Virus record (IMG/VR): IMGVR_UViG_3300023313_000006
Span: 1-64,000 of that record
DNA: 64,000 bases
DNA from: a virus
Strand: one strand, 5' to 3'
Both the position numbers and the translations under genes were made by a program. This document shows, one piece after another, positions 1 to 64,000 of the stretch. Numbering within the stretch: position 1 is the first letter of the stretch; each line of letters begins with the position of its first letter. Under the pieces are notes generated by a model. The model saw only the letters and a list, made by a program, of their open reading frames with translations, was not told the DNA's origin and did not search any database.

Positions 1-447
1 CAACTATCCAACGCAATCTCAATAGCGACAGAAGCGCACCTAGATCAAACAGATAAGTCTGGCGTTCCTTACATTCTCCATCCGTTGTGGGTGATGAACA
101 AATTGCTGAAAGAACACCCGAAAAATTGGAGACTCGCTGCTCTTGGTGTCTGCCATGATGTTTTGGAAGATTCGTCTTTTACGACAGCAGACTTCCTATC
201 GAGAGGATTCGATCATATTTTCGTCGAAGAATTGTTGCTATTGACGCACGATGACGGTTCGCCGTATGAAGAATACATTGACAGGATTTCAATCAGCCAC
301 AACGCTACACTGGTGAAAATGGCCGATCTGGAACACAATTCAAAGATTTTTCGGATGAAAGGATTGACCGAAAAAGACTTTGCTCGCCTTCAAAAATATC
401 ATCGAGCATACGACAAGCTGCGGAAAGCTCTAAACGGACAATTTTGA
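1..447 (+). CDS. HD-domain (p)ppGpp hydrolase-like protein (SpoT/Mesh1-type small alarmone hydrolase), 5'-truncated by window edge
   Basis: Frame is open from base 1: QLSNAISIATEAHLDQTDKSGVPYILHPLWVM...CHDVLED...VKMADLEHN, the AHxxQxDKxGxPYIxHP / HDxxED / VKxADxxHN signature of RelA/SpoT HD domains. Confidence 0.85.
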   Translation, partial: QLSNAISIATEAHLDQTDKSGVPYILHPLWVMNKLLKEHPKNWRLAALGVCHDVLEDSSFTTADFLSRGFDHIFVEELLLLTHDDGSPYEEYIDRISISHNATLVKMADLEHNSKIFRMKGLTEKDFARLQKYHRAYDKLRKALNGQF

Positions 448-448
448 A

Positions 449-634
449 ATGACAAAGAAGGAATTGATAGCAGCAATCAACAAAGCAAAAGAAATTCGCG
501 GATATGTTTCGATGACACCAGACAATGGCTACTACATCAAATTAGCAAAGCGAAACGTTCTAGCAATTTTGAAAGAAACAAACGAAGATAATTTTTACGC
601 TAGACTAAACGATGACGTTTTGTTGCCGAATTAG
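449..634 (+). CDS. hypothetical phage protein
   Basis: 61-aa ORF tightly packed after the HD gene. Confidence 0.6.
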   Translation: MTKKELIAAINKAKEIRGYVSMTPDNGYYIKLAKRNVLAILKETNEDNFYARLNDDVLLPN

Positions 635-635
635 A

Positions 636-824
636 ATGAAACTAACAATCGAAACAACAATAGTCGATGACGCGATCATTGCTGAAATCAGACAAGACAT
701 TGAAAATCAAATCGATTTCGCTTTTCGTTCCGTGATCGATTTGCGAGATCGTGGTGTTTGTGAGGCACTAATTTCAATGGGATGGACGCCACCAGAAAAC
801 ATCAAGAAAATGCTTGACAAGTGA
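636..824 (+). CDS. hypothetical phage protein
   Basis: ATG at 636 (MKLTIE) follows the previous stop; ends ALISMGWTPP. Confidence 0.6.
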   Translation: MKLTIETTIVDDAIIAEIRQDIENQIDFAFRSVIDLRDRGVCEALISMGWTPPENIKKMLDK

Positions 825-865
825 TTTGGTTGATGGTATGATTTCAGCATAAAGTGATGAAGGAG
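804..865 (+). promoter_or_regulatory. sigma70-type early promoter + leader + SD cassette (copy 1)
   Basis: A-tract, TTGACA (814-819), 17 bp, TATGAT (837-842), then TTCAGCATAAAGTGATGAAGGAG; near-identical to 5721-5782. Confidence 0.85.
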
Positions 866-873
866 ATTTGATT

Positions 874-1302
874 ATGGTTGACGTAAACGTTTTGAATTTT
901 CAATCAAACAATTCTCGCAATTTGTCGGACATTATCACGAACATTAAAGTCGGCAAGACCAAAGAAGGTCTAACTCTCCTTGCTTTCAACACTGCGGACA
1001 AATACTGCGACATATCAGTTTCAACTTACAACAGCGATGATGGTGATTTCGTTGTGTTTACTATTCAGGCGATTATCTGGGAAGATGGCGCGAATCAGCC
1101 ATTGGATGAAATCGATCTCGACAGATACTTTTCCCATGATGACTATTTCGTTGTAGAATTGGCCGTCCCTCACGACACTTACGCCTCGACAATTGTGACA
1201 CCATTAAGACACGAATATCTGTGCACAATTGTCCCTGATGAATTCATACACGGCAGGATTGATTGTTTGCGCGATGCTAATGTTGTTTGGTTGGATGACT
1301 GA
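874..1302 (+). CDS. acidic hypothetical early protein
   Basis: SD AAGGAG at 860-865, ATG 874; first gene after the early promoter. Confidence 0.7.
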   Translation: MVDVNVLNFQSNNSRNLSDIITNIKVGKTKEGLTLLAFNTADKYCDISVSTYNSDDGDFVVFTIQAIIWEDGANQPLDEIDLDRYFSHDDYFVVELAVPHDTYASTIVTPLRHEYLCTIVPDEFIHGRIDCLRDANVVWLDD

Positions 1303-1333
1303 CGCGAATTGTCCCAATTCGTATCACGATTTG

Positions 1334-1362
1334 TTGATTGAGTTAAACAATTGCGATACAAT
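1334..1362 (+). promoter_or_regulatory. sigma70-type early promoter
   Basis: TTGATT-17 bp-TACAAT, preceded by hairpin GCGAATTG-TCC-CAATTCGT (1304-1322). Confidence 0.55.
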
Positions 1363-1401
1363 CAATCCAGTGGACAAAAATGATCGATAAGAGGTGATCG
1401 A

Positions 1402-1572
1402 ATGAGTTACTATCAAGACAACAACCACAAGAAAATCAACGAAGATTACGACACACTAGAAGAAAAGTTTGCTAAGCGAGATTTGCGCTTGATTAAGCAC
1501 CCAACAGCGTTTAGAATCGGCTTGTTGATTGCCATTGGTATTGTTGCTAGTATGTTGATTTTCATGGAGTGA
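1402..1572 (+). CDS. small membrane-anchored hypothetical protein (56 aa, not in ORF track)
   Basis: SD GAGGTG; MSYYQDNN...RIGLLIAIGIVASMLIFME with a hydrophobic C-terminus. Confidence 0.6.
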   Translation: MSYYQDNNHKKINEDYDTLEEKFAKRDLRLIKHPTAFRIGLLIAIGIVASMLIFME

Positions 1573-2208
1573 ATGATGATCGTCAATGGCTATAATATAA
1601 AGCCCGGCGCTGATCTTCGTCTGGCGTCACTTCAAAGCACAAATCTTTGTGGATCAAATATTTACAAAACAAATTTTCGCATGGCAAATCTTCGTTGGGT
1701 GTCATTTCAAGGCACAAATCTTTGTAAAGCAAAACTTTGTGAAGCCGATCTTCGTGGTGCAAATTTTTATAGAGCAAATCTTTGTGAAACAAAACTTTGC
1801 GAAGCAAATCTTTATGGGGCGGTTTTTCGCGGAGCAAATCTTTGCAGAGCGAATCTTTATAGAGCAAATCTTCTCGTGGCCGATCTTCGTGGTGCAAATC
1901 TCTGTGAAGCAAATCTCTGTGAAGCAAATCTTTACAGAGCAATTCTAACCGGAGCAAATCTCCACGGGACAGACATTCGATTTGTAAACGGCAACGGTAA
2001 TGAGATCAAGACTTTGCTAACAACAGAATATCATATATCGTACACCGATGAAATGTTGGCTATTGGTTGCGAGCAGCACACAAAGAAAGAATGGCTAAAT
2101 CTCAGCGATGAAGTTATAGCGGATATGGCCGAGAACGCTCTTGATTGGTGGCATGAATGGAAACCAAAACTGATAGACTTGGGCGTGTTTGATGGGGTTG
2201 AACAGTGA
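1573..2208 (+). CDS. pentapeptide-repeat protein, paralog 1
   Basis: A(D/N)Lxx repeats; C-terminal GNGNEIKT...LAIGCEQH..EW...WW domain (DUF5758-like from recall). Confidence 0.9.
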   Translation: MMIVNGYNIKPGADLRLASLQSTNLCGSNIYKTNFRMANLRWVSFQGTNLCKAKLCEADLRGANFYRANLCETKLCEANLYGAVFRGANLCRANLYRANLLVADLRGANLCEANLCEANLYRAILTGANLHGTDIRFVNGNGNEIKTLLTTEYHISYTDEMLAIGCEQHTKKEWLNLSDEVIADMAENALDWWHEWKPKLIDLGVFDGVEQ

Positions 2209-2687
2209 TCGTCAATGGCTATGACATAAAACCGAGAACAAATCTTCGTTGGGCACCACTTCAAGGCACAAATCTTTGCTCGGCAGACCTTCGTTGGGCA
2301 GATATTTACGAAGCAAATCTCGCAAAAGCGAATCTACACGGAGCAAGCCTTCGTGGAGCATACTTCAAAGGTGCAGATCTAAAAGACGCAGACCTTAGTT
2401 GTGCGAATCTCATTGAAGCAAACCTAACCGGAGCGAATATCCACGGAGCAAACATTCGTTATTCAATCGGGAATGGCGCAGAAATCAAGACTTTGCTAAC
2501 AACAAAATACCACATATCATACACCGATGAAATTCTAGCTATTAGCTGCGAACAACATCCCAAGAAAGATTGGTTGAATTTTGATGATGATACAATCGCT
2601 AAGATGGATAAAGGCGCTCTCGATTGGTGGAATGAATGGAAACCAAGACTAATTGATTTTGGTGTGTTTGAAGGATTTGAACAATGA
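2205..2687 (+). CDS. pentapeptide-repeat protein, paralog 2
   Basis: Same N-terminus (IVNGYDIKP), fewer repeats, same C-terminal domain; GTGA overlap with paralog 1. Confidence 0.9.
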   Translation: MIVNGYDIKPRTNLRWAPLQGTNLCSADLRWADIYEANLAKANLHGASLRGAYFKGADLKDADLSCANLIEANLTGANIHGANIRYSIGNGAEIKTLLTTKYHISYTDEILAISCEQHPKKDWLNFDDDTIAKMDKGALDWWNEWKPRLIDFGVFEGFEQ

Positions 2688-3289
2688 ATGTTAATGGCTA
2701 TAATATAAAACCCGGCGCTGATCTTCGCGGTGTCGATCTTCGTTGGGCAGATTTATATGAAGCAAATCTTCGTGGTGCTGTTCTAAACGAATCGAATCTT
2801 CGCGGTGTCGATCTTCGCTGGGCAGATTTGTATGAAGCAAATCTTCCCGATGTAAATCTTCATGGTTCAGATATTCGTTGGGCTGATCTTCGTTTGGCGA
2901 ATCTCCACAAATCGGACTTCACCAAATCAAATCTCACTAGCGCAAATCTATGTGATGCCGATCTTCGTTTGGCGAATCTCCACGGCGCTATTCTTCTTGG
3001 TGTAAACTTTAGCGGCGCGGAACTTTACAAAGCAAATCTTGGCGATGCGGATATTCGATTTGCTATCGGCAATGGCAATGAGATCAAGACGCATCTTTTC
3101 ACGCAGTACCACATAACCTATACCGATGAAATTTTAGCTATTGGCAACTATCAATGCCCCAAGAAAGAATGGCTCAATTTCAGCGACGAAGAAATGGTGA
3201 ACATGGATGATGGAGAACTCGTTGATTGGTGGCGTGAATGGAAACCAAAACTAATAGACTTAGGATTATTTGAAGGAGTTGAACATTGA
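2684..3289 (+). CDS. pentapeptide-repeat protein, paralog 3
   Basis: MNVNGYNIKPGADLR, repeats, same C-terminal domain; ATGA overlap. Confidence 0.9.
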   Translation: MNVNGYNIKPGADLRGVDLRWADLYEANLRGAVLNESNLRGVDLRWADLYEANLPDVNLHGSDIRWADLRLANLHKSDFTKSNLTSANLCDADLRLANLHGAILLGVNFSGAELYKANLGDADIRFAIGNGNEIKTHLFTQYHITYTDEILAIGNYQCPKKEWLNFSDEEMVNMDDGELVDWWREWKPKLIDLGLFEGVEH

Positions 3290-3528
3290 TTAAAAAATAT
3301 CGCAAGAAGCCAGTAGTGATTGATGCTATTCGGTGGACAGGCGACAACGTTCAAGAAATCGACCAATTTGTTAAGCAATACTGGTGGAACGACGGGCAGC
3401 TTGTCCTTCCGACGTTGGAAGGCGAACACGTCGCTACAGTTGGCGACTACATCATTAAAGGCGTAAAGGGTGAATTCTATCCTTGTAAGCCAGATATTTT
3501 TGAAGCGACGTATGAAGAAGTCGAATGA
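3286..3528 (+). CDS. conserved phage protein (KYRKKPVVIxA...TLEG...GDYIIKGVKGEFYPCKPDIF family)
   Basis: Recognisable, widespread phage family of unknown function. Confidence 0.85.
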   Translation: MIKKYRKKPVVIDAIRWTGDNVQEIDQFVKQYWWNDGQLVLPTLEGEHVATVGDYIIKGVKGEFYPCKPDIFEATYEEVE

Positions 3529-3534
3529 AAATTA

Positions 3535-3563
3535 TTGACAAGACGAATCAATGATGATATGAT
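3535..3563 (+). promoter_or_regulatory. sigma70-type early promoter
   Basis: TTGACA-17 bp-TATGAT with upstream A-tract and extended TG. Confidence 0.8.
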
Positions 3564-3586
3564 TTGTCACATGCGAGGACAACGAA

Positions 3587-4030
3587 ATGATTAAGACGAT
3601 TTTCAGGGTAGGCGACAAATTAGTTTCAATGCGCGGGGAGTGTGTTGTCACAGATATAGACTATGAAGATGAATCGATGCGAATTGACTACCCCGAAGGT
3701 GGGTACGACTTGTTGGATTTAAGCGGGTTTCAACAAATCGATGAGCCAAGCAAATATCCATTCGTCTGGTTCCCAGAAACGGGAAGCCCGCCGAAACTAG
3801 GCGAACGACCAAAGTGGAAACCAACAAAACCAACTTGGTGCTGGGTGTGGGACGAACCAAACAGCCAAAAAATGCTGCGGTTGGTTGTTTGGTATGATGA
3901 CGGTCTATATGAAGCATTGGCGTTTGACAATAGCAGCCCAATCAGCGATTATTGCGTTAAATGGAAAAACGCCGAACCATGCGAAGAAAAATATATCCCA
4001 GATTGGTGGCCGAACAAAAATAATGCTTGA
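3587..4030 (+). CDS. hypothetical phage protein
   Basis: SD GAGGA; 147 aa with WCWVWD motif. Confidence 0.7.
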   Translation: MIKTIFRVGDKLVSMRGECVVTDIDYEDESMRIDYPEGGYDLLDLSGFQQIDEPSKYPFVWFPETGSPPKLGERPKWKPTKPTWCWVWDEPNSQKMLRLVVWYDDGLYEALAFDNSSPISDYCVKWKNAEPCEEKYIPDWWPNKNNA

Positions 4031-4054
4031 CTTTTGACTTCAATTCATTAGAAT
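4027..4054 (+). promoter_or_regulatory. sigma70-type early promoter
   Basis: AATGCTTGACT-16 bp-TAGAAT, followed by SD AAGGAG. Confidence 0.6.
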
Positions 4055-4081
4055 TGTGATTGTTGAGAAGGAGATTGAATA

Positions 4082-4294
4082 ATGATTGAACCAAAGACAA
4101 AGGCGGTGGCCATCATAAACCAATCAATGCAGATTGGGGAGTATGAATGGGACACATGGAAAGAGTGTCTTGTTTGCTCCGACGACACAACTATTGGGGA
4201 AATCAAAGAATGTGTGAAACAAAGAACTGGACCCATTTTAACAAACAATAGTTGCGAAATCATTTTTGCTGGAACGACAGATGAGCAAAATTAA
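4082..4294 (+). CDS. hypothetical phage protein
   Basis: SD AAGGAG, 70 aa. Confidence 0.65.
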   Translation: MIEPKTKAVAIINQSMQIGEYEWDTWKECLVCSDDTTIGEIKECVKQRTGPILTNNSCEIIFAGTTDEQN

Positions 4295-4333
4295 ACCCAA
4301 TAGCCACAATACGCATCATTCGGAGACAAATAA

Positions 4334-5188
4334 ATGACACACAAAGCATATTACAATGAGTTTGACCCGTTTGCTGCTGCTTGGTTGCGAGAACTAATAG
4401 CAAAAGATTTAATTCCGAAAGGAGACGTTGATGAACGAGACATCAGAGAAGTCAAACCAGACGATTTGCGAGGATACACACAATGCCACTTCTTCGCAGG
4501 AATCGGTGGATGGGGATATGCTCTGCGGCTTGCTGGCTGGCCAGACGACAAACCAGTCTGGACAGGATCGCCGCCGTGCCAGCCATTCAGCACATCCGGA
4601 AAGGGTCTTGGAGTCAAAGACGAACGACATCTTGCTCCGGTCTGGTTGCGGTTGGTTGAAGCCGTCCGGCCTGCTAGCATCTTTGGTGAGCAGGTTCCGA
4701 CGGCAGCAAAAAAAGACAACTGGCTCGATGATCTACTCGACGCACTGGAAGCTGTTGGTTACACCACGGGGGCGACCATTACTCCAGCTTGTAGCGTCGG
4801 TGCGCCCCACGTTCGCCAAAGATTGTGGTTCACAGCAGAAAGGGTGGTTGACGCCACAAGTGATGGATTCGAGCGGCAAGGGAAGAAAACCGAGAAAAAC
4901 AAGCGACGGAGGAATGCGATGGGACTTGAAAGATCAGGTTCTTTTGCTGAAAGATCAACCGATTCCTTCAACGATGTGTGGCAAAAGCCAGAATGGATCG
5001 AATGTCGAGACGGCAACAGGCGACCGACTGAACCCAGCATTTGCCCGTTGGCTTATGGGATACCCGGCGGAGTGGGACGATTGCGCGGTTATGGCAATGC
5101 AATCGTACCGCAAGTCGCGGCGGAAATCATCAAAGCGTCAAGAGACGGACTAGATGAATTGAGATTAGCAAACGAATTTTTCTCTTGA
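4334..5188 (+). CDS. DNA (cytosine-5)-methyltransferase, large (alpha) subunit
   Basis: FFAGIGG (motif I), GSPPCQPFS (IV), EQV (VI), HVRQRLWF (VIII), GYGNAIVPQVA (X); motif IX not evident in this frame. Confidence 0.9.
   Translation: MTHKAYYNEFDPFAAAWLRELIAKDLIPKGDVDERDIREVKPDDLRGYTQCHFFAGIGGWGYALRLAGWPDDKPVWTGSPPCQPFSTSGKGLGVKDERHLAPVWLRLVEAVRPASIFGEQVPTAAKKDNWLDDLLDALEAVGYTTGATITPACSVGAPHVRQRLWFTAERVVDATSDGFERQGKKTEKNKRRRNAMGLERSGSFAERSTDSFNDVWQKPEWIECRDGNRRPTEPSICPLAYGIPGGVGRLRGYGNAIVPQVAAEIIKASRDGLDELRLANEFFS
4428..5153 (+). CDS. nested +1-frame ORF, putative C5-methyltransferase beta subunit (start uncertain)
   Basis: 241-codon open frame inside the MTase gene ending in RLNPAFARWLMGYPAEW, which resembles motif IX; same arrangement as M.EcoHK31I. 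Confidence 0.7.
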   Translation: MMNETSEKSNQTICEDTHNATSSQESVDGDMLCGLLAGQTTNQSGQDRRRASHSAHPERVLESKTNDILLRSGCGWLKPSGLLASLVSRFRRQQKKTTGSMIYSTHWKLLVTPRGRPLLQLVASVRPTFAKDCGSQQKGWLTPQVMDSSGKGRKPRKTSDGGMRWDLKDQVLLLKDQPIPSTMCGKSQNGSNVETATGDRLNPAFARWLMGYPAEWDDCAVMAMQSYRKSRRKSSKRQETD

Positions 5189-5204
5189 TGACAAGGAGTT
5201 TTTC

Positions 5205-5501
5205 ATGGCGACAAAAGTCAAACTAAGAAAATTCTCGATGGAACGAGAATTGTGGGGCAGAAACGAAGGTAAGTTCAAGGTTGCCATCGCTTTGGAAATT
5301 GACAAGCACGATGTCACTTTTCACCTACCACCAGAAGTTGGTCATAAAGTGATCGAATTGTGTGGCGCAGAGCTTTACGGGAATGCGCTACAGGTAGCAG
5401 ATTCAATTTCCGATTTGTTCGAGGCTTTGGTGAAAGACAAAGCGATCAGTTGGGACGACCCGAACGGTCACTTGCCTTTTGTTGATGGGGCGAAATTATG
5501 A
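5205..5501 (+). CDS. hypothetical phage protein
   Basis: SD AAGGAG, 98 aa. Confidence 0.7.
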   Translation: MATKVKLRKFSMERELWGRNEGKFKVAIALEIDKHDVTFHLPPEVGHKVIELCGAELYGNALQVADSISDLFEALVKDKAISWDDPNGHLPFVDGAKL

Positions 5502-5722
5502 TTGAATGTAAAGGGCGCGAATTTGTTATCACTTGTAGTCGTTGTGGCCAAATTCAATCACACATTTACAAAGCAGATTCGTGTGGTGTTTTGTGCAAAA
5601 ATTGTATTAGCAACGTGATAGACGAACTAGAAGCAGCAGTGAAATCGTACAAACAGGAAATAACACAAGCCGGAAATCATTTCACCAAATTCAGAGGCTA
5701 CAAGGCGTTAAAGAACAGTTAA
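5498..5722 (+). CDS. small zinc-finger-like protein
   Basis: CSRC...CKNC followed by a coiled coil; ATGA overlap. Confidence 0.6.
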   Translation: MIECKGREFVITCSRCGQIQSHIYKADSCGVLCKNCISNVIDELEAAVKSYKQEITQAGNHFTKFRGYKALKNS

Positions 5723-5782
5723 GAAAATGCTTGACAGACGATTCTTTTCGCGCTATAATTTCAGCATAAAGTGATGAAGGAG
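5721..5782 (+). promoter_or_regulatory. sigma70-type early promoter + leader + SD cassette (copy 2)
   Basis: TTGACA (5731-5736), 17 bp, TATAAT (5754-5759); leader identical to 843-865. Confidence 0.9.
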
Positions 5783-5788
5783 TTAGTT

Positions 5789-5986
5789 ATGAATGAATTT
5801 GAATTCCCAGTTTTGATGAAATCTCGCTTGACGGGCGCAATCGTCGAGTTTGTTTCAGAAACATGCGGAACAGAAATCCGCGACGGAAAAAGAATCAAGA
5901 ACAACATCAAGAGAAACAATGATAGTGACTATGAATTTGACAATTTCATTCCTTGCACTAATGAAAAGTGGTGGGTTCGAGTATGA
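5789..5986 (+). CDS. hypothetical phage protein
   Basis: ATG 5789 after SD; MNEFEFPVLMKS. Confidence 0.65.
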   Translation: MNEFEFPVLMKSRLTGAIVEFVSETCGTEIRDGKRIKNNIKRNNDSDYEFDNFIPCTNEKWWVRV

Positions 5987-6162
5987 AACCGTCAACGATC
6001 TATGGTATTGTCGCTTTTTGTGTGTCAATGTTCGTTGCTTGGATGTCTGGAATTGATATTTTCACTCGATCATCAACAACCGGAATAGCATATACCGTTT
6101 CACTAGTCATAGCAATCACAACCAAAGGGATGGTCGGTCTTGATGAAAGAAAGTATTTTTAG
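5983..6162 (+). CDS. small two-helix membrane protein
   Basis: ATGA overlap; two hydrophobic stretches. Confidence 0.6.
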   Translation: MKPSTIYGIVAFCVSMFVAWMSGIDIFTRSSTTGIAYTVSLVIAITTKGMVGLDERKYF

Positions 6163-6355
6163 AACCATCCAAGAAAAAGCGCACATTTACGACGCGCATC
6201 TTCATCGCCCGCTCGTTGAAACGAAGGACGATCTGATCGATGCTTTGTATGGTGAGATTGATGTTCTCAAGCAAACGATTCGTGACTTGGAACATGAAAA
6301 AGATCAAGCGGAAGAAAGTTGCTGTTGTGAATGTTGTGGTTGTTTCGATGATTAG
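6140..6355 (+). CDS. hypothetical protein with coiled coil and Cys-rich tail
   Basis: Ends SCCCECCGCFDD. Confidence 0.55.
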   Translation: MMKESIFRTIQEKAHIYDAHLHRPLVETKDDLIDALYGEIDVLKQTIRDLEHEKDQAEESCCCECCGCFDD

Positions 6356-6476
6356 ATTTTTTCACGATTTTTGTCACAACGTCATCGTTCATCCGCTTTT
6401 GATGTTACTACCGGTCAAAACAGCAAAGAGATTTCACGACTGGCACGCAAAAATTGCTTACGGAGGACAACCATGA
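6348..6476 (+). CDS. small His-rich hypothetical protein (42 aa)
   Basis: MIRFFHDFCHNVIVHPLL...FHDWHA; fills the operon gap with overlaps. Confidence 0.55.
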   Translation: MIRFFHDFCHNVIVHPLLMLLPVKTAKRFHDWHAKIAYGGQP

Positions 6477-6745
6477 GTGGTGGACATTTCGATTATAGAC
6501 AGTACAATATGGAAATAATTGCTGACGAAATTGAGGGAATCGTCCGAAACAATCACAAGAAAGATGAATGGGGCTATTCGTATGATTTCTCGGAAGAAAC
6601 AATCGACGAATTCAAGAAAGGCGTGAAGCTGTTGCGAAAAGCCTACGTCTATGCTCAACGAATCGATTGGCTCGTTTCCGCAGACGATGGTGAGGATTCG
6701 TTCCACGAAAGACTGAAAGCGGAATTGGAGAAATTAGATGATTAA
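6473..6745 (+). CDS. conserved phage protein (MSGGHFDY...RIDWLVSADDGEDSF)
   Basis: SD GGAGG; widespread phage family of unknown function. Confidence 0.8.
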   Translation: MSGGHFDYRQYNMEIIADEIEGIVRNNHKKDEWGYSYDFSEETIDEFKKGVKLLRKAYVYAQRIDWLVSADDGEDSFHERLKAELEKLDD

Positions 6746-6926
6746 ATTTGATTGGTATGATGCCGACCCTTGGACGGGCATTGCTATTCTGAAAGATGGC
6801 GACGTTATGTATCAGTTTAACGTTTCTAAATCATGGGACGATTTTCAGGATTTCCTAGATTCTGAACCAGAACCAGTTACTATTGGTGATGCTTTTGATC
6901 TAGTGGATAAGTTCAACAACCAATAG
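6738..6926 (+). CDS. small acidic hypothetical protein
   Basis: SD GGAG; operon context. Confidence 0.6.
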   Translation: MIKFDWYDADPWTGIAILKDGDVMYQFNVSKSWDDFQDFLDSEPEPVTIGDAFDLVDKFNNQ

Positions 6927-6935
6927 GAGAACAAA

Positions 6936-7235
6936 TTGACAAACATTGACAAAATGCTGAAAATCGCCGAAGACATGTTCGATGGCGAGACAGTTTCAAT
7001 CGGCACAAAGCATCCGCTATCAAAAGAAATAACGGTGTTGCTTGCCGGGCGCGTCGAGTTCAATTCATATAAACATCGTCGAGACGCTTTCGATGTCATG
7101 CTTCACTATGATTTGTATGTCAAACGTGAAGGCGATCACTATATTGCTGGTCGTCATAATGAAGTGGAGCAATTTTGGGGTTCGACCGCTTGCGAAGCAC
7201 TGACCGAAGCCGCTTATCGCTTGGTGGTAAAATGA
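6936..7235 (+). CDS. hypothetical phage protein
   Basis: SD AGGAG, TTG start. Confidence 0.65.
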   Translation: MTNIDKMLKIAEDMFDGETVSIGTKHPLSKEITVLLAGRVEFNSYKHRRDAFDVMLHYDLYVKREGDHYIAGRHNEVEQFWGSTACEALTEAAYRLVVK

Positions 7236-7465
7236 AACAGCCAGCTTGTAAAGATTGCGAACACAAAAGATGGTCGGCAGTGGAATACAGAGAAGATTAC
7301 TGCACGCACAAAGAAGTTGTCACCAAGGTTTTCGATGTTGTTTGGGGCGAACAAATAATCAAACCAGAATGCTGCGAAGCAAGGCGAACAAAATGTAAAG
7401 GCGGTAAGTTTTTTGAACCAAAGAAACGTGGAATTCTAGCAATGTTGCGAAGGGCGATCGCATGA
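7232..7465 (+). CDS. small Cys-rich hypothetical protein
   Basis: ATGA overlap; CKDCEH...C...CC...C. Confidence 0.65.
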   Translation: MKQPACKDCEHKRWSAVEYREDYCTHKEVVTKVFDVVWGEQIIKPECCEARRTKCKGGKFFEPKKRGILAMLRRAIA

Positions 7466-8292
7466 AACAATATCTCGATCTACTACAAGACGTACTAGAC
7501 AATGGCGAATTGAAGGAAAATCGCACCGGCGTTGACACACTTTCTATTTTCAGTCGGCAACTTCGTTTCAATTTGAACGATGGATTTCCTCTAATGACGA
7601 CAAAACGTGTCTATTGGACTGGCGTTGCTCACGAGTTGCTTTGGTTCATTTCAGGCAACACGAACATCAAATATCTTCAAGATAACAACGTTCATATCTG
7701 GGACGAATGGGCAGATACCGACGGCAACTTGGGTCCGGTATATGGGCGGATGTGGAGAAGATTTCCGCATAACGACACCATAATCGATCAACTACAATCA
7801 GTGATTGATAGATTGAGAACCAACCCCAATGACAGAAGATTGGTTGTTTCGGCATGGAATCCGGCATTGTTGCCAGACACCAGCAAAACATTCGGCGAAA
7901 ACGTTGCTGACGGAAAACAAGCACTGCCACCATGTCACTATTCATTCCAGTTCGTCCACATCAACGGCAAGCTCAATCTAATTTGGAATCAGCGAAGCGT
8001 TGACGTATTTCTTGGTTTGCCGTTCAACATTGCCAGCTATGGTTTGTTGCTGAAAATGGTTGCTCATATCACCAATTTACAAGCAAATGAATTGGTGTTC
8101 TCTGGTGCGGACGTTCATCTATACACCAATCATATCGATCAAGCAAAAGAACAGCTATCGCGCGAACCCAGACAACTGCCAAAATTGTCCATTGTCGGCG
8201 ACGTGAAAGAGATCGATGATTTTACTATTGACAACATCCAACTAAGCGAGTATAATCCACATTCGACGATCAAAGCACCGGTTGCTGCTTAA
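7462..8292 (+). CDS. thyA: thymidylate synthase (ThyA/td)
   Basis: RTGVDT, ELLWFISG, IWDEWA, LGPVYG, ALPPCH, QRSVDVFLGLPFN, DVHLYTNH motifs; no intron. Confidence 0.97.
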   Translation: MKQYLDLLQDVLDNGELKENRTGVDTLSIFSRQLRFNLNDGFPLMTTKRVYWTGVAHELLWFISGNTNIKYLQDNNVHIWDEWADTDGNLGPVYGRMWRRFPHNDTIIDQLQSVIDRLRTNPNDRRLVVSAWNPALLPDTSKTFGENVADGKQALPPCHYSFQFVHINGKLNLIWNQRSVDVFLGLPFNIASYGLLLKMVAHITNLQANELVFSGADVHLYTNHIDQAKEQLSREPRQLPKLSIVGDVKEIDDFTIDNIQLSEYNPHSTIKAPVAA

Positions 8293-8387
8293 ATCGAATT
8301 AAATCGATTGTATGACGTTTTAATTTCTCGGTAGTAGGTAGGCATAGGCAAAGCCATTAAAATCAATTCTAGCACGCTTTTCGTCGC

Positions 8388-8416
8388 TTGACAACGAAAT
8401 ATATTTGTGCTATCAT
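8388..8416 (+). promoter_or_regulatory. sigma70-type promoter for the dsbA-gp32 replication cluster
   Basis: TTGACA-17 bp-TATCAT with extended TG; SD AGGAGG downstream. Confidence 0.8.
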
Positions 8417-8436
8417 TCGTACAGGAGGACTATAAC

Positions 8437-8685
8437 ATGATAAATGCGGATAAAGACATCTTGAGCAGAGCAATCAAGGAGTTCGATGCTTCGTTGACAC
8501 GACAAGCAGCAGAACGCGATCTACAGAAGGATATATGTTCGCGCGTGAAGGACACGACCGGCATTGAACCGAAGATTACTCGGATGCTAGCAAAGCTATA
8601 TCACAATCAGAATCGTCAAGAAAAAGAAAACGAATTTGACGAAATCATTTCACTATATGATTCAGTAGTTGGTACTGATGGATAA
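8437..8685 (+). CDS. dsbA: T4 DsbA-like double-stranded DNA-binding protein
   Basis: IKE...LAKLYHNQNR...LYDSV pattern; synteny with gp33/59/32. Confidence 0.8.
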   Translation: MINADKDILSRAIKEFDASLTRQAAERDLQKDICSRVKDTTGIEPKITRMLAKLYHNQNRQEKENEFDEIISLYDSVVGTDG

Positions 8686-9217
8686 GCTGAATCATTGTAT
8701 GGTCGATTTGGAAACGCTATCCGCGCTTCCTACAGCAGCAATTCTTTCCATTGGTGCTGTTCAATTCAATCCATATAGTGGCGAAATCGGCAACACTTTC
8801 TATACAACAATTCTTACTGAAACATGTAAGGATGCTGGATTGACGATCAGCAATGATACATTGGATTGGTGGATGAATCAATCACAATCAGCACAAAAGG
8901 TGTTGCGCGATTGTATGGATTTCCAGACATCACCGACGCTAGAAGAATCGTTGTCCGATTTCACCGACTTTTTTGTTAGCAACGATTTGAAATATGTGTG
9001 GTCAAATGGAGCAGACTTCGATCTGCCGATTTTGGTCAATGCTTATCATGCTGTTAGAAAAACCGAGCCGTGGGATTTTTGGAATTCGCGCTGCTATCGA
9101 ACAATAAAATCATTGTTTCGTTGCGAAGAAGAAACGAACGCAATGCCACACAATGCTTTGTCTGATGCCACCTATCAAGCAAAGCATCTATCGAAAATCA
9201 TGGGAGCAGGAAATTGA
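8678..9217 (+). CDS. DEDDh 3'-5' exonuclease (DexA/Rv2179c-like)
   Basis: MVDLETL, SIGAV, WSNGADFDLPIL, HNALSDA motifs. Confidence 0.85.
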   Translation: MDKLNHCMVDLETLSALPTAAILSIGAVQFNPYSGEIGNTFYTTILTETCKDAGLTISNDTLDWWMNQSQSAQKVLRDCMDFQTSPTLEESLSDFTDFFVSNDLKYVWSNGADFDLPILVNAYHAVRKTEPWDFWNSRCYRTIKSLFRCEEETNAMPHNALSDATYQAKHLSKIMGAGN

Positions 9218-9504
9218 GCTTTATCGAAACGTTGTTTGACACTGACGACGAGATCGTTTCCAAAGAAGAAAAATTCAAGATTGCTAAACGGCGGTTTGTC
9301 GAACGCGTCGAAGAAATTGGCGGAAAAACCGGCGACTACATCGATGCTATTGTTCGTGTGTGCGAAGAAGAAGGAATCGACGAAATGACTGCTGCTGCTT
9401 TCACGCGCGGAACGCTGCGAAAATTGGTCGAACACGAAGCGATGTCAAAGAATTTGCTGAAAGACAAGCTAGACGTGGTGGAATTGCCATTTGACGGCGT
9501 TTGA
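9214..9504 (+). CDS. gp33: late transcription coactivator gp33
   Basis: YIDAIVRVCEE...LVEHEAMSKNLLK...LP; position before gp59. Confidence 0.8.
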   Translation: MSFIETLFDTDDEIVSKEEKFKIAKRRFVERVEEIGGKTGDYIDAIVRVCEEEGIDEMTAAAFTRGTLRKLVEHEAMSKNLLKDKLDVVELPFDGV

Positions 9505-10105
9505 AGTCTATCGAATTTATTGCGCGTTAAAAGCACATTTCAGCGGACGGTTTAATGTAGTTGAGCATGGACTTGGCATCAAGTGTAAGCGATCAGCATT
9601 TGACAAACGAAACGATAAATTATTCTTTGAACGACTGGCCAACAAGCACATCGATTATATCGTTCCGTTTTTTGTTGCTAATTTTGTTGACAACCCAGAC
9701 AAGTACATATTTGAGCTACAACTGAACGCAGAAACGGAAGAAATTTACTTCAACTGGAAAAAGAGGGTCACGACACTACACAAAAACGCAAAAGAAGAAT
9801 TGGCTGAAATCAAATCATTCATGGTCGAAAATGACTTAACTTTTAATGATTTGTTTGCTATAATTGATGGTAAATATCCGATCATATATAGAATGGTTCA
9901 GCAAAAATACTTGTCCATAGAGACTTATATCTTGTTGGACAAAGCAGTTGGATTTCACGATTATTTTTGTGAAATTCTACCAGACATCGATGTCACATTC
10001 GACAATTTCAATCGGCGAGTGATTGGTTACAAGCCGTTTTTGTTGTTGGATAAAGCACGATGTAAACAAATCGTCAAAGACACGTTCATTGGCGATCAAA
10101 CTTAG
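9491..10105 (+). CDS. gp59: helicase loader gp59
   Basis: FEVYRIYCALKAHF...FDKRNDKLFFERLA...FFVANF...SIET. Confidence 0.9.
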   Translation: MTAFEVYRIYCALKAHFSGRFNVVEHGLGIKCKRSAFDKRNDKLFFERLANKHIDYIVPFFVANFVDNPDKYIFELQLNAETEEIYFNWKKRVTTLHKNAKEELAEIKSFMVENDLTFNDLFAIIDGKYPIIYRMVQQKYLSIETYILLDKAVGFHDYFCEILPDIDVTFDNFNRRVIGYKPFLLLDKARCKQIVKDTFIGDQT

Positions 10106-10155
10106 CCGCAAAGAGAGCCGCAATAGGCCATAGGCATAGACAAAAAGGAGAAAAT

Positions 10156-11016
10156 ATGTCATTAGCAGCACTGAAAAAATCACGAATGTCGTTTGAAGAA
10201 TTAGCAAAGAAGTTCGAGAACGAAAAGAAATCAACACAAAAGGACGACCGCTTTTACTATCCTGCGCGCGATGATAATGGCAATGCTCATGCCGTCATCC
10301 GTTTCTTGATGCCACCAGAAGGAGAAGATTCTCCGTGGGTCAAAACTTATTCGCACGCATTCAAATCCGATAGTGGTCGCTGGTTCATCGAAGAATGTCC
10401 AACGACAATCGGCAAAGATTGTGTTTGTTGTTCTGAAAACGGTAAATTGTGGAACAGCGGCATCGAATCCGACAAAGACATCGTTCGTCAACGCAAACGT
10501 CGCCTACAGTATGTAGCAAATATTTTGGTCGTCGAGGACAAGAAGAACCCTGAAAATGAAGGCAAGGTCTTTTTGTTCAAATTCGGAGCAAAGATTTTCG
10601 ACATGATCAAGGGCGCGATGTATCCCGAATTCGACGACGAGGAACCATGTAACGTGTTCGATTTCTGGGAAGGTGCTAATTTTAATCTGCGCATTCGCAA
10701 AGTTGCCGGTCAAACGAACTATGACAAATCATCGTTTGGTTCGCCAGCACCAATTGCTGATTCCGACGAAAAGATTGAGCGTATCTGGAAGCAGGAGTAT
10801 TCGCTAGCCGAATTCTTGTCGCCCGACCGCTTCAAATCGGAAGAAGAACTAGCAAAATCATTTGCTCGCGCCGTTGGTGGAAATGTTGCTGCTCCGGTAG
10901 CAGAAGCAAAAACAGCACCAACTGAAACAGCACCCGAACCAATTGCTGCTGTTGCTTCGTCTGAACCGACAAGCTCGGCGATGGATTTCTTCCGCAAGAT
11001 GGCAGAAGAAGATTAG
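10156..11016 (+). CDS. gp32: single-stranded DNA-binding protein gp32
   Basis: DDRFY, AVIRFL, Zn site (H...CPTT...CVC), FDFWEGANF, NYDKS, acidic tail. Confidence 0.97.
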   Translation: MSLAALKKSRMSFEELAKKFENEKKSTQKDDRFYYPARDDNGNAHAVIRFLMPPEGEDSPWVKTYSHAFKSDSGRWFIEECPTTIGKDCVCCSENGKLWNSGIESDKDIVRQRKRRLQYVANILVVEDKKNPENEGKVFLFKFGAKIFDMIKGAMYPEFDDEEPCNVFDFWEGANFNLRIRKVAGQTNYDKSSFGSPAPIADSDEKIERIWKQEYSLAEFLSPDRFKSEEELAKSFARAVGGNVAAPVAEAKTAPTETAPEPIAAVASSEPTSSAMDFFRKMAEED

Positions 11017-11043
11017 AAGCGTTGATTCAATGCTGAACAGATT

Positions 11044-11068
11044 GGGGTGGCTTCGGCCACCCTTTTTT
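11044..11068 (+). terminator. intrinsic terminator with UUCG tetraloop after gp32
   Basis: GGGTGGC-TTCG-GCCACCC-TTTTTT between convergent operons. Confidence 0.9.
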
Positions 11069-11069
11069 G

Positions 11070-12824
11070 TTAAAGTGAATTTCTTTTATCTGCGTGAATG
11101 AACGAACCATCATCATTGAATGTTGTGGGCGTGCCGACGATTTGTTCGTTCGTGGTGTGATTGTTGATCATGGTTGGAGCATTGTTGACAGCGATGGTCG
11201 ATGAATTTTTCTTTTCCGCTTTTCTGATTTCGCGGTTTGCTTCTTCAACATAGTTGCTCTTGAATTCCGACATTTCTGAATTGACTTTTTTGGTCGTGAC
11301 ATAGACGTTCTCGGCGCTCAACGTGACGGTCGGTGAATTGGTGTTGTTGTCAACGAACGATGAAACATTGTTGTTTGTTTGTGCTGACAATTCCGAAAAT
11401 TTGTTTGTCACGTTTTCTTTTCTGACTTGAACCGCTTTTGCTGATTGATTGACAGCAACTGCTTTTCGTTTTTCGTCGGCAATTTTTCTTGCTTCTTCAA
11501 TAGCACTTTTGCCACTGATTTGTTGTTCTTTGGTTGGCACGTTGTTATTGTCGTCCGAAGCAAAGGACTTGATCACATCATAGCCGGTTAGCATAGCACC
11601 GCCAATAGCAATAGCACCAGCCAATTCTGGAGCAAGCAGTGTCGCGCCGGCAGCAAGAGCGATTTTTGACAGAATGCTCTTGCTGAACCATGCGCCAACT
11701 CTGGCAGCAGTTTTGCCTTTGAACAAAGAAGATGCTTTTTCTTTGATCGATTTCATCAAACCAACTTTCTTTGATTTCTTCCCCTCGGTTGGTTTTTCTT
11801 GATTCTGAATCGGGACGGTTGTCATTCGTCTCGTTGCTGACGAACCAGCAACGGCACCAGCAGCAGAAGCGATGCCACGTTTCCCGAAAATCTTAATGAA
11901 ATTCCAAAACGATGTCAAGGCTCGCTTCAATCCTTTGAAAATTCCGATTGATGCGACAAGCGAAACACCAAAAGACGTGATCGATCCAATGACAGAAGTG
12001 ATAGCAGATACCAAGCTAGAAAAAACAGCAACCAAAATGCCACCAAGAGCAAGCAACATTCGTCCAAAACCAAAGCGTTTTTGCTTCGTTGTTTTCTTTT
12101 CGATTTTGTTCTGATGTTTCGTTTCGCGGCTTGTTTCAATCGCCAGTTGCTTGTCAATCGACGATTCTTTGTATAGACTGGCGACCGACGTTTGATCTTC
12201 GCCTTTTTTGATCGTGTTAGCAATCAATTTTGCGCGTTCCGCTTTCATTTCTTTGCGCATTTTCATTCGATCGCGAGCCGAATTGTATAGACTGGCGACC
12301 GAATTTTTTGCTACATTGATGATTGCCATTCCTACGGGAGACGTACCAAGCGCACCTGCCATACCAGCAATCAATGAATCTGACATATTGCCGATTTTAT
12401 TTGCTAGACTATCAAGACGATTGTCGGATGAAGCAAAACCGCGCTTCAAGGTCTTGATTTGTTCTTCTAGCAATTCGCGTTCTTCGTCTGAAATGTTTTT
12501 ATCTTTCTCAACGATTCGCGTCAACTCTTTTAGTTGTTCTCTGGCAACTTTGTTTTCTTCCGAATTGCCACGACCTTGTTGTGCTAATTCGTCCAATTTG
12601 GTCACGACGTGTTTGGACAATTCCGATTTTTCCGAAACAGCAGAAAAGGTGCTATCATTGACTGAACGAATGATGTCAAAGATGTGAAAGGCGGCATTTG
12701 CTCTGCCAACCAAACTAACAAGAGCTTTTTCGTTTTGGTCATTTTCCGCTATTGGCGATCGACGAAAATCGCCGCTTGCGTTGCTGGCTTCGACTTTCGC
12801 CTTCACTGCCGACAAATCGTTCAT
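11070..12824 (-). CDS. gp29: tape measure / baseplate hub protein (gp29-like), 584 aa
   Basis: Long helical low-complexity protein with hydrophobic segments; ATG 12824 overlaps the gp51-like stop (ATGA); position after gp26/gp51. Confidence 0.7.
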   Translation of the reverse strand: MNDLSAVKAKVEASNASGDFRRSPIAENDQNEKALVSLVGRANAAFHIFDIIRSVNDSTFSAVSEKSELSKHVVTKLDELAQQGRGNSEENKVAREQLKELTRIVEKDKNISDEERELLEEQIKTLKRGFASSDNRLDSLANKIGNMSDSLIAGMAGALGTSPVGMAIINVAKNSVASLYNSARDRMKMRKEMKAERAKLIANTIKKGEDQTSVASLYKESSIDKQLAIETSRETKHQNKIEKKTTKQKRFGFGRMLLALGGILVAVFSSLVSAITSVIGSITSFGVSLVASIGIFKGLKRALTSFWNFIKIFGKRGIASAAGAVAGSSATRRMTTVPIQNQEKPTEGKKSKKVGLMKSIKEKASSLFKGKTAARVGAWFSKSILSKIALAAGATLLAPELAGAIAIGGAMLTGYDVIKSFASDDNNNVPTKEQQISGKSAIEEARKIADEKRKAVAVNQSAKAVQVRKENVTNKFSELSAQTNNNVSSFVDNNTNSPTVTLSAENVYVTTKKVNSEMSEFKSNYVEEANREIRKAEKKNSSTIAVNNAPTMINNHTTNEQIVGTPTTFNDDGSFIHADKRNSL

Positions 12825-12988
12825 GCTTTCGCTTCCTCTTTCTTTTCGCGCAAACGAGCGAGAATCATATATGTATAGATTTCTCGTTCCCACGGCAACA
12901 TATTTTCCAATTCGGTTAAGCTATAATGAAGTTCGTGAATCAGCTCGAAGTTCAATTTATAGAACGATTGGAGATCATCACTTATCAA
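12821..12988 (-). CDS. gp51: gp51-like baseplate hub assembly protein (55 aa, not in ORF track; possibly made only as a frameshift extension of gp26)
   Basis: Translates to LISDDLQSFYKLNFELIHELHYSLTELENMLPWEREIYTYMILARLREKKEEAKA; YSLTELENMxPWERxIY matches the small gp51 of marine T4-likes. Confidence 0.8.
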   Translation of the reverse strand: MISDDLQSFYKLNFELIHELHYSLTELENMLPWEREIYTYMILARLREKKEEAKA

Positions 12989-12990
12989 GA

Positions 12991-13713
12991 TTAGTCGAAA
13001 AAACTATCGATCCCCGAAATGCGAATTGTGTCTGTTGCACCACATTGAGCGCATCTATATTTAACGTCAAGATATAGTTGTTGGGTCGATGAAATCCAAT
13101 TTTCAATTTCTTTCATTTGATCGTCCGAAAAACTATCGACAAAATCAGCGATTTCATCTTTGGTCAAATCCTTTGTCAACCAGACTTGATCGTTGTCGTA
13201 AATCGATTCGATATGCGCATACAGCACAAGAAAATGCTTCTCGACTTCCGAAAAATCCGAATTTTCAATAGCAGACAACACTTCAACCGACGGCACTGCC
13301 ATCTTGATCCCAACTTCTGGTGTCAATTCTATGACGTTATTTTCGTTTTGTTCGGTGACTTTGACATCGTGCAAATCAACGTCGATGTCATTCACCATTC
13401 CGCATTTTTCGCCATCAACTTCGTTTTCGCAACGGAACGATAGTGTCGTTGTATAGCCTTTGGCTTTGGCTCGAATTTGTAAAATCAACCATTCGAGATC
13501 GGTAGCACACAATTTCTTGGTGTCAACTTTTCCGAACGTACAATTATTGACGATTTGGTGAACAGCAGCAATCATATCTTTTTCTTCGCCAGACGATTCG
13601 GCGATAATCAAAATCTTTTCTTCTTTGACCAAGAATGGTCTATATTCAACTTCTCTGCCAGATACGGGAAGCGTCGTTGTTGAAATTGGTGCGTTTAATA
13701 CGGGTAGTGCCAT
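12991..13713 (-). CDS. gp26: gp26-like baseplate hub subunit/chaperone
   Basis: MALP...LP.SG..V.YRPFLVKEEKILI, LQIRAKAKG, C-terminal CxxC...GIDSFF. Confidence 0.9.
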   Translation of the reverse strand: MALPVLNAPISTTTLPVSGREVEYRPFLVKEEKILIIAESSGEEKDMIAAVHQIVNNCTFGKVDTKKLCATDLEWLILQIRAKAKGYTTTLSFRCENEVDGEKCGMVNDIDVDLHDVKVTEQNENNVIELTPEVGIKMAVPSVEVLSAIENSDFSEVEKHFLVLYAHIESIYDNDQVWLTKDLTKDEIADFVDSFSDDQMKEIENWISSTQQLYLDVKYRCAQCGATDTIRISGIDSFFD

Positions 13714-13724
13714 AAATTAAATCC

Positions 13725-14645
13725 TCAAATTGTTGACCATTGACGATAAGCAAACTGTACTTCGAACGTGGCGATTGTGTCCGTCGTGTCAAAAGACAAT
13801 TCGATCGATGATATATTCGTCGGGAATACATCAACACATCTAATGGTCTTTGACTTGTTTAGATCGTTGGTTAGTTGCGTTACTTCAATGGTTCCGTAGT
13901 ATGATTTGGCGAAGCGGAATTGAGCATTGGCTTCGTCGTATATATAATTATGCCAGTTTTCAAAGAAGGTACGTTCTGAATGATCGTCTGACAAACGGAA
14001 CGTCAAGCGCAACTCATCATAAATGTTGTCATAGGGCAATTTGGTCTGGATTGGACTACCGCGACGAACATCGAATGTGCTGAATGATTTGCCGGGCATC
14101 GAAGCAGACACGCATTGAAAGGTGTGATTTCTCGAATCGCCAATAGCCGTCGGAGCAAAAACACTGACTTCATATTTCGTGGGGCGCGCAAACGTAAATT
14201 TACTGAAAACCGAATTTACGTCTGTTGCTTCTGTTCCGGGTGTTGTTGGTTTGATGAATGAACCTAGTGGTTTGACTGAATAGAAACCAAAGAATTTGCC
14301 AATATCAAAAGTTTTCAAAGCATCCGACAAAACATTGCTGCCGAGAATGTCATTCAAAGCAGCAGCACTCACTCTCGTTGCTGTTGATAAAACTTCATTG
14401 GTGACAGTACCAAGAACAGAGCCGACCAATCCACCACTGTTTAGCGTCACATTCACCCAACTAGGCAAAACTCTACTTTTCGTTAATTGTATTCCCTTCT
14501 CTACCAGAATTGATGGGTTCTGAATATCAGTGACGCCAGCAACATGAATGTTACCAACGCCCAATTCTCCGGTGATACCATTTACCGTTTTTTGGACGTT
14601 GGGCAGGGACTCTAGCGGATTGATTATTGAATCGAGAAACCCCAT
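13725..14645 (-). CDS. gp54: gp54-like baseplate-tail tube junction protein with N-terminal extension
   Basis: C-terminal tube fold: ARPTKYEV...SASMPG...ERTFFENW...FPTNIS...FEVQFAYRQW. Confidence 0.75.
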   Translation of the reverse strand: MGFLDSIINPLESLPNVQKTVNGITGELGVGNIHVAGVTDIQNPSILVEKGIQLTKSRVLPSWVNVTLNSGGLVGSVLGTVTNEVLSTATRVSAAALNDILGSNVLSDALKTFDIGKFFGFYSVKPLGSFIKPTTPGTEATDVNSVFSKFTFARPTKYEVSVFAPTAIGDSRNHTFQCVSASMPGKSFSTFDVRRGSPIQTKLPYDNIYDELRLTFRLSDDHSERTFFENWHNYIYDEANAQFRFAKSYYGTIEVTQLTNDLNKSKTIRCVDVFPTNISSIELSFDTTDTIATFEVQFAYRQWSTI

Positions 14646-15145
14646 TATTTTCTCCTATTTCGATGAAACTTGGCCAGCGGCAGATAAATGATGTTCTCCC
14701 ATTCCTCTTTGGGAATTTCTAGCAAGTTTGATTTGAAATGACTGAACAGATACATTTTGACTGCTGGCTTGAACCGTTCTTGTTTTGCTATAGCAGATAA
14801 GGTAGCAGCAGCAATTTGTGGATATTTGCGCTTGCCCGACGCTTTGTTCAAAGCATTCAACAATTTAGTTCGCACGTCTGGTGTTAAATAGTGGAAATTC
14901 AAGCCGTAAATATGCTTTGCGTCCGCTTTCCAGAACATCGTTAGTGGTGCGGCGTCCCAAATCGGCAATGTGTCTTTGTATTTTGCGTCATATATACACA
15001 GATACATTTTACCACCGACCGGCTTGGTTACTTCCTTGAAGCCGGTACTTTTCAGCTTAATTTTCAACCAAAGAATCGATTGTCTTGCTTTTGCTGCTAG
15101 ACGCGACGATGATATTTTGGTTTTTAGTCCCGATAAAATCGACAT
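14645..15145 (-). CDS. gp2: DNA end protector protein gp2
   Basis: YDAKYKDTLPIWD..PL, GLNFHYL, VKMYL, EW...IYLP; ATG 15145. Confidence 0.9.
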   Translation of the reverse strand: MSILSGLKTKISSSRLAAKARQSILWLKIKLKSTGFKEVTKPVGGKMYLCIYDAKYKDTLPIWDAAPLTMFWKADAKHIYGLNFHYLTPDVRTKLLNALNKASGKRKYPQIAAATLSAIAKQERFKPAVKMYLFSHFKSNLLEIPKEEWENIIYLPLAKFHRNRRK

Positions 15146-15150
15146 AATAT

Positions 15151-15158
15151 TATTTATA
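15151..15158 (-). promoter_or_regulatory. T4-type late promoter TATAAATA (gp2 operon)
   Basis: Perfect gp55 consensus, 5 nt before ATG 15145. Confidence 0.8.
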
Positions 15159-15168
15159 GAGGTTATCA

Positions 15169-15621
15169 ATGGCATACAAAGGATTTTTCACACCCACAAA
15201 TCCCGAAAAATGGATTTCGACAACAAAAGGTCTGGGTGGTGGACGCATCCAATATCGCAGTTCGTATGAACGCAAATTCATGGGATGGGCCGACACATGC
15301 CCGGACGTGTTGAAAATTGCTTCGGAAGAAGTGGTCGTGCCCTATCGTTCACCACTAGATGGCAAGATTCATCGTTACTACGTCGATTTCTATATCATGC
15401 TACAATTACCGAATGGCGAAATCGTTGAAAAATTGATTGAAATCAAGCCAGCGAAAGAAACAAAAATGCCACGACAAAAGAAGAACCAAAAGCGTTACAT
15501 CCAAGAATGTAAAACGTATGCGGTCAACCAAGCAAAATGGGAAGCGGCACGAAAAGTGGCGAAAAAGAACAACTGGGAATTTGTCATTATGACTGAAAAA
15601 GAGCTTGGGATTCGCCGCTAA
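15169..15621 (+). CDS. gp4: head completion nuclease gp4
   Basis: YKG.F.P.NPEK, YRSSYE, SEEVVVPY, HRYYVDF, IEIKP, NQAKW, TEKEL. Confidence 0.95.
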   Translation: MAYKGFFTPTNPEKWISTTKGLGGGRIQYRSSYERKFMGWADTCPDVLKIASEEVVVPYRSPLDGKIHRYYVDFYIMLQLPNGEIVEKLIEIKPAKETKMPRQKKNQKRYIQECKTYAVNQAKWEAARKVAKKNNWEFVIMTEKELGIRR

Positions 15622-15624
15622 ATA
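15617..15624 (+). promoter_or_regulatory. late promoter GCTAAATA (gp48)
   Basis: 6 nt before ATG 15631, no SD. Confidence 0.7.
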
Positions 15625-15630
15625 ATAGTC

Positions 15631-16431
15631 ATGGCATCAATGACTTATCCTTCGGAATTTGACGATTACAGTTCATTCGTTTACTTTGAAGCATACAAGT
15701 ACATCCCAACGGTCGAGAATGAACCTAGTCAATCCGGCGAAGGCTCCAACATCAAGAACAAAAAGTATGACTTGTCGCTATTGGACGACATCACGCTCTA
15801 TTTCCCAAACGAAAGTCAATCGACGCAAACGCTTTCATGGAACGAAAAAGAAGGCGGGATGCTGATGCGAATGTTGAAGCGCGGTGGTGTTGTTGCTGAC
15901 GCATTCAAAAAATCAACGTTGTCCGACCATAGCGCATTGACCAACGCATTGAAAGATCAAGGATTGGAAGCAGCCAAAGATATTTTCTTCGGTGGTTATT
16001 TGCTAGATAAACTTGGTAAATCGGAAGGCCAGATTCAAAATCCCTTGAAAGATATGTTTTTTGGTGGCGTCAATTTCAGAGAACACGAATTCAGCTTCGA
16101 TTTTTCGCCGGTAAATCAAAGCGAAGCAAACGAAGTTAGAAACATCATCCGAGCATTCAAGAAAAATTCATTGCCAAGCAGTGTCAATGGTTCAATGATG
16201 CCATATCCTCCGACTTGGAAAATCACAGCAGTTCGTGGTGGTCAAGAAGTGCAGCAATATAAAAAGTGTGCTATCACTTCAATCAACACAAACTATTCAC
16301 CAGATCAGGTGATTGCTAACCTTGAAGATGGTTCGCCAGCACACATCAAACTGACACTATCCTTCAAAGAGATTGAATTGGTGGCAGGCAACGACTATGA
16401 TTCTTTGCCTGACAATTCTTATGGTTATTGA
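15631..16431 (+). CDS. gp48: baseplate tail-tube cap gp48
   Basis: NP...FGGVNFREHEFSF.FSP.N..EA..V..II..FK, YP, C.ITSINTNY.P, LTLSFKE. Confidence 0.88.
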   Translation: MASMTYPSEFDDYSSFVYFEAYKYIPTVENEPSQSGEGSNIKNKKYDLSLLDDITLYFPNESQSTQTLSWNEKEGGMLMRMLKRGGVVADAFKKSTLSDHSALTNALKDQGLEAAKDIFFGGYLLDKLGKSEGQIQNPLKDMFFGGVNFREHEFSFDFSPVNQSEANEVRNIIRAFKKNSLPSSVNGSMMPYPPTWKITAVRGGQEVQQYKKCAITSINTNYSPDQVIANLEDGSPAHIKLTLSFKEIELVAGNDYDSLPDNSYGY

Positions 16432-16901
16432 CAATGAATTATTTTGACAATATCCCACTACTAACGATCAATGGTTATACAACCAAAGACATCACTCGCA
16501 GAGCGCACATTTCCAATTTGATTAAAAACAAAGCGGACTTCTTCTATTTCTACAACGTCAAGGATGGCGAAAAGATCGAAGATGTTGCTTACAATCACTA
16601 CGAAGATGCCGGGCTTCATTGGTTGGTGATGCTGATGAATGATATTGTCGATCCATTCTATGACTGGGTGTTGAGCAACAAAGAATTGGATGCGTACATA
16701 GCAGCAAAATATACCGACCCGGAAGCAACCCACCACTGGTTGCTAAATGGTGTGATCTATAATCACAATGTTCAAGGTTCAGTTGCTATTTCAAACAGAC
16801 AATTCGAGATTGACGAGAACGAGAAGAAGCGGAAAATTCAACTCGTTCGCCCGGATTATATCAATCAAATCTTGCGTGAAATCAAAACTCTGCTATTATG
16901 A
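16428..16901 (+). CDS. gp53: baseplate wedge subunit gp53
   Basis: YF..IP, DGEKIEDVAY..Y, WLVMLMNDIVDPFYDW, NEKKRKI. Confidence 0.9.
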   Translation: MTMNYFDNIPLLTINGYTTKDITRRAHISNLIKNKADFFYFYNVKDGEKIEDVAYNHYEDAGLHWLVMLMNDIVDPFYDWVLSNKELDAYIAAKYTDPEATHHWLLNGVIYNHNVQGSVAISNRQFEIDENEKKRKIQLVRPDYINQILREIKTLLL

Positions 16902-18181
16902 AACGCTATATTCAGGGCGGAATCAGTATATATTCGATGACACTAACTTCGGATGGTGGCAAATCCGTTGACATCACCAATTTGTTTGTCGAAATGTCAA
17001 TCTATGAAGATATATTCTCTAATGGCATTTCTGGTCATGTGAAGCTGGTCGATTCTTTTCATCTACCGGAAACGCTGCCAATCATAGCAGAAGAAACGTT
17101 GACTGTTTCGTTCAATTCAAACAAAGATAGCAAGTGGCAGTTCACCAAGAGCTTTAGAATCAACCGAATCGAAAAATATACGGTCGATGAAAACGAAAAT
17201 CTATCAACTTATGTTCTTCAATTCGTTTCACCAATGTTTGAATTGAATCAAAAACTGCGGCTGAACATGAGCTTTGGTTCAGAACAAAAGGGAATGCTAG
17301 CAAGCGACATCGTGACAGAAGTTGCTACTAAGCACATGGGAATTCCGGCGAAAGAATTGAAGGTCGAAAAATCACGATTTGATCGACACGTCATTTGCGG
17401 CAACTGGACGCCATATCAGCTATTTAATTTCTTGGCTCGAACAGATATATTGGACGCAGGTGCTGTTGAAAACAACAAAATGTCATCGTTTTTGTTCTTT
17501 GAGGACAGAGACGGCTTCAAATTTGTTTCGATTGCTTCAATGGTCGAAAACAAACTACATTCGGGCGAAGATTTGTTCGAAGCAATCAATTTTCGACCAA
17601 AGCCAGATCAGAACAAATCAAAAACGATGCTGACTACAGAAAACCAAGTATTGTCGTATGATATTGTGTCGTGGCAGGATTCGTTGGACAACACGATTTC
17701 TGGACTTCATTCATCGCGCAACATCTATCACGACATCATTAACAAGACGATCACTGTATCGGATTTGCTATACAAAGACGCATTCAATCAAATGACGCAC
17801 GTTGACGACAAATTGGCTTATCCGCTTGAATCGAACAGAAAGACGATGCCAAAAGAATCGACTTTGGTTCTGCCGAGCGAATATCACTATGCTAATGATT
17901 TGAAATTGACCAGAAAGTGGAAGCAAGAACGAAACATTGCTATTCAGGAATTGAAAAACTACAACATCGTGGCCGTTGTGAATGGTAGCACTAGATATAA
18001 GGTGGGAATGGTTGTTGATTGTCACAACATTCATTCCACCAGAAGAAAGCCAAACGACACCAACTATGATTATGAAAATCTGAACGGGAAATATGTAGTG
18101 ACTAAAATCCGACACGATTTCACGAAGCACAAATACGTTCAGGCTCTCAATCTAGCCAAAGGGAGTATGAAGCGGATATGA
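16898..18181 (+). CDS. gp27: baseplate hub protein (gp27-like)
   Basis: SIYEDIFS..ISG, FLFFEDRDGFKFVS, GKYVVTKIRH; lies between gp53 and gp5. Confidence 0.75.
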   Translation: MKRYIQGGISIYSMTLTSDGGKSVDITNLFVEMSIYEDIFSNGISGHVKLVDSFHLPETLPIIAEETLTVSFNSNKDSKWQFTKSFRINRIEKYTVDENENLSTYVLQFVSPMFELNQKLRLNMSFGSEQKGMLASDIVTEVATKHMGIPAKELKVEKSRFDRHVICGNWTPYQLFNFLARTDILDAGAVENNKMSSFLFFEDRDGFKFVSIASMVENKLHSGEDLFEAINFRPKPDQNKSKTMLTTENQVLSYDIVSWQDSLDNTISGLHSSRNIYHDIINKTITVSDLLYKDAFNQMTHVDDKLAYPLESNRKTMPKESTLVLPSEYHYANDLKLTRKWKQERNIAIQELKNYNIVAVVNGSTRYKVGMVVDCHNIHSTRRKPNDTNYDYENLNGKYVVTKIRHDFTKHKYVQALNLAKGSMKRI

Positions 18182-19122
18182 TTAACTCAATGGGCATGTT
18201 TCCGTTCTTTTGGTATGGTGTGGTCGAAGATCGAAACGACCCGCTGAAATTGGGTCGCGTTCGTGTGCGCATTCTCGGTAAACATTCAAAAGAATTGAAA
18301 GAGAACATCAAAACGGGCGAAGGTGTGCCAGTGACATCGCTTCCTTGGGCGCATCCAGCAATGCCAATCACCAGCGCTAGCATGAATGGCATCGGCGAGA
18401 CGCCGGTCGGACCGGTCGAGGGCACATGGGTCATCGGAATTTCGCGCGACGGCGATGCCTGTCAAAACTTGGTGTATATGTTCACGTTGCCGGGCATTCC
18501 ACAAACAGAGCCGGCGATGGAAGGCTTTAACGATACAGAAGAAACAATCAAAGCAGCAGATCGTCCGCATCCATTAGGCGAAAGCGGTTCAAAATATCCA
18601 AAGAAATCTCACTTGAAAGAAGCAGACACCAATCGTCTTGCTAGAAACGAAAAGATCGATCAAACAATCGTCAAGAAAAAACGCGACAGTGAAGATAAAA
18701 ACGTCCATGTTGCGCACGGTGGCAGTTGGAATGAACCGACGACACCATATCAAGCAACCTATCCATTCAATCGCGTTTTTGAATCAGAAAGTGGTCACAT
18801 CCACGAGATCGACGACACGCCCGGAGCAGAACGCTTACATGAATACCATAGAAGCGGCACGTTCAATGAAGTTCATCCAGACGGCACGAAAGTTGAAAAG
18901 ATCGTCAAAGACAACTATGAAATCATTTTAGGCAACGATAACATTCACGTCAAGGGGAATTGTAACATTTCCATCGATGGCGACGCGAAAGTTTACGTCA
19001 AGAACAACGCAGATATTGAAGTCGGTGGGAATTTGACAGAAACAGTTGCCGGTAACTATTCATTGACAGCCGAAGGTGTAGTGACAATCATCGGTCGACA
19101 AAAGATCGACCTGAACCCGTAA
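18178..19122 (+). CDS. gp5: central spike gp5 (OB fold + beta-helix, no lysozyme domain)
   Basis: GVVEDRNDPLKLGRVRVR, LPWA, YPFNRVFESESGH, DDTPGAER, beta-helix repeats, IDLNP. Confidence 0.92.
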   Translation: MINSMGMFPFFWYGVVEDRNDPLKLGRVRVRILGKHSKELKENIKTGEGVPVTSLPWAHPAMPITSASMNGIGETPVGPVEGTWVIGISRDGDACQNLVYMFTLPGIPQTEPAMEGFNDTEETIKAADRPHPLGESGSKYPKKSHLKEADTNRLARNEKIDQTIVKKKRDSEDKNVHVAHGGSWNEPTTPYQATYPFNRVFESESGHIHEIDDTPGAERLHEYHRSGTFNEVHPDGTKVEKIVKDNYEIILGNDNIHVKGNCNISIDGDAKVYVKNNADIEVGGNLTETVAGNYSLTAEGVVTIIGRQKIDLNP

Positions 19123-19123
19123 A

Positions 19124-19645
19124 ATGCCCGGTTTCACACCATCAAACGCCGATATGGGAACGGTCAATGTTGGTGATGTGCTGAACGACACGATCACTTG
19201 GAGCAAGACCAATTTCCAACTAGACGGATTTCGCATCGAAGCAAATGAATTTCCAACGTCACCAGATTTTTCGATTGTAGCGTCAACAACTGACGTTCAG
19301 ATCAGCGGCATTGTGCCGAACCCGTGGGGTTACATTTCAGCGCAATACACTGACCACAACGACACACTACACACGATGAATGACATAATCGATCCAATCG
19401 TCGATTTGCCCAACAATGACATAATGCTACATTTGGTGAAGCTCGAATATGATTCAACACCAAGCCAAGTCTTTCATTTTACAGTTCATGCCGACTGGAG
19501 CGAGCTTGACCCAAACACAAACGCACCAAAAGTACCAGCGGTAACAGGAACAGACACACAGACCTATTTCTACACCGTGCTGAACAATTGGACGGGAAAC
19601 AAAAACAATTTTGACACACTGAAAGCAACGGGAAGGATTAGATAG
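19124..19645 (+). CDS. hypothetical virion protein (gp5.1 position)
   Basis: Beta-rich 173-aa ORF between gp5 and PAAR. Confidence 0.65.
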   Translation: MPGFTPSNADMGTVNVGDVLNDTITWSKTNFQLDGFRIEANEFPTSPDFSIVASTTDVQISGIVPNPWGYISAQYTDHNDTLHTMNDIIDPIVDLPNNDIMLHLVKLEYDSTPSQVFHFTVHADWSELDPNTNAPKVPAVTGTDTQTYFYTVLNNWTGNKNNFDTLKATGRIR

Positions 19646-19936
19646 ATGCCAGCGGTTCATCTAAAGGGGCAAAAGGGCAGTGGGCATGGTTGCTTTTCTC
19701 CACGACCGAACATTCAGGGTTCGCCGAACGTGTTTGTCAACAGCACGCCAGTTCACAGAGAAGGCGACGCATGGGATTCGCATGGATGCGGTGTTTGTAT
19801 TCCTCATGCCGGCAGCTTATCAAAGGGTTCATCGACAGTGTTTGTTAATGGTTCAGGAATCGCTAGAATCGGCGATCCAGTTGATTGTGGTTCCGTCTGC
19901 GCAGAAGGTTCGTCGAATGTGTTTGCTGGCGGCTAG
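19646..19936 (+). CDS. PAAR spike-tip protein (gp5.4-like)
   Basis: GH.CF.P, GS.NVFVN, GS.TVFVNG..ARIGD, GSSNVFAGG. Confidence 0.93.
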   Translation: MPAVHLKGQKGSGHGCFSPRPNIQGSPNVFVNSTPVHREGDAWDSHGCGVCIPHAGSLSKGSSTVFVNGSGIARIGDPVDCGSVCAEGSSNVFAGG

Positions 19937-19940
19937 CGAG

Positions 19941-19948
19941 CATAAATA
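19941..19948 (+). promoter_or_regulatory. late promoter CATAAATA (gp25)
   Basis: 5 nt before ATG 19954, no SD. Confidence 0.7.
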
Positions 19949-19953
19949 ATAAT

Positions 19954-20334
19954 ATGCCAAAATTCATTGATTTGAACCCGACATTTGCTGCTCATCCTAA
20001 AACTGGCGATCTAACTCGCCTATATGATGAAAATTCAATAAAAAATTCAATCAAATCTTTGATTTTGACAAATCACTATGAAGTTCCCTTTGCTCCTTGG
20101 AAAGGTGGCAATTTGATCGATTTGTTGTTTGAGCCAGTGACGCAACTAACATCGTTCAAAATCAAAAAACGAATCGAAGATACAATCACCAACGAAGAAC
20201 CGCGCGTGACACTGAAAAACGTCTATGTTTCATTCAATGAATCATATAACGCTTATGACGTGAAAATTCATTTTACGATCAACAATGACAACACACCGAT
20301 CATTCTCAATATGATACTACGGAGAGAAAGATAA
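19954..20334 (+). CDS. gp25: baseplate wedge subunit gp25
   Basis: DL...F..HP.TGD, SIKNSIKSLILT..YE.PF, LFE, EPRV. Confidence 0.92.
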   Translation: MPKFIDLNPTFAAHPKTGDLTRLYDENSIKNSIKSLILTNHYEVPFAPWKGGNLIDLLFEPVTQLTSFKIKKRIEDTITNEEPRVTLKNVYVSFNESYNAYDVKIHFTINNDNTPIILNMILRRER

Positions 20335-22091
20335 TGTCGGCATCGAATACTGTAGCAGAATTAGATTTTGCCAAGATCAAACAAAGTCTAATCGACACGT
20401 TCAAAACAAATCCAACATTCACTGACTACGATTTCAGTGGTTCAACTGTTTCAGCACTGCTCGATATGCTGGCTTATGTTACTCACTATCAGGGCGTATA
20501 TGCCAATTTAGCATTCGCAGAACGATTCATTGATACAGCACAACTACGCAACAGCATCGTTTCATTAGCAAAGGAATTGGGTTATTTTCCGGCGCAAGCA
20601 GCACCAGCGAAAGCGACGTTGACATTATCAATCGATGCTGCGAACGTTCCGGGCAATCCTAGCAGCATTATTTCAAATTCAAAGATCAATTTTGTTGGCG
20701 TTGACACCAACGACAACAATCACGAATTTTGGTCGCAAGCAGACGTGGTGTTCAATCTAAACAATGGTGTCTATAGTGCCGATTTGACGCTGACACAAGG
20801 CACACCAGTCGAACAACGATTTGTATATACGAATGTTGGTCATAGAGCAGAGTTCATTCTTCCCAATTCAAACATCAATCTTGACACAATCGTCGTGAAA
20901 GTGAAAGATAATTCGTCTGTTCCTGATTCACAAGCGGTCACATGGAACAGATCACAAAACATTGGCAACAACACCAGCAGTTCATTGATTTGGTTTATTG
21001 AAGAAACAACTGACAATAAGCTACGTTTGAGCTTCGGTGATGATGTGATCGGCAAAGCGCCGGCATTGAACAATGAAATCATTGTGACGTATGAAATCAG
21101 CGAAGGTAGCGCAGCAAACACATCAAAAGGGTTTTCAATCACGTCTGCTAACGTCGCTGGTTATAGCCCCAATCTATTCACAATCAGCAATGAAGTTCAA
21201 GCACAAGGCGGTACTGACCCAGAACCGATTGAATCAATCCGCTTGAATGCTCCGGGTGTCTATGCTTCACAACAACGAGCAGTGACGATAACCGACTATA
21301 GAGCATTGCTATTAAACAAGTTCCAATGGATCAAATCGATCAACGTCTGGGGCGGCGAAAACAATTCCGTTCCTCAATATGGACAAGTTTATATTTCTAT
21401 TGTGCCGGATTTTGGGACGAAGATGACACTGGCCGAACGAGATAACGTTTCTGCCTTTTTGAACACGGTGTCAATCGTCGGCACAGGCATTCACTTCGTC
21501 GATCCGTCAATTCTATATGTTGACACAACGACAACAGCAAAATATAGCAGAGATTTGACTTCTGATTCGCACGTTCTAGTTGAGGCCGCTATTGACGCTG
21601 CTATCGATTCATATTTCACGACAACAAGCGGACTGCTCAACCAAAGCATCAATTTCTCCAAACTGCTAGCAGCAATCGATGCTGCTCATATTGGCGTGAC
21701 ATCAAATATCACTGACCTGAATTTTCACATGGACATCATTCCTGACACGGTTCATTCAGCGGACGTTGTTCTGGACTTCACCAATGCTATTGTTGCCGGT
21801 TCGGTGATGACGAACACTTGGACTTCACCAAACGGCGATTCGGTTTATATGAAAGATGACGGTAACGGCAACATTCATTATGTTGTTAATGGCGTTGAAT
21901 TAAAGAATAGCGGCAACCAATACAACGTCGATTATACCAACGGCATCATCACACTGAACGGATTTCTACCGAACATCGCGCCAGCTTCAACAATCACATT
22001 CAATGCTAAACCACAATCGAACGATTTGGTTGGTGGGCGTTCAACAATCATTGAAATCGGCAACAAAAACACAACGGCAGTTCTAGCATGA
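20334..22091 (+). CDS. gp6: baseplate wedge subunit gp6
   Basis: ELDF..IK, FTDYDFSGS, LLDMLAY.THY, FGDD..GK, Q.RAVT..DY, VWGGE. Confidence 0.95.
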   Translation: MSASNTVAELDFAKIKQSLIDTFKTNPTFTDYDFSGSTVSALLDMLAYVTHYQGVYANLAFAERFIDTAQLRNSIVSLAKELGYFPAQAAPAKATLTLSIDAANVPGNPSSIISNSKINFVGVDTNDNNHEFWSQADVVFNLNNGVYSADLTLTQGTPVEQRFVYTNVGHRAEFILPNSNINLDTIVVKVKDNSSVPDSQAVTWNRSQNIGNNTSSSLIWFIEETTDNKLRLSFGDDVIGKAPALNNEIIVTYEISEGSAANTSKGFSITSANVAGYSPNLFTISNEVQAQGGTDPEPIESIRLNAPGVYASQQRAVTITDYRALLLNKFQWIKSINVWGGENNSVPQYGQVYISIVPDFGTKMTLAERDNVSAFLNTVSIVGTGIHFVDPSILYVDTTTTAKYSRDLTSDSHVLVEAAIDAAIDSYFTTTSGLLNQSINFSKLLAAIDAAHIGVTSNITDLNFHMDIIPDTVHSADVVLDFTNAIVAGSVMTNTWTSPNGDSVYMKDDGNGNIHYVVNGVELKNSGNQYNVDYTNGIITLNGFLPNIAPASTITFNAKPQSNDLVGGRSTIIEIGNKNTTAVLA

Positions 22092-23245
22092 CACCAAAAA
22101 AGCTATCAATTTTCATAGATAGGTTTTTGCCTTCGCATTTAGTCGAAGAATATCCATACTTGAGAGATTTCATGTATGGATATTTACAGTTTTTGGAAAG
22201 AGACAACGGACCCTATGACATCATAGCAAAATTGCTGGTTGATGAAAATATCAGCAACTCGGTTGCTCTATATCTCGATTCATTCCAGCAAAAATACACG
22301 CCATTCATGCCGAAGGTGAACGTTGCTGATATTGAGCTAATTGTTCAGCAGATTCGCGCCTTCTACAACAAAAAAGGAACCGAGGACTCTTTCCGTTGGT
22401 TGTTCAGGGCTTATTATGGGCAAGAAATCGATTTCTATTACCCAAGAAACGACATTCTTCGGGCTAGCGACGGCGATTGGTATGCTCCGATCAAATTGGT
22501 TTTGGTTGACCAGAATGGAACGTTGATTGCCGACAAGACAAAATATGTTGGCACAACTTTCGTGGGCAAAACTTCTGGTGACAGATCGAAAGTTGAAAAA
22601 ATAGAAGTCGGAATCGATGCTACTACTGGAACGAGCATCACTTATGCTACAGTCATTGGTTCGTATGGACTGCTACAGCAGGGCGAGCAAATCGTTTGTC
22701 TTGAATATCCAACCGATCAAATTTTCATTCGTGATGCGGCAAATTCGATCATAGAGGTCGGCGGGAAGTGGCGAAATACCAACGGCCACATATCATCAAA
22801 CAAAATGATTCAAGACAATTACTACTATCAGGATTTGTCTTATGAGATCACGGTCGGTATTTCGCCCGACACGTTTTTACTTTTAGCAAATAACGCAATT
22901 CATCCGGCGGGACGCAAACTATTCGCTAAAGTTTACATTAAAAATTCGGCACAAGACACCAACAATGTTGTAGCACTAAGCGAACGACTTTTGTCTATCT
23001 ACAATAAATACACCATAAGCGCGTTGATTGGATTGAACGACGTTATTATTAGTGCTGTTCCGACAACACCGTCAATCATGTATTTTTCAAATGTGTTCAA
23101 CACCACGCCAAACACAATTTACTTGAACGACAACACGATCAACTTGAACAACGGCAACACATTTTTGAACAACACAACTTATGTTAGTGGCGTTAGTTGG
23201 TCGAACCAAACGCAGTTGTTTTCTGACAACGCATACGTTAGATAA
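22088..23245 (+). CDS. gp7: baseplate wedge initiator, short gp7-like
   Basis: FY..KGTE.S...LFR..YG, YYP...IL.AS.G.W, IQDNYYYQ..SY, HPAG..LF. Confidence 0.8.
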   Translation: MTPKKLSIFIDRFLPSHLVEEYPYLRDFMYGYLQFLERDNGPYDIIAKLLVDENISNSVALYLDSFQQKYTPFMPKVNVADIELIVQQIRAFYNKKGTEDSFRWLFRAYYGQEIDFYYPRNDILRASDGDWYAPIKLVLVDQNGTLIADKTKYVGTTFVGKTSGDRSKVEKIEVGIDATTGTSITYATVIGSYGLLQQGEQIVCLEYPTDQIFIRDAANSIIEVGGKWRNTNGHISSNKMIQDNYYYQDLSYEITVGISPDTFLLLANNAIHPAGRKLFAKVYIKNSAQDTNNVVALSERLLSIYNKYTISALIGLNDVIISAVPTTPSIMYFSNVFNTTPNTIYLNDNTINLNNGNTFLNNTTYVSGVSWSNQTQLFSDNAYVR

Positions 23246-23256
23246 AAGAGGACAAA

Positions 23257-24084
23257 ATGGCAGCAATTCTTTCATATTCAAACAAATTAGCACAAGCCAA
23301 AGCATTCATCGACAATCACAAATCGACGAATGTTCTATATTATGGCATTGGGCACTCTGTTCCGTGGACAAACGAAACAAATCCACCGGCACCAGTGGCC
23401 AGCATTTTCGAGGAAAAAACAGTTTTTGGTGATTTGCTTGGCGCTCATCTAGTCAACACCAAAGACATTGTGCCAGTTGTCCCAAGAAAAGATTGGACGA
23501 TCAACACCGAGTATTTTTTGAAAGATGACACAATCGCTAACACACATAGCATCGATTTCTATATTCTAACGTCAAACAACGAAGTTTATTTGTGTAACTC
23601 AAAAACAAGTGCTGGTACTCTTTCTACGGTCGAACCAACTGGCACTGGTGTTGGTGGAATTGTTGACACCGGTGATGGTTACACATGGAAATTTTTGTAT
23701 GACATCAATGCTTATGATGCCGCGAACCTAATGAATACGACGTGGATGCCTGTAAACTATTCAGACCACATTTCGACGCTTCAAACATCTTCTGGCGATA
23801 CCAACGCAATCAGAACACTTGACGCGAATGCCGTGTTGGTTTATACGAAGATTGGCGACTTGGATTTACCGTCTGGCATCACTTATCGTCAAGTTTCGAT
23901 CATTGAAAATCCACTTGAAGCAAATTCAAATCCAGCAACAGCACCAAACTATTCACAACCAGCAGACCCGACCAATCCAGATTGGCTAACTGACAGTGGT
24001 TCGATTTTGTATATTGACAATAGACCACCAATCACGAGAAACATCGGACAAAACGAAGAATTTTTCACCGTACTCGAATTTTAA
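23257..24084 (+). CDS. gp8: baseplate wedge subunit gp8
   Basis: VPRKDW, FY...VY.C, DGY.WKFLY, YRQVSI..NP, GSILYIDNRPPITR...Q.E...LEF. Confidence 0.92.
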   Translation: MAAILSYSNKLAQAKAFIDNHKSTNVLYYGIGHSVPWTNETNPPAPVASIFEEKTVFGDLLGAHLVNTKDIVPVVPRKDWTINTEYFLKDDTIANTHSIDFYILTSNNEVYLCNSKTSAGTLSTVEPTGTGVGGIVDTGDGYTWKFLYDINAYDAANLMNTTWMPVNYSDHISTLQTSSGDTNAIRTLDANAVLVYTKIGDLDLPSGITYRQVSIIENPLEANSNPATAPNYSQPADPTNPDWLTDSGSILYIDNRPPITRNIGQNEEFFTVLEF

Positions 24085-24086
24085 GC

Positions 24087-24094
24087 GATAAATA
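24087..24094 (+). promoter_or_regulatory. late promoter GATAAATA with SD leader
   Basis: Followed by AAGGAG and ATG 24114. Confidence 0.65.
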
Positions 24095-24113
24095 GGTTCA
24101 AGGAGTTTATTCA

Positions 24114-27100
24114 ATGCCATCTTACAATGTTTCGCCATATTACGATGATTTCGATGCGGCAAAAAATTATCTTCGCATTTTGTTTCGTCCGGGACGTGCT
24201 GTTCAAGCGCGCGAATTGACGCAAGCACAAACCATTCTTCAAAATCAGATTGCTTCATTTGGCAACAACATCTTCAAAGACAATTCGCGTATTCTTGGTG
24301 CTGAAATCTATGTCAAATCACAAAAAATCACACTGACGGTCAACCCGGTTGATAGCAATAATGCTTCGGTCGATGTCAATGCTCTGCTGAATCAAGAAAT
24401 TCAAAAGCTGAATGACAACACCACCAAAGCACTAATTTCACACGTTGACGCGACAAACAACAAAGTTTTGCTGACTCTACATGGCGGCAAGTTTGCTGTT
24501 GGCGATCAATTCGTCACAATCGATCCGGTCACCGGAAATCCGAATGCCGTCAAATATACCATCGACGGAATCAACAACTCTTTGATGGCATATATCAACG
24601 ATGGCATTATCTATACTGGCGGCTTTTTCGCAACGGTAGCCAAACAAGAAATTGTTGTCGATACATCCGACACTATGCTCAATAATGAACACGTCGTCGG
24701 CTATATCGTCACTGAAACAACGGTCGATTCGGTAGCAGACCAGACTTTGAATGATAATGCTGCCGGAACAATGAATTTCAACGCACCGGGCGCAGATCGT
24801 TTGAAGAAAACAATCACACTATCTTCTGTTCAAGTGGTGCGTGATGCTGGTGGTTCGGACGTAACTGTTTATCCTGACAACTTTCAGAAGATTCTTGTCG
24901 TCAAGAACGGCGTGTCTGTTTCGGACAACATTCAAAAAGTCAAATATGCTGAAATTCTTGATTTGATGGCCGAACGGACAAAGAAAGAATCGGGCAACTA
25001 TACAATCAGCGAATACACATACACAACTGAAAACGACCCCAATTCTCAAACAACTTTCAATTTGAAGATCGGACCGGGAGAAAGTGTTGTTGATGGCTAT
25101 AACTATATCAATCAATCGACATATACGATGCCGATTCCTAAAGCAAGAACAACCGAAACAGCAAACAATCAGCAACTATATTTTGCTGCTGGCATCGCTG
25201 TTGAATTAAGTTCGGTTTCGGTAGCAGCATTTGACGTTGATGCGGAAGAAACGGTTGAAATCTATAACGACACTGCTGCTGTTGGCACGCTGCTAGGAAC
25301 AGCAAGAGTTTTATCAGCAGGCTTAAACACTTATGGCGAATTGACGCTCTACCTAGAAGAAGGTTCTAACGTTGTTAGTAAATTGGCGTCTGCTCGCTCA
25401 ATCAAAGGATTGACTAGTGGCGCGATCGGTGTCGTCAAATTGTCTGCTGGCGCTCCGGTATATCAAGTGCTGAACAAGAATGATGCCATTATCGATGTTA
25501 TCAGTTCATCGCTATATGACAACATTTCAAATATCCCCAACACAAGCGTTTCCTACGATATAGTAAAAACGTATAAAGCCGTACCAGAATCAGCAGTGAA
25601 TGTTCACACGCTGACAGCACCCGACACAACAACCGACTTCTACATTTCATCCGGCGTTTATTTGGTCGTGGATAGTGCTACCGGTGCTGTTCTAACGAAC
25701 CCAACTGACTACACCTATAGCGTAGCAAACCAAAATGGTGGACTATCGTCAATGACAATCACCACCGCCGCTACTCATGCTAACATCGATGTCATTGTTC
25801 CTATGTATAAATCGGTTGGTTCGTTGCGCACCAAGACGTTACACAAAAACGTGCAGGAAACATTGACAGCAGACGCAAATGGTGTTATCACTTTAACAAA
25901 TTATGATATTCTTCAATTCATTTCAGTTGAAGATATGACTGATCCAGCAAACCCAGTTGTCGTCCCATCATCGTCTTATACGACAGACAATGGACAAACT
26001 GACTGGGCATATAACGTTGGTTCTGTTTCTGGTTTGACAGCAGGAACCAGTTATCGTGTGACATACGATCACTTTTCTCACTCATCGACCGGCGATTATT
26101 TCTCCGTCAATTCATACATGAGCGCAGCGAACACCGATCCAGTTACCGGCTATGCTAATTTGTATAGCATGATTGGCAATTATATTTCACCATCAACCAA
26201 CTACACCTATAAATTGATTAACTGTATTGATACTCGACGTTCGCCAGCAATCGCTTCGTCTAGCAAGATTCGAGCCAATAGTCAAAATCTACAGTTGGAC
26301 TATGATTTTTATGTTGCTCGAATTGATAAAATCTACATTTCAAAGACTGGGGTGTTTTCTCGAATTGAAGGCTATCCAGCAGCGGTTCCGGTTGAACCAG
26401 CAGCAAAAGACGGCATGGTGTTGATGTCGCTGTTCGTTCCACCATACACGCACGACGCGAAAGATACGCAGGTTGCTTTGGTTGAACACAAACGATTCAC
26501 AATGGCCGATATTGCTGCTATCGAAAAACGTTTGAGCAACGTCGAAGATTATGTTTCGTACAACATGCTCGAAAAAATGGCGTCTGACCTGACGATCACT
26601 GACGCGAATGGTTTGAATCGATACAAAAACGGAATTTTCGTTGACAATTTCTTAACCCACTTGAACGGTGCTACAAATCACCCAGACTATTCCGTTACAA
26701 TCGACGCAATCAACGGTGGCATCATTTCGAGACAGATCGAAGATTTTAATGCTCTAGTCATCGATAAAGTAAACAGCAGCGGGATTGTGGTCAACGAAAA
26801 TACGACCGATCCAGCAATGAGTTCTGATACTGCTACTCTTGCTTATACCGAAGTTGCTTATATCGAACAATTAGCAAACACCAACACGATCAATGTGAAC
26901 CCGTATGCTGCTATTGTTTGGCATGGCACAATGTCGATCAATCCGGCCACCGATATTTGGGTCGATACTCAATACGAGCCAACAATCAATTTGAGCTATG
27001 GTCGCGTTGTTCGTCCAGCTTGGACTTCAACTTCAACGACAGCAATTCACGACGAATATACGATGGTTTATAACCCGTGGAATGATCCGAATGTTGATAT

Positions 27101-29282
27101 GACTAGCCTAATGGCGACGCTCAATTCGCGCAAAGATCAGGGCATTCCACACCAAGATACAGCAGCACAAAGAAGCGCAAATATCGATGCTGCTTTCAAT
27201 GGTGGTGAACAGACTTCTGGTTGGGTTCAGTTGATCTATGAACGTGACAGAACAATCACAACAACCACAACCACGACCAGAATCGTTCCGACGACCACTT
27301 ATACGTCAACGGACACGGTTGTTGGTTCGGCGATGCTTCCTTTCATGCGAGCAACGCAGATCAACTATACGGCGAAAGGAATGCGTCCGAATACACAACT
27401 CGTGGCCACGTTCGACGGCATTGATGTATCAGCAAATTGTTCTAATTTGATGGTTGACCAATATGGCAACTGTTCGGGCACATTCAGTGTTCCGGCGGGC
27501 AAATTCAACACCGGCACAAACGTTCTGATTCTCGAAGATGTGGACAAAACAACCGACGCATCGGCTTCTCACGTTAGCAGCGGTCGCGTCGATTATCACC
27601 AGATCACAACGACCGCTATCCACAGCTATCGGGTTATCACGACATCATGGACAAACACAACCACACAAGATAGCTATGCTACGGTGTGGGCAGACCCGAT
27701 TGCGCAGAGCTTTTTGGTCACAACCGAAAATGATGCTGCCGGTGTCTATGTGTCTAGTGTTGATCTATATTTCAAGACGAAAGATGCCACGCTACCCGTC
27801 ACTGTTCACATCGTTGAAATGTCAAACGGGATGCCAACACAAAAGATTGTGCCAGACTCAACCGTGACACTGAATGCCGCAGATGTCAATGTTTCCGAGA
27901 ATGGTTGGACACCGACGACATTCAAGTTTGAATCGCCCGTTTATTTGCTCAATTCGCACGAATATGCGTTGGTCATTACGTCCAATAGCAACGAATATCT
28001 AATTTGGTATGCTAAACAAGGCGAACCAACTCTGCTAAATCAAGCGGGACAAACAGAAACGAATAGAAGCGGGCAAGCGATTTCCAAGCAGCCATATTTG
28101 GGCGTGATGTTCACTTCACAAAACAGTTCAACGTGGAGCGAAGATCAAACAGCAGATTTGAAATTCTCGCTGAAACGCTGCGATTTTTCTTCAACAACAG
28201 GAACTGTTCTATTAGACACCGAAGATTTGGTTGCTGCTGGCAAAGACGGGATGACAATTTCCCGCTTTATGACAAACATTTCTCATGTCACACCAGAAGG
28301 AACAAATCTAACGTTTGAATACTCAATCGACAATGGAGCAACGTGGACATTCTTCAACGATCTTGAGAAGAATTACTTTAATGCTGTTCAAACTCTTTCA
28401 ACGGCGGGCGGCAACAAACCATTGACAATTAGAGCAAACATGACTTCCACAAACACTTGGGTCACGCCAATCATCGACCTACAACGTTGCGGTTATGCCA
28501 CGTCAATCAACGTATATGACGCAACGGGGAATGCTGGCACTTATATTTCCAAGACGGTCAATTTGAACAATCCTGCTCACGATTTGAGAGTTATGATTGA
28601 TTTGCTCGAACCAACCGGAACAGCAGTCAATGTGTTCTTTTCGACACAAACACCGCAAGTTGCTCTATCGGCAGCAAACTTGGTTGGACCAGACGTGGCG
28701 GCAGTTCAATCAACAGTGGGTCAAGATATGTTCGTCTATCATCGTGACGCAACAACTGGAGCATTGACCGAAGCTGGTTCATTCGTGTTGGCGAAAGTTG
28801 ATAGCACCAACACCTATTTCAATGCTATCAGCAACATCGATATAATTAACACACCAGCGAGCTTTGTCAACGTCGATAAAGTGTTCTATACAAACATTTC
28901 TGGCTTGACTAGCGCGGTCGATTGGGCTGCTGGAACACACACCATCGGAACCTATGTGTTCTATCAAAACAATTTGTGGAAAGCACTGGTCACAACTACC
29001 ACAACACCGGCAGTTAATTCGACGGACTGGCAGTTGATTCCTTCAATGACAACAACCAGCGCGATCACACAAGGAACCGAGACCGTTTGGCGTGCTATGA
29101 AGAAAGAGACAACTCTACCAGCAACCGTCGATCCGGGCAAGAAATTCTACACTTATACAATGATACCAGATGTCGTCATTGAAGAACCTTTCACGGCATT
29201 TTCGATTCGAATTGAATTGACTGGTTCCGACGGTGCTATTGCTTGTACAGCACAAAATCTAAGGGCTATTGCGGTGACATAA
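24114..29282 (+). CDS. large virion structural protein (VrlC/DUF4815-like)
   Basis: PYYDDFD...LFRPGRAVQARELTQ.Q, APGADR, RFTM.DI..IEKR, KNG.FVDNF, DPIAQSF, FTSQN.STW. Confidence 0.88.
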   Translation: MPSYNVSPYYDDFDAAKNYLRILFRPGRAVQARELTQAQTILQNQIASFGNNIFKDNSRILGAEIYVKSQKITLTVNPVDSNNASVDVNALLNQEIQKLNDNTTKALISHVDATNNKVLLTLHGGKFAVGDQFVTIDPVTGNPNAVKYTIDGINNSLMAYINDGIIYTGGFFATVAKQEIVVDTSDTMLNNEHVVGYIVTETTVDSVADQTLNDNAAGTMNFNAPGADRLKKTITLSSVQVVRDAGGSDVTVYPDNFQKILVVKNGVSVSDNIQKVKYAEILDLMAERTKKESGNYTISEYTYTTENDPNSQTTFNLKIGPGESVVDGYNYINQSTYTMPIPKARTTETANNQQLYFAAGIAVELSSVSVAAFDVDAEETVEIYNDTAAVGTLLGTARVLSAGLNTYGELTLYLEEGSNVVSKLASARSIKGLTSGAIGVVKLSAGAPVYQVLNKNDAIIDVISSSLYDNISNIPNTSVSYDIVKTYKAVPESAVNVHTLTAPDTTTDFYISSGVYLVVDSATGAVLTNPTDYTYSVANQNGGLSSMTITTAATHANIDVIVPMYKSVGSLRTKTLHKNVQETLTADANGVITLTNYDILQFISVEDMTDPANPVVVPSSSYTTDNGQTDWAYNVGSVSGLTAGTSYRVTYDHFSHSSTGDYFSVNSYMSAANTDPVTGYANLYSMIGNYISPSTNYTYKLINCIDTRRSPAIASSSKIRANSQNLQLDYDFYVARIDKIYISKTGVFSRIEGYPAAVPVEPAAKDGMVLMSLFVPPYTHDAKDTQVALVEHKRFTMADIAAIEKRLSNVEDYVSYNMLEKMASDLTITDANGLNRYKNGIFVDNFLTHLNGATNHPDYSVTIDAINGGIISRQIEDFNALVIDKVNSSGIVVNENTTDPAMSSDTATLAYTEVAYIEQLANTNTINVNPYAAIVWHGTMSINPATDIWVDTQYEPTINLSYGRVVRPAWTSTSTTAIHDEYTMVYNPWNDPNVDMTSLMATLNSRKDQGIPHQDTAAQRSANIDAAFNGGEQTSGWVQLIYERDRTITTTTTTTRIVPTTTYTSTDTVVGSAMLPFMRATQINYTAKGMRPNTQLVATFDGIDVSANCSNLMVDQYGNCSGTFSVPAGKFNTGTNVLILEDVDKTTDASASHVSSGRVDYHQITTTAIHSYRVITTSWTNTTTQDSYATVWADPIAQSFLVTTENDAAGVYVSSVDLYFKTKDATLPVTVHIVEMSNGMPTQKIVPDSTVTLNAADVNVSENGWTPTTFKFESPVYLLNSHEYALVITSNSNEYLIWYAKQGEPTLLNQAGQTETNRSGQAISKQPYLGVMFTSQNSSTWSEDQTADLKFSLKRCDFSSTTGTVLLDTEDLVAAGKDGMTISRFMTNISHVTPEGTNLTFEYSIDNGATWTFFNDLEKNYFNAVQTLSTAGGNKPLTIRANMTSTNTWVTPIIDLQRCGYATSINVYDATGNAGTYISKTVNLNNPAHDLRVMIDLLEPTGTAVNVFFSTQTPQVALSAANLVGPDVAAVQSTVGQDMFVYHRDATTGALTEAGSFVLAKVDSTNTYFNAISNIDIINTPASFVNVDKVFYTNISGLTSAVDWAAGTHTIGTYVFYQNNLWKALVTTTTTPAVNSTDWQLIPSMTTTSAITQGTETVWRAMKKETTLPATVDPGKKFYTYTMIPDVVIEEPFTAFSIRIELTGSDGAIACTAQNLRAIAVT

Positions 29283-29283
29283 C

Positions 29284-29481
29284 ATGAATAGAGACAAAGA
29301 AACACAAAGTCTAGTCAACACCGACGTTTCTGCTTATCAGCGACGCTTGAATGAAATCAAGCTAGCAAAAGAAGCGGCGAGGAAACAGCAACAACAAGAA
29401 ACATTGATGGATCGGGTTGCTGCTCTCGAAGAAAAGGTCAAAAAGCTAGAACAAAAACTCAAGACCAGCAAGGCTAAATAA
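29284..29481 (+). CDS. small coiled-coil protein typically following VrlC-like genes
   Basis: RD..T..LVNTD..AY followed by a coiled coil. Confidence 0.7.
   Translation: MNRDKETQSLVNTDVSAYQRRLNEIKLAKEAARKQQQQETLMDRVAALEEKVKKLEQKLKTSKAK
29473..29480 (+). promoter_or_regulatory. late promoter GCTAAATA (fibre cluster)
   Basis: 6 nt before ATG 29487, no SD. Confidence 0.65.
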
Positions 29482-29486
29482 TAATC

Positions 29487-30008
29487 ATGGCACAGCAAAT
29501 TTTAGATACCGTAGGAACCGGCGATACCATTCAATCCGGTGCTGTAAAAACAAACGCCAACTTTACCGAATTGTATAATTGGCGAGGTTCAGCAAATGGC
29601 GTAGCACCGCTCGATAGCAATGCGCTGATTCCTCAACAATATCTACCAGCAATAGCAATTTCAAACACATACGTCGTATCGACACAAGCGGCGATGTTAG
29701 CATTGACAGCACAGACCGGCGACATTTGTGTTCGTACAGATACGAATGAAACATATATCTTGAGTGGAACAAATCCGTCTGTTCTCGCTGAATGGACGGT
29801 CATTCACACACCGACCAACGTGCCTGTTCAGAGTGTTGCTGGAAGAACGGGCAACATCACTTTGACGGTAGCAGATTTGACGGATGCTGGTACTTCGGCA
29901 ACCAAGAATGTTGCTGCTGCTGGCGATGCTGCTGCTGGCGAAGTCGTGATGGGAAATGATAGCAGATTAGTTTCAAAAGCCAAATTGTTCTTTTTCGGAC
30001 AACTGTAA
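29487..30008 (+). CDS. short fibre/adaptor protein with baseplate-anchor N-terminus
   Basis: GDT...K.NANFTELY (gp9/gp10-like N-terminus), GVAPLD and QAAMLAL modules, VQSVAGRTG motif. Confidence 0.75.
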   Translation: MAQQILDTVGTGDTIQSGAVKTNANFTELYNWRGSANGVAPLDSNALIPQQYLPAIAISNTYVVSTQAAMLALTAQTGDICVRTDTNETYILSGTNPSVLAEWTVIHTPTNVPVQSVAGRTGNITLTVADLTDAGTSATKNVAAAGDAAAGEVVMGNDSRLVSKAKLFFFGQL

Positions 30009-30025
30009 AAACAAAGGAGAAATAA

Positions 30026-30337
30026 ATGGCATCGGGTCAACTAGGCGCTGCGGACTTAACCGCATTGACAAACACTACATTATATACAGCACCGGCTGGA
30101 GTCACTAGCACTGTAAATGTCAATTTGTGTAACAGAACAGCAGCACCCGTGACTGCTCGTATTGCGCTATCAACAACAGCCACTCCAACTTTGGGCGAAT
30201 ATATTGAATATGATGTATCTATTCCAGCAAACAGTGCTATTGAGCGCACTGCTATTGTTGTTGGTGGAGGACAGAACATCGTCGTTTATGCTGGTGCGGC
30301 TGGTGTTAGTGCTGTAGCAACTGGCTTTGAAGGGTAG
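30026..30337 (+). CDS. small beta-sandwich virion protein
   Basis: SD AAGGAG; TTLYTAPAG...VNLCNR...YIEYD. Confidence 0.7.
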   Translation: MASGQLGAADLTALTNTTLYTAPAGVTSTVNVNLCNRTAAPVTARIALSTTATPTLGEYIEYDVSIPANSAIERTAIVVGGGQNIVVYAGAAGVSAVATGFEG

Positions 30338-30342
30338 TTGAA

Positions 30343-31050
30343 ATGGGACGTTTTGTTGACAAAAGTTTGAGAGGGCTGACGCTCAAGACACAAGAGTTCA
30401 CGACCAGCGGCACATTTACACCAAGCGATGCTTTGCTATCCGGGCTTGGTTTGGTCGAAGTGTTCTTGATTGGTGGCGGCGGAGCAGGAAATGGATTGCC
30501 GACTAGCACCACTTCTGCTGGTGCTTCATCTTTTGGTTCTTTTTTGACTGCTAATGGTGGAAGCGGTGGGTATAATAGAAACACATATTATAACACAAAT
30601 GTAACAGCTACACCACCACCAGCAGCAGGTGTACCGACACCATCAAGAGTTTTGAATTATATAACCGGTGCGGGCAACACACCGACCAACGCTTATATTA
30701 GCTGGGCACCATCATATTCACAACTGTTCGTAGGAAGCGCAGGCGCAAAAAGTCCGTTTGGTGCTGGTGGTGGTGGCTATGTGACAACAAACGTGTCATC
30801 ATACGGCAACGGAGCGGACGCACCACCAACACATTATGGTGCTGGTGGTGGCGGGGGTTATGGTATATCTGGCAATTTATATTACATTGGAACTGGTGGC
30901 AGTTCTGGTGCGTGGGTTTATGCTAAATTGTTCATAAACGAACCAGTCGCCGTCACAATAGGCGCCGGCGGCATAACAACTTCGTCGAATAGTTTGGGTA
31001 TCGGCGGCAATGGTGCTCCCGGCTATTGCTTGGTGAAATGGTACGAATAG
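30343..31050 (+). CDS. glycine-rich tail fibre tip/adhesin
   Basis: FTTSGTF, IGGGGAG, GAGGGGG, VTIGAGG, GAPGYCLVKW. Confidence 0.8.
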   Translation: MGRFVDKSLRGLTLKTQEFTTSGTFTPSDALLSGLGLVEVFLIGGGGAGNGLPTSTTSAGASSFGSFLTANGGSGGYNRNTYYNTNVTATPPPAAGVPTPSRVLNYITGAGNTPTNAYISWAPSYSQLFVGSAGAKSPFGAGGGGYVTTNVSSYGNGADAPPTHYGAGGGGGYGISGNLYYIGTGGSSGAWVYAKLFINEPVAVTIGAGGITTSSNSLGIGGNGAPGYCLVKWYE

Positions 31051-31058
31051 GAGACATC

Positions 31059-31622
31059 ATGCCTAAATTATATGCTATTCTAAACAACAACACAGTCGAA
31101 AACGTCATCCAAGCAGACGCCGATTTCATTGCGAACAATTTTCCAGATGCCGTCGATGTCACCGATCAACCAGTGTCGATTGGGCAAATCTATAACGCAA
31201 AAACGAAAACCTTTTCGGATTCGACGAAATCAAATCAACAATTGTCGCAAACAATCAGCGAATTGTGCGATGAAATCGATAAAACAGCCGAACAAACACG
31301 CACAAAATTCGTCACCGTCGGTCAACTACAACAAACCGTATATGACATCAAAGCGCAAGAAGCAGAACGCTATAAGCAATTGGGCTATCCAAAAGCAACT
31401 GCTGATTTTCCCTTGATTGAAGCTCAAGCCAAACACAAGGGAACATCGGTGAAGCAAGAAGCGGACGAAATCATTGCTACCAAGCGTTTGTGGTTGTCAT
31501 TAGCGGGACAAATTGAAGGGATCAGACTAGCAGCGAAGAAACAAATCAAAAACAGTTCGTCCGAACACCAAGCAAGAACATATTATGATGAAGCAGTCAA
31601 CAAACTATCACAGCTAGGATAA
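31059..31622 (+). CDS. tail fibre assembly chaperone-like protein
   Basis: YAI....V.NVI, IG..Y, Y..K.QEA..Y, IEG.RL.AK; follows the fibre gene. Confidence 0.7.
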   Translation: MPKLYAILNNNTVENVIQADADFIANNFPDAVDVTDQPVSIGQIYNAKTKTFSDSTKSNQQLSQTISELCDEIDKTAEQTRTKFVTVGQLQQTVYDIKAQEAERYKQLGYPKATADFPLIEAQAKHKGTSVKQEADEIIATKRLWLSLAGQIEGIRLAAKKQIKNSSSEHQARTYYDEAVNKLSQLG

Positions 31623-31626
31623 AAAT

Positions 31627-33003
31627 ATGGCACAACAAATAATTGACACCGTAGGAAATACCGATACGATAAAAAGTGGTGGCGATAAAATCAATGCCAA
31701 CTTCACGGAATTATATTCCAAGATTGGTGCGCAATACGGTTATGCTGAATTGGATGCGAATGGTGAAGTTGTCCAATTTCAGGCTTCGCTTCGTCAAGCA
31801 ATCGGCAACATCATGTCTCCGTTGGTTCACATTCCATTCAAACGTCAAGATGACGAAGTTGCTTTGTCTGGGCTACAGACATTCACTCGTGCGTCAACCG
31901 CGACTTATGTTGACCCGTTGGATGGATTGGTCAAAACAGCAGCGATTGATACGCCACGTTTTGAGCGGATGAGCGATGGCGAAACTGGGATTTTGTTGGA
32001 GGGTGCTAGCACGAATTTGATGTTGGATTCCGAAGCGTTTAACAGCGGCCAATGGACTGTAAGTGCAACTACTATTACTGGCAATGCCACTGTTGCTCCT
32101 GACAGCACTACAACTGCTGACTTGATCGTTGGTGACACGACGAATGCATATCATCGAGTGTTCCAATATGCAACTGTACCGGCAAATACCGATATAACAA
32201 TTTCTCGCTATGTGAAAGCAGCGGGATACAACTGGTTTGCACTCAATGCTGCTGGCGTCAGTAATGGTTGGATATGGTTTGATCTATTAAATGGCACTGT
32301 AGGTTCGATCGGGTCAGCGGTCAAAAACTATGGTATTACACCTTTAACTAATGGGTGGTACCGAGTTTGGTTGGCCGTGAACACAGGGGCATTAGCAGGT
32401 GTCGGTAATGATGGGTGGTTTTGCCCAGCAGACTTTGTAAACACATATATTGGAGATGGAACAAGCGGAGGGTATGTCTGGGGCGCACAACTCGAAGCTC
32501 TCCCATTCGCATCATCGTACATCCCAACCACCACAGCAGCAGTGACGAGGGCGGCTGATAGTTTGAGTATCGGCGCATACGGAAACAAACCAATGCGCAC
32601 AAATTCGATGACATACGTTTGCGACGCCGATCTCATTGGTAACGACCCAACAACGAATCAATATGTTTTCAACGTTGTTGGTGGAAATCAAGATAGCATT
32701 CACATAGAGACCACTTTAGCAGTGTCGTCGTATTGGGGTGGAAATTGGAATCACGGCAACCCAAACGACATTTCTCCCACACAAACAAACAGATTGGCAC
32801 TAATTTCGGACGGCAGTGTATTTCATACCGCGATAAATGGTACAGCCAATAATTCGAGCATGTCTATTGGTGGTGGATCAGTGACAGAATCAACCATAAT
32901 TATCGGTGCTAGTGGCGCGACGAACGGGAAATTATACGGCCACATCCGCAACTTCCGCATATACGACCGCGCGTTGACACCAGAAGAAATAGCAATGGCG
33001 TAA
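31627..33003 (+). CDS. fibre/spike protein: anchor + carbohydrate-binding-like + LamG-like domain
   Basis: Same anchor as 29487; FTRASTATY...GILLEGASTNL...WGAQLE...SSYIPT...TRAAD; GHIRNFRIYDRALT. Confidence 0.82.
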   Translation: MAQQIIDTVGNTDTIKSGGDKINANFTELYSKIGAQYGYAELDANGEVVQFQASLRQAIGNIMSPLVHIPFKRQDDEVALSGLQTFTRASTATYVDPLDGLVKTAAIDTPRFERMSDGETGILLEGASTNLMLDSEAFNSGQWTVSATTITGNATVAPDSTTTADLIVGDTTNAYHRVFQYATVPANTDITISRYVKAAGYNWFALNAAGVSNGWIWFDLLNGTVGSIGSAVKNYGITPLTNGWYRVWLAVNTGALAGVGNDGWFCPADFVNTYIGDGTSGGYVWGAQLEALPFASSYIPTTTAAVTRAADSLSIGAYGNKPMRTNSMTYVCDADLIGNDPTTNQYVFNVVGGNQDSIHIETTLAVSSYWGGNWNHGNPNDISPTQTNRLALISDGSVFHTAINGTANNSSMSIGGGSVTESTIIIGASGATNGKLYGHIRNFRIYDRALTPEEIAMA

Positions 33004-33015
33004 AGGATAATTCAA

Positions 33016-33426
33016 ATGTTCGATTTAATCACTTATTGCAAAAACTCCAAAGCATTTCTCAAAGAAGTACAGCAAAAATTTCCCGACAAGGTGATCTATG
33101 ACGAATCCGATCCACCAGTTGCGATTGGTGTGTCAATCACCAAGACACCGACAATCAAAAACACAAAAGGAACGCTGGCCGTCGTTCGTTGTGATGCGAA
33201 AGAACTTGCGGACATCAAATCATTGAAATCGATCAAAATTCTAGCAGAAGTTCCAATGGGTGGCGATTTGCTTGGTTCAATGACGAAAGCAAATCGTAAA
33301 ATCTATGATTCAATTCACGACCAGAAACCAAAGCCAGTGCTGGACGAAAAAGGGAAGCCGATGAAAGATAAAAATGGAAAGAAAATCATGTTTACGCCAC
33401 CGGCATTGATCGGTTCGTTTGCTTAG
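33016..33426 (+). CDS. hypothetical protein, possible fibre chaperone
   Basis: Directly follows the fibre gene; basic; ends TPPALIGSFA. Confidence 0.65.
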   Translation: MFDLITYCKNSKAFLKEVQQKFPDKVIYDESDPPVAIGVSITKTPTIKNTKGTLAVVRCDAKELADIKSLKSIKILAEVPMGGDLLGSMTKANRKIYDSIHDQKPKPVLDEKGKPMKDKNGKKIMFTPPALIGSFA

Positions 33427-33439
33427 GGGAGTTTGATAA

Positions 33440-33799
33440 ATGGCACAACTGAAATCTAGTCAAGCAGTTCGAGCAGACAATTTACTAACCGATATATTGA
33501 CAACGACACAAACTCACTGGTCAACAATATCTGCTAACACAACAGCGTCAAATTTCCGACATCAAGGATTTTTCGTTGACACAACAGCAGCACCAGTAAC
33601 ACTAACTTTGCCAGCGTCACCACAAAACGGCGATAGCGTTTCATTCGTCGACGATAAGGGGACGTTCGCAACTAATATCTTGACGATTAACGGAAATGGT
33701 AATTTGATTATGGGCTTAAATACACCAATGACAGCTTCGACGAATTTCGCCAGAAACACTTTAGTTTATTTTAATTCCGATTGGAGACTCACACAATGA
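33440..33799 (+). CDS. small virion adaptor protein
   Basis: VDT.AAPVTLTLPASP..GD.V...D...LTINGNGN module. Confidence 0.7.
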   Translation: MAQLKSSQAVRADNLLTDILTTTQTHWSTISANTTASNFRHQGFFVDTTAAPVTLTLPASPQNGDSVSFVDDKGTFATNILTINGNGNLIMGLNTPMTASTNFARNTLVYFNSDWRLTQ

Positions 33800-35331
33800 G
33801 CAAATACGAAGATTTTTTTGATTTTGGTAAAATAAACTGGCAAACATACACGACTAATGTAACGGCCACATCCAATAGCGGGATTTTGGTTGATACGTCG
33901 GCAGGTGTGGCATTTACAGTAACGCTACCAGCGACACCAAATCCGGGTGATTTTGTTGTTGTTCGTGATGGTGGTAATAACCTAACAACGACCAATGTCA
34001 CAATCAGCGGCAACGGAAACACGATCAACGGTTCGACGACTTATGCGATGAACGTTTCTGGTTCATACAAATCGTTCACTTGGTTAGGTAACGAATGGCG
34101 AGCAGAAGAAGTGTCGCGGGGCGGGTCAACATCAATTGGTATTGGCGAAATTGTTGAAATGGCTAGCGGCCTAGAATCACCAAATTTCGTCGAAATCGAT
34201 AAAGCGAATGAAACGCACGTCGATTTGACACAATATCCAGATTTGAATAATGTGATCACAAACAACGGAACAAAACCGGCGCCTTTGGCTGCGATTCAAA
34301 CAGACACATTAACAACCGCCACTACTAACGCAAACAATGGTATTCGATCTGCCTTCGATTCTACCGGCACAAGATTTGTATTCAGCGATTTCGACAGCAC
34401 TTTATCCAGAACAGCAAGTGTTTATATTAGAACCGGAGAAACTTGGACAAAAGAAGCCGATTTAACATATACAACAGCAACAATCGATTTATATTATACG
34501 GCATATTGCGATATTACAGCAGCAGGCGATCGAATTGTTTTAGGTGGCACAACAAGCGGCAACATTGGCGTCTGTAGCATATTTGTTAGAAGCGGCTCGA
34601 CATGGACACTAGAAGCAAAAATACAAGCCACAACACCGGCGGCGGGAGATGGGTTTGCTGTCTATGGTGTCGCTATTGATGGGACAGGCACGAGAATTGC
34701 TATTGAACAAGGGAATACTGGCACACACATTTACGTTAGAAGCGGAACGACGTGGACTCTTGAGCAATCAATATCAACGGTAGGTACATATTCAAGAATT
34801 TCCTTGGATTCGTCTGGAACAAGATTTTTGAAAAAGGGTACCGGAACACAAGCCCTAATTTACACCAGAAACGGGACAACGTGGACTCTTGAACAGGGCA
34901 TAACGGTTCAAACAACAAGTGCCGCTTATGCCACAATGAACAAGAACGGTGATACAATAACAATTGCTTCAAAAATTTATCGTAGGACTGGAACCACTTG
35001 GTCTCTAGTCGCAGATTTGTTCGGCGAATCAATTTTAGATTTAGACGATACTGGCGATTATGTTCTAGCATATTCGACAAATTCGCAAATCGGTCTAAAC
35101 GTATTCTCTCTATATCGTTATCAGAACGGGACATACAGAAAAATAAACGACTATATTAGCAGTTGGAATGGTACAACACACTTAGATTTGAGTGGCGACG
35201 CTGGACACTTTTACGCATCATACTCTGGCTTAACGACACCGTTGATGTTCAAATTTCAACCAAACACGCTAACACTAAAAGACGTTAGTGCGACAAATTT
35301 TGGCTTTTCGAAATATATGAGGATTCAATAA
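33796..35331 (+). CDS. fibre/adhesin with beta-propeller (FG-GAP-like) repeats
   Basis: N-terminal module shared with 33440; at least five (I/V)(Y/F)xRxGxTWT repeats. Confidence 0.78.
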   Translation: MSKYEDFFDFGKINWQTYTTNVTATSNSGILVDTSAGVAFTVTLPATPNPGDFVVVRDGGNNLTTTNVTISGNGNTINGSTTYAMNVSGSYKSFTWLGNEWRAEEVSRGGSTSIGIGEIVEMASGLESPNFVEIDKANETHVDLTQYPDLNNVITNNGTKPAPLAAIQTDTLTTATTNANNGIRSAFDSTGTRFVFSDFDSTLSRTASVYIRTGETWTKEADLTYTTATIDLYYTAYCDITAAGDRIVLGGTTSGNIGVCSIFVRSGSTWTLEAKIQATTPAAGDGFAVYGVAIDGTGTRIAIEQGNTGTHIYVRSGTTWTLEQSISTVGTYSRISLDSSGTRFLKKGTGTQALIYTRNGTTWTLEQGITVQTTSAAYATMNKNGDTITIASKIYRRTGTTWSLVADLFGESILDLDDTGDYVLAYSTNSQIGLNVFSLYRYQNGTYRKINDYISSWNGTTHLDLSGDAGHFYASYSGLTTPLMFKFQPNTLTLKDVSATNFGFSKYMRIQ

Positions 35332-35739
35332 ATGAAAACCATTTATCTATACGATCAAAGAACAAAACAATTCATCGGAGAACGAAAAGTACCAAAAGGC
35401 GTCGAAATTCCATTTTCGACAACAACAAAACCATCATCATCTTTGAAAACGCCTGCGTTTGTTGGGGGGAAATGGCAAGAATTTGATCCAACAACAGTCG
35501 TCACACAAAAAACAATCGAACTATCAAAGTTGGATTTTATGAATTTGTTTACGAACGCAGAATTAGTGTCGATTTACACGGCGGCGAAAACGGACGTTGC
35601 TGTTGAAGTATGGGTTAAAAAGATGGAAGCAGCGCAAACAATTAACCTATTTCACCAAGATACAATCGATGGCGTGAATGCGCTAGAAGCAAATGGTCTT
35701 TTAGCTGCGGGCAGAGCAAAGGAAATTTTAGCGGCATGA
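35332..35739 (+). CDS. tail fibre assembly chaperone-like protein
   Basis: IYLYD..T..FIGE...STT.KP...F.GGKW plus F..LFT..E...RA.EIL. Confidence 0.72.
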   Translation: MKTIYLYDQRTKQFIGERKVPKGVEIPFSTTTKPSSSLKTPAFVGGKWQEFDPTTVVTQKTIELSKLDFMNLFTNAELVSIYTAAKTDVAVEVWVKKMEAAQTINLFHQDTIDGVNALEANGLLAAGRAKEILAA

Positions 35740-36236
35740 CAAAAGCAATCTTTTTCTACATCATCGATCTAATCAAATGGCTTTCTGCTATTCTAGCAGG
35801 GTTCATCGTCTATCCAATTTTTCCGAAAGATATGAACTATCAAACGTCAAGAGGATATGGAAGATTCAAGAACAAGACAATCGACAAGATTTGGGGCAAT
35901 GAAATCGACGGTCTTTCCGGTGACGAACCATACCGCAACAACCAAGCGAAGAAATGGTACAGAAAATTGTGGCCGTCGTTCTGGTGGTCTTGTATCCGCA
36001 ATCCGGCAAACAATCTAGCAAGACACATTCGTTACGAAGGTTCAATAACAGAAAAAACAACGAAAGGAAATTTGACGATCTACACACTGAACACTGGCGA
36101 TAAAGTTTTCTTTTTCTTCACACCAAACAATCTGCTAATGTGGAAGATTGGTTACAAGTTGTGGCCAGATTCAGCGAAAGTTGGCGATTATGTAATTCCA
36201 GAATTAGCGTTTTCTCTCCAACGAGGCAAGAAATGA
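35736..36236 (+). CDS. conserved phage protein
   Basis: WGNEIDGLSGD...WW..IRNPANN pattern, common downstream of fibre genes. Confidence 0.7.
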   Translation: MTKAIFFYIIDLIKWLSAILAGFIVYPIFPKDMNYQTSRGYGRFKNKTIDKIWGNEIDGLSGDEPYRNNQAKKWYRKLWPSFWWSCIRNPANNLARHIRYEGSITEKTTKGNLTIYTLNTGDKVFFFFTPNNLLMWKIGYKLWPDSAKVGDYVIPELAFSLQRGKK

Positions 36237-36529
36237 TTTTTGAAAAAATCAAAACTCACTACGACAACCATCGCGCAGACGGTCATCCGTCCGTCGGCGC
36301 TATTTTCTCGTTCTTTCTTGCTGGTGTTCTTGGTTTATTTTTCGGTTTCACTGGTTATCTAATTGGCTTGATTTGCGGCGGCTTAATCATCGGAATTGTC
36401 ATTGAAATCGCACAAAGAATCAATCGACACTTTTCTAATTCAAAACAAAACACAATCAAAGAATCGTTGCTCGATGCTGCTGTTACTGCTTGCTGGCCAT
36501 TTTTCATCTTTCGTGATTTGAACCGCTAA
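36233..36529 (+). CDS. membrane protein
   Basis: ATGA overlap; 2-3 hydrophobic helices. Confidence 0.65.
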   Translation: MIFEKIKTHYDNHRADGHPSVGAIFSFFLAGVLGLFFGFTGYLIGLICGGLIIGIVIEIAQRINRHFSNSKQNTIKESLLDAAVTACWPFFIFRDLNR

Positions 36530-36541
36530 AACTGCGATTTT

Positions 36542-36549
36542 CATAAATA
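36542..36549 (+). promoter_or_regulatory. late promoter CATAAATA (lysis operon)
   Basis: Followed by SD AAGGAG. Confidence 0.7.
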
Positions 36550-36600
36550 AACGAAAGGAGTTGAAAATGCCACCGATTTCAGATAAAGCGAAAGTTTGAT

Positions 36601-36936
36601 ATGAAAGAATTGAATCGCAGAGCAACAGATCATATTGAATTGAAAAGAAAAACGGATGATGTCGTTTCCAGACATGAGTTTGACATTCTAACGGGAATGG
36701 TTCAAGATCATCACAAACGCTTGAGAGAAATGGAAAAGTTTGTTGAAATGTCACCAGACACCGCCGAACACCACGACGATCACATTTTCGTTCAACAATC
36801 AAGAGAAAAGATGAAAGTGTTTACTAATTCAATGCTCGATAATGCCGGTCGATTAGCATTTCTGATTTTGACGACTGGTTTTTTTGGTTGGATCATTTTC
36901 AAAACCGGAATCATCAAAATTGCAGGTGGAAGTTAA
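36601..36936 (+). CDS. putative holin/antiholin-like membrane protein
   Basis: RRATD/RKTDD motifs and a C-terminal TM helix; upstream of the amidase. Confidence 0.55.
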   Translation: MKELNRRATDHIELKRKTDDVVSRHEFDILTGMVQDHHKRLREMEKFVEMSPDTAEHHDDHIFVQQSREKMKVFTNSMLDNAGRLAFLILTTGFFGWIIFKTGIIKIAGGS

Positions 36937-36937
36937 T

Positions 36938-37330
36938 ATGCCTTTGATCGAACAAATCACTCTGACCGTGCTAAATCTAATGGTGGCATTGGTCATGCTG
37001 ACCACCATTTCTGAAACTTTGGAATTCCGTCGCTTGTCCAAAGAAAATACAGTCATGGAAAAATTGAAAGGTGTCGCGTTACTTCACTTCCAAGATCACG
37101 CGATTGCTGTTTTCCTTTCGTATCTTGGTTCGTGGGTCGGCTTAATTGCTTCACTCTATTCAATTGTAGCAATTAACATTTTTGGTTCAAGCGATCTATT
37201 CAATCAATACGCGGGGATGTGTATTGCTATAACATTGGCGTCGATTTCCCGCTGGCTATTTTTGCGTCACATGATTGCCGAAGAAACGCCGGGTCATCCA
37301 TTCTACATCATGGAACACCGAGAGAAATGA
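36938..37330 (+). CDS. three-TM membrane protein, holin candidate
   Basis: Three hydrophobic segments; stop overlaps the amidase start. Confidence 0.55.
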   Translation: MPLIEQITLTVLNLMVALVMLTTISETLEFRRLSKENTVMEKLKGVALLHFQDHAIAVFLSYLGSWVGLIASLYSIVAINIFGSSDLFNQYAGMCIAITLASISRWLFLRHMIAEETPGHPFYIMEHREK

Positions 37331-37881
37331 AAATTGCCGTTTGTGCTGGTCATCACGAAGCCGCTCAAGGAGCGGTCAATGCCAAACACAAAATTTCTGA
37401 ACATGAAGCAGCAACACCAATCGTCGAATTTTTGGCCAAAGAACTCAAAAATTTCGGACACGAAGCTGCTATTTTTCATGGAAGATTAAAAGAAAAAGTT
37501 AGAGCGATCAATGAAGGACATTTCGACTTAGCAATCGACCTTCATTTCAACGCTTCACCGAACAAGAAGGCTAAGGGTTGTATGGTGATGTACTACCCGA
37601 CTTCTACCACCCGTAAACAGCAAGCCGACAAAATGAGCAAAACTATCGCCGATGGATTGGGACAAGACGATCTCGGTGGTCGGCCTGCTTGGTATTGGGG
37701 TGGTTCTAATCCGGGGACAAAACCAGACTATTTTACCGATAAAACAAATTGTCCCGCATTCATCCCAGAACCGGGTTTTATCGATCAAGACGATTTTGTC
37801 GAACAATATCTACTAGATGAAAACGGTTACAAACGAATCGCTAAAGTTGTCGCTGCTGCTCTAAACGATTTCAAAATTTAA
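37327..37881 (+). CDS. N-acetylmuramoyl-L-alanine amidase (Amidase_3) endolysin
   Basis: IAVCAGH...GA...E, IDLHFNA, PAFIPEPGFID zinc-amidase motifs. Confidence 0.88.
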   Translation: MKIAVCAGHHEAAQGAVNAKHKISEHEAATPIVEFLAKELKNFGHEAAIFHGRLKEKVRAINEGHFDLAIDLHFNASPNKKAKGCMVMYYPTSTTRKQQADKMSKTIADGLGQDDLGGRPAWYWGGSNPGTKPDYFTDKTNCPAFIPEPGFIDQDDFVEQYLLDENGYKRIAKVVAAALNDFKI

Positions 37882-37882
37882 T

Positions 37883-37890
37883 GCTAAATA
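37883..37890 (+). promoter_or_regulatory. late promoter GCTAAATA
   Basis: Intergenic; followed by a palindrome and SD GAGGTG. Confidence 0.6.
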
Positions 37891-37944
37891 AAATTGATGA
37901 TTTGAACAAATCATCAAAAAACATGAATTTTGAGGTGTGGAAAC

Positions 37945-38382
37945 ATGAAGATTGCTCTTTTTGAGCCTAATTGGGACAGCTTTTCGAGCAGACTAATCGC
38001 AAAAACGACTAAAACCCCTTGGTCACACGCGGCAGTTGAAATCGACGGGCAATGGTACGACGCATCCGAAACTCGTGGTGATTTCAACAAAGTTGACATC
38101 AACAAAACAATGAAAGGGCGCTTGGCTCACGTTTGGCGAATTGGAAACAGAAAGAAAGTTCGCAAAATGATCGAAGAAAATCTTGGCAGCGAATATGACT
38201 ATAAAGGCATCTACAAATACTTCTTCAAAAAAGGTGTCGATCGAAGATTCTATTGCTTTGAAGCAGCAATGGTTCTTGCTCTAGCAGTAAAGGAACCAGA
38301 ATATGAACCAAAACTCAAAAACGTCACCGGCAAAGACATAGTTAATTTGCTTGGTGTACCGAATGAAATAAAGACGTTCTAG
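37945..38382 (+). CDS. permuted papain-like (YiiX/YebB NlpC/P60) enzyme
   Basis: WSHAAV precedes G..YDY...FYCFE (His before Cys). Confidence 0.8.
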   Translation: MKIALFEPNWDSFSSRLIAKTTKTPWSHAAVEIDGQWYDASETRGDFNKVDINKTMKGRLAHVWRIGNRKKVRKMIEENLGSEYDYKGIYKYFFKKGVDRRFYCFEAAMVLALAVKEPEYEPKLKNVTGKDIVNLLGVPNEIKTF

Positions 38383-38386
38383 TGGT

Positions 38387-38716
38387 GTGTCGATTCAAAG
38401 AATTGATGTTGCTCCAAACGCACAAACGACAGTACCGATCGGGTCACTCGGAGCAACAAAAACACTTTCATATAGGTTAGAAATAGAATCGAGCACACTA
38501 ATCGCTGCTTATGATATTCATATCATCAACGATTCAAACGGGCTTGGTCATTTCGAGACGAATGGAATGGGAGACACAATCTCTCATTCCATCGATTTTT
38601 CTATCGATGCCAATATGATTGTGTCCGTCATAATAAATAACAACGAAATCAACAAAACAACGTTTACATTCATCGAGTTGTTAAACAAAGGACTATCAAA
38701 TTGCGTATATTTGTAA
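38387..38716 (+). CDS. hypothetical beta-rich virion protein
   Basis: Operon context; resembles the C-terminal domain of 38915. Confidence 0.55.
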   Translation: MSIQRIDVAPNAQTTVPIGSLGATKTLSYRLEIESSTLIAAYDIHIINDSNGLGHFETNGMGDTISHSIDFSIDANMIVSVIINNNEINKTTFTFIELLNKGLSNCVYL

Positions 38717-38898
38717 AATCGATCGGATTAGCAGCATATATCAAGATGAATGGACACGATTTGCTAAATATCACTGACGGGAAATTCGTATTTGATTCTG
38801 ACATTTCCGTTCACGAATGGAACATCAAGTACGCAAACTCATGTTGTTCTAAGCACGATTCTGAAGTCTGTAATATGCGACGTTTAATTAAACAATAA
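38701..38898 (+). CDS. small protein (DUF5659-like)
   Basis: SD AAGGA, TTG start; SIGLAAYIKM...FVF pattern. Confidence 0.6.
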   Translation: MRIFVKSIGLAAYIKMNGHDLLNITDGKFVFDSDISVHEWNIKYANSCCSKHDSEVCNMRRLIKQ

Positions 38899-38914
38899 TT
38901 CAGGAGAAAAATAG

Positions 38915-40321
38915 ATGGCTCTACGCTTAACACAAGTCGGTAACAAGCACGGTTTTTCTGATGGCAACATTCACTATCTTTCTGGAGCAACAACTCCGGG
39001 TGGTGATGCTAGCTTTCAGGACGCCGCGCCTATCGGCTCAAAATATACTCACACAACTGCTGGCGACACCTATGTCAAAATCAGCACTGCCAACAACAGC
39101 ATTCTTGACTGGGAAATTGTACCTACGGATGCTCGCGTTGCTGCTCTCGAAGCATCAACATCAACCAACGCAACAAATCTAGCAAACGAAATTTCTCGTG
39201 CGCAGGCAGCCGAAGCAGCTAATTCTGCTCTAATCGGCACACAGGTTGCTGGTAACTACTATCTAGCAACAGACGACATGGCAACAGCCGTAAATAAAGT
39301 TGACGCACAGGTCTCAACCAATGCTGCTGCTATTTCTTCAAATACTACCGCTGCTGCCAACGCACAGACAACCGCTGACACTGCTCTTGCTAATGCTGCT
39401 ACCGCTCAAGCAACAGCAGACGCAGCCATTCCACTAGCACAAAAAGCTGCTGTTAATGGTGTTGCTTCTCTTGACGCAACTGGCGTCATCCCAACAAGCC
39501 AGATTCCGGCTCTTGCTATTCAGACAGTAACAACAGTCGCATCACAGGCTGCTATGCTCGCTCTGAATGCTCAATCTGGCGACGTTGCTATTCGTAGCGA
39601 CCTTACCGCTGCTGCTGGTAATGTGTTTATGCACAATGGTGGCACAACCGGCACTATTTCTGACTGGACACAGATTGACGCTGGTGGTTATGCTGTTTCT
39701 AGCGTAAACGGCCAAACTGGCACAATCGTTCTAGGTTTCGCTGACGTTGGCGCAGATGCCGCTGGTTCTGCTGCTGCTGTTCAAACCAACCTAGACGCAG
39801 AAGTTGCTCGTGCGCAAGCCGCCGAAACAGCAAACAGCACTGCTATCGGCAGCCGCGTTGCTGGTACTTATTATCTGGCAACAGATTCTCTAGCTGCTGC
39901 CGATGCTAAGCTAGATGCTGCTATTGCCGCTAACGCAGCCGCAATCGCAACAAACACAACCGATATTGCTACCAACGCAGCCGCAATCGCCACACTACAG
40001 AGCAACACTTCTGGTTATGTTACCGCTTCTTATACAGCAGTTACTAACCAAGTTGCCGATTCCGTGCCTGCTGCTGGAACACACCGTATCGAATGGGACA
40101 TCGCTGTTACAGACAACGGTGTTCGTGGTAACATGGAAACTCTCAAGATTTCCGCTGCTTACGACGGCACAATCGTTGACTATGACGAAGATGATGTACT
40201 ATCATTCGGTGCTCCAATTCCCGGCCTAACCTACAGCGTGGCCGTCAATGCTGGTAACATCGAACTAACAGTTTCGGCAACTGGCGCAGTTGATATTTCA
40301 ATTGTTCGTCGCTCTTACTAA
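38915..40321 (+). CDS. Ala-rich segmented coiled-coil fibre (fibritin/whisker-like)
   Basis: SD AGGAG; duplicated E..RAQAAE.ANS..IG..VAG.YYLATD segment; own terminator. Confidence 0.75.
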   Translation: MALRLTQVGNKHGFSDGNIHYLSGATTPGGDASFQDAAPIGSKYTHTTAGDTYVKISTANNSILDWEIVPTDARVAALEASTSTNATNLANEISRAQAAEAANSALIGTQVAGNYYLATDDMATAVNKVDAQVSTNAAAISSNTTAAANAQTTADTALANAATAQATADAAIPLAQKAAVNGVASLDATGVIPTSQIPALAIQTVTTVASQAAMLALNAQSGDVAIRSDLTAAAGNVFMHNGGTTGTISDWTQIDAGGYAVSSVNGQTGTIVLGFADVGADAAGSAAAVQTNLDAEVARAQAAETANSTAIGSRVAGTYYLATDSLAAADAKLDAAIAANAAAIATNTTDIATNAAAIATLQSNTSGYVTASYTAVTNQVADSVPAAGTHRIEWDIAVTDNGVRGNMETLKISAAYDGTIVDYDEDDVLSFGAPIPGLTYSVAVNAGNIELTVSATGAVDISIVRRSY

Positions 40322-40348
40322 TAGAGAACCGAAACTACAATAAATAAA

Positions 40349-40377
40349 GGGGTGGGTGCGAAAGCATCCACCCTTTT
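40349..40377 (+). terminator. intrinsic terminator with GAAA tetraloop
   Basis: GGGTGGGTGC-GAAA-GCATCCACCC-TTTT. Confidence 0.85.
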
Positions 40378-40395
40378 CATTTTGGAGAGATAAAA

Positions 40396-40731
40396 GTGGC
40401 AGTAACACTATCAACAAAAGGACTACATCGCTACCCCACCGGTGTTGCTTTCGGTGGGAAAAGAGAAGTTGCTATTTTTAGAAGCGATGGACCACCAATC
40501 GGAAAAGATGACGGTTCTGTTCCACAAGGATCAATAGCACTAGATTATGTCACGCCCGCCATTTGGCAAAAGAAAAGCAATGTCGCAACCGATTGGGTTG
40601 AAATCGGCAATTCGCCTAGCACAACAAATCCAATCGGTCTTGAAACAATTTCAGCATTAAATCCAGCGACGGGCTTAATAGAATCGGTTTATGATGATAA
40701 AGATATTTTGGTTGGTTTGCTGCCTAAATAG
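40396..40731 (+). CDS. small virion protein
   Basis: SD GGAG, GTG start; G.P...GS...W.K....DW motif shared with the N-terminus of 38915. Confidence 0.6.
   Translation: MAVTLSTKGLHRYPTGVAFGGKREVAIFRSDGPPIGKDDGSVPQGSIALDYVTPAIWQKKSNVATDWVEIGNSPSTTNPIGLETISALNPATGLIESVYDDKDILVGLLPK
40723..40730 (+). promoter_or_regulatory. late promoter CCTAAATA with SD leader
   Basis: Followed by AAGGAG and ATG 40750. Confidence 0.6.
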
Positions 40732-40749
40732 TCAAAAGGAGTTTGTTTT

Positions 40750-43590
40750 ATGATTCACGGTGAATTGAGAGGGCAAAACGTCCACGTTCCATATTCGTTT
40801 GAGTTTGCTAATTTGGCTGCCAGAGACGCAGCAACGGGTTTCGTTGTAGCGGACGAAGGGAAGTTTTGCCGTGTTCTCGACACAAACACAATCTACATGC
40901 TTGCTTCTTCTGCTCCTGTTACATGGGTTTCGATTGCGTCCAATTCATCGACTGGTTCTACAAGTGTTATTTCTTCTGGTGCTACGTTCCCAACAGCTCC
41001 GGTTAGTTGGGAATTGTTTTATAGAACAGATTTAGATAACGTTTTTGTTTGGAACCCATTATCGTCTGCTTGGGTTGACGTAACAGCAGCAAACGTGTCT
41101 GGCGATATGTTCAAGGCAACGTATGATCCAAACAACGTTTCTGGTGATACTTTTGCTATGGACAACATGACACAAGGAACGGTCAATTTCTTTGTGTCTG
41201 CTACAGAAAAAGCAAAAATCGCTGGTTCCGAACAAGTTGCGAACAAGGGTGTTGCTGGTGGTTATCCGTCACTGGACGCGAATGGTGAAGTTGCTCAACT
41301 TCCTGCTGGTGCTTCGGCTGCTGCCGTTGGTACGTTTTTGAGACAGGATGGCCAATGGGTCAACGTATCTAGTGGGACAAGTTCTGGAATTCCCAATTTC
41401 ACTCAAGCACAAATCAACGCACTAACGCCAGTTGACGGTCAAGTTGTTTATAATTCGTCAACAAGTGCGCTACAATTTTACTCCGCTTCTAAGGGTGCGT
41501 GGATCGTTGTCCCAAGCACAATCAAAAAAACACAAATCGTCACAAGCAATCTTGTGTTAGACAGTGCTTTTCACCAGCACATATCTGTTAGCGCATCAAC
41601 TTCACCAATCACAATCACCGTTCCCGATCCAGCATCAAACGCCGGTGTCGAATTTTCAATCACAGCAATTGATTTGACGAACACGATCACCGTTAGCATT
41701 CAGAATGGGTTGCTAGACGGCGTGAATGTTTTTTCGTTTGTATCACCATATGATTCGATCACGATTGTTTCAAACGGCAATCAGTGGGTCACGACAAGTT
41801 CAAACATCAAAGATTTAGATGTTTCGTCTGCTCCGGTCGATCTAACTAGAGTTTATGATATGATTCGCCAAAACATCTACAATACTGGTATCAACACGTT
41901 TAGGCTAATGGCAAGCACGTCATTGAACACAACTACTATTTCTGGTGGATTTGTTGACGATTATGTGACGACGAACTATATCGACAATGTTGTGTCGTCC
42001 TATGGTTACAATCCCGGCAATTCGTTTTTGACGAACGGCAACCAAGACCCGATTTTTCACAACGCGACAGTTTTTGAACCGACCGTCCCAACACAACACA
42101 ACTTCGCTAATGTTCAACCAAACGAAATCATGGGCGCATCGTTTGTTATTCATGGGACGAAAGTAATCACAAACATCAAAATTCCAATTTTCAATTGGTC
42201 CACCGCGACAAATGTGTGGTCATCTACTGGAACAGGAACGTTAGATTTCTTCATTTGTGCTATGCCGGCTGGAATGAGCATTGGTGCTGCTACAGATAAG
42301 CCGCTTCATGCTTACGCTTCTGACCCAGCAAATCACTTGTTTTCAAAAACATTCACAGAAGGCGAATTGATCAATTTGTTGTCTGACAGACAATCATTCA
42401 ACTTCACTGGTTTGAATTGGCTTGATGTGCCGGTCGCTTTGCCGTTCATTCTTAGAGACGGCGAGTATTTCTGGGGAGTTAGAGACAACGGGCTACCGGC
42501 TCAATCTGGCGCAGCCGTAGGTATAGGTTATTATCTACAATCAAGCGGATATGAAGTTGGGCACTTGCTACAAATCTTCCCGTTGACGACTCTAAACAAC
42601 ACCTTTTCAGCACCGTCAATCATTTCTTGCCAAACGACAACGTCACCATCTGTTCTTGACGACAACCCATTGAAAACGTTGAATTCTACCGTCGCTATTG
42701 GCATTCGCGATGTAACGTATGATGGAGAAATTGGTATCACATTCAGAGTGTCCGACTATTGTACGGTCGATTCGGTCGAATTGCCACTATGCGCTACATG
42801 GAATCATCCGGTTCCAAATTCCGCTAGTGCTGGTGGATTGCGCATAGCCATTCAACAAGTCGAGTATGGTTCAATGGCAGCGGGAACGGCTGTTGCTTAT
42901 GCTTATTCGTCCGCATCGAGAACAGCAACAAACATTGTTGAAAAAACGTTGACTGGCGTTGATTTTGGTAACATCTTCTCGACAACGTTAATGTTCCCAT
43001 CCGTTTCTTTGGCAGCATCGCACTTTCAAACCGGTGGTCAAATGTTCGTGGTGAATTTCACTCCATCTGTTCTAGCGCCCGGTGAATATGTCATCACGAT
43101 TGACACAAGAACAAATCCGTTCACCGCTGGTGAATTTGTTGAATTGATTGCTAGTAACGACCCCTCCCAATCAGCAACATTGTCAAAAATGTTGAGAATT
43201 GGAACAGGCAACACTTTACAAAAGACAGAACACCCAATTTTCCGTGTTATTGGTTCATGGGACGGCGGAACAAGCAACGTTGTCGTCGAAAGCACAGCAC
43301 AAACAGCAGCAACAGCACCGACGGAAATCTATGCTTCATTCGTCATTGACGATTATATCGACATCATCAATGATATTGCGGTTAGTGTTAGTCGAGATAA
43401 TGGCACAACATGGACGCGAATTAACAATTTGTCGGCAGTGAACAACAACGCTTCTATTGCTGGAACAAAAATCATCAATGGTTTCGCTAGTGTGACATCA
43501 CAACCAACGGGAACGCAAATTCGCTACAAGTTTGAATCGTTTAACGGCGCAGCCGTAAAAATTCATGCTTCTAGCGTACAGTGGAACTAA
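40750..43590 (+). CDS. large mosaic fibre/adhesin protein
   Basis: Multiple fibre modules (AARDA, FPTAP..W, DMFKATYD, GYPSLDANG), two tandem beta-sandwich domains, SRDNGTTW. Confidence 0.78.
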   Translation: MIHGELRGQNVHVPYSFEFANLAARDAATGFVVADEGKFCRVLDTNTIYMLASSAPVTWVSIASNSSTGSTSVISSGATFPTAPVSWELFYRTDLDNVFVWNPLSSAWVDVTAANVSGDMFKATYDPNNVSGDTFAMDNMTQGTVNFFVSATEKAKIAGSEQVANKGVAGGYPSLDANGEVAQLPAGASAAAVGTFLRQDGQWVNVSSGTSSGIPNFTQAQINALTPVDGQVVYNSSTSALQFYSASKGAWIVVPSTIKKTQIVTSNLVLDSAFHQHISVSASTSPITITVPDPASNAGVEFSITAIDLTNTITVSIQNGLLDGVNVFSFVSPYDSITIVSNGNQWVTTSSNIKDLDVSSAPVDLTRVYDMIRQNIYNTGINTFRLMASTSLNTTTISGGFVDDYVTTNYIDNVVSSYGYNPGNSFLTNGNQDPIFHNATVFEPTVPTQHNFANVQPNEIMGASFVIHGTKVITNIKIPIFNWSTATNVWSSTGTGTLDFFICAMPAGMSIGAATDKPLHAYASDPANHLFSKTFTEGELINLLSDRQSFNFTGLNWLDVPVALPFILRDGEYFWGVRDNGLPAQSGAAVGIGYYLQSSGYEVGHLLQIFPLTTLNNTFSAPSIISCQTTTSPSVLDDNPLKTLNSTVAIGIRDVTYDGEIGITFRVSDYCTVDSVELPLCATWNHPVPNSASAGGLRIAIQQVEYGSMAAGTAVAYAYSSASRTATNIVEKTLTGVDFGNIFSTTLMFPSVSLAASHFQTGGQMFVVNFTPSVLAPGEYVITIDTRTNPFTAGEFVELIASNDPSQSATLSKMLRIGTGNTLQKTEHPIFRVIGSWDGGTSNVVVESTAQTAATAPTEIYASFVIDDYIDIINDIAVSVSRDNGTTWTRINNLSAVNNNASIAGTKIINGFASVTSQPTGTQIRYKFESFNGAAVKIHASSVQWN

Positions 43591-43878
43591 ATGGCTTTTC
43601 CGTTAAACGCAACTGACGGCGATTTATACACAAACCCAAGCACGGGACAGACGTTTGTTTATAATGCCGGTGCGTGGATGTTGTATGTTCAGCAACCAAA
43701 CACAACGACCATCGACGCACCAGTTGTAAGTTCTTCACCAAACATGACAATAGTCGCAGGAGAACAAACAGGTTTGCCTTATATTTCCGTCAACGGGACA
43801 AATGAACGATTGATTTTGAAAAGTGAACTAGACGGAACGAAATATGATACAGTTGAAATCAACGCAGGATATTTTTAG
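43591..43878 (+). CDS. small virion protein
   Basis: FP....GD.Y.....F.Y..GAW motif; ends INAGYF. Confidence 0.65.
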   Translation: MAFPLNATDGDLYTNPSTGQTFVYNAGAWMLYVQQPNTTTIDAPVVSSSPNMTIVAGEQTGLPYISVNGTNERLILKSELDGTKYDTVEINAGYF

Positions 43879-43887
43879 GAGAACAAA

Positions 43888-44679
43888 ATGGCAATTCATC
43901 CGAATACAATTAGAATCAAAAGATCAGCAACAACAGCCACGCCTCCGCTTCTAGCGGAGGGAGAACTCGCCTATTCGGAGGCTAGTGGCAATCTGTTCAT
44001 CGGTACTGCTGGCGGGAACATTCAGGTTATCGGTGGCAATACTGCTATCACAAAATTGAATGGGATTGAACCCGGAGCAACCGCTGACCAGACACCAGCA
44101 GAAATCCTTGCTGCTCTACTAACAGTCGATGGTGCTGGTTCTTTGCTTGACGCAGATACGCTCGATGGTCATCAAGCAACGGATTTCGCTCTTGGCACTG
44201 ACTTAGCAAACTTCATCCCAGCTTCCGAAAAGGGTGCCGCTAATGGTGTAGCAACACTAGACGCGAATGGTCACGTTCCTACAAGCCAAATTCCTGCTTT
44301 GGCAATCACTACACCGAATGTTGTAGCGAATCAAGCAGCCATGCTTGCTTTGACAAACGTTCAGGTTGGCGATGTTGCTATTCGAACGGATTTGAACAAG
44401 TCATTTATGCTTTCTGATACCGACCCAACAGTTCTAAGCAACTGGGTTGAGATTTCGGCTTCCGGACAAGTAACGTCTGTAAATGGGCAGATTGGTGTTA
44501 TTGTTTTGACTGCTGCTGACGTAAATGCCGATGCGGCTGGTTCAAGTGCTGCTGTTCAAGCAAACTTAGACGCACATATCGCTAACACAAACGATCCACA
44601 CGGCACTTTATCGTTAATGAATTCGACGTTGGTTAGTTACATCAAAGATGGCGATGAATTAGATGGAGGTTCGTTCTAA
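43888..44679 (+). CDS. fibre protein with Mtd/hyaluronidase-like N-terminal domain
   Basis: IRIKRS....P.L.EGELAY, KLNGIEPGATADQT, LDADTLDG, QAAMLAL module, LDGGSF. Confidence 0.78.
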   Translation: MAIHPNTIRIKRSATTATPPLLAEGELAYSEASGNLFIGTAGGNIQVIGGNTAITKLNGIEPGATADQTPAEILAALLTVDGAGSLLDADTLDGHQATDFALGTDLANFIPASEKGAANGVATLDANGHVPTSQIPALAITTPNVVANQAAMLALTNVQVGDVAIRTDLNKSFMLSDTDPTVLSNWVEISASGQVTSVNGQIGVIVLTAADVNADAAGSSAAVQANLDAHIANTNDPHGTLSLMNSTLVSYIKDGDELDGGSF

Positions 44680-45264
44680 TTGGCGATCAAGCGTGTTGAT
44701 TTGACAGTCAAACGTTCTAGCGTTGCTGGAACAATTCCGTCTGTTTTGAAAAACGGAGAACTTGCGGTCAATACAGCAGACGGCAAGTTGTTTGTTGGTG
44801 ATGGAACAACAGTCATCGATTTGACCGAAATCGATCATGCCACGATTCAAGACCAAAGACCGCTTGGTGAAGATGGTGGAACTTCATTCGATAAAAAGTG
44901 GAATGTTCGGACAGTCAACACAATTGTTCATGGCGACAACATCGTTTCTCTTGTTGGCGATGATTTCAAGCTAATTCCGGGAGAATATCTAATCGAGATC
45001 ACTGCTCCAGTCGAAGAAGCGGATGAACACAAACTTAGATTATTTAACGAAACACAAGGATTTACTGTAATAGAAGGCCCAAATTTCAGGACAGAAAAGG
45101 TTGGGTTTGCTCGTTGTTGTGGGACGGTTGTATCAAATGGAACCGATTTGTTTGAAATTCAGCATTATACGAAGAAGGGCGAAGATCGACACGGGCTTGG
45201 TAAGGCGATGAAAGTTGGTTCGTTTGAAGTCTATACCGAAGTTTCAATAATCAAGGTGAAGTAA
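44680..45264 (+). CDS. fibre protein with Mtd-like N-terminus and C-terminal beta-sandwich
   Basis: VKRSS.AG..P..L..GELAVNTADGKLFVGDG; GGT...W..R.VNT...PGEY...EVY.EV.I.K. Confidence 0.75.
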   Translation: MAIKRVDLTVKRSSVAGTIPSVLKNGELAVNTADGKLFVGDGTTVIDLTEIDHATIQDQRPLGEDGGTSFDKKWNVRTVNTIVHGDNIVSLVGDDFKLIPGEYLIEITAPVEEADEHKLRLFNETQGFTVIEGPNFRTEKVGFARCCGTVVSNGTDLFEIQHYTKKGEDRHGLGKAMKVGSFEVYTEVSIIKVK

Positions 45265-45774
45265 ATGTCGGCTATTGATATTCCATTGGTGTTGAAGAAA
45301 AACTATCCAACAGCAAAGTGGGGCGGTTCTGCTGCTACTTACGATTTACTTGTCTGGAAAGACACAACAATTCCTAAACCAACTTTAGCAGAACTTCAAG
45401 CACAGTGGAACGTTATCGATCTGGAATATGCTAAAATGGATAAAATTAAAGAATTGTCCGATGCTTGCGAAGCAGAAATCCTTGGTGGGTTTCAATCATC
45501 CGCGCTCGGTACACCATATTGGTATGGTGGAACTCAAGAAGATCAACTGAATTTGATCGGTGTTGTTGCTTCTGGACAACCTTCACCGTTCTCCGTCAAG
45601 AAGAATAAGACGGACATTCAGAAAACTTACATCAATCATACTGCTGCTCAACTACAACAAGTGATGTATGACGGCAAAATGTTCAAGCTACAACTACTAC
45701 AAAAATTCAATAATTTGAAAGATCAAGTTCTGGCTGCGACTGACATTCAGACAGTTCAGTCTTTCGTGTGGTGA
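45265..45774 (+). CDS. tail fibre assembly protein (XkdW-like + DUF4376-like)
   Basis: PKPTLAEL; KI.ELS.AC...I..GF.S.ALG..Y.Y...DQ.NL...HTA.Q..QV. Confidence 0.78.
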   Translation: MSAIDIPLVLKKNYPTAKWGGSAATYDLLVWKDTTIPKPTLAELQAQWNVIDLEYAKMDKIKELSDACEAEILGGFQSSALGTPYWYGGTQEDQLNLIGVVASGQPSPFSVKKNKTDIQKTYINHTAAQLQQVMYDGKMFKLQLLQKFNNLKDQVLAATDIQTVQSFVW

Positions 45775-45778
45775 TCTA

Positions 45779-46489
45779 ATGTCTATTAAGCAAACAGTTG
45801 GTAGCATGGCAATCATTCATGCCGATATCGGAGAATGGTACACTGGGCAAGCGACGAAATTCAGCGCCACCATTCTAGATATGTCAACAGGAATAGAATC
45901 GCCTGTAAACATACCTTTCGTTGAGCATAGAGCAGGCGATTATACGCTCGAAATTTCCCCAGTTGCTGGACAATACACAATCTACATCTTCAATCAAGAA
46001 TTATGGGCTGGTCATAAATCGGTATCTTTGGAAATGGTTAGCCCCACCGTTTCTACAACAAGTTCTGGCGGAACAGGCGCAACAGCAGCGGAAATTCGAG
46101 CAGAAATTGACGCAAACAGCACCAGATTAAAGACTATTTTTGATAGAGTGACGAAACTGCCGGTCGATCCGGCATCTGAAACAACACTTGCTACAATTAG
46201 AACAGATATAACAAATATACCTTCTAACCCATTGCTGGACAATGACACCAGATTGAACAATTTGGACGCACCAATAAGTTCAATGGCAGACAAAACAACA
46301 ATCGATTTGATAGCAACCGACGTTGATTTCATTCGCAACATGGCGGCTGGTTCATTCGAAATCGTGAACAATCAAATCATATTCTACAAGACAGACAATG
46401 TTACTGAAATTGGAAGAATCAACATGATTGATTCTAGCGGCAATCCGACGACGAATCCGGCGAACGCCAGCAAGAGGACAGTTGTGTGA
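45779..46489 (+). CDS. hypothetical virion protein
   Basis: LPVDPAS, NLDAPISS, Q.IFY..D motifs seen in phage structural proteins. Confidence 0.65.
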   Translation: MSIKQTVGSMAIIHADIGEWYTGQATKFSATILDMSTGIESPVNIPFVEHRAGDYTLEISPVAGQYTIYIFNQELWAGHKSVSLEMVSPTVSTTSSGGTGATAAEIRAEIDANSTRLKTIFDRVTKLPVDPASETTLATIRTDITNIPSNPLLDNDTRLNNLDAPISSMADKTTIDLIATDVDFIRNMAAGSFEIVNNQIIFYKTDNVTEIGRINMIDSSGNPTTNPANASKRTVV

Positions 46490-46759
46490 TTTTTTCTGCT
46501 CACATCATATTCGGCAACACAGCAGTTGCTTCGAATGGTTGGGGTTGGTCGATTCACCAATCAGCAAACATGCTGCGCATCAAAAGAATTGCTATGGAAA
46601 ATAGATTTGTTTTTGTTAGAGAAGAATTATGATTCGTTCGAGGAAAAAATTAGTCAAAAACGACAACAGGCGCGATTACATTAAACCAGACAAGCGAATA
46701 AATAATATAAGCGACGAAAATAGAAAAAGTGTCATCATGGAAAAGAGGTTCAACAAGGC

Positions 46760-47029
46760 ATGATTCAGTATATCAAAGACCCGAACGCAAAACTTGATTA
46801 TGGATGGGATTGGTCGGAATGGCTGAACGGTGACAATATCGTTTCTAGTACCTTCACTGCTTCTTCTCCAGACATCAACATCGTTTCGTCAACAAATTCT
46901 TCGTTCGACACGACAGTTTGGTTGTCTGGTGGTGTCGTCGGACAAAAATATACAATAACAAATCACATCGTGACAGCAGCGGGCAGAGAAGATGATCGTT
47001 CGTTTGATGTGAAAATTCAGAATCGATGA
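46760..47029 (+). CDS. phage fibre-tail adaptor-like protein
   Basis: KDPNAKLDYGWDWSEWL...VWLSGG..G..Y.ITN.I.T..GR.D.RS. Confidence 0.8.
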   Translation: MIQYIKDPNAKLDYGWDWSEWLNGDNIVSSTFTASSPDINIVSSTNSSFDTTVWLSGGVVGQKYTITNHIVTAAGREDDRSFDVKIQNR

Positions 47030-47244
47030 CATTGTTAGAAATCATAAGGAAATACAGACTAATAAGCGTTTTGTTCGTTTTATTTTCTTGTGTTTTGGCC
47101 TACAATATAACAATGTGGTTCATGGGACTAGACAACCCAAACAACAGCCAAAGCGCGTTTGCTTCCGCAGCAGTGCTAGCATTGATCGGGATTGGTAAAT
47201 ACTGGATGGAAACAAAAGCGAACGACAACAAAGGGGATGATTGA
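47026..47244 (+). CDS. small two-TM membrane protein
   Basis: Two hydrophobic helices, WFM.L..P...Q.AF pattern. Confidence 0.65.
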   Translation: MTLLEIIRKYRLISVLFVLFSCVLAYNITMWFMGLDNPNNSQSAFASAAVLALIGIGKYWMETKANDNKGDD

Positions 47245-47807
47245 TGCTTAGTATTTTGGGTTCATTGGTTAGTGGTGGCTTGACTGGAATTTTGGGAACC
47301 GCTTTAACCGGCATTCTTAGTTACTTCAAACGCAAAGAAGAAAACAAATTAACAATCGCTCTCAAGAAAGAAGAACGCGAAACGATGAAGCTGAAAAGCG
47401 ATCTCGATTTGAAGAAGATTTCTTTGTTGAGCGAAACAAAACTAGCCGGAATACAAGAACAACAGGCTGCCGCGATCAAAAAAGAAAGTTATGCGAACGA
47501 CAAAGCAACTTACGCATCTTCAAGAGCAAGAGACAGCAAATGGCTGGTGTTTGTTGATTTCTTGCGCGGCATCATTCGTCCTACTTTGACAATTTATCTA
47601 ATTATATTGACGACCTTCGTTTATATGGAAGCGAGTGACATTGTTTCTGCTATCGGTTACGAAAGATTCGAAGCAGCGAAAGCAATAGCAATCGTCGAAG
47701 AAATAACAGCAACAATTCTCTATCTAACAACAACGTGCGTTTCATGGTATTTTGGTAATCGCTCGCTAGAAAAACACGACCTAAAATTGTATGGTGACAA
47801 AAAATGA
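47241..47807 (+). CDS. holin-like (3TM/GTA-holin-type) protein
   Basis: LRGIIRP.LT...WYFGNRS signature; N-terminal amphipathic segment. Confidence 0.68.
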   Translation: MMLSILGSLVSGGLTGILGTALTGILSYFKRKEENKLTIALKKEERETMKLKSDLDLKKISLLSETKLAGIQEQQAAAIKKESYANDKATYASSRARDSKWLVFVDFLRGIIRPTLTIYLIILTTFVYMEASDIVSAIGYERFEAAKAIAIVEEITATILYLTTTCVSWYFGNRSLEKHDLKLYGDKK

Positions 47808-48976
47808 CAGCATTTTCAACGATTGAAGATTTGAGAGGCTATTGCTTTAGACAACTCGGTTCGCCTGTAATCAACATCGAGGTCGATCACACACAGGCAT
47901 ATGATAGAATCGAAGATGCTATCAATTATTTCACAGAGCGCCATTATGACGGTGTTGAACACATCTATTATCATAAAACGATCAAATACGCTGACGAAGT
48001 GAATGGTTATTTTTCCGTTCCGCCAGAATATAGCGCCATGATCGAAGTGATGAATTTATCAAATCAGAGCACGTCAATCGATAACTTGGACAACTTCCAA
48101 TTCAATATGCGAATGAATTTGAACGAAGAAATGATGCGCGGTAGCACTAGCAACATTTCCGAGTATTTTATGAGCATGAGCCATTTGAATTTAATCAATG
48201 ATATTTTATCAAACGACAAGAACTTTGACTACAATTCGACCACAAACATTTTGCGTCCACGCTGGAAATTGTCATCGGTGGGTTCAAGCAATTTATTGAA
48301 GTCGCCAACAAATTTTGCCACACAAGATTGGACATTGGTCAACTGTTCGTCCGAAAGTAGTGTTGCTGACAGCATTGGTGGTTCTTCTGCTGTTAGAATC
48401 ACGACAAATGCTGCTGGTTCGTTTTCCGTTTCACAAACAATTCCATCCAAGCGTTATCTATTGGGCGATTATTCCGCAAGATTAACATTGATGTCCGAAA
48501 CGTTCGCTGGAAATGTCACTGTAACGCTATCAGATGGCTCAGGATCAATTTTTGGGACACTGACCATACCCAACCAGCAGAAATGGAATGAAAGCGTTTT
48601 AGAGGCCAAATTTGACGCCACAGCGACAAATGATCTTGTTTTGACAATTTCCGGCACTGCTACAGTAGCGGGCGAATCGCTGGTGTTGTTTTCTCCGTAT
48701 GTGTATATGAATAACATCATTGTTCTGAATGGTTATAGAGAATTGATGGAAACCGACGTATCGCTATTAAACAATCGCTGGTTGCGCGAATATGCTACAG
48801 CAATGATTAAGCTACAATGGGGCAACAATCTCAAAAAGATGAGCGGCGTTCAAATGGTCGGTGGCATCGAATTGAACGGCCAACAAATTTACGATGAAGC
48901 GAAAGAGGAAATTCAAACACTGCGCGAAGAATTTACCATGAATTATCAAGAGCCGGCTATTGGTGGGTGGTTCTAG
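47804..48976 (+). CDS. gp13: neck protein gp13 with inserted beta-sandwich domain
   Basis: YC.RQLG.PVINIEV...Q..DRI.DA, WLREYATA.IK.QWG.NL.K, GG..LNG..IY.EA. Confidence 0.92.
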   Translation: MTAFSTIEDLRGYCFRQLGSPVINIEVDHTQAYDRIEDAINYFTERHYDGVEHIYYHKTIKYADEVNGYFSVPPEYSAMIEVMNLSNQSTSIDNLDNFQFNMRMNLNEEMMRGSTSNISEYFMSMSHLNLINDILSNDKNFDYNSTTNILRPRWKLSSVGSSNLLKSPTNFATQDWTLVNCSSESSVADSIGGSSAVRITTNAAGSFSVSQTIPSKRYLLGDYSARLTLMSETFAGNVTVTLSDGSGSIFGTLTIPNQQKWNESVLEAKFDATATNDLVLTISGTATVAGESLVLFSPYVYMNNIIVLNGYRELMETDVSLLNNRWLREYATAMIKLQWGNNLKKMSGVQMVGGIELNGQQIYDEAKEEIQTLREEFTMNYQEPAIGGWF

Positions 48977-49617
48977 TGGCAATCAACCCATTCATCATCA
49001 CCAACACGAAGTGGAACACCAACGAACAAAAACTCTTACATGATATTGTAACAGAAGCAATCCAGTTCGCGGGCGTTGATTTGACATATCTACCGAGAAC
49101 GATGTCAAACGAAGATACATTGTTCCACGAAGCGACTGAATCGACGTTTTCGACCTATTATGTCATCGAAGGTTATCTAGACACATTTGAATCGTTTGAA
49201 GGTGATGGCGACATGCTTAGTGGTCTCGGTTTGACGATCAAAGATCAAGCATCAATTCACTTTGCGCAACGACGATTCAAAGCAGTGACAGGAAAAAATC
49301 TGCCAGTTGAAGGCGACTTGATCTATCTACCAGAAGCAAAAAGCATCTTTGAAATCAAGTTCGTTCAAAACGAAGATCAATTCTACCCACTTGGGACACT
49401 ACCGTCATTCAAATTGAAATGTGAAAAATTTGAATATTCCGGCGAAACGTTTAGCACTGGCATTCAGGTTCTTGACAATCTTAGTTTGACAGCAGTTGAT
49501 TCTGCTGGTGACAACGTTTCCGTTCCGGCACAATCGAACAGCACCAACATTGATATTCAAACAGAAGCAGATTCTTTCTTGGATTTCAGCGAATCAAACC
49601 CATTCGGTAGGGCGTAA
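48976..49617 (+). CDS. gp14: neck protein gp14
   Basis: EQ.L...V.EAIQ..G...YLPR, GL.I.D, P.EGDLIY.P, DFSE.NPFG; GTG start overlapping the gp13 stop. Confidence 0.93.
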   Translation: MAINPFIITNTKWNTNEQKLLHDIVTEAIQFAGVDLTYLPRTMSNEDTLFHEATESTFSTYYVIEGYLDTFESFEGDGDMLSGLGLTIKDQASIHFAQRRFKAVTGKNLPVEGDLIYLPEAKSIFEIKFVQNEDQFYPLGTLPSFKLKCEKFEYSGETFSTGIQVLDNLSLTAVDSAGDNVSVPAQSNSTNIDIQTEADSFLDFSESNPFGRA

Positions 49618-49619
49618 CA

Positions 49620-50354
49620 ATGCTAAACGGAGTTCCATTTTATTTTTCGACTATCAGAAAGGTTGTTGTTGGCGTCGGTGCGATGTTCAACAATCTTCAT
49701 TTGGTGTCTGGCGGCAAAGACATCAAAGTTCCGCTAGCATACGCAGCAAGAGAAGCATATTGGTCGAAACTTAGAGAACAAGATTCGACCGGCAATGTGT
49801 TGACCGAAACAACGCTACCAAGAATGTCATTTTTTATGACAGGTGTTGCTTATGATGGGGAAAGACAAAAACACAAATTGACGAATCGTAGCGTTCAAAG
49901 CACGACCAACCCAAACAACGTTTTTTCCCAATTATCACCGGTGCCATACGATTTGAATTTTGAAATCAATATATACACAAGAGAAATCGAAGATTCACTA
50001 CAGCTAATTGAGCAGATTTTGCCAACATTCACACCGTCATATAATTTGACGCTTAATTTGATTCCACAAATGAACGTGGTTCAGGACGTGCCGGTTGTTC
50101 TCAACGACGTGTCAATGGAAGATAATTTTGAAAGCGGATTAGACGAAAATCGCTTGACGACGTGGACACTTTCTTTGGTTGCTAAAACGTATCTGTTCCC
50201 GGCGATTAAAGACACTGCTCGAATTTCAAAAGCGACAATTTCCGAATATGTGGAACCGTCAATGACGACTCAACTACAACAAATTGGCATTGCCGTTGTT
50301 CCTTCAACAGCAACACAAACAGACCCACATAACATCACGACGACGATAACATGA
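49620..50354 (+). CDS. gp15: tail sheath stabiliser/completion protein gp15
   Basis: FY..TIRK, VPLAY, LPRMSF, YD..R, PVPY, LQ.IEQILP.F.P. Confidence 0.95.
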   Translation: MLNGVPFYFSTIRKVVVGVGAMFNNLHLVSGGKDIKVPLAYAAREAYWSKLREQDSTGNVLTETTLPRMSFFMTGVAYDGERQKHKLTNRSVQSTTNPNNVFSQLSPVPYDLNFEINIYTREIEDSLQLIEQILPTFTPSYNLTLNLIPQMNVVQDVPVVLNDVSMEDNFESGLDENRLTTWTLSLVAKTYLFPAIKDTARISKATISEYVEPSMTTQLQQIGIAVVPSTATQTDPHNITTTIT

Positions 50355-50770
50355 ACAAGATAGAAGAAACGCTCGGACTAGCAGAATTTGAGGACGAAGA
50401 AAAGACGGCAGTGATGCGCGTTCAAACGCCAGTGCCGATCAGAGAAAAAAATTCAAAGAAGCCAACCAAACAAGACATCATCGACGACTACAACTATTCG
50501 CGCAAAACGCTAACGACGGTTATCGATGCCGGAATGGAAGCATTGAACGGAGCATTAAACTCTGCTGCTGAAAGTGGACACCCACGAGCCTACGAAGTTG
50601 CTTCTAGCATTATGAGTCAATTATCGAATGCTGCCAAAGATTTGTTGGCTTTGAGTGAAACGGCCAAAAAATTATCAGACATTGACGAAGGCGATTCACA
50701 AAAACCCGGATTTGTCGGCAGCACCAAAGAATTGTCCAAGTTATTGAAAGAAACCGATGAAAAAAAGTAA
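50351..50770 (+). CDS. gp16: terminase small subunit gp16
   Basis: DY.YSR..L, HPRAYEV, FVGSTKEL. Confidence 0.92.
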   Translation: MNKIEETLGLAEFEDEEKTAVMRVQTPVPIREKNSKKPTKQDIIDDYNYSRKTLTTVIDAGMEALNGALNSAAESGHPRAYEVASSIMSQLSNAAKDLLALSETAKKLSDIDEGDSQKPGFVGSTKELSKLLKETDEKK

Positions 50771-52343
50771 CGGCTATCTCGGTAACATAAACTTAAAGCG
50801 CGAAGGCGAACAAATCGCGTTCACGCAAGAACAAATCAAAGAATACATCAAATGCCGCGATGACAAGATTTACTTTGCCGAACATTATTTCAAAATCATT
50901 TCGCTAGACGAAGGCTTGATCACCATTAAGTTGTGGGATCACCAAAAGCGATTCCTCGATCTATTGTCAAACAATCGTTATGTTGTTGGCTTGTGTGGTC
51001 GCCAAACGTCCAAATCAACGACAATCACAATCGATATTCTCCATTATTTGTTGTTCAATGACCACAAAACTTGTGTCATTCTAGCAAATAAATTGGCGAC
51101 AGCAAGAGAAATCTTTTCGCGCGTTCAGCTTGCTTATGAAAATCTACCCAAATGGCTACAACAGGGCGTGGTCGAATGGAATAAAAGCTCATGTAAGCTA
51201 GAAAACGGTTCGCGCGTTGTGTGCGCAGCTTCAACCGGCTCATCCATTCGTGGCATGTCGGTTGACTATTTGTTTGTTGACGAAGTTGCTTTCATCGAAG
51301 CAAATATCTGGAACGATTTTTATTCGGCAACATTCCCGACAATTTCATCGGGCAAAAATTCAAGAATCGTCTTGGTGTCAACGGCAAACGGATTAAATCA
51401 CTTCTACAAAATCTTCACCAAAGCGAAAGAAGGAAAATCAGAGTTTGCTTGGTTTGAGGCCGACTGGACGTGTATTCCGACGCGCGATGAAGAATGGAAG
51501 CGACAAACAATAGCAAACACCAGCGAAGAAGCGTTTGCTCAAGAACACTGTAACCACTTCATGGGTTCGTCACTGACGCTGATCAGTTCGAGCAAATTGT
51601 CAACGTTGACCGAAAAAACACCAAAAATAACAGAAGGGTCGCTCAAAATATATGAAGATGTGATTAAAGATCACAATTATATCATGGTTGTTGACGTGTC
51701 TCGCGGGAAGGGGCTAGACAATTCAGCGTTTTCTGTTATAGACATTTCAGATCATCCGTTTGTTCAAGTTGCGGCGTACTACGATTCAAACATTTCGCCG
51801 CTGATTTATCCGAGTGTGATAGAAAAAGTTGCTAAGCACTACAACGAAGCAGCAATTTTGGTCGAAACGAATGACATCGGCGAATCAATAGCAACCAACC
51901 TACACTATGACAAAGAATATCCAAACGTCATTTGGACACAAGACGCAACCAAAAAAGCAAAAAATATCGGCATCAGAACAACAAAATCGGTCAAATTGAA
52001 AGGTTGTCTAAACCTAAAAGATATGATCGAAAAAGACGTGCTGATAACAAACGACAAAGACACCATTCAAGAATTGGTTGGATTCGTTCAGAGCGGCAAT
52101 TCATACGAAGCGGATTCGGGTTATCACGACGATCTAGTGATGACGCTCGTTCTGTTTGCTTGGTTCACAACAACACCACAATTCACACATTTCAAACAAG
52201 ACTTTGCTATTGACCAAGCATTCAAAGAACACATCGATCACGAATTGGAGTCGTTCAACCAAATTTTCATCGACGATGGTTTGGACGAAGCAAATCAACA
52301 CCAATTTGAAAACAACGACATTTTAGCAACCCATATTTGCTAA
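50757..52343 (+). CDS. gp17: terminase large subunit gp17
   Basis: YLGN.NLK, RQ..KST, ILANK, LP.WLQQG, DE.AF, DVSRG.G.D, HDDLVM. Confidence 0.97.
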   Translation: MKKSNGYLGNINLKREGEQIAFTQEQIKEYIKCRDDKIYFAEHYFKIISLDEGLITIKLWDHQKRFLDLLSNNRYVVGLCGRQTSKSTTITIDILHYLLFNDHKTCVILANKLATAREIFSRVQLAYENLPKWLQQGVVEWNKSSCKLENGSRVVCAASTGSSIRGMSVDYLFVDEVAFIEANIWNDFYSATFPTISSGKNSRIVLVSTANGLNHFYKIFTKAKEGKSEFAWFEADWTCIPTRDEEWKRQTIANTSEEAFAQEHCNHFMGSSLTLISSSKLSTLTEKTPKITEGSLKIYEDVIKDHNYIMVVDVSRGKGLDNSAFSVIDISDHPFVQVAAYYDSNISPLIYPSVIEKVAKHYNEAAILVETNDIGESIATNLHYDKEYPNVIWTQDATKKAKNIGIRTTKSVKLKGCLNLKDMIEKDVLITNDKDTIQELVGFVQSGNSYEADSGYHDDLVMTLVLFAWFTTTPQFTHFKQDFAIDQAFKEHIDHELESFNQIFIDDGLDEANQHQFENNDILATHIC

Positions 52344-52346
52344 ATA
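52339..52346 (+). promoter_or_regulatory. late promoter GCTAAATA (gp18-19) with SD leader
   Basis: Overlaps the gp17 stop; SD AAGGAG before TTG 52393. Confidence 0.7.
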
Positions 52347-52392
52347 AATCAAAGTACATTTACTTGTAAAATCCACAAAAAGGAGATTTATC

Positions 52393-54189
52393 TTGGCTAT
52401 TTCACTAAGTCCATCAGTCAACGTAAAAGAAATCGACTTAACGACTTCGATTCCAGCCGTAGCAACTTCTATCGGTGCTACGGTCGGTAACTATGCTTGG
52501 GGTCCGGTACTAGAACCAACACTCGTTTCTCGCGAAGATGAACTTGTTTCAACTTTCGGACTACCAAACGACGTAACTTATGCCGATTTCTTTGGCGCAG
52601 CTAACTTCCTAGCATACGCATCAAATCTACAGGTTGTTCGTGTTGTTGATGCCGCCGCTCGCAACGCATCAGACAACGGCACAGCTACCGCTGTTATTCA
52701 TAATCTAACCGATTTTGAAGCTAAAAATGCTTCCGCTACAATCGATGGTTGGGGTTCCGCCGTCGTAGCAAAATATCCCGGCACATACGGTAATGACATC
52801 ACCGTTGAAGTTGCCGATAGCACAACTTTCAACAATGTTCGCCTGACCATTGGTGCTGTAACCGGTACTGCTTTTGCTGTTGGTGACACAATCACCGGTG
52901 CTACTTCTGCTGCTACAGGCACTTTGGTTCGCATCATTTCAGCGAATCAGATCGAAGTTGCTCCAATTTCAGGCACGTTCACCATCGAAGCAATTTCTTC
53001 TTCTGGTACTGGCACTTCAAACATCACTGCTATTGCTAACTGGGACGAAACATCAGTATTTGATTATGCGCCCGACGTAAACGAGCTAGCAGTCATCGTC
53101 AAGAAAGCTGGTGCTATTCAAGAAAAATTCATCGCTTCAACTGTTGCTGGCACAAAAGACTTTCAGGGCAATTCAATCTTCGTCGATGACATCATTGCTC
53201 GCCAGTCCAGCCTAATTTGGGCCAATGCTCCACTGCTAACTGGCGCGGATGTTAATGGTGCTGCCAACGTTTACACTCTATCGGGTGGCGTTGATTCCGG
53301 TGTTCCTACAATCGGCGAATATGAAGCTGGTTGGGATCAGTTTGCTAATCCTGAAACCATCGACATCAATCTCTGTATTGTTGCTAATGGTGGCGCTGCT
53401 GTTGGCAAATACGTCACACAAAACGTAGCAGAAGTTCGTCTCGATTGCGTTGCTTTCGTTTCACCCGATAAAGCAGACGTGGTTGGTGTTTCAAACGCAG
53501 CAGAACTAATTGCTGCTCAACGTGGCGTGGGTGGCAACCTTAACTTCTCAAGCTCTTATGCTGTTATTGACGGCAACTACAAATACCAGTATGACCGCTA
53601 CAACGACGTATATCGTTGGGTACAGCTAAATGGCGATGTTGCCGGCTTGTGCGCCCACACCGACTATGTTGCTGATCCTTGGTTCTCTCCCGCTGGCTTC
53701 AATCGTGGCAACATCAAGAACGTTGTCAAGCTAGCGTTCAACCCCAATAAAGCAGAACGTGATTTGCTGTTCAAAAACAACATCAACCCAATCGTTACGT
53801 TCAAGGGTCAAGGAACCGTGCTATTTGGTGACAAGACAGCACAAACAAAACCGAGCGCATTCGACGCAATCAATGTTCGTCGCTTGTTCATCACGCTTGA
53901 AAAAGCGATTGCTACTGCTGCCAAATATATGTTGTTTGAGAACAACACTCGTCAAACGCGCGAAAAATTTAGGTCGATGGTTGAGCCGTTCCTCCGTGAT
54001 GTGAAGGGCAGACAGGGAATTTACGACTTTGCGGTGGTTGCGGATGAACGCAACAACACACCACAAGTCATCGATTCCGGCGAATTTAGAGGCGACATCT
54101 ACATCAAACCGGCTCGTTCAATTCGCACAATTTCTCTATCGTTTGTTGCCGTTCGTTCTGGTGTTTCCTTCAAGGAAGTCATCGGTTAA
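52393..54189 (+). CDS. gp18: tail sheath protein gp18
   Basis: SP.V.VKEIDLT, WGP, PWFSPAG.NRG, FD.INVRRLF, IKPARSI. Confidence 0.97.
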   Translation: MAISLSPSVNVKEIDLTTSIPAVATSIGATVGNYAWGPVLEPTLVSREDELVSTFGLPNDVTYADFFGAANFLAYASNLQVVRVVDAAARNASDNGTATAVIHNLTDFEAKNASATIDGWGSAVVAKYPGTYGNDITVEVADSTTFNNVRLTIGAVTGTAFAVGDTITGATSAATGTLVRIISANQIEVAPISGTFTIEAISSSGTGTSNITAIANWDETSVFDYAPDVNELAVIVKKAGAIQEKFIASTVAGTKDFQGNSIFVDDIIARQSSLIWANAPLLTGADVNGAANVYTLSGGVDSGVPTIGEYEAGWDQFANPETIDINLCIVANGGAAVGKYVTQNVAEVRLDCVAFVSPDKADVVGVSNAAELIAAQRGVGGNLNFSSSYAVIDGNYKYQYDRYNDVYRWVQLNGDVAGLCAHTDYVADPWFSPAGFNRGNIKNVVKLAFNPNKAERDLLFKNNINPIVTFKGQGTVLFGDKTAQTKPSAFDAINVRRLFITLEKAIATAAKYMLFENNTRQTREKFRSMVEPFLRDVKGRQGIYDFAVVADERNNTPQVIDSGEFRGDIYIKPARSIRTISLSFVAVRSGVSFKEVIG

Positions 54190-54233
54190 GCAATAAACTA
54201 AGCCAATTCACACAAAGATAATAGGAGAAAAAC

Positions 54234-54734
54234 ATGGCACAAAATATCGACGAATTTCGATCAAACGTAACGAACTTCGCTCGTCCAACACTGTTTAAGG
54301 TGACGTTCCCGCAAATCATTGACGATATGATTCAGTTTACTTGTAAAGCGGCAAGTTTACCGGCATCAACCGTTGGTATCATCGAAGTTCCATACATGGG
54401 TCGCAAAATCAAGATTCCGGGTGATAGAACATTCACTGAATGGAACATTACCATTATGAACGACAAAGACATGCTCGTTCGCAAGCAGTTCGAAGATTGG
54501 TCAAACACAATCAATGCTCACGAACTCAACGTCGGACCAAACCAATATGGCGCAGTGACTTATGACGCCAAGGTTCAGCAGCTAGGCGTTGACGGTGGTG
54601 TGGTGGCCGAGTATCAGCTTGTCGGAGCATGGCCAACTGAAATTGCCGAAGTTGATCTTGGTTGGGAAAACAACGACACAATTTCCGAATTCCAAGTCAA
54701 TCTGGCTTACACTTACTGGAACCGTTTGGTTTAA
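54234..54734 (+). CDS. gp19: tail tube protein gp19
   Basis: ARP.LF.V, CKAASLP, GR.IKI.GDRTF..W, WPT, F.V...Y.YW. Confidence 0.96.
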   Translation: MAQNIDEFRSNVTNFARPTLFKVTFPQIIDDMIQFTCKAASLPASTVGIIEVPYMGRKIKIPGDRTFTEWNITIMNDKDMLVRKQFEDWSNTINAHELNVGPNQYGAVTYDAKVQQLGVDGGVVAEYQLVGAWPTEIAEVDLGWENNDTISEFQVNLAYTYWNRLV

Positions 54735-54740
54735 TTGTGA

Positions 54741-54769
54741 TGGTGGCCGCAGAAATGCGGCCATCTTTT
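54741..54769 (+). terminator. intrinsic terminator after gp19
   Basis: GGTGGCCGCA-GAAA-TGCGGCCATC-TTTT. Confidence 0.85.
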
Positions 54770-54771
54770 CA

Positions 54772-54779
54772 CATAAATA
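54772..54779 (+). promoter_or_regulatory. late promoter CATAAATA (portal)
   Basis: Immediately after the terminator; 6 nt before ATG 54786, no SD. Confidence 0.8.
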
Positions 54780-54785
54780 ATCATT

Positions 54786-56261
54786 ATGGAACTTTTCGGA
54801 TTCAAATCAACAAAAAAGAAGGACAAAAAGCTAAATCCTTCGTTTGTAGCACCGACAGATTTTGACGGTTCGATTGATTTTTCAGTCGAATCAAATCAAT
54901 TTGGCACGAATTTTGGATTTCAGCAAGAACCAGATTCTAATTTCACCGAATCGGCGATCAAAACTTATCGCACGATGAGTGAAAATTCGGACGTTTCTTG
55001 TGCTATTGAAGAAATCGTCGATCAAGCAATCGTCAATGATTCGGTGAACGAAATCATCGAAATTCAGCTCGATGACATCGAAGAACTTTCCGCCAACATC
55101 AAGAAAAAAATTGCTGCTGAATTTGAAAACACCAAGCGTCTATTCAATCTAACAGATTCGGCAGACGATTTGTTCAGAAAATGGTTTGTCGATGGCAAGC
55201 TAGTCTTTCACATGATCACCAACAAGAGTGGTTCAGAAATCGAAGAACTGCGGATGATCGATCCGATCGAAATCAAAAAAGTTCAGGAAATCAACAAGAA
55301 AAAAGATAGAAATGGTGTTGAGATCGTCGAATCAATCGACGAATACTATCTCTGGGAACCAAAGAACCTAAAATCAAGAAACAGAGCCGTCAAAATTGCC
55401 GTTGAATCGATTTTGTCTGCTAATTCGGGCATCAAATCAGCGGACGGCAAGCACAACATTTCATATCTCCATAGAGCAATCAAACCATACAATCAACTTG
55501 TTGCTCTCGAAGATTCGATGGTTGTCTATCGTATGGCACGCGCACCAGAGCGACGTGTGTTTTATGTTGACGTTGGTAACTTGCCACCAGCGCGCGCAGA
55601 ACAATATATGCGCAAAGTTATCAACAACTACAAAAACAAAACCGTTTATGATTCAAGAACCGGATCAGTAAAAGACAACAAGCATTTGGTGTCGATGCTA
55701 GAGAACATCTATTTGCCAAGAATGGATGGGTCAAGAGGCACTTCCGTTGAAACACTACCAAGCGGCACGGATATGAGCATGGACGACGTGCTATATTTCC
55801 AGAAAAAGCTATACAAAGCTCTTGGTGTTCCCGTTTCGCGTTTGGACACCGACAATTCCGTTTTGGCAGTTGGTCGAGCTTCTGAAATTTCAAGAGAAGA
55901 AGTGAAATTCGACGCATTTATCAATAAGTTGCGCAGACGCTTTTCTAAGTTGTTCACCGATTTGCTGGAAACGCAAGTCGTGTTGAAAAAAATTATGACA
56001 AGCGAAGAATTTGAAGCAATCAAGCAAAAGATAAAATATAAATATAACAACAACTCTTACTTTGCCGAAAACAAAAAGCAAGAGCTTATGACTGCTAGAT
56101 TTGAGCTTCTACAAGCGGTCGATTCATACGTCGGCAAATATATGTCGATTGATTATGTGAGAAAGAACATTCTAAATCAATCAGACGCTGAAATGGAAGC
56201 TGAAAACAAACAAATCGAAGCAGAAAAGAAAGCAGGGCTTCACGATCAAGGAGACTTTTAA
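54786..56261 (+). CDS. gp20: portal protein gp20
   Basis: LFGF, SYLH.AIKP.NQL..LED, RAPERRVFYVDVGNLP, I.REE.KF. Confidence 0.97.
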   Translation: MELFGFKSTKKKDKKLNPSFVAPTDFDGSIDFSVESNQFGTNFGFQQEPDSNFTESAIKTYRTMSENSDVSCAIEEIVDQAIVNDSVNEIIEIQLDDIEELSANIKKKIAAEFENTKRLFNLTDSADDLFRKWFVDGKLVFHMITNKSGSEIEELRMIDPIEIKKVQEINKKKDRNGVEIVESIDEYYLWEPKNLKSRNRAVKIAVESILSANSGIKSADGKHNISYLHRAIKPYNQLVALEDSMVVYRMARAPERRVFYVDVGNLPPARAEQYMRKVINNYKNKTVYDSRTGSVKDNKHLVSMLENIYLPRMDGSRGTSVETLPSGTDMSMDDVLYFQKKLYKALGVPVSRLDTDNSVLAVGRASEISREEVKFDAFINKLRRRFSKLFTDLLETQVVLKKIMTSEEFEAIKQKIKYKYNNNSYFAENKKQELMTARFELLQAVDSYVGKYMSIDYVRKNILNQSDAEMEAENKQIEAEKKAGLHDQGDF

Positions 56262-56263
56262 TA

Positions 56264-56845
56264 ATGAAATACGATTTTAGTTCACCATCCAAGTTTGAAG
56301 AACAGGTTAAGGAACAACTAGCACAAAAAGCGATGGAAGCAATCGATAAAATCAGAGAAGAAATGCGCGGAGTCAATGAATCGGAAGATGGTAGCGACGA
56401 CGAAGAAGTTGAATCAGAACTAGTCATTTTAATCAACGACGAAGATAACGTACAAGTCGAAAAAATCGCTGGCAGTCTTGGGATTGAAACAAGCTATAAC
56501 GATGATGCCGGCACGGTTGAATTAGAAGATTATGATGAAGATGCGCTTGAAAAGTTTTTCGATGAACTAGAACGAAATGACATTGAATATGAAGTTGTCG
56601 ATGATAACTTTTTCTCATCGGACGACGACGAAGATATGGACGAAGCAACCAAACTTCGCGTCCACACCAAAGCATCGGATAAACTAGCACACAAGCGTTA
56701 CTACAGAAAGAACAAGAGCAAACTGAAACTTAAAGCTCGTCGTTTTCGCAAAACTTCAAAATTCAAACGTTACGTCAAACTAGCAAAAAGAAAGGCGAGG
56801 GTCGGTCGCACCGCTAGAGGAAAACGCCAAGTCAAGAGGATTTAA
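56264..56845 (+). CDS. prohead core protein (gp67-like acidic part + gp68-like basic part)
   Basis: Position between gp20 and gp21; strongly acidic N-terminal two-thirds and K/R-rich C-terminus. Confidence 0.6.
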   Translation: MKYDFSSPSKFEEQVKEQLAQKAMEAIDKIREEMRGVNESEDGSDDEEVESELVILINDEDNVQVEKIAGSLGIETSYNDDAGTVELEDYDEDALEKFFDELERNDIEYEVVDDNFFSSDDDEDMDEATKLRVHTKASDKLAHKRYYRKNKSKLKLKARRFRKTSKFKRYVKLAKRKARVGRTARGKRQVKRI

Positions 56846-56846
56846 T

Positions 56847-57086
56847 ATGATCTCGTTCAAGGAATATGTAACCGAATCAAAAGAGAAAGAATTGCTAATC
56901 AAATTTACGGATGTGATCGAAGCAATGACTAACAAAAAGTATTCAGACGAAACAGTTATGAATGTTATTTCACATCTAGCGAAAATGAAGAACCTACAGA
57001 AAAAAGCAGTTCATTCGATGCTATCAAAAAATGGCATCAAGGATTCGGACGTTTCCGGTTTTGCTGCTGCTATTATGAAAGCATAG
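56847..57086 (+). CDS. putative internal head protein with capsid-targeting sequence
   Basis: N-terminus MISFKEYVTE resembles the T4 IP targeting sequence MKTYQEFIAE. Confidence 0.6.
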   Translation: MISFKEYVTESKEKELLIKFTDVIEAMTNKKYSDETVMNVISHLAKMKNLQKKAVHSMLSKNGIKDSDVSGFAAAIMKA

Positions 57087-57095
57087 GGGTTATCA

Positions 57096-57713
57096 ATGTA
57101 CATCATTACCGAATTTGACGAATCAAACGAAATCATCACCGAAGCAAAAGAGAAAAACCTGTATATCAGCGGCATCTTTGCTCAAGCAGAAAAGAAAAAC
57201 CGAAACGGTCGAATTTATCCGGTACATATTCTCGAACGTGAAATCAATCGCTATAATGAACAATATGTCAAAACAAGTCGGGCTATTGGTGAATTATCAC
57301 ACCCAAGCAGTCCCACGGTTAATCCAGATCGAACTTCGCATCTAATCACTGAATTGAAGAAATCTGGCAATGATTTCTATGGCAAAGCCAAAATTCTAAA
57401 CACGCCCGTTGGCAACATCGTTCGTGGTCTAATTGAGGGCGGTGTCAAAATTGGCGTGTCCACTCGCGGTCTTGGTTCAATCAGCGAAGAAAATGGCGTG
57501 AAGGTTGTCAACGAAGATTTCAAGCTATTGACAATTGACATCGTGACCGATCCATCGGGTATCGATTGTTTTGTTGACGGTCTGGTTGAACACGTTGGTT
57601 TTGGTATGAAAGAAGAAAAAGCAGCGGCAATTCGCAAGAAGGTTCTCTGCGCACCAAAATCAAAACTAGAAGAAGTTAAGCTAAACGCTTTCAAAAGCAT
57701 TTTTGCTAAATAA
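57096..57713 (+). CDS. gp21: prohead protease gp21
   Basis: YI.GIF.QAE.KNRNGR.YP, GEL.HP, GVS.RG.GS, D.V.DPS. Confidence 0.96.
   Translation: MYIITEFDESNEIITEAKEKNLYISGIFAQAEKKNRNGRIYPVHILEREINRYNEQYVKTSRAIGELSHPSSPTVNPDRTSHLITELKKSGNDFYGKAKILNTPVGNIVRGLIEGGVKIGVSTRGLGSISEENGVKVVNEDFKLLTIDIVTDPSGIDCFVDGLVEHVGFGMKEEKAAAIRKKVLCAPKSKLEEVKLNAFKSIFAK
57705..57712 (+). promoter_or_regulatory. late promoter GCTAAATA (gp22) with SD leader
   Basis: Overlaps the gp21 stop; SD AAGGAG before ATG 57742. Confidence 0.65.
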
Positions 57714-57741
57714 AATAAACACAAAACTAAAAGGAGTAAAC

Positions 57742-58632
57742 ATGGACTTTTTATGCCCAAAATGTGATTCGGAAATGACGCTTTCTGAAAACACTCACGT
57801 TTGCGCTGAATGCGACCATAAAATTTCCATCGATGAAGCAACACAGTTGTTTGAAGATGGTAAATTGGTTGGCATTGTGGCCGAAGATGAGCTAACAGAA
57901 GAACAAAAAGAAAAACTTGTCATTTCTTCAATCGATGAAGATATTGCTGCTTTGGTCGAAGGCGAAGAACTTTCAGAAGCATTTGTCGAAAAAGCCAAAG
58001 TGATCTTTGAAAGTGCTGTTGCTGCTCGTGTCGAAGAAGAAACAGCCGCAATCAAACAACAAGCAGAAGAATATCGCGCACTCATTGAAGAAGAAACAAT
58101 GAATGAAATGGTCGAAAAAATCGACGGTTATCTCGATCATGTCGTTTCTCAATGGGTCGAAGAAAACAAACTCGCAATCGAATCTGGTATCAAAGCAGAG
58201 ATGAATGAAGCGTTTGCCGAAGGCATTGCTGAATTGCTCAAATCTCACTACATCAAAGCGCCAGAGGATCGTTGGGACATCGTTGAAGGGCTAGCAGATA
58301 AAGTTGAAGAACTTGAAGCCAAGCTAGATGAATCAATCGAACGCGAAATTGAAGCCAAGAAGAAAATCTTTGAAGCTGAAAAGGTTGTCAAATTCGCCGA
58401 ACTATCGGAAGGTTTGACAGACACCCAGAAAGAAAAACTTGAAAAACTAAGCGAAAAGCTAGAAGCCGACAACATCGAAGAATACACTTCTAAAGTTGAA
58501 ACTCTAGTTGAAAGCTATTTTTCAAGCAAAAAGAAAGAAGAAGTTGTTGTTGAGGAAAAAGACGAATCCGAAAACAGCAATCAATTCTTCGATCTTTCCG
58601 AGGCAGTTCGGTTGTTGTCTAAGCGCGACTAA
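57742..58632 (+). CDS. gp22: prohead scaffold gp22 with N-terminal zinc ribbon
   Basis: LSE.F.EKA..IFE.AV, YL..V...W.EEN..AI..GI, L...QKEK; N-terminal CPKC...CAEC. Confidence 0.93.
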   Translation: MDFLCPKCDSEMTLSENTHVCAECDHKISIDEATQLFEDGKLVGIVAEDELTEEQKEKLVISSIDEDIAALVEGEELSEAFVEKAKVIFESAVAARVEEETAAIKQQAEEYRALIEEETMNEMVEKIDGYLDHVVSQWVEENKLAIESGIKAEMNEAFAEGIAELLKSHYIKAPEDRWDIVEGLADKVEELEAKLDESIEREIEAKKKIFEAEKVVKFAELSEGLTDTQKEKLEKLSEKLEADNIEEYTSKVETLVESYFSSKKKEEVVVEEKDESENSNQFFDLSEAVRLLSKRD

Positions 58633-58649
58633 TTCAACAAACGATTTTT

Positions 58650-58657
58650 CATAAATA
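58650..58657 (+). promoter_or_regulatory. late promoter CATAAATA (gp23) with SD leader
   Basis: Intergenic; SD AAGGAG before ATG 58698. Confidence 0.8.
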
Positions 58658-58697
58658 CAATATGACTTTACATAAACAACAAAAAGGAGTATCTTAA

Positions 58698-59960
58698 ATG
58701 GCAAAAGAACTATTGTCAGAAGAAGTAAAAGAACGCTGGAAACCAGTGATCGAAGCACCCGACGTTGCTCCGATCACCGACCGTAACGTTCGTAACACCA
58801 CAACCATCGTTCTTGAAAACACTGCTCGTGAACTAATGAACGAAGCAGGTAACACCACATCAACAGGCTTTGGCGCTGCTGGTCCGACTCACGGTGGTTT
58901 CGATCCCGTACTAATCTCAATGATTCGTCGCACCATGCCTTCTCTTGTTGCTCACGATCTAGTTGGCGTTCAGCCAATGTCAATGCCTACCGGCCTAATT
59001 TTCGCCATGAAGTCTTACTATGGTGGCGCTGGCTCTAACGGTGGTACAGCAACCGAAATGTTCGGCACTACTGCTCCAGACAACACCTTCACTGGTGACG
59101 GCACTGGCGCAGCACAGACAACCGCTTCTGGTGAAATCCTCGGCACAAATCAGCAGGTTGACGCCGCTGCCGTTGGTTTGACTCCTGTTCTAGAAACCAA
59201 TCCTTGGCCAGAAGTCAGCTTCGAAATCCAGAAAGTGTCTGTTACTGCTAACACTCGTAAGCTGAAAGCAAAATACACTCTCGAACTAGCACAAGACCTA
59301 AAAGCAATCCACGGTATGGATGCGGATGCTGAACTTTCTAACATCCTATCCACCGAAGTTATTGGCGAAATCAACCGCGAACTCGTCAACTTCATCAACA
59401 CTCAAGCTGTACAGGGTTGTGCTACTGGTACTGTTCTAGCCGGTACTTTCAACCTAGCAAGCACGGACGCAGATGGTCGTTGGGAACTTGAAAAATACAA
59501 GAACCTATATCTACAGATCATCCGTGAAGCCAGCCTAATCGCTACTTCTACTCGTCGTGGTGTTGGTAACACCTTGATCGTTTCTCCGCTAGTTGCTGCT
59601 GCTCTTGAACAGGTAACAACTCTCAAGAACACCGAAGCAGACGTACCCGGCAACGTTGACGCTCGTGACTTCCTCGGCGTCACATATCTCGGCGTACTCG
59701 GCAACCGCTTCAAGGTATTCGTTGATCCTTACGCAACGCAGGAATTTGTAACAGTTGGCTATAAAGGCGCTAATGTTTATGACAGCGGCATCTTCTACTG
59801 CCCATACGTTGCTCTACAATTCCTACGCACACAGGGTTCAGACGACTTCCAGCCTCGTGTCGGCGTATCTACCCGCTACGGTTTGACAACCAACCCATTC
59901 GTGACTGGTGCCGCCGGAGCAAACGATTACTATCGTCGATTCCTAGTAACCAACCTATAA
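58698..59960 (+). CDS. gp23: major capsid protein gp23
   Basis: FDPVLIS.IRR.MP, GVQPM..PTGLIFAM, ELAQDLKAIHG, EINRE, FYCPYV.L, FQP..G..TRYG. Confidence 0.98.
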   Translation: MAKELLSEEVKERWKPVIEAPDVAPITDRNVRNTTTIVLENTARELMNEAGNTTSTGFGAAGPTHGGFDPVLISMIRRTMPSLVAHDLVGVQPMSMPTGLIFAMKSYYGGAGSNGGTATEMFGTTAPDNTFTGDGTGAAQTTASGEILGTNQQVDAAAVGLTPVLETNPWPEVSFEIQKVSVTANTRKLKAKYTLELAQDLKAIHGMDADAELSNILSTEVIGEINRELVNFINTQAVQGCATGTVLAGTFNLASTDADGRWELEKYKNLYLQIIREASLIATSTRRGVGNTLIVSPLVAAALEQVTTLKNTEADVPGNVDARDFLGVTYLGVLGNRFKVFVDPYATQEFVTVGYKGANVYDSGIFYCPYVALQFLRTQGSDDFQPRVGVSTRYGLTTNPFVTGAAGANDYYRRFLVTNL

Positions 59961-59983
59961 TAGGTTCGTTACAAATCCAAACG

Positions 59984-60015
59984 AAAAGGGGAGCCAGCAA
60001 TGGTTCCCCTTTTTT
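59984..60015 (+). terminator. intrinsic terminator after gp23 (possibly bidirectional)
   Basis: AAAAGGGGAGCCA-GCAA-TGGTTCCCCTTTTTT. Confidence 0.88.
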
Positions 60016-60019
60016 GTTG

Positions 60020-60047
60020 TTGACTTTTCGCTAAATCATGCTATGCT
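60020..60047 (+). promoter_or_regulatory. sigma70-type promoter for the homing endonuclease
   Basis: TTGACT-16 bp-TATGCT with extended TG; SD AGGAG. Confidence 0.55.
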
Positions 60048-60074
60048 TGCTCGATTAAAGCTAGGAGTCCATTT

Positions 60075-61556
60075 GTGTACACCCAAGAACTGAAAGATTT
60101 TTGCTTCGATACAAAAGACAAATCAACAAACACGCTACATCAAAACAAGCGAATGATGTCACTTTTGCTTTCAGAAACTTCGTTCTTGAATCACCACAAC
60201 CCAACATTGAGAGTTAGACGTGATTTTGTTGTAAAAAATTCAAAATCAATCCCTAGTTGTTCATTTTGCGGCAACGAAACAGTGATGACGACAAGAAACG
60301 ACAAATTCAAAAAATACTGTTCATTAGATTGTGAAAGAAAAGCGAAAACGAAAACATGCGACAAAATCTTTGACAAGGAATGGTTGATCTATCAAAGAAC
60401 AGAACTCAAAAAATCGAAAGATGATTTGTCCAGAGAATTAAACGTTTCGTACAAAACAATCGACGAAGCATTGTCTAATTTTGACATCAACGACAACATT
60501 TGCTTAGTTGACAAAAGAATTCGTACTATTTTGACAAACAAAAAACGATTAGCAAGATTCTACAACAAGTTTTCGACGCACGAAATAGCAGACTTGTTTG
60601 GTGTGTCCGTTGGAACAGTCATCAAGCATTTGAAAAAACATGAAATCGAAATCAAACCACCGAATTATTGGCACAAAAGTTTCAAGAAACGAAGCAAAGG
60701 CGAAAAAGAATTGTTTGATTTCGTTAATTCTTTGACAAAAGCAAAGCATTCGGATAGAACGGTTTTGAATGGCAAAGAACTGGATGTCTATGTGCCATCG
60801 CTCGGTGTCGCATTTGAATTTAATGGCATCTACTATCATTCAGAACGATTCATCGACAAAAACAGTCACTATGAAAAAACAAAGCAATGTCAGGAAAAAG
60901 GTGTGACGCTATATCACATTTGGGAAGATGATTGGACGAACAAACAAGCCATCTGGAAGTCGAGAATCAGATCAATTTTGGGGAAAACAGAACGAAAAAT
61001 CTATGCTAGAGATTGTCGGGTCAAAGATATTTCATCGAAAGAGAAAAACGATTTTCTTGAACGAACCCATTTACAAGGGCGAGATTTCGCCAAGCACAAG
61101 TTGGGATTGTTCCACAATGACAAATTGGTGGCCGTGATGACATTCAGCAAAGATCGATCGAACAAGAACGATCATGTTCTTTCAAGATTTTCATGCGAAT
61201 TGAACGCGACCGTTGTTGGTGGGTTCTCGAAATTGCTAGCACACTTCAAGCGAAACAACGAAGGCAACATTGTCACCTATGCCGATTTGTCATATACGGA
61301 CGGCAACGTTTACATTAAAAACGGATTTGTTGAATCCAAGCTCTACAAAAGCAATTACTGGTATGTGATCGATTCGAAGCGCGCCCACAAATCAAATTTC
61401 TCAAAATCAGCAATGAAAAAGAGATTTCCAAATTTCGATTTCAAATCAAATACAGAAACCGAAATGGCACACGAGTTGGGTTATTTTAGACTATTCGGTG
61501 CTGGAATGAAAACGTTTTCTCTAAATAATCATCATGCTAGACTTTCTGAAATCTAA
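60075..61556 (+). mobile_element. free-standing Hef-like homing endonuclease gene
   Basis: CSFCG...YCS..C zinc finger, HTH-like segments, ELD.Y.P...AFEFNG.YYH...IWEDDW nuclease, IYAR.C...FL...H.QG...GG.SKL...YAD domain; inserted after gp23. Confidence 0.8.
61520..61527 (+). promoter_or_regulatory. late promoter TCTAAATA
   Basis: 6 nt before ATG 61534, no SD. Confidence 0.6.
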
Positions 61557-61782
61557 CATCAAGGACTTGGGCTGGACGGGTGTTGTGATCGTCATGGTGA
61601 CAAGCGCATGGCTAGCACAAGGCCAAAAAATTAACAAGCTATCGCTCGAATTGGGCGAATTGAGATCTGACGTGAAGCACATGAACGTCTTATTTGAAAT
61701 CACGACCAAAAATTGTAGCAAAATGGCTGGGATCGATCTACCCGAAATTCCAAGATTAGAAACGTTAGAGATCGAAAAATGA
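61534..61782 (+). CDS. small TM + coiled-coil protein
   Basis: N-terminal hydrophobic helix followed by heptads. Confidence 0.6.
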   Translation: MLDFLKSNIKDLGWTGVVIVMVTSAWLAQGQKINKLSLELGELRSDVKHMNVLFEITTKNCSKMAGIDLPEIPRLETLEIEK

Positions 61783-61940
61783 GTTGGGTGTTAGTCATTA
61801 TCGCCGTCTATACTTCGCAAGGTTGGATTCCTTACAATCAACCAAAAGAAGTTGCTGCTTTTGCTGATCGGCAGAGCTGTAAAGCGGCTTTGTCAAGTTA
61901 TCAAGCAAAAGGCTTTCAAGGCTACTGCTACCCGCGCTAA
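61779..61940 (+). CDS. small hydrophobic Cys-containing protein (53 aa, not in ORF track)
   Basis: ATGA overlap; MSWVLVIIAV...F.DRQSC..A...YCYPR. Confidence 0.55.
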   Translation: MSWVLVIIAVYTSQGWIPYNQPKEVAAFADRQSCKAALSSYQAKGFQGYCYPR

Positions 61941-63424
61941 ATCTCGACGTTCATCACCGTATAGTCAAATTTTTCATCATTGTAGTATTTCACGCGCTCA
62001 ATGAAATGCTGTAACGAATAATTTTGTCTCGATTTCCACGACAAATCATCACAAATATCATACAACACCACGTCTGTTTTTTGAGCATTCATCCGCAAAC
62101 CACGACCGATCGATTGTAGCGTTCGGATTTTCGATTTGGATGGTGAACAAAAGAACACTGAATGAATGTTTTTGATTGACACGCCGGTCGAACTTGTACC
62201 AAGCGAAGCAATCAAAATAGCATTCTCTTTTTGTTCCATGCTTTTGCGAATTTCATCACGCTTGTCCGCAGAAACAGAACCATCAATGAAATAGACTGTT
62301 CTGTTTTCATCAACCATATTTTTAATCGTTTCGAACAAAATCTTGCCGTGCCGTTTATGATTGAACAACAATAAGCAGTTGCGCTTTTGAAGAACAGCAC
62401 TTCTTGCTATAAACAAATTCCTGTTCGCGTTTTCATAGAGCCATTTCATTTCGTCTTGATACTTGACCTTTTTCATGTTCTGGCAAATTTCTTGCGGATA
62501 TTTCAACACGACTGCTCGAATGCTCAAATCAGCAACTTTCTTGGCATCCATCAATTCTTTTGTTGTGATGACTTTATAGATGTCACCAAACAAACCATTC
62601 AAAGTCAATTCGTTTGTTTTAGCACCACTCAATGTGCCGGTCAAGCCAAATTTGTAGGGGCAGTTGGTCAACGAATTCATAATTTTCTGGATGCTGTTTG
62701 CTGTTGCTAGATGACATTCATCACAAATAATAGCATCAAACATATCGAAAAACTTGGGCGGCATTCGGAAAATGCTCTGCCACGTCGAAATGTAAACTTG
62801 CTTGTCCGAATACTTGTCTTTGCCGCTCATAATCTGGTGACAATTATCAGCAACATCCCATGAATCATGCGTCGAATAATCGGCAAAATCCGAATACATT
62901 TGAAGCACCAAACCAGTTGTCGGCACAAGAATCAAAATTTTCTTGTTGGTGATGTTTTGAAGGAACCTAGTAACGATATAGACAATCAAGCTCTTGCCGC
63001 TGGACGTTGGCGACAAAATCAATCCTCTTTTGTTGCGCAACATTTCGCAAACAGCTCGCTTTTGATAGTCGTATGCTTCGATTTTCGTTTCGCCGCAATG
63101 AAGATTCAAGCTAGACACGAATTTGTCAATCAATTTTTCATCGATTCGCTTGTCAATCGACACCGCCTTTGGTTCGATCGACACACTATAGCCACGACTT
63201 TCAGCAAAAGCGACGATGTGGCTAATCAGTCCAATATAAATCGAGCAATCAAATGTGCGGAACAAGCGGATTTTGCCGTCCCATTGTTTGTTTTTATATT
63301 TGGGTGTGAATTGAAACCCATCGACATAGAACGAAAAGTATTCGTTCAATTCTTCGGCGATGCTGCGCACACAATCGATGCGAGCATACACGTCGTCTTT
63401 TTTATAAATCACAATGTCCGTCAT
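61937..63424 (-). CDS. uvsW: UvsW DNA/RNA helicase
   Basis: WDGKIRLF, SPTSSGKSLI, STWQS, DECH, GLTGT, LQSIGRGLR. Confidence 0.97.
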   Translation of the reverse strand: MTDIVIYKKDDVYARIDCVRSIAEELNEYFSFYVDGFQFTPKYKNKQWDGKIRLFRTFDCSIYIGLISHIVAFAESRGYSVSIEPKAVSIDKRIDEKLIDKFVSSLNLHCGETKIEAYDYQKRAVCEMLRNKRGLILSPTSSGKSLIVYIVTRFLQNITNKKILILVPTTGLVLQMYSDFADYSTHDSWDVADNCHQIMSGKDKYSDKQVYISTWQSIFRMPPKFFDMFDAIICDECHLATANSIQKIMNSLTNCPYKFGLTGTLSGAKTNELTLNGLFGDIYKVITTKELMDAKKVADLSIRAVVLKYPQEICQNMKKVKYQDEMKWLYENANRNLFIARSAVLQKRNCLLLFNHKRHGKILFETIKNMVDENRTVYFIDGSVSADKRDEIRKSMEQKENAILIASLGTSSTGVSIKNIHSVFFCSPSKSKIRTLQSIGRGLRMNAQKTDVVLYDICDDLSWKSRQNYSLQHFIERVKYYNDEKFDYTVMNVEI

Positions 63425-63819
63425 ATTCCAGCAGCAAACTTCCTAAATTCAATCGCGTCTTTAATCAGATATGATAGACCAGAAATCTGTTTACACACGC
63501 TCTCCAAGTAATTAGCGCACGATTTCTCATATTCCAATTTCATTTTCAGTTTTTGAAGCTCTTTGTCACCGGCCATCATCACATCGATTTCCGCTTTATT
63601 TTTCAACACAACTTCATAGTCGTTGCGATAGTACATATATTTCTTAGCAGCCAGCTCGTCATATTCACTTTGAAGTTTCAAGCACATCAACACGCACTCA
63701 CTATGGAGTTGTAGGTACTTGGAATACAGGATCGGTACTTTGACGGCAGATTCATCGAGATTGTTTTTGTCGATGACCAAATCTCTTGCTACTTGTTGAT
63801 GTAAATGCTGTAAATCCAT
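63421..63819 (-). CDS. uvsY: recombination mediator UvsY
   Basis: DL.ID...L, P.LYSKYL, Y.IK.AIEFRKF.AG. Confidence 0.92.
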   Translation of the reverse strand: MDLQHLHQQVARDLVIDKNNLDESAVKVPILYSKYLQLHSECVLMCLKLQSEYDELAAKKYMYYRNDYEVVLKNKAEIDVMMAGDKELQKLKMKLEYEKSCANYLESVCKQISGLSYLIKDAIEFRKFAAGI

Positions 63820-63825
63820 GAAGCA

Positions 63826-63854
63826 ATCTTACCAGAAACGAATCAAATTGTCAA
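63826..63854 (-). promoter_or_regulatory. sigma70-type promoter for uvsY-uvsW
   Basis: TTGACA-17 bp-TAAGAT with extended TG; 6 nt before the uvsY ATG. Confidence 0.75.
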
Positions 63855-63862
63855 GCAAAAAA

Positions 63863-64000
63863 TCAAACGCTCACTGAAAAGTCTTGATAGTAAAATGTGA
63901 CCGATGCGGTCAACACACGATTGTCGCCGACCGATGTGAATTGAACTTCGCTCAACACCGACGGGAACATTCCAACAAAAACGAATGTCATCAGCGGCGT
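63863..64000 (-). CDS. gp3: tail completion protein gp3, C-terminal fragment (runs off window)
   Basis: ...FVFVGMFPSVLSEVQF...LTASVTFYYQDFSV*; T4 synteny gp3-uvsY-uvsW. Confidence 0.75.
   Translation of the reverse strand, partial: TPLMTFVFVGMFPSVLSEVQFTSVGDNRVLTASVTFYYQDFSVSV

Follow-up and report, generated by a model that had tools for sequence, protein, structure and literature searches.

A -1 frameshift in the tail assembly chaperone genes is conserved in long-tailed phages, "except T4" (PMC5009743). The described system closest to the locus presented here is gpG/gpGT of phage lambda (Levin 1993; Xu, Hendrix, Duda 2004; reviewed in PMC5009743). The T4 proteins gp26 (208 aa) and gp51 (249 aa) are baseplate hub assembly chaperones, and gp51 is needed for assembly and absent from the particle (Leiman et al. 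2010, PMC3004832). The heptamer U_UU.U_UU.C is documented in IS elements, heptamers of the form H_HH.U_UU.Y are among the most efficient ones, and the slip hierarchy in E. coli is U_UU.C > U_UU.U (PMC4066793). The full-text literature searched gave no earlier account of gp26/gp51 frameshifting or paralogy (subscription journals may contain one), and none of the sampled records describes the slip.

The analysed stretch of viral DNA, here called the window, comes from a T4-like phage that is uncultured. It is 64,000 nucleotides long, and all features described below lie on its minus strand. The gp26-like gene (12991..13713) encodes 240 amino acids followed by TAA. The protein matches Pfam PF12322 T4_baseplate over residues 11-239 (3.1e-51, 174.6 bits, curated cut-off 24.5) and phrog_150 (3.6e-55), and the 75-kb record has a single copy. 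The gene ends AGT TTT TTC GAC TAA, and the slippery heptamer T TTT TTC (X XXY YYZ) is found at 12997..13003, one codon before the TAA stop (12991..12993), exactly to the base as given in the first-pass annotation. In the 0 frame the heptamer holds Phe238 (TTT), the P-site codon, and Phe239 (TTC), the A-site codon. A programmed -1 ribosomal frameshift on this TTTTTTC, giving proteins of 240 and 297 residues, is very probable from the sequence evidence described below.

The -1 frame reads TTT TTT CGA CTA ATC TTG ATA... (FFRLILISDD...) and continues from the heptamer for 60 codons to a TGA at 12823-12821, straight into the gp51-like ORF as had been claimed. This extension (12821..13003) consists of FF, 58 residues and the TGA. 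It matches phrog_634, 'gp51 baseplate hub assembly catalyst' (2.7e-20), with residues 2-59 aligned to positions 56-113 of the 121 in that profile, and also positions 231-276 of the phrog_150 profile. The predicted fold has three helices (AF2 pLDDT 86). The predicted products are thus a short form of 240 aa and a fusion of 297 aa (239 + 58), the sizes already estimated in the first-pass annotation. The overlap of the two frames is just four codons, because a TAG at 13004..13006 shuts the -1 frame directly 5' of the T-run, with 0 open -1 codons upstream; the overlap runs from this TAG to the 0-frame TAA and is filled by the heptamer. The TAG is absent from the first-pass annotation. The TA of the gp26 stop is part of CTA, a conserved hydrophobic codon in the -1 frame. 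The long open frames of the window contain 6 in-phase TTTTTTN in 18,378 codons, and the only in-phase TTTTTTC among them is the gp26 site one codon 5' of the stop. The placement of the heptamer exceeds chance.

The local gene order is tube-like, gp26, gp51, tape-measure-like. The upstream gene (13725..14645) encodes a gp54/gp19-like protein of 306 aa with a tail-tube fold, matching phrog_45 'tail tube' (6.6e-42) and phrog_3629 (6.9e-21), and its syntenic counterpart is annotated as tail tube or tube initiator in Aeh1, K575, phiM7 and RL38J1. This tube-type gene occupies the 'V' position of the V-G-T-H order. On the other side, the TGA of the extension overlaps the ATG at 12824-12822 of the next gene (ATGA), which covers 11070..12824, encodes 584 aa and has its own AAGAGGAAG Shine-Dalgarno (SD) sequence. 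The gp51-like ORF had been placed just before the tape measure. The adjacency is correct, while the downstream gene is tape-measure-like by position, size and a language-model lead only: the 584-aa protein has no family match in Pfam, PHROG or NCBIfam, and its protein-atlas feature neighbours, a language-model lead, include the PF25671 T4_Tape_measure cluster (score 0.91).

A near-identity DNA search of phage records gave no match, and no RNA run is listed as containing this DNA. The relatives comprise 82 usable loci, with 77 distinct gp26 genes that are 30-39% identical to that of the window and 78 distinct junctions. The alignment of junctions across relatives that had been proposed as a check gave T TTT TTN in the matching phase, with a gp51-like ORF in the -1 frame, in 82 of 82 loci and in six cultured phages of other clades. 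Aeromonas Aeh1, Vibrio K575, Stenotrophomonas YB07 and Cronobacter LPCS28 are among the latter, as are Sinorhizobium phiM7 and Rhizobium RL38J1, in which the site is TTTTTTT and TTTTTTG respectively and gp51 is likewise in the -1 frame. In 61 of the 78 junctions a single codon separates the heptamer from the 0-frame stop, and in 13 the stop follows directly. Homopolymer runs are error-prone and the fused architecture exists as a single ORF in T-even phages, both in keeping with an assembly indel or a recent frameshift mutation that has split one gene for 297 aa. An independent contig from the probable source run (same sample) is, however, identical over 12800-13200 at a depth of about 50, without any indel, and confirms the T6; the same split in 82 of 82 loci and in six cultured phages from different laboratories leaves an artefact or decay effectively refuted.

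All six T are invariant in the 77 distinct relatives, and the last base is C in 56, T in 20 and A in one. The codon that precedes Phe-Phe has T as its third base in all 77 genes (AGT, TCT, AAT, GAT or GCT) and the first Phe codon is TTT in all 77, with expectations of about 1e-21 and 1e-12, respectively, computed from the codon usage of those genes. Shared ancestry was controlled for with RPFLVKEEK, an invariant motif elsewhere in these genes, where the codons are scrambled: Phe is TTT in 38 and TTC in 38, and Arg is encoded by 5 different codons and Leu by 6. At the level of synonymous sites, the slip-site signal is conserved beyond coding needs among diverged relatives.

The -1 peptide alignment is free of gaps over 110 nt from the slip site (47 sequences), and residues L10, N12, N17 and F18 are near-invariant. 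The first 20 residues are conserved, yet they precede any start codon in most loci: in 43 of the 78 junctions the first in-frame ATG, GTG or TTG comes no earlier than residue 20, and in 64 it comes no earlier than residue 9. These data bear on the explanation that gp26 and gp51 are two ordinary genes, the latter a 55-aa ORF translated from TTG 12988 by termination-reinitiation, with the T-run merely encoding a conserved Phe-Phe. No other canonical start lies close to the beginning of the small ORF, and the TTG is situated 2 nt past the TAA, a geometry compatible with coupling; 14 of the 78 relatives have some ATG, GTG or TTG in the first 8 codons, and gp51 is a separate CDS in public records. 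The TTG has no SD, however, as the first-pass annotation had pointed out, nor any purine-rich tract 5' of it, and the aligned conserved Leu codon is CTT, CTC or CTG in most relatives. Conserved SD and ATG starts for the gp51-like ORF are absent in the 82 loci and six cultured phages, and residues 5-18 are conserved where most junctions lack an early start. Selection for Phe-Phe cannot give TTT in 77 of 77 genes after NNT in 77 of 77 when another invariant Phe is evenly divided between the two codons, and the sampled T-even phages have kept Phe-Phe (or Phe-Val) but not the T-run. The gp51 of T-even phages moreover shows the fusion to be the functional arrangement. Two separate genes are thus very unlikely, and the earlier suggestion that the small gp51 is not independently translated is supported.

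The same protein of 297 aa would also result if RNA polymerase added one U on the T6, giving a single-frame mRNA without any slipping of the ribosome. Homopolymer U7 runs have been linked to such transcriptional slippage (PMC4066793), and T7 is found in 20 of the 77 relatives and T8 in one. Other features speak against it. Six T are short for slippage by a bacterial or phage polymerase, and the run is held at six followed by C, with TTC as A-site codon in 73% of relatives, though TTT makes up 70% elsewhere; a polymerase would favour longer runs. The preference for TTC fits the hierarchy U_UU.C > U_UU.U of E. coli. The X XXY YYZ phase, kept in every related locus, is needed for tandem slippage on the ribosome and not by a polymerase, and the enrichment of an SD-like element upstream of the site would serve the ribosomal mechanism only. 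Transcriptional slippage is improbable in the light of these features, if somewhat less so than two ordinary genes.

This SD-like element matches over at least 5 nt in 40 of the 77 loci, against 20.9 +/- 3.8 expected from synonymous resampling, and the Glu codon at its position is GAG in 58% of the family compared with 8-23% elsewhere. In the window the corresponding tract is GGGGA (13011..13015), 7 nt from the heptamer and at the position of the GGAGG-like element of the family. The position reported in the first-pass annotation was correct. GGGGA is, however, a weak mimic of an SD, even though the element is enriched across the family. The 80 nt 3' of the site gave no better RNA structure than shuffled sequences in the window (z = +0.18), and RNAalifold on 47 sequences returned 0 pairs. 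A conserved 3' stimulatory structure was rejected on these grounds, in agreement with the first-pass annotation. The family mean for the same 80 nt is z -1.05, with 23% of loci below -2, and other relatives may have a lineage-specific hairpin. The frameshift efficiency may be low, as in lambda G-T, because the 3' structure is absent and the SD-like tract of the window is weak.

Under the programmed frameshift, the majority of ribosomes would end ...Ser-Phe-Phe-Asp and stop, giving the 240-aa protein. In a minority, the two tRNA-Phe, paired within U UUU UUC with UUU in the P site and with UUC in the A site, would slip one base back, re-pair to UUU UUU and continue with CGA CUA AUC..., appending the 58-residue gp51-like helical module to give a gp26-51 fusion of 297 aa. 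Residues 1-239 would be common to both forms, and because the fusion is made by slippage the small 'gp51' ORF would not be an independent gene. If the pair works like lambda gpG/gpGT, the common part may act as chaperone for the tape-measure or hub protein of the following gene and the extension may recruit another tail or hub component, with the slip rate setting the ratio of the two forms.

The gp26-like protein has an N-terminal chaperone-like domain (residues about 1-90), a middle alpha/beta domain and two Cys pairs (C95/C104 and C221/C224), and its structure was predicted with an AF2 pLDDT of 92.6. A comparison with tail assembly chaperones had been proposed earlier. Residues 1-90 gave 3fgx (Z 7.9), 2ob9 (Z 7.2) and 3klu (Z 6.3) as the top three of 48,161 chains in VIA-align, with the next at 5.3; 2ob9 is the HK97 tail assembly chaperone (rmsd 3.5, 80 aa aligned) and 3klu is YqbN. 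The best matches are consistent with a tail assembly chaperone fold, but the values are modest and all lie below the caution line of Z 8. Foldseek of gp26 against PDB gave nothing at E <= 0.001, with 2ob9 second at E 0.25, and a sequence search against solved structures gave nothing below E 0.06. The predicted N-terminal domain shows a modest resemblance to tail assembly chaperone folds. When BFVD was searched with the fold of the 60-aa extension, all hits were further small gp51-like ORFs (E >= 0.1), which gave no clue to a partner.

Two T-even-type phages were sampled, of Escherichia and Acinetobacter. Both have lost the T-run, with GAA TTC TTT and GAA TTT GTT at the corresponding position, and in both gene 51 is separate, divergently transcribed and encodes 250 aa. 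This T-even gp51 contains the whole PF12322 domain (1-201, 4.6e-59) together with a tail homologous to the -1 peptide of the window, and its residues 147-248 match the phrog_634 profile. With hhalign, positions 12-223 of the gp26 profile align to T-even gp51 6-187 (5.5e-8) and positions 2-48 of the extension to 200-245 (4.8e-6). In these alignments T-even gp51 is colinear with the predicted gp26-51 fusion, i.e. a hard-wired gp26-like part plus gp51. In T-even phages the same outcome would come from a pair of paralogues, gene 26 encoding the short form and gene 51 the long one. The equivalence to G/GT put forward in the first-pass annotation gains support from the gene order, the predicted chaperone-like N-terminal fold and this hard-wired T-even fusion.

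The comparisons indicate that most T4-related phages carry a tail-chaperone frameshift, located in the gp26 gene, and that T4 itself would be derived. As T4 appears to make the same pair from genes 26 and 51, the gp26 frameshift would fill the "except T4" gap in tail-chaperone frameshifting, which is one of the best conserved forms of recoding known from viruses. On balance the data favour a broader joint reading: gp26/gp51 would be the missing chaperone pair of the whole T4 superfamily and the U UUU UUC frameshift ancestral, the T-even and Acinetobacter lineages having duplicated the gene and fixed the long form as 51. The frameshift would then persist in relatives of the cyanophage, pelagiphage, Aeromonas, Vibrio and Rhizobium types, and the T-even lineages would be a natural experiment in which a protein ratio set by frameshifting was hard-wired into two genes, a clean system for the replacement of frameshift-set stoichiometry by gene duplication. 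This reading would supply a mechanism for the enigmatic 'catalytic' gp51 of T4, which would act as a GT-type adaptor linking the tape measure to the tube or hub. The need of the hub for the non-structural gp26 and for gp51, a puzzle of 50 years, would be explained by a concrete, testable role. Hundreds of public records would need correcting, in which the small ORF is missing, cut at an internal Met or annotated as independent. The frameshift is directly testable in cultured carriers (cyanophages, KVP40-like Vibrio phages and Aeromonas Aeh1).

Compared with T4, both gp26 and gp51 carry PF12322 as does the gp26 of the window, the last 50 residues of T-even gp51 share homology with the -1 peptide, and T4 gp51, required for assembly yet absent from the particle, resembles a GT-type chaperone. 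The sampled T-even-type phages differ in having two divergently transcribed genes, a broken T-run without slip site, and a tape measure, gp29, three genes downstream of 51 rather than adjacent. The signals of the IS3/IS1 families and dnaX share with the gp26 site the heptamer U_UU.U_UU.C (IS) and the upstream SD-like stimulator (dnaX), enriched in the gp26 phage family. The gp26 site differs in having no downstream hairpin or pseudoknot, and the SD-like element is found in about half of the family and is weak in the window. Compared with lambda gpG/gpGT, the heptamer is U UUU UUC instead of G GGA AAG, the common part is far larger (240 aa with Cys pairs, an extra domain and PF12322), the extension is only 58 aa and the pair is a prediction from sequence. 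The locus agrees with lambda in that the two predicted proteins have a common N-terminus, the heptamer precedes the stop of the first ORF by few codons, the second ORF, in the -1 frame, has no start of its own, and a 3' RNA structure is not needed. As in lambda, the pair is flanked by a tube-type gene and by a long, putative tape-measure gene, and the predicted N-terminal fold modestly resembles that of the chaperones.

The gp26-like gene of the window is an open reading frame of 240 codons (13713..12991, minus strand) with the end AGT TTT TTC GAC TAA, in which the heptamer T TTT TTC (13003..12997, minus strand) is found in the X XXY YYZ phase. The -1 frame has a TAG (13006-13004, minus strand) just 5' of the T-run, opens with the first T (TTT TTT CGA CTA ATC TTG..., translated FFRLILISDDLQSFYKLNFELIHELHYSLTELENMLPWEREIY...) and ends after 60 codons with a TGA (12823-12821, minus strand). 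The overlap of the two frames is four codons only, filled by the heptamer. The TGA overlaps the ATG (12824-12822) of a tape-measure-like gene of 584 codons, preceded by a AAGAGGAAG tract of its own. Near its head the small ORF offers a single canonical start, a TTG at 12988 that lies two bases past the TAA and has no purine-rich tract before it in the window sequence. Re-reading the sequence thus gave the same coordinates, sizes (240 and 297 aa) and junction (SFFRLILISDD) as the first-pass annotation, together with the TTG start without an SD and the stop/start overlap that it had described.

The stretch 12800-13200 is identical, with no indel, in a contig assembled separately from the probable source run (microbial mat metagenome, depth ~50). 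The long open frames of the window (18,378 codons) contain six in-phase TTTTTTN heptamers, and the one TTTTTTC is the gp26 site. The other five, at 12204, 23514, 30540, 36880 and 33813 (all plus strand), are all more than 140 codons from the stop of their frame, and at least that at 12204 lies opposite the tape-measure-like gene, in a shadow frame; none looks like a recoding site.

The comparison set consisted of 80 IMG/VR loci, with gp26 30-39% identical to that of the window, and three cyanophage records; 82 loci were usable. The alignment of junctions proposed in the first-pass annotation gave a gp26 end of T TTT TTN in the same phase in 82/82, with a gp51-like frame of 50-71 codons always continuing in -1 and, in most loci, a 0-frame stop 0-1 codons past the heptamer. 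Codons at the slip site were counted in 77 distinct gp26 genes with the same genes' own codons as background. The codon before Phe-Phe is AGT (33), TCT (18), AAT (13), GAT (8) or GCT (5), ending in T in all 77 (expected ~1e-21). The first Phe is TTT in 77/77, against 70% TTT among Phe codons elsewhere in these genes (~1e-12), while the second is TTC in 56, TTT in 20 and TTA in one, the opposite of the local preference. Shared ancestry as the cause of this pattern was controlled for with the invariant motif RPFLVKEEK of the same genes. Its codons are scrambled (Phe TTT 38 and TTC 38, five codons for Arg, six for Leu); synonymous sites are therefore saturated in the set, and the T-run is kept by selection on the nucleotides and not by common descent.

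The -1 frame aligns without gaps over 110 nt from the slip site in 47 sequences, despite a 0-frame stop that varies in position (0, 1, 3 or 8 codons). Conservation of the -1 peptide starts with its opening residues (FF, followed by R/Y/L and I/L/V), and L10, N12, N17 and F18 are near-invariant. No ATG, GTG or TTG is in frame before residue 20 in 43 of 78 distinct junctions, or before residue 9 in 64, and in the alignment the window's TTG falls on a conserved Leu codon, which most relatives write as CTT, CTC or CTG. Since conserved peptide precedes any start codon in most junctions, independent initiation of the small ORF is insufficient there and, judged from these alignments, would be unable to make the conserved -1 peptide in most of these phages.

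No downstream RNA structure was found in the window and none is conserved across the family, in line with the earlier failure to find a convincing 3' stimulator. The lambda G-T frameshift likewise works without downstream structure. SD-like matches of at least 5 nt upstream of the site are present in 40/77 loci, compared with 20.9 +/- 3.8 in synonymous codon resampling, where 0/1000 resamplings reached 40. The Glu codon within the element is GAG in 58%, versus 8-12% at the invariant Glu of RPFLVKEEK. The spacing, ~10 nt in the phage family, is similar to that of the upstream SD-like element of dnaX. The GGGGA tract noticed earlier is present (13015..13011, minus strand) and belongs to a type enriched in the family, but the element in the window is weak, being CGGGGA only, and probably adds little to slippage. 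The 0-frame stop directly past the site may add a ribosome pause. U_UU.U_UU.C is a heptamer of the H_HH.U_UU.Y class, which counts with the most efficient in E. coli; tetramers there rank U_UU.C > U_UU.U, and IS elements use the motif (PMC4066793). The preferred C at the end of the heptamer in the family agrees with this ranking. Transcriptional slippage on the T-run would give the same fusion protein but is unlikely, as the run is kept at six T followed by C and is invariably in the phase for tandem slippage, and the SD-like enrichment is of use to a ribosomal mechanism only. A genuine programmed -1 ribosomal frameshift at the gp26/gp51 junction is very probable; the comparative data support the first-pass interpretation of gp26 and gp26-51 as its products, and the sequence observation behind it is confirmed.

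Six cultured phages also share this signal and have gp51 in the -1 frame. The slip-site codons are GAT TTT TTC in Aeromonas phage Aeh1, Vibrio phage K575, Stenotrophomonas phage YB07 and Cronobacter phage LPCS28, AAT TTT TTT in Sinorhizobium phage phiM7 and GAT TTT TTG in Rhizobium phage RL38J1 (L092, ~1880-1893), with 0-frame Leu replacing the second Phe. A rare T TTT TTA is seen in one IMG/VR locus (L070, ~3202-3208). The TTG and TTA variants would need near-cognate re-pairing of tRNA-Leu. A joined or slippage CDS is absent from all 14 public phage records examined. The small ORF is unannotated in Aeh1 (L086, 1914-2081), S-WAM1 (L003, 1513-1704), DSL-LC03 (L002, 1513-1682) and LPCS28 (L091, 1926-2090), and in Melnitz-3 (L093, 3296-3350) it is begun at an internal Met, ~20 residues into the conserved peptide. 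The record of Acinetobacter phage Abraxas labels gp26 and gp51 alike 'tape measure protein assembly chaperone'; the chaperone idea is therefore already in annotation and the frameshift is not. Full-text literature searches found no report of a gp26/gp51 frameshift.

Over its full length the 240-aa protein belongs to Pfam T4_baseplate (PF12322, 3.1e-51) and to phrog_150 'baseplate hub'. The -1 peptide has a match in phrog_634 'baseplate hub assembly catalyst' (2.7e-20), and it also aligns with positions 231-276 of the phrog_150 profile, right after the 5-232 matched by gp26. The source record, a 75-kb IMG/VR fragment (~42% complete), has one PF12322 copy. The upstream gene (14645..13725, minus strand) encodes a protein of tail-tube type (phrog_45, 6.6e-42). 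For the downstream 584-aa protein (11070..12824, minus strand), searches of Pfam, PHROG and NCBIfam returned nothing; a protein-language-model search placed it near a cluster with PF25671 T4_Tape_measure (score 0.91), which together with its position is a lead to a tape-measure role. Syntenic genes in cultured relatives are labelled 'hypothetical protein', and 'lysozyme C' in DSL-LC03, a doubtful label.

The AlphaFold2 model of gp26 (44 sequences) has a mean pLDDT of 92.6. When it was compared with 48,161 representatives of solved chains, the top three matches were all to residues 1-90: 3fgx with Z 7.9, the HK97 tail assembly chaperone 2ob9 with Z 7.2 (80 residues, rmsd 3.5 A) and, with Z 6.3, B. 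subtilis YqbN (3klu), which we take to be a member of the XkdN-type prophage tail chaperones; the next match scores 5.3. Foldseek ranked 2ob9 second (E 0.25). The comparison with tail assembly chaperones suggested earlier therefore did return chaperones among the best matches, at modest Z values (6.3-7.9), and the predicted N-terminal fold is consistent with a chaperone, not proof of one. The rest of gp26 comprises a middle alpha/beta domain and the Cys pairs C95/C104 and C221/C224 on paired strands, which come together in the model and weakly match zinc ribbons (ZPR1, ZitP, NrdR, LysW; Z ~3), suggesting a zinc-binding knuckle adjoining the frameshift-encoded C-terminus. The 60-residue extension has three predicted helices (pLDDT 86), and a structure search with it returned other small gp51-like ORFs only. 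Matches to the whole gp26 fold in BFVD extend beyond the classical T4 group, at E values as low as 1e-6 (Ralstonia phiRSL1, Pseudomonas PaBG, Bacillus SP-15, Campylobacter CP220, Tenacibaculum pT24 and an Ackermannviridae protein), some of the matched proteins being 300-600 aa.

Mizar, an Escherichia phage of T-even type, and Abraxas transcribe genes 26 and 51 divergently, and in both the gene after gp26 is gp25, its ATG overlapping the gp26 stop. The gp26 end is ...GAA TTC TTT GAG TTA CTA TAA in Mizar (L084, 3570-3615), where Phe-Phe is kept, and ...GAA TTT GTT GAG... in Abraxas (L090, 1760-1803), where it is Phe-Val; the T-run is thus missing in the two sampled phages where slippage would no longer reach gp51. 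T-even gp51 (250 aa) has a complete PF12322 domain (residues 1-201, 4.6e-59) and matches phrog_150 profile positions 13-281, with residues 147-248 on phrog_634. Profile comparison aligned residues 12-223 of the window-family gp26 with T-even gp51 6-187 (5.5e-8) and residues 2-48 of the extension with 200-245 (4.8e-6), and BLASTP aligned FRLILISDD... of the extension with FKLLVNPDE... of T-even gp51 (6e-7). T-even gene 51 is therefore a one-frame version of the slip product predicted in the window; gene 51 encodes the long form and gene 26 the short one.

In T4, gp26 and gp51 are listed as hub assembly chaperones (PMC3004832, T4 tail review), and hub assembly requires gp51, which is not part of the particle (PMC3004832), the behaviour that would be expected of a member of a G/GT-type pair. 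Synteny, the modest fold match and T4 genetics together make a G/GT-like chaperone role of the pair plausible, a reading to which we lean. The window and its relatives would then carry a predicted frameshift pair in the only group of phages believed to lack such a system, T4 being the named exception to the tail-chaperone frameshift rule (PMC5009743).
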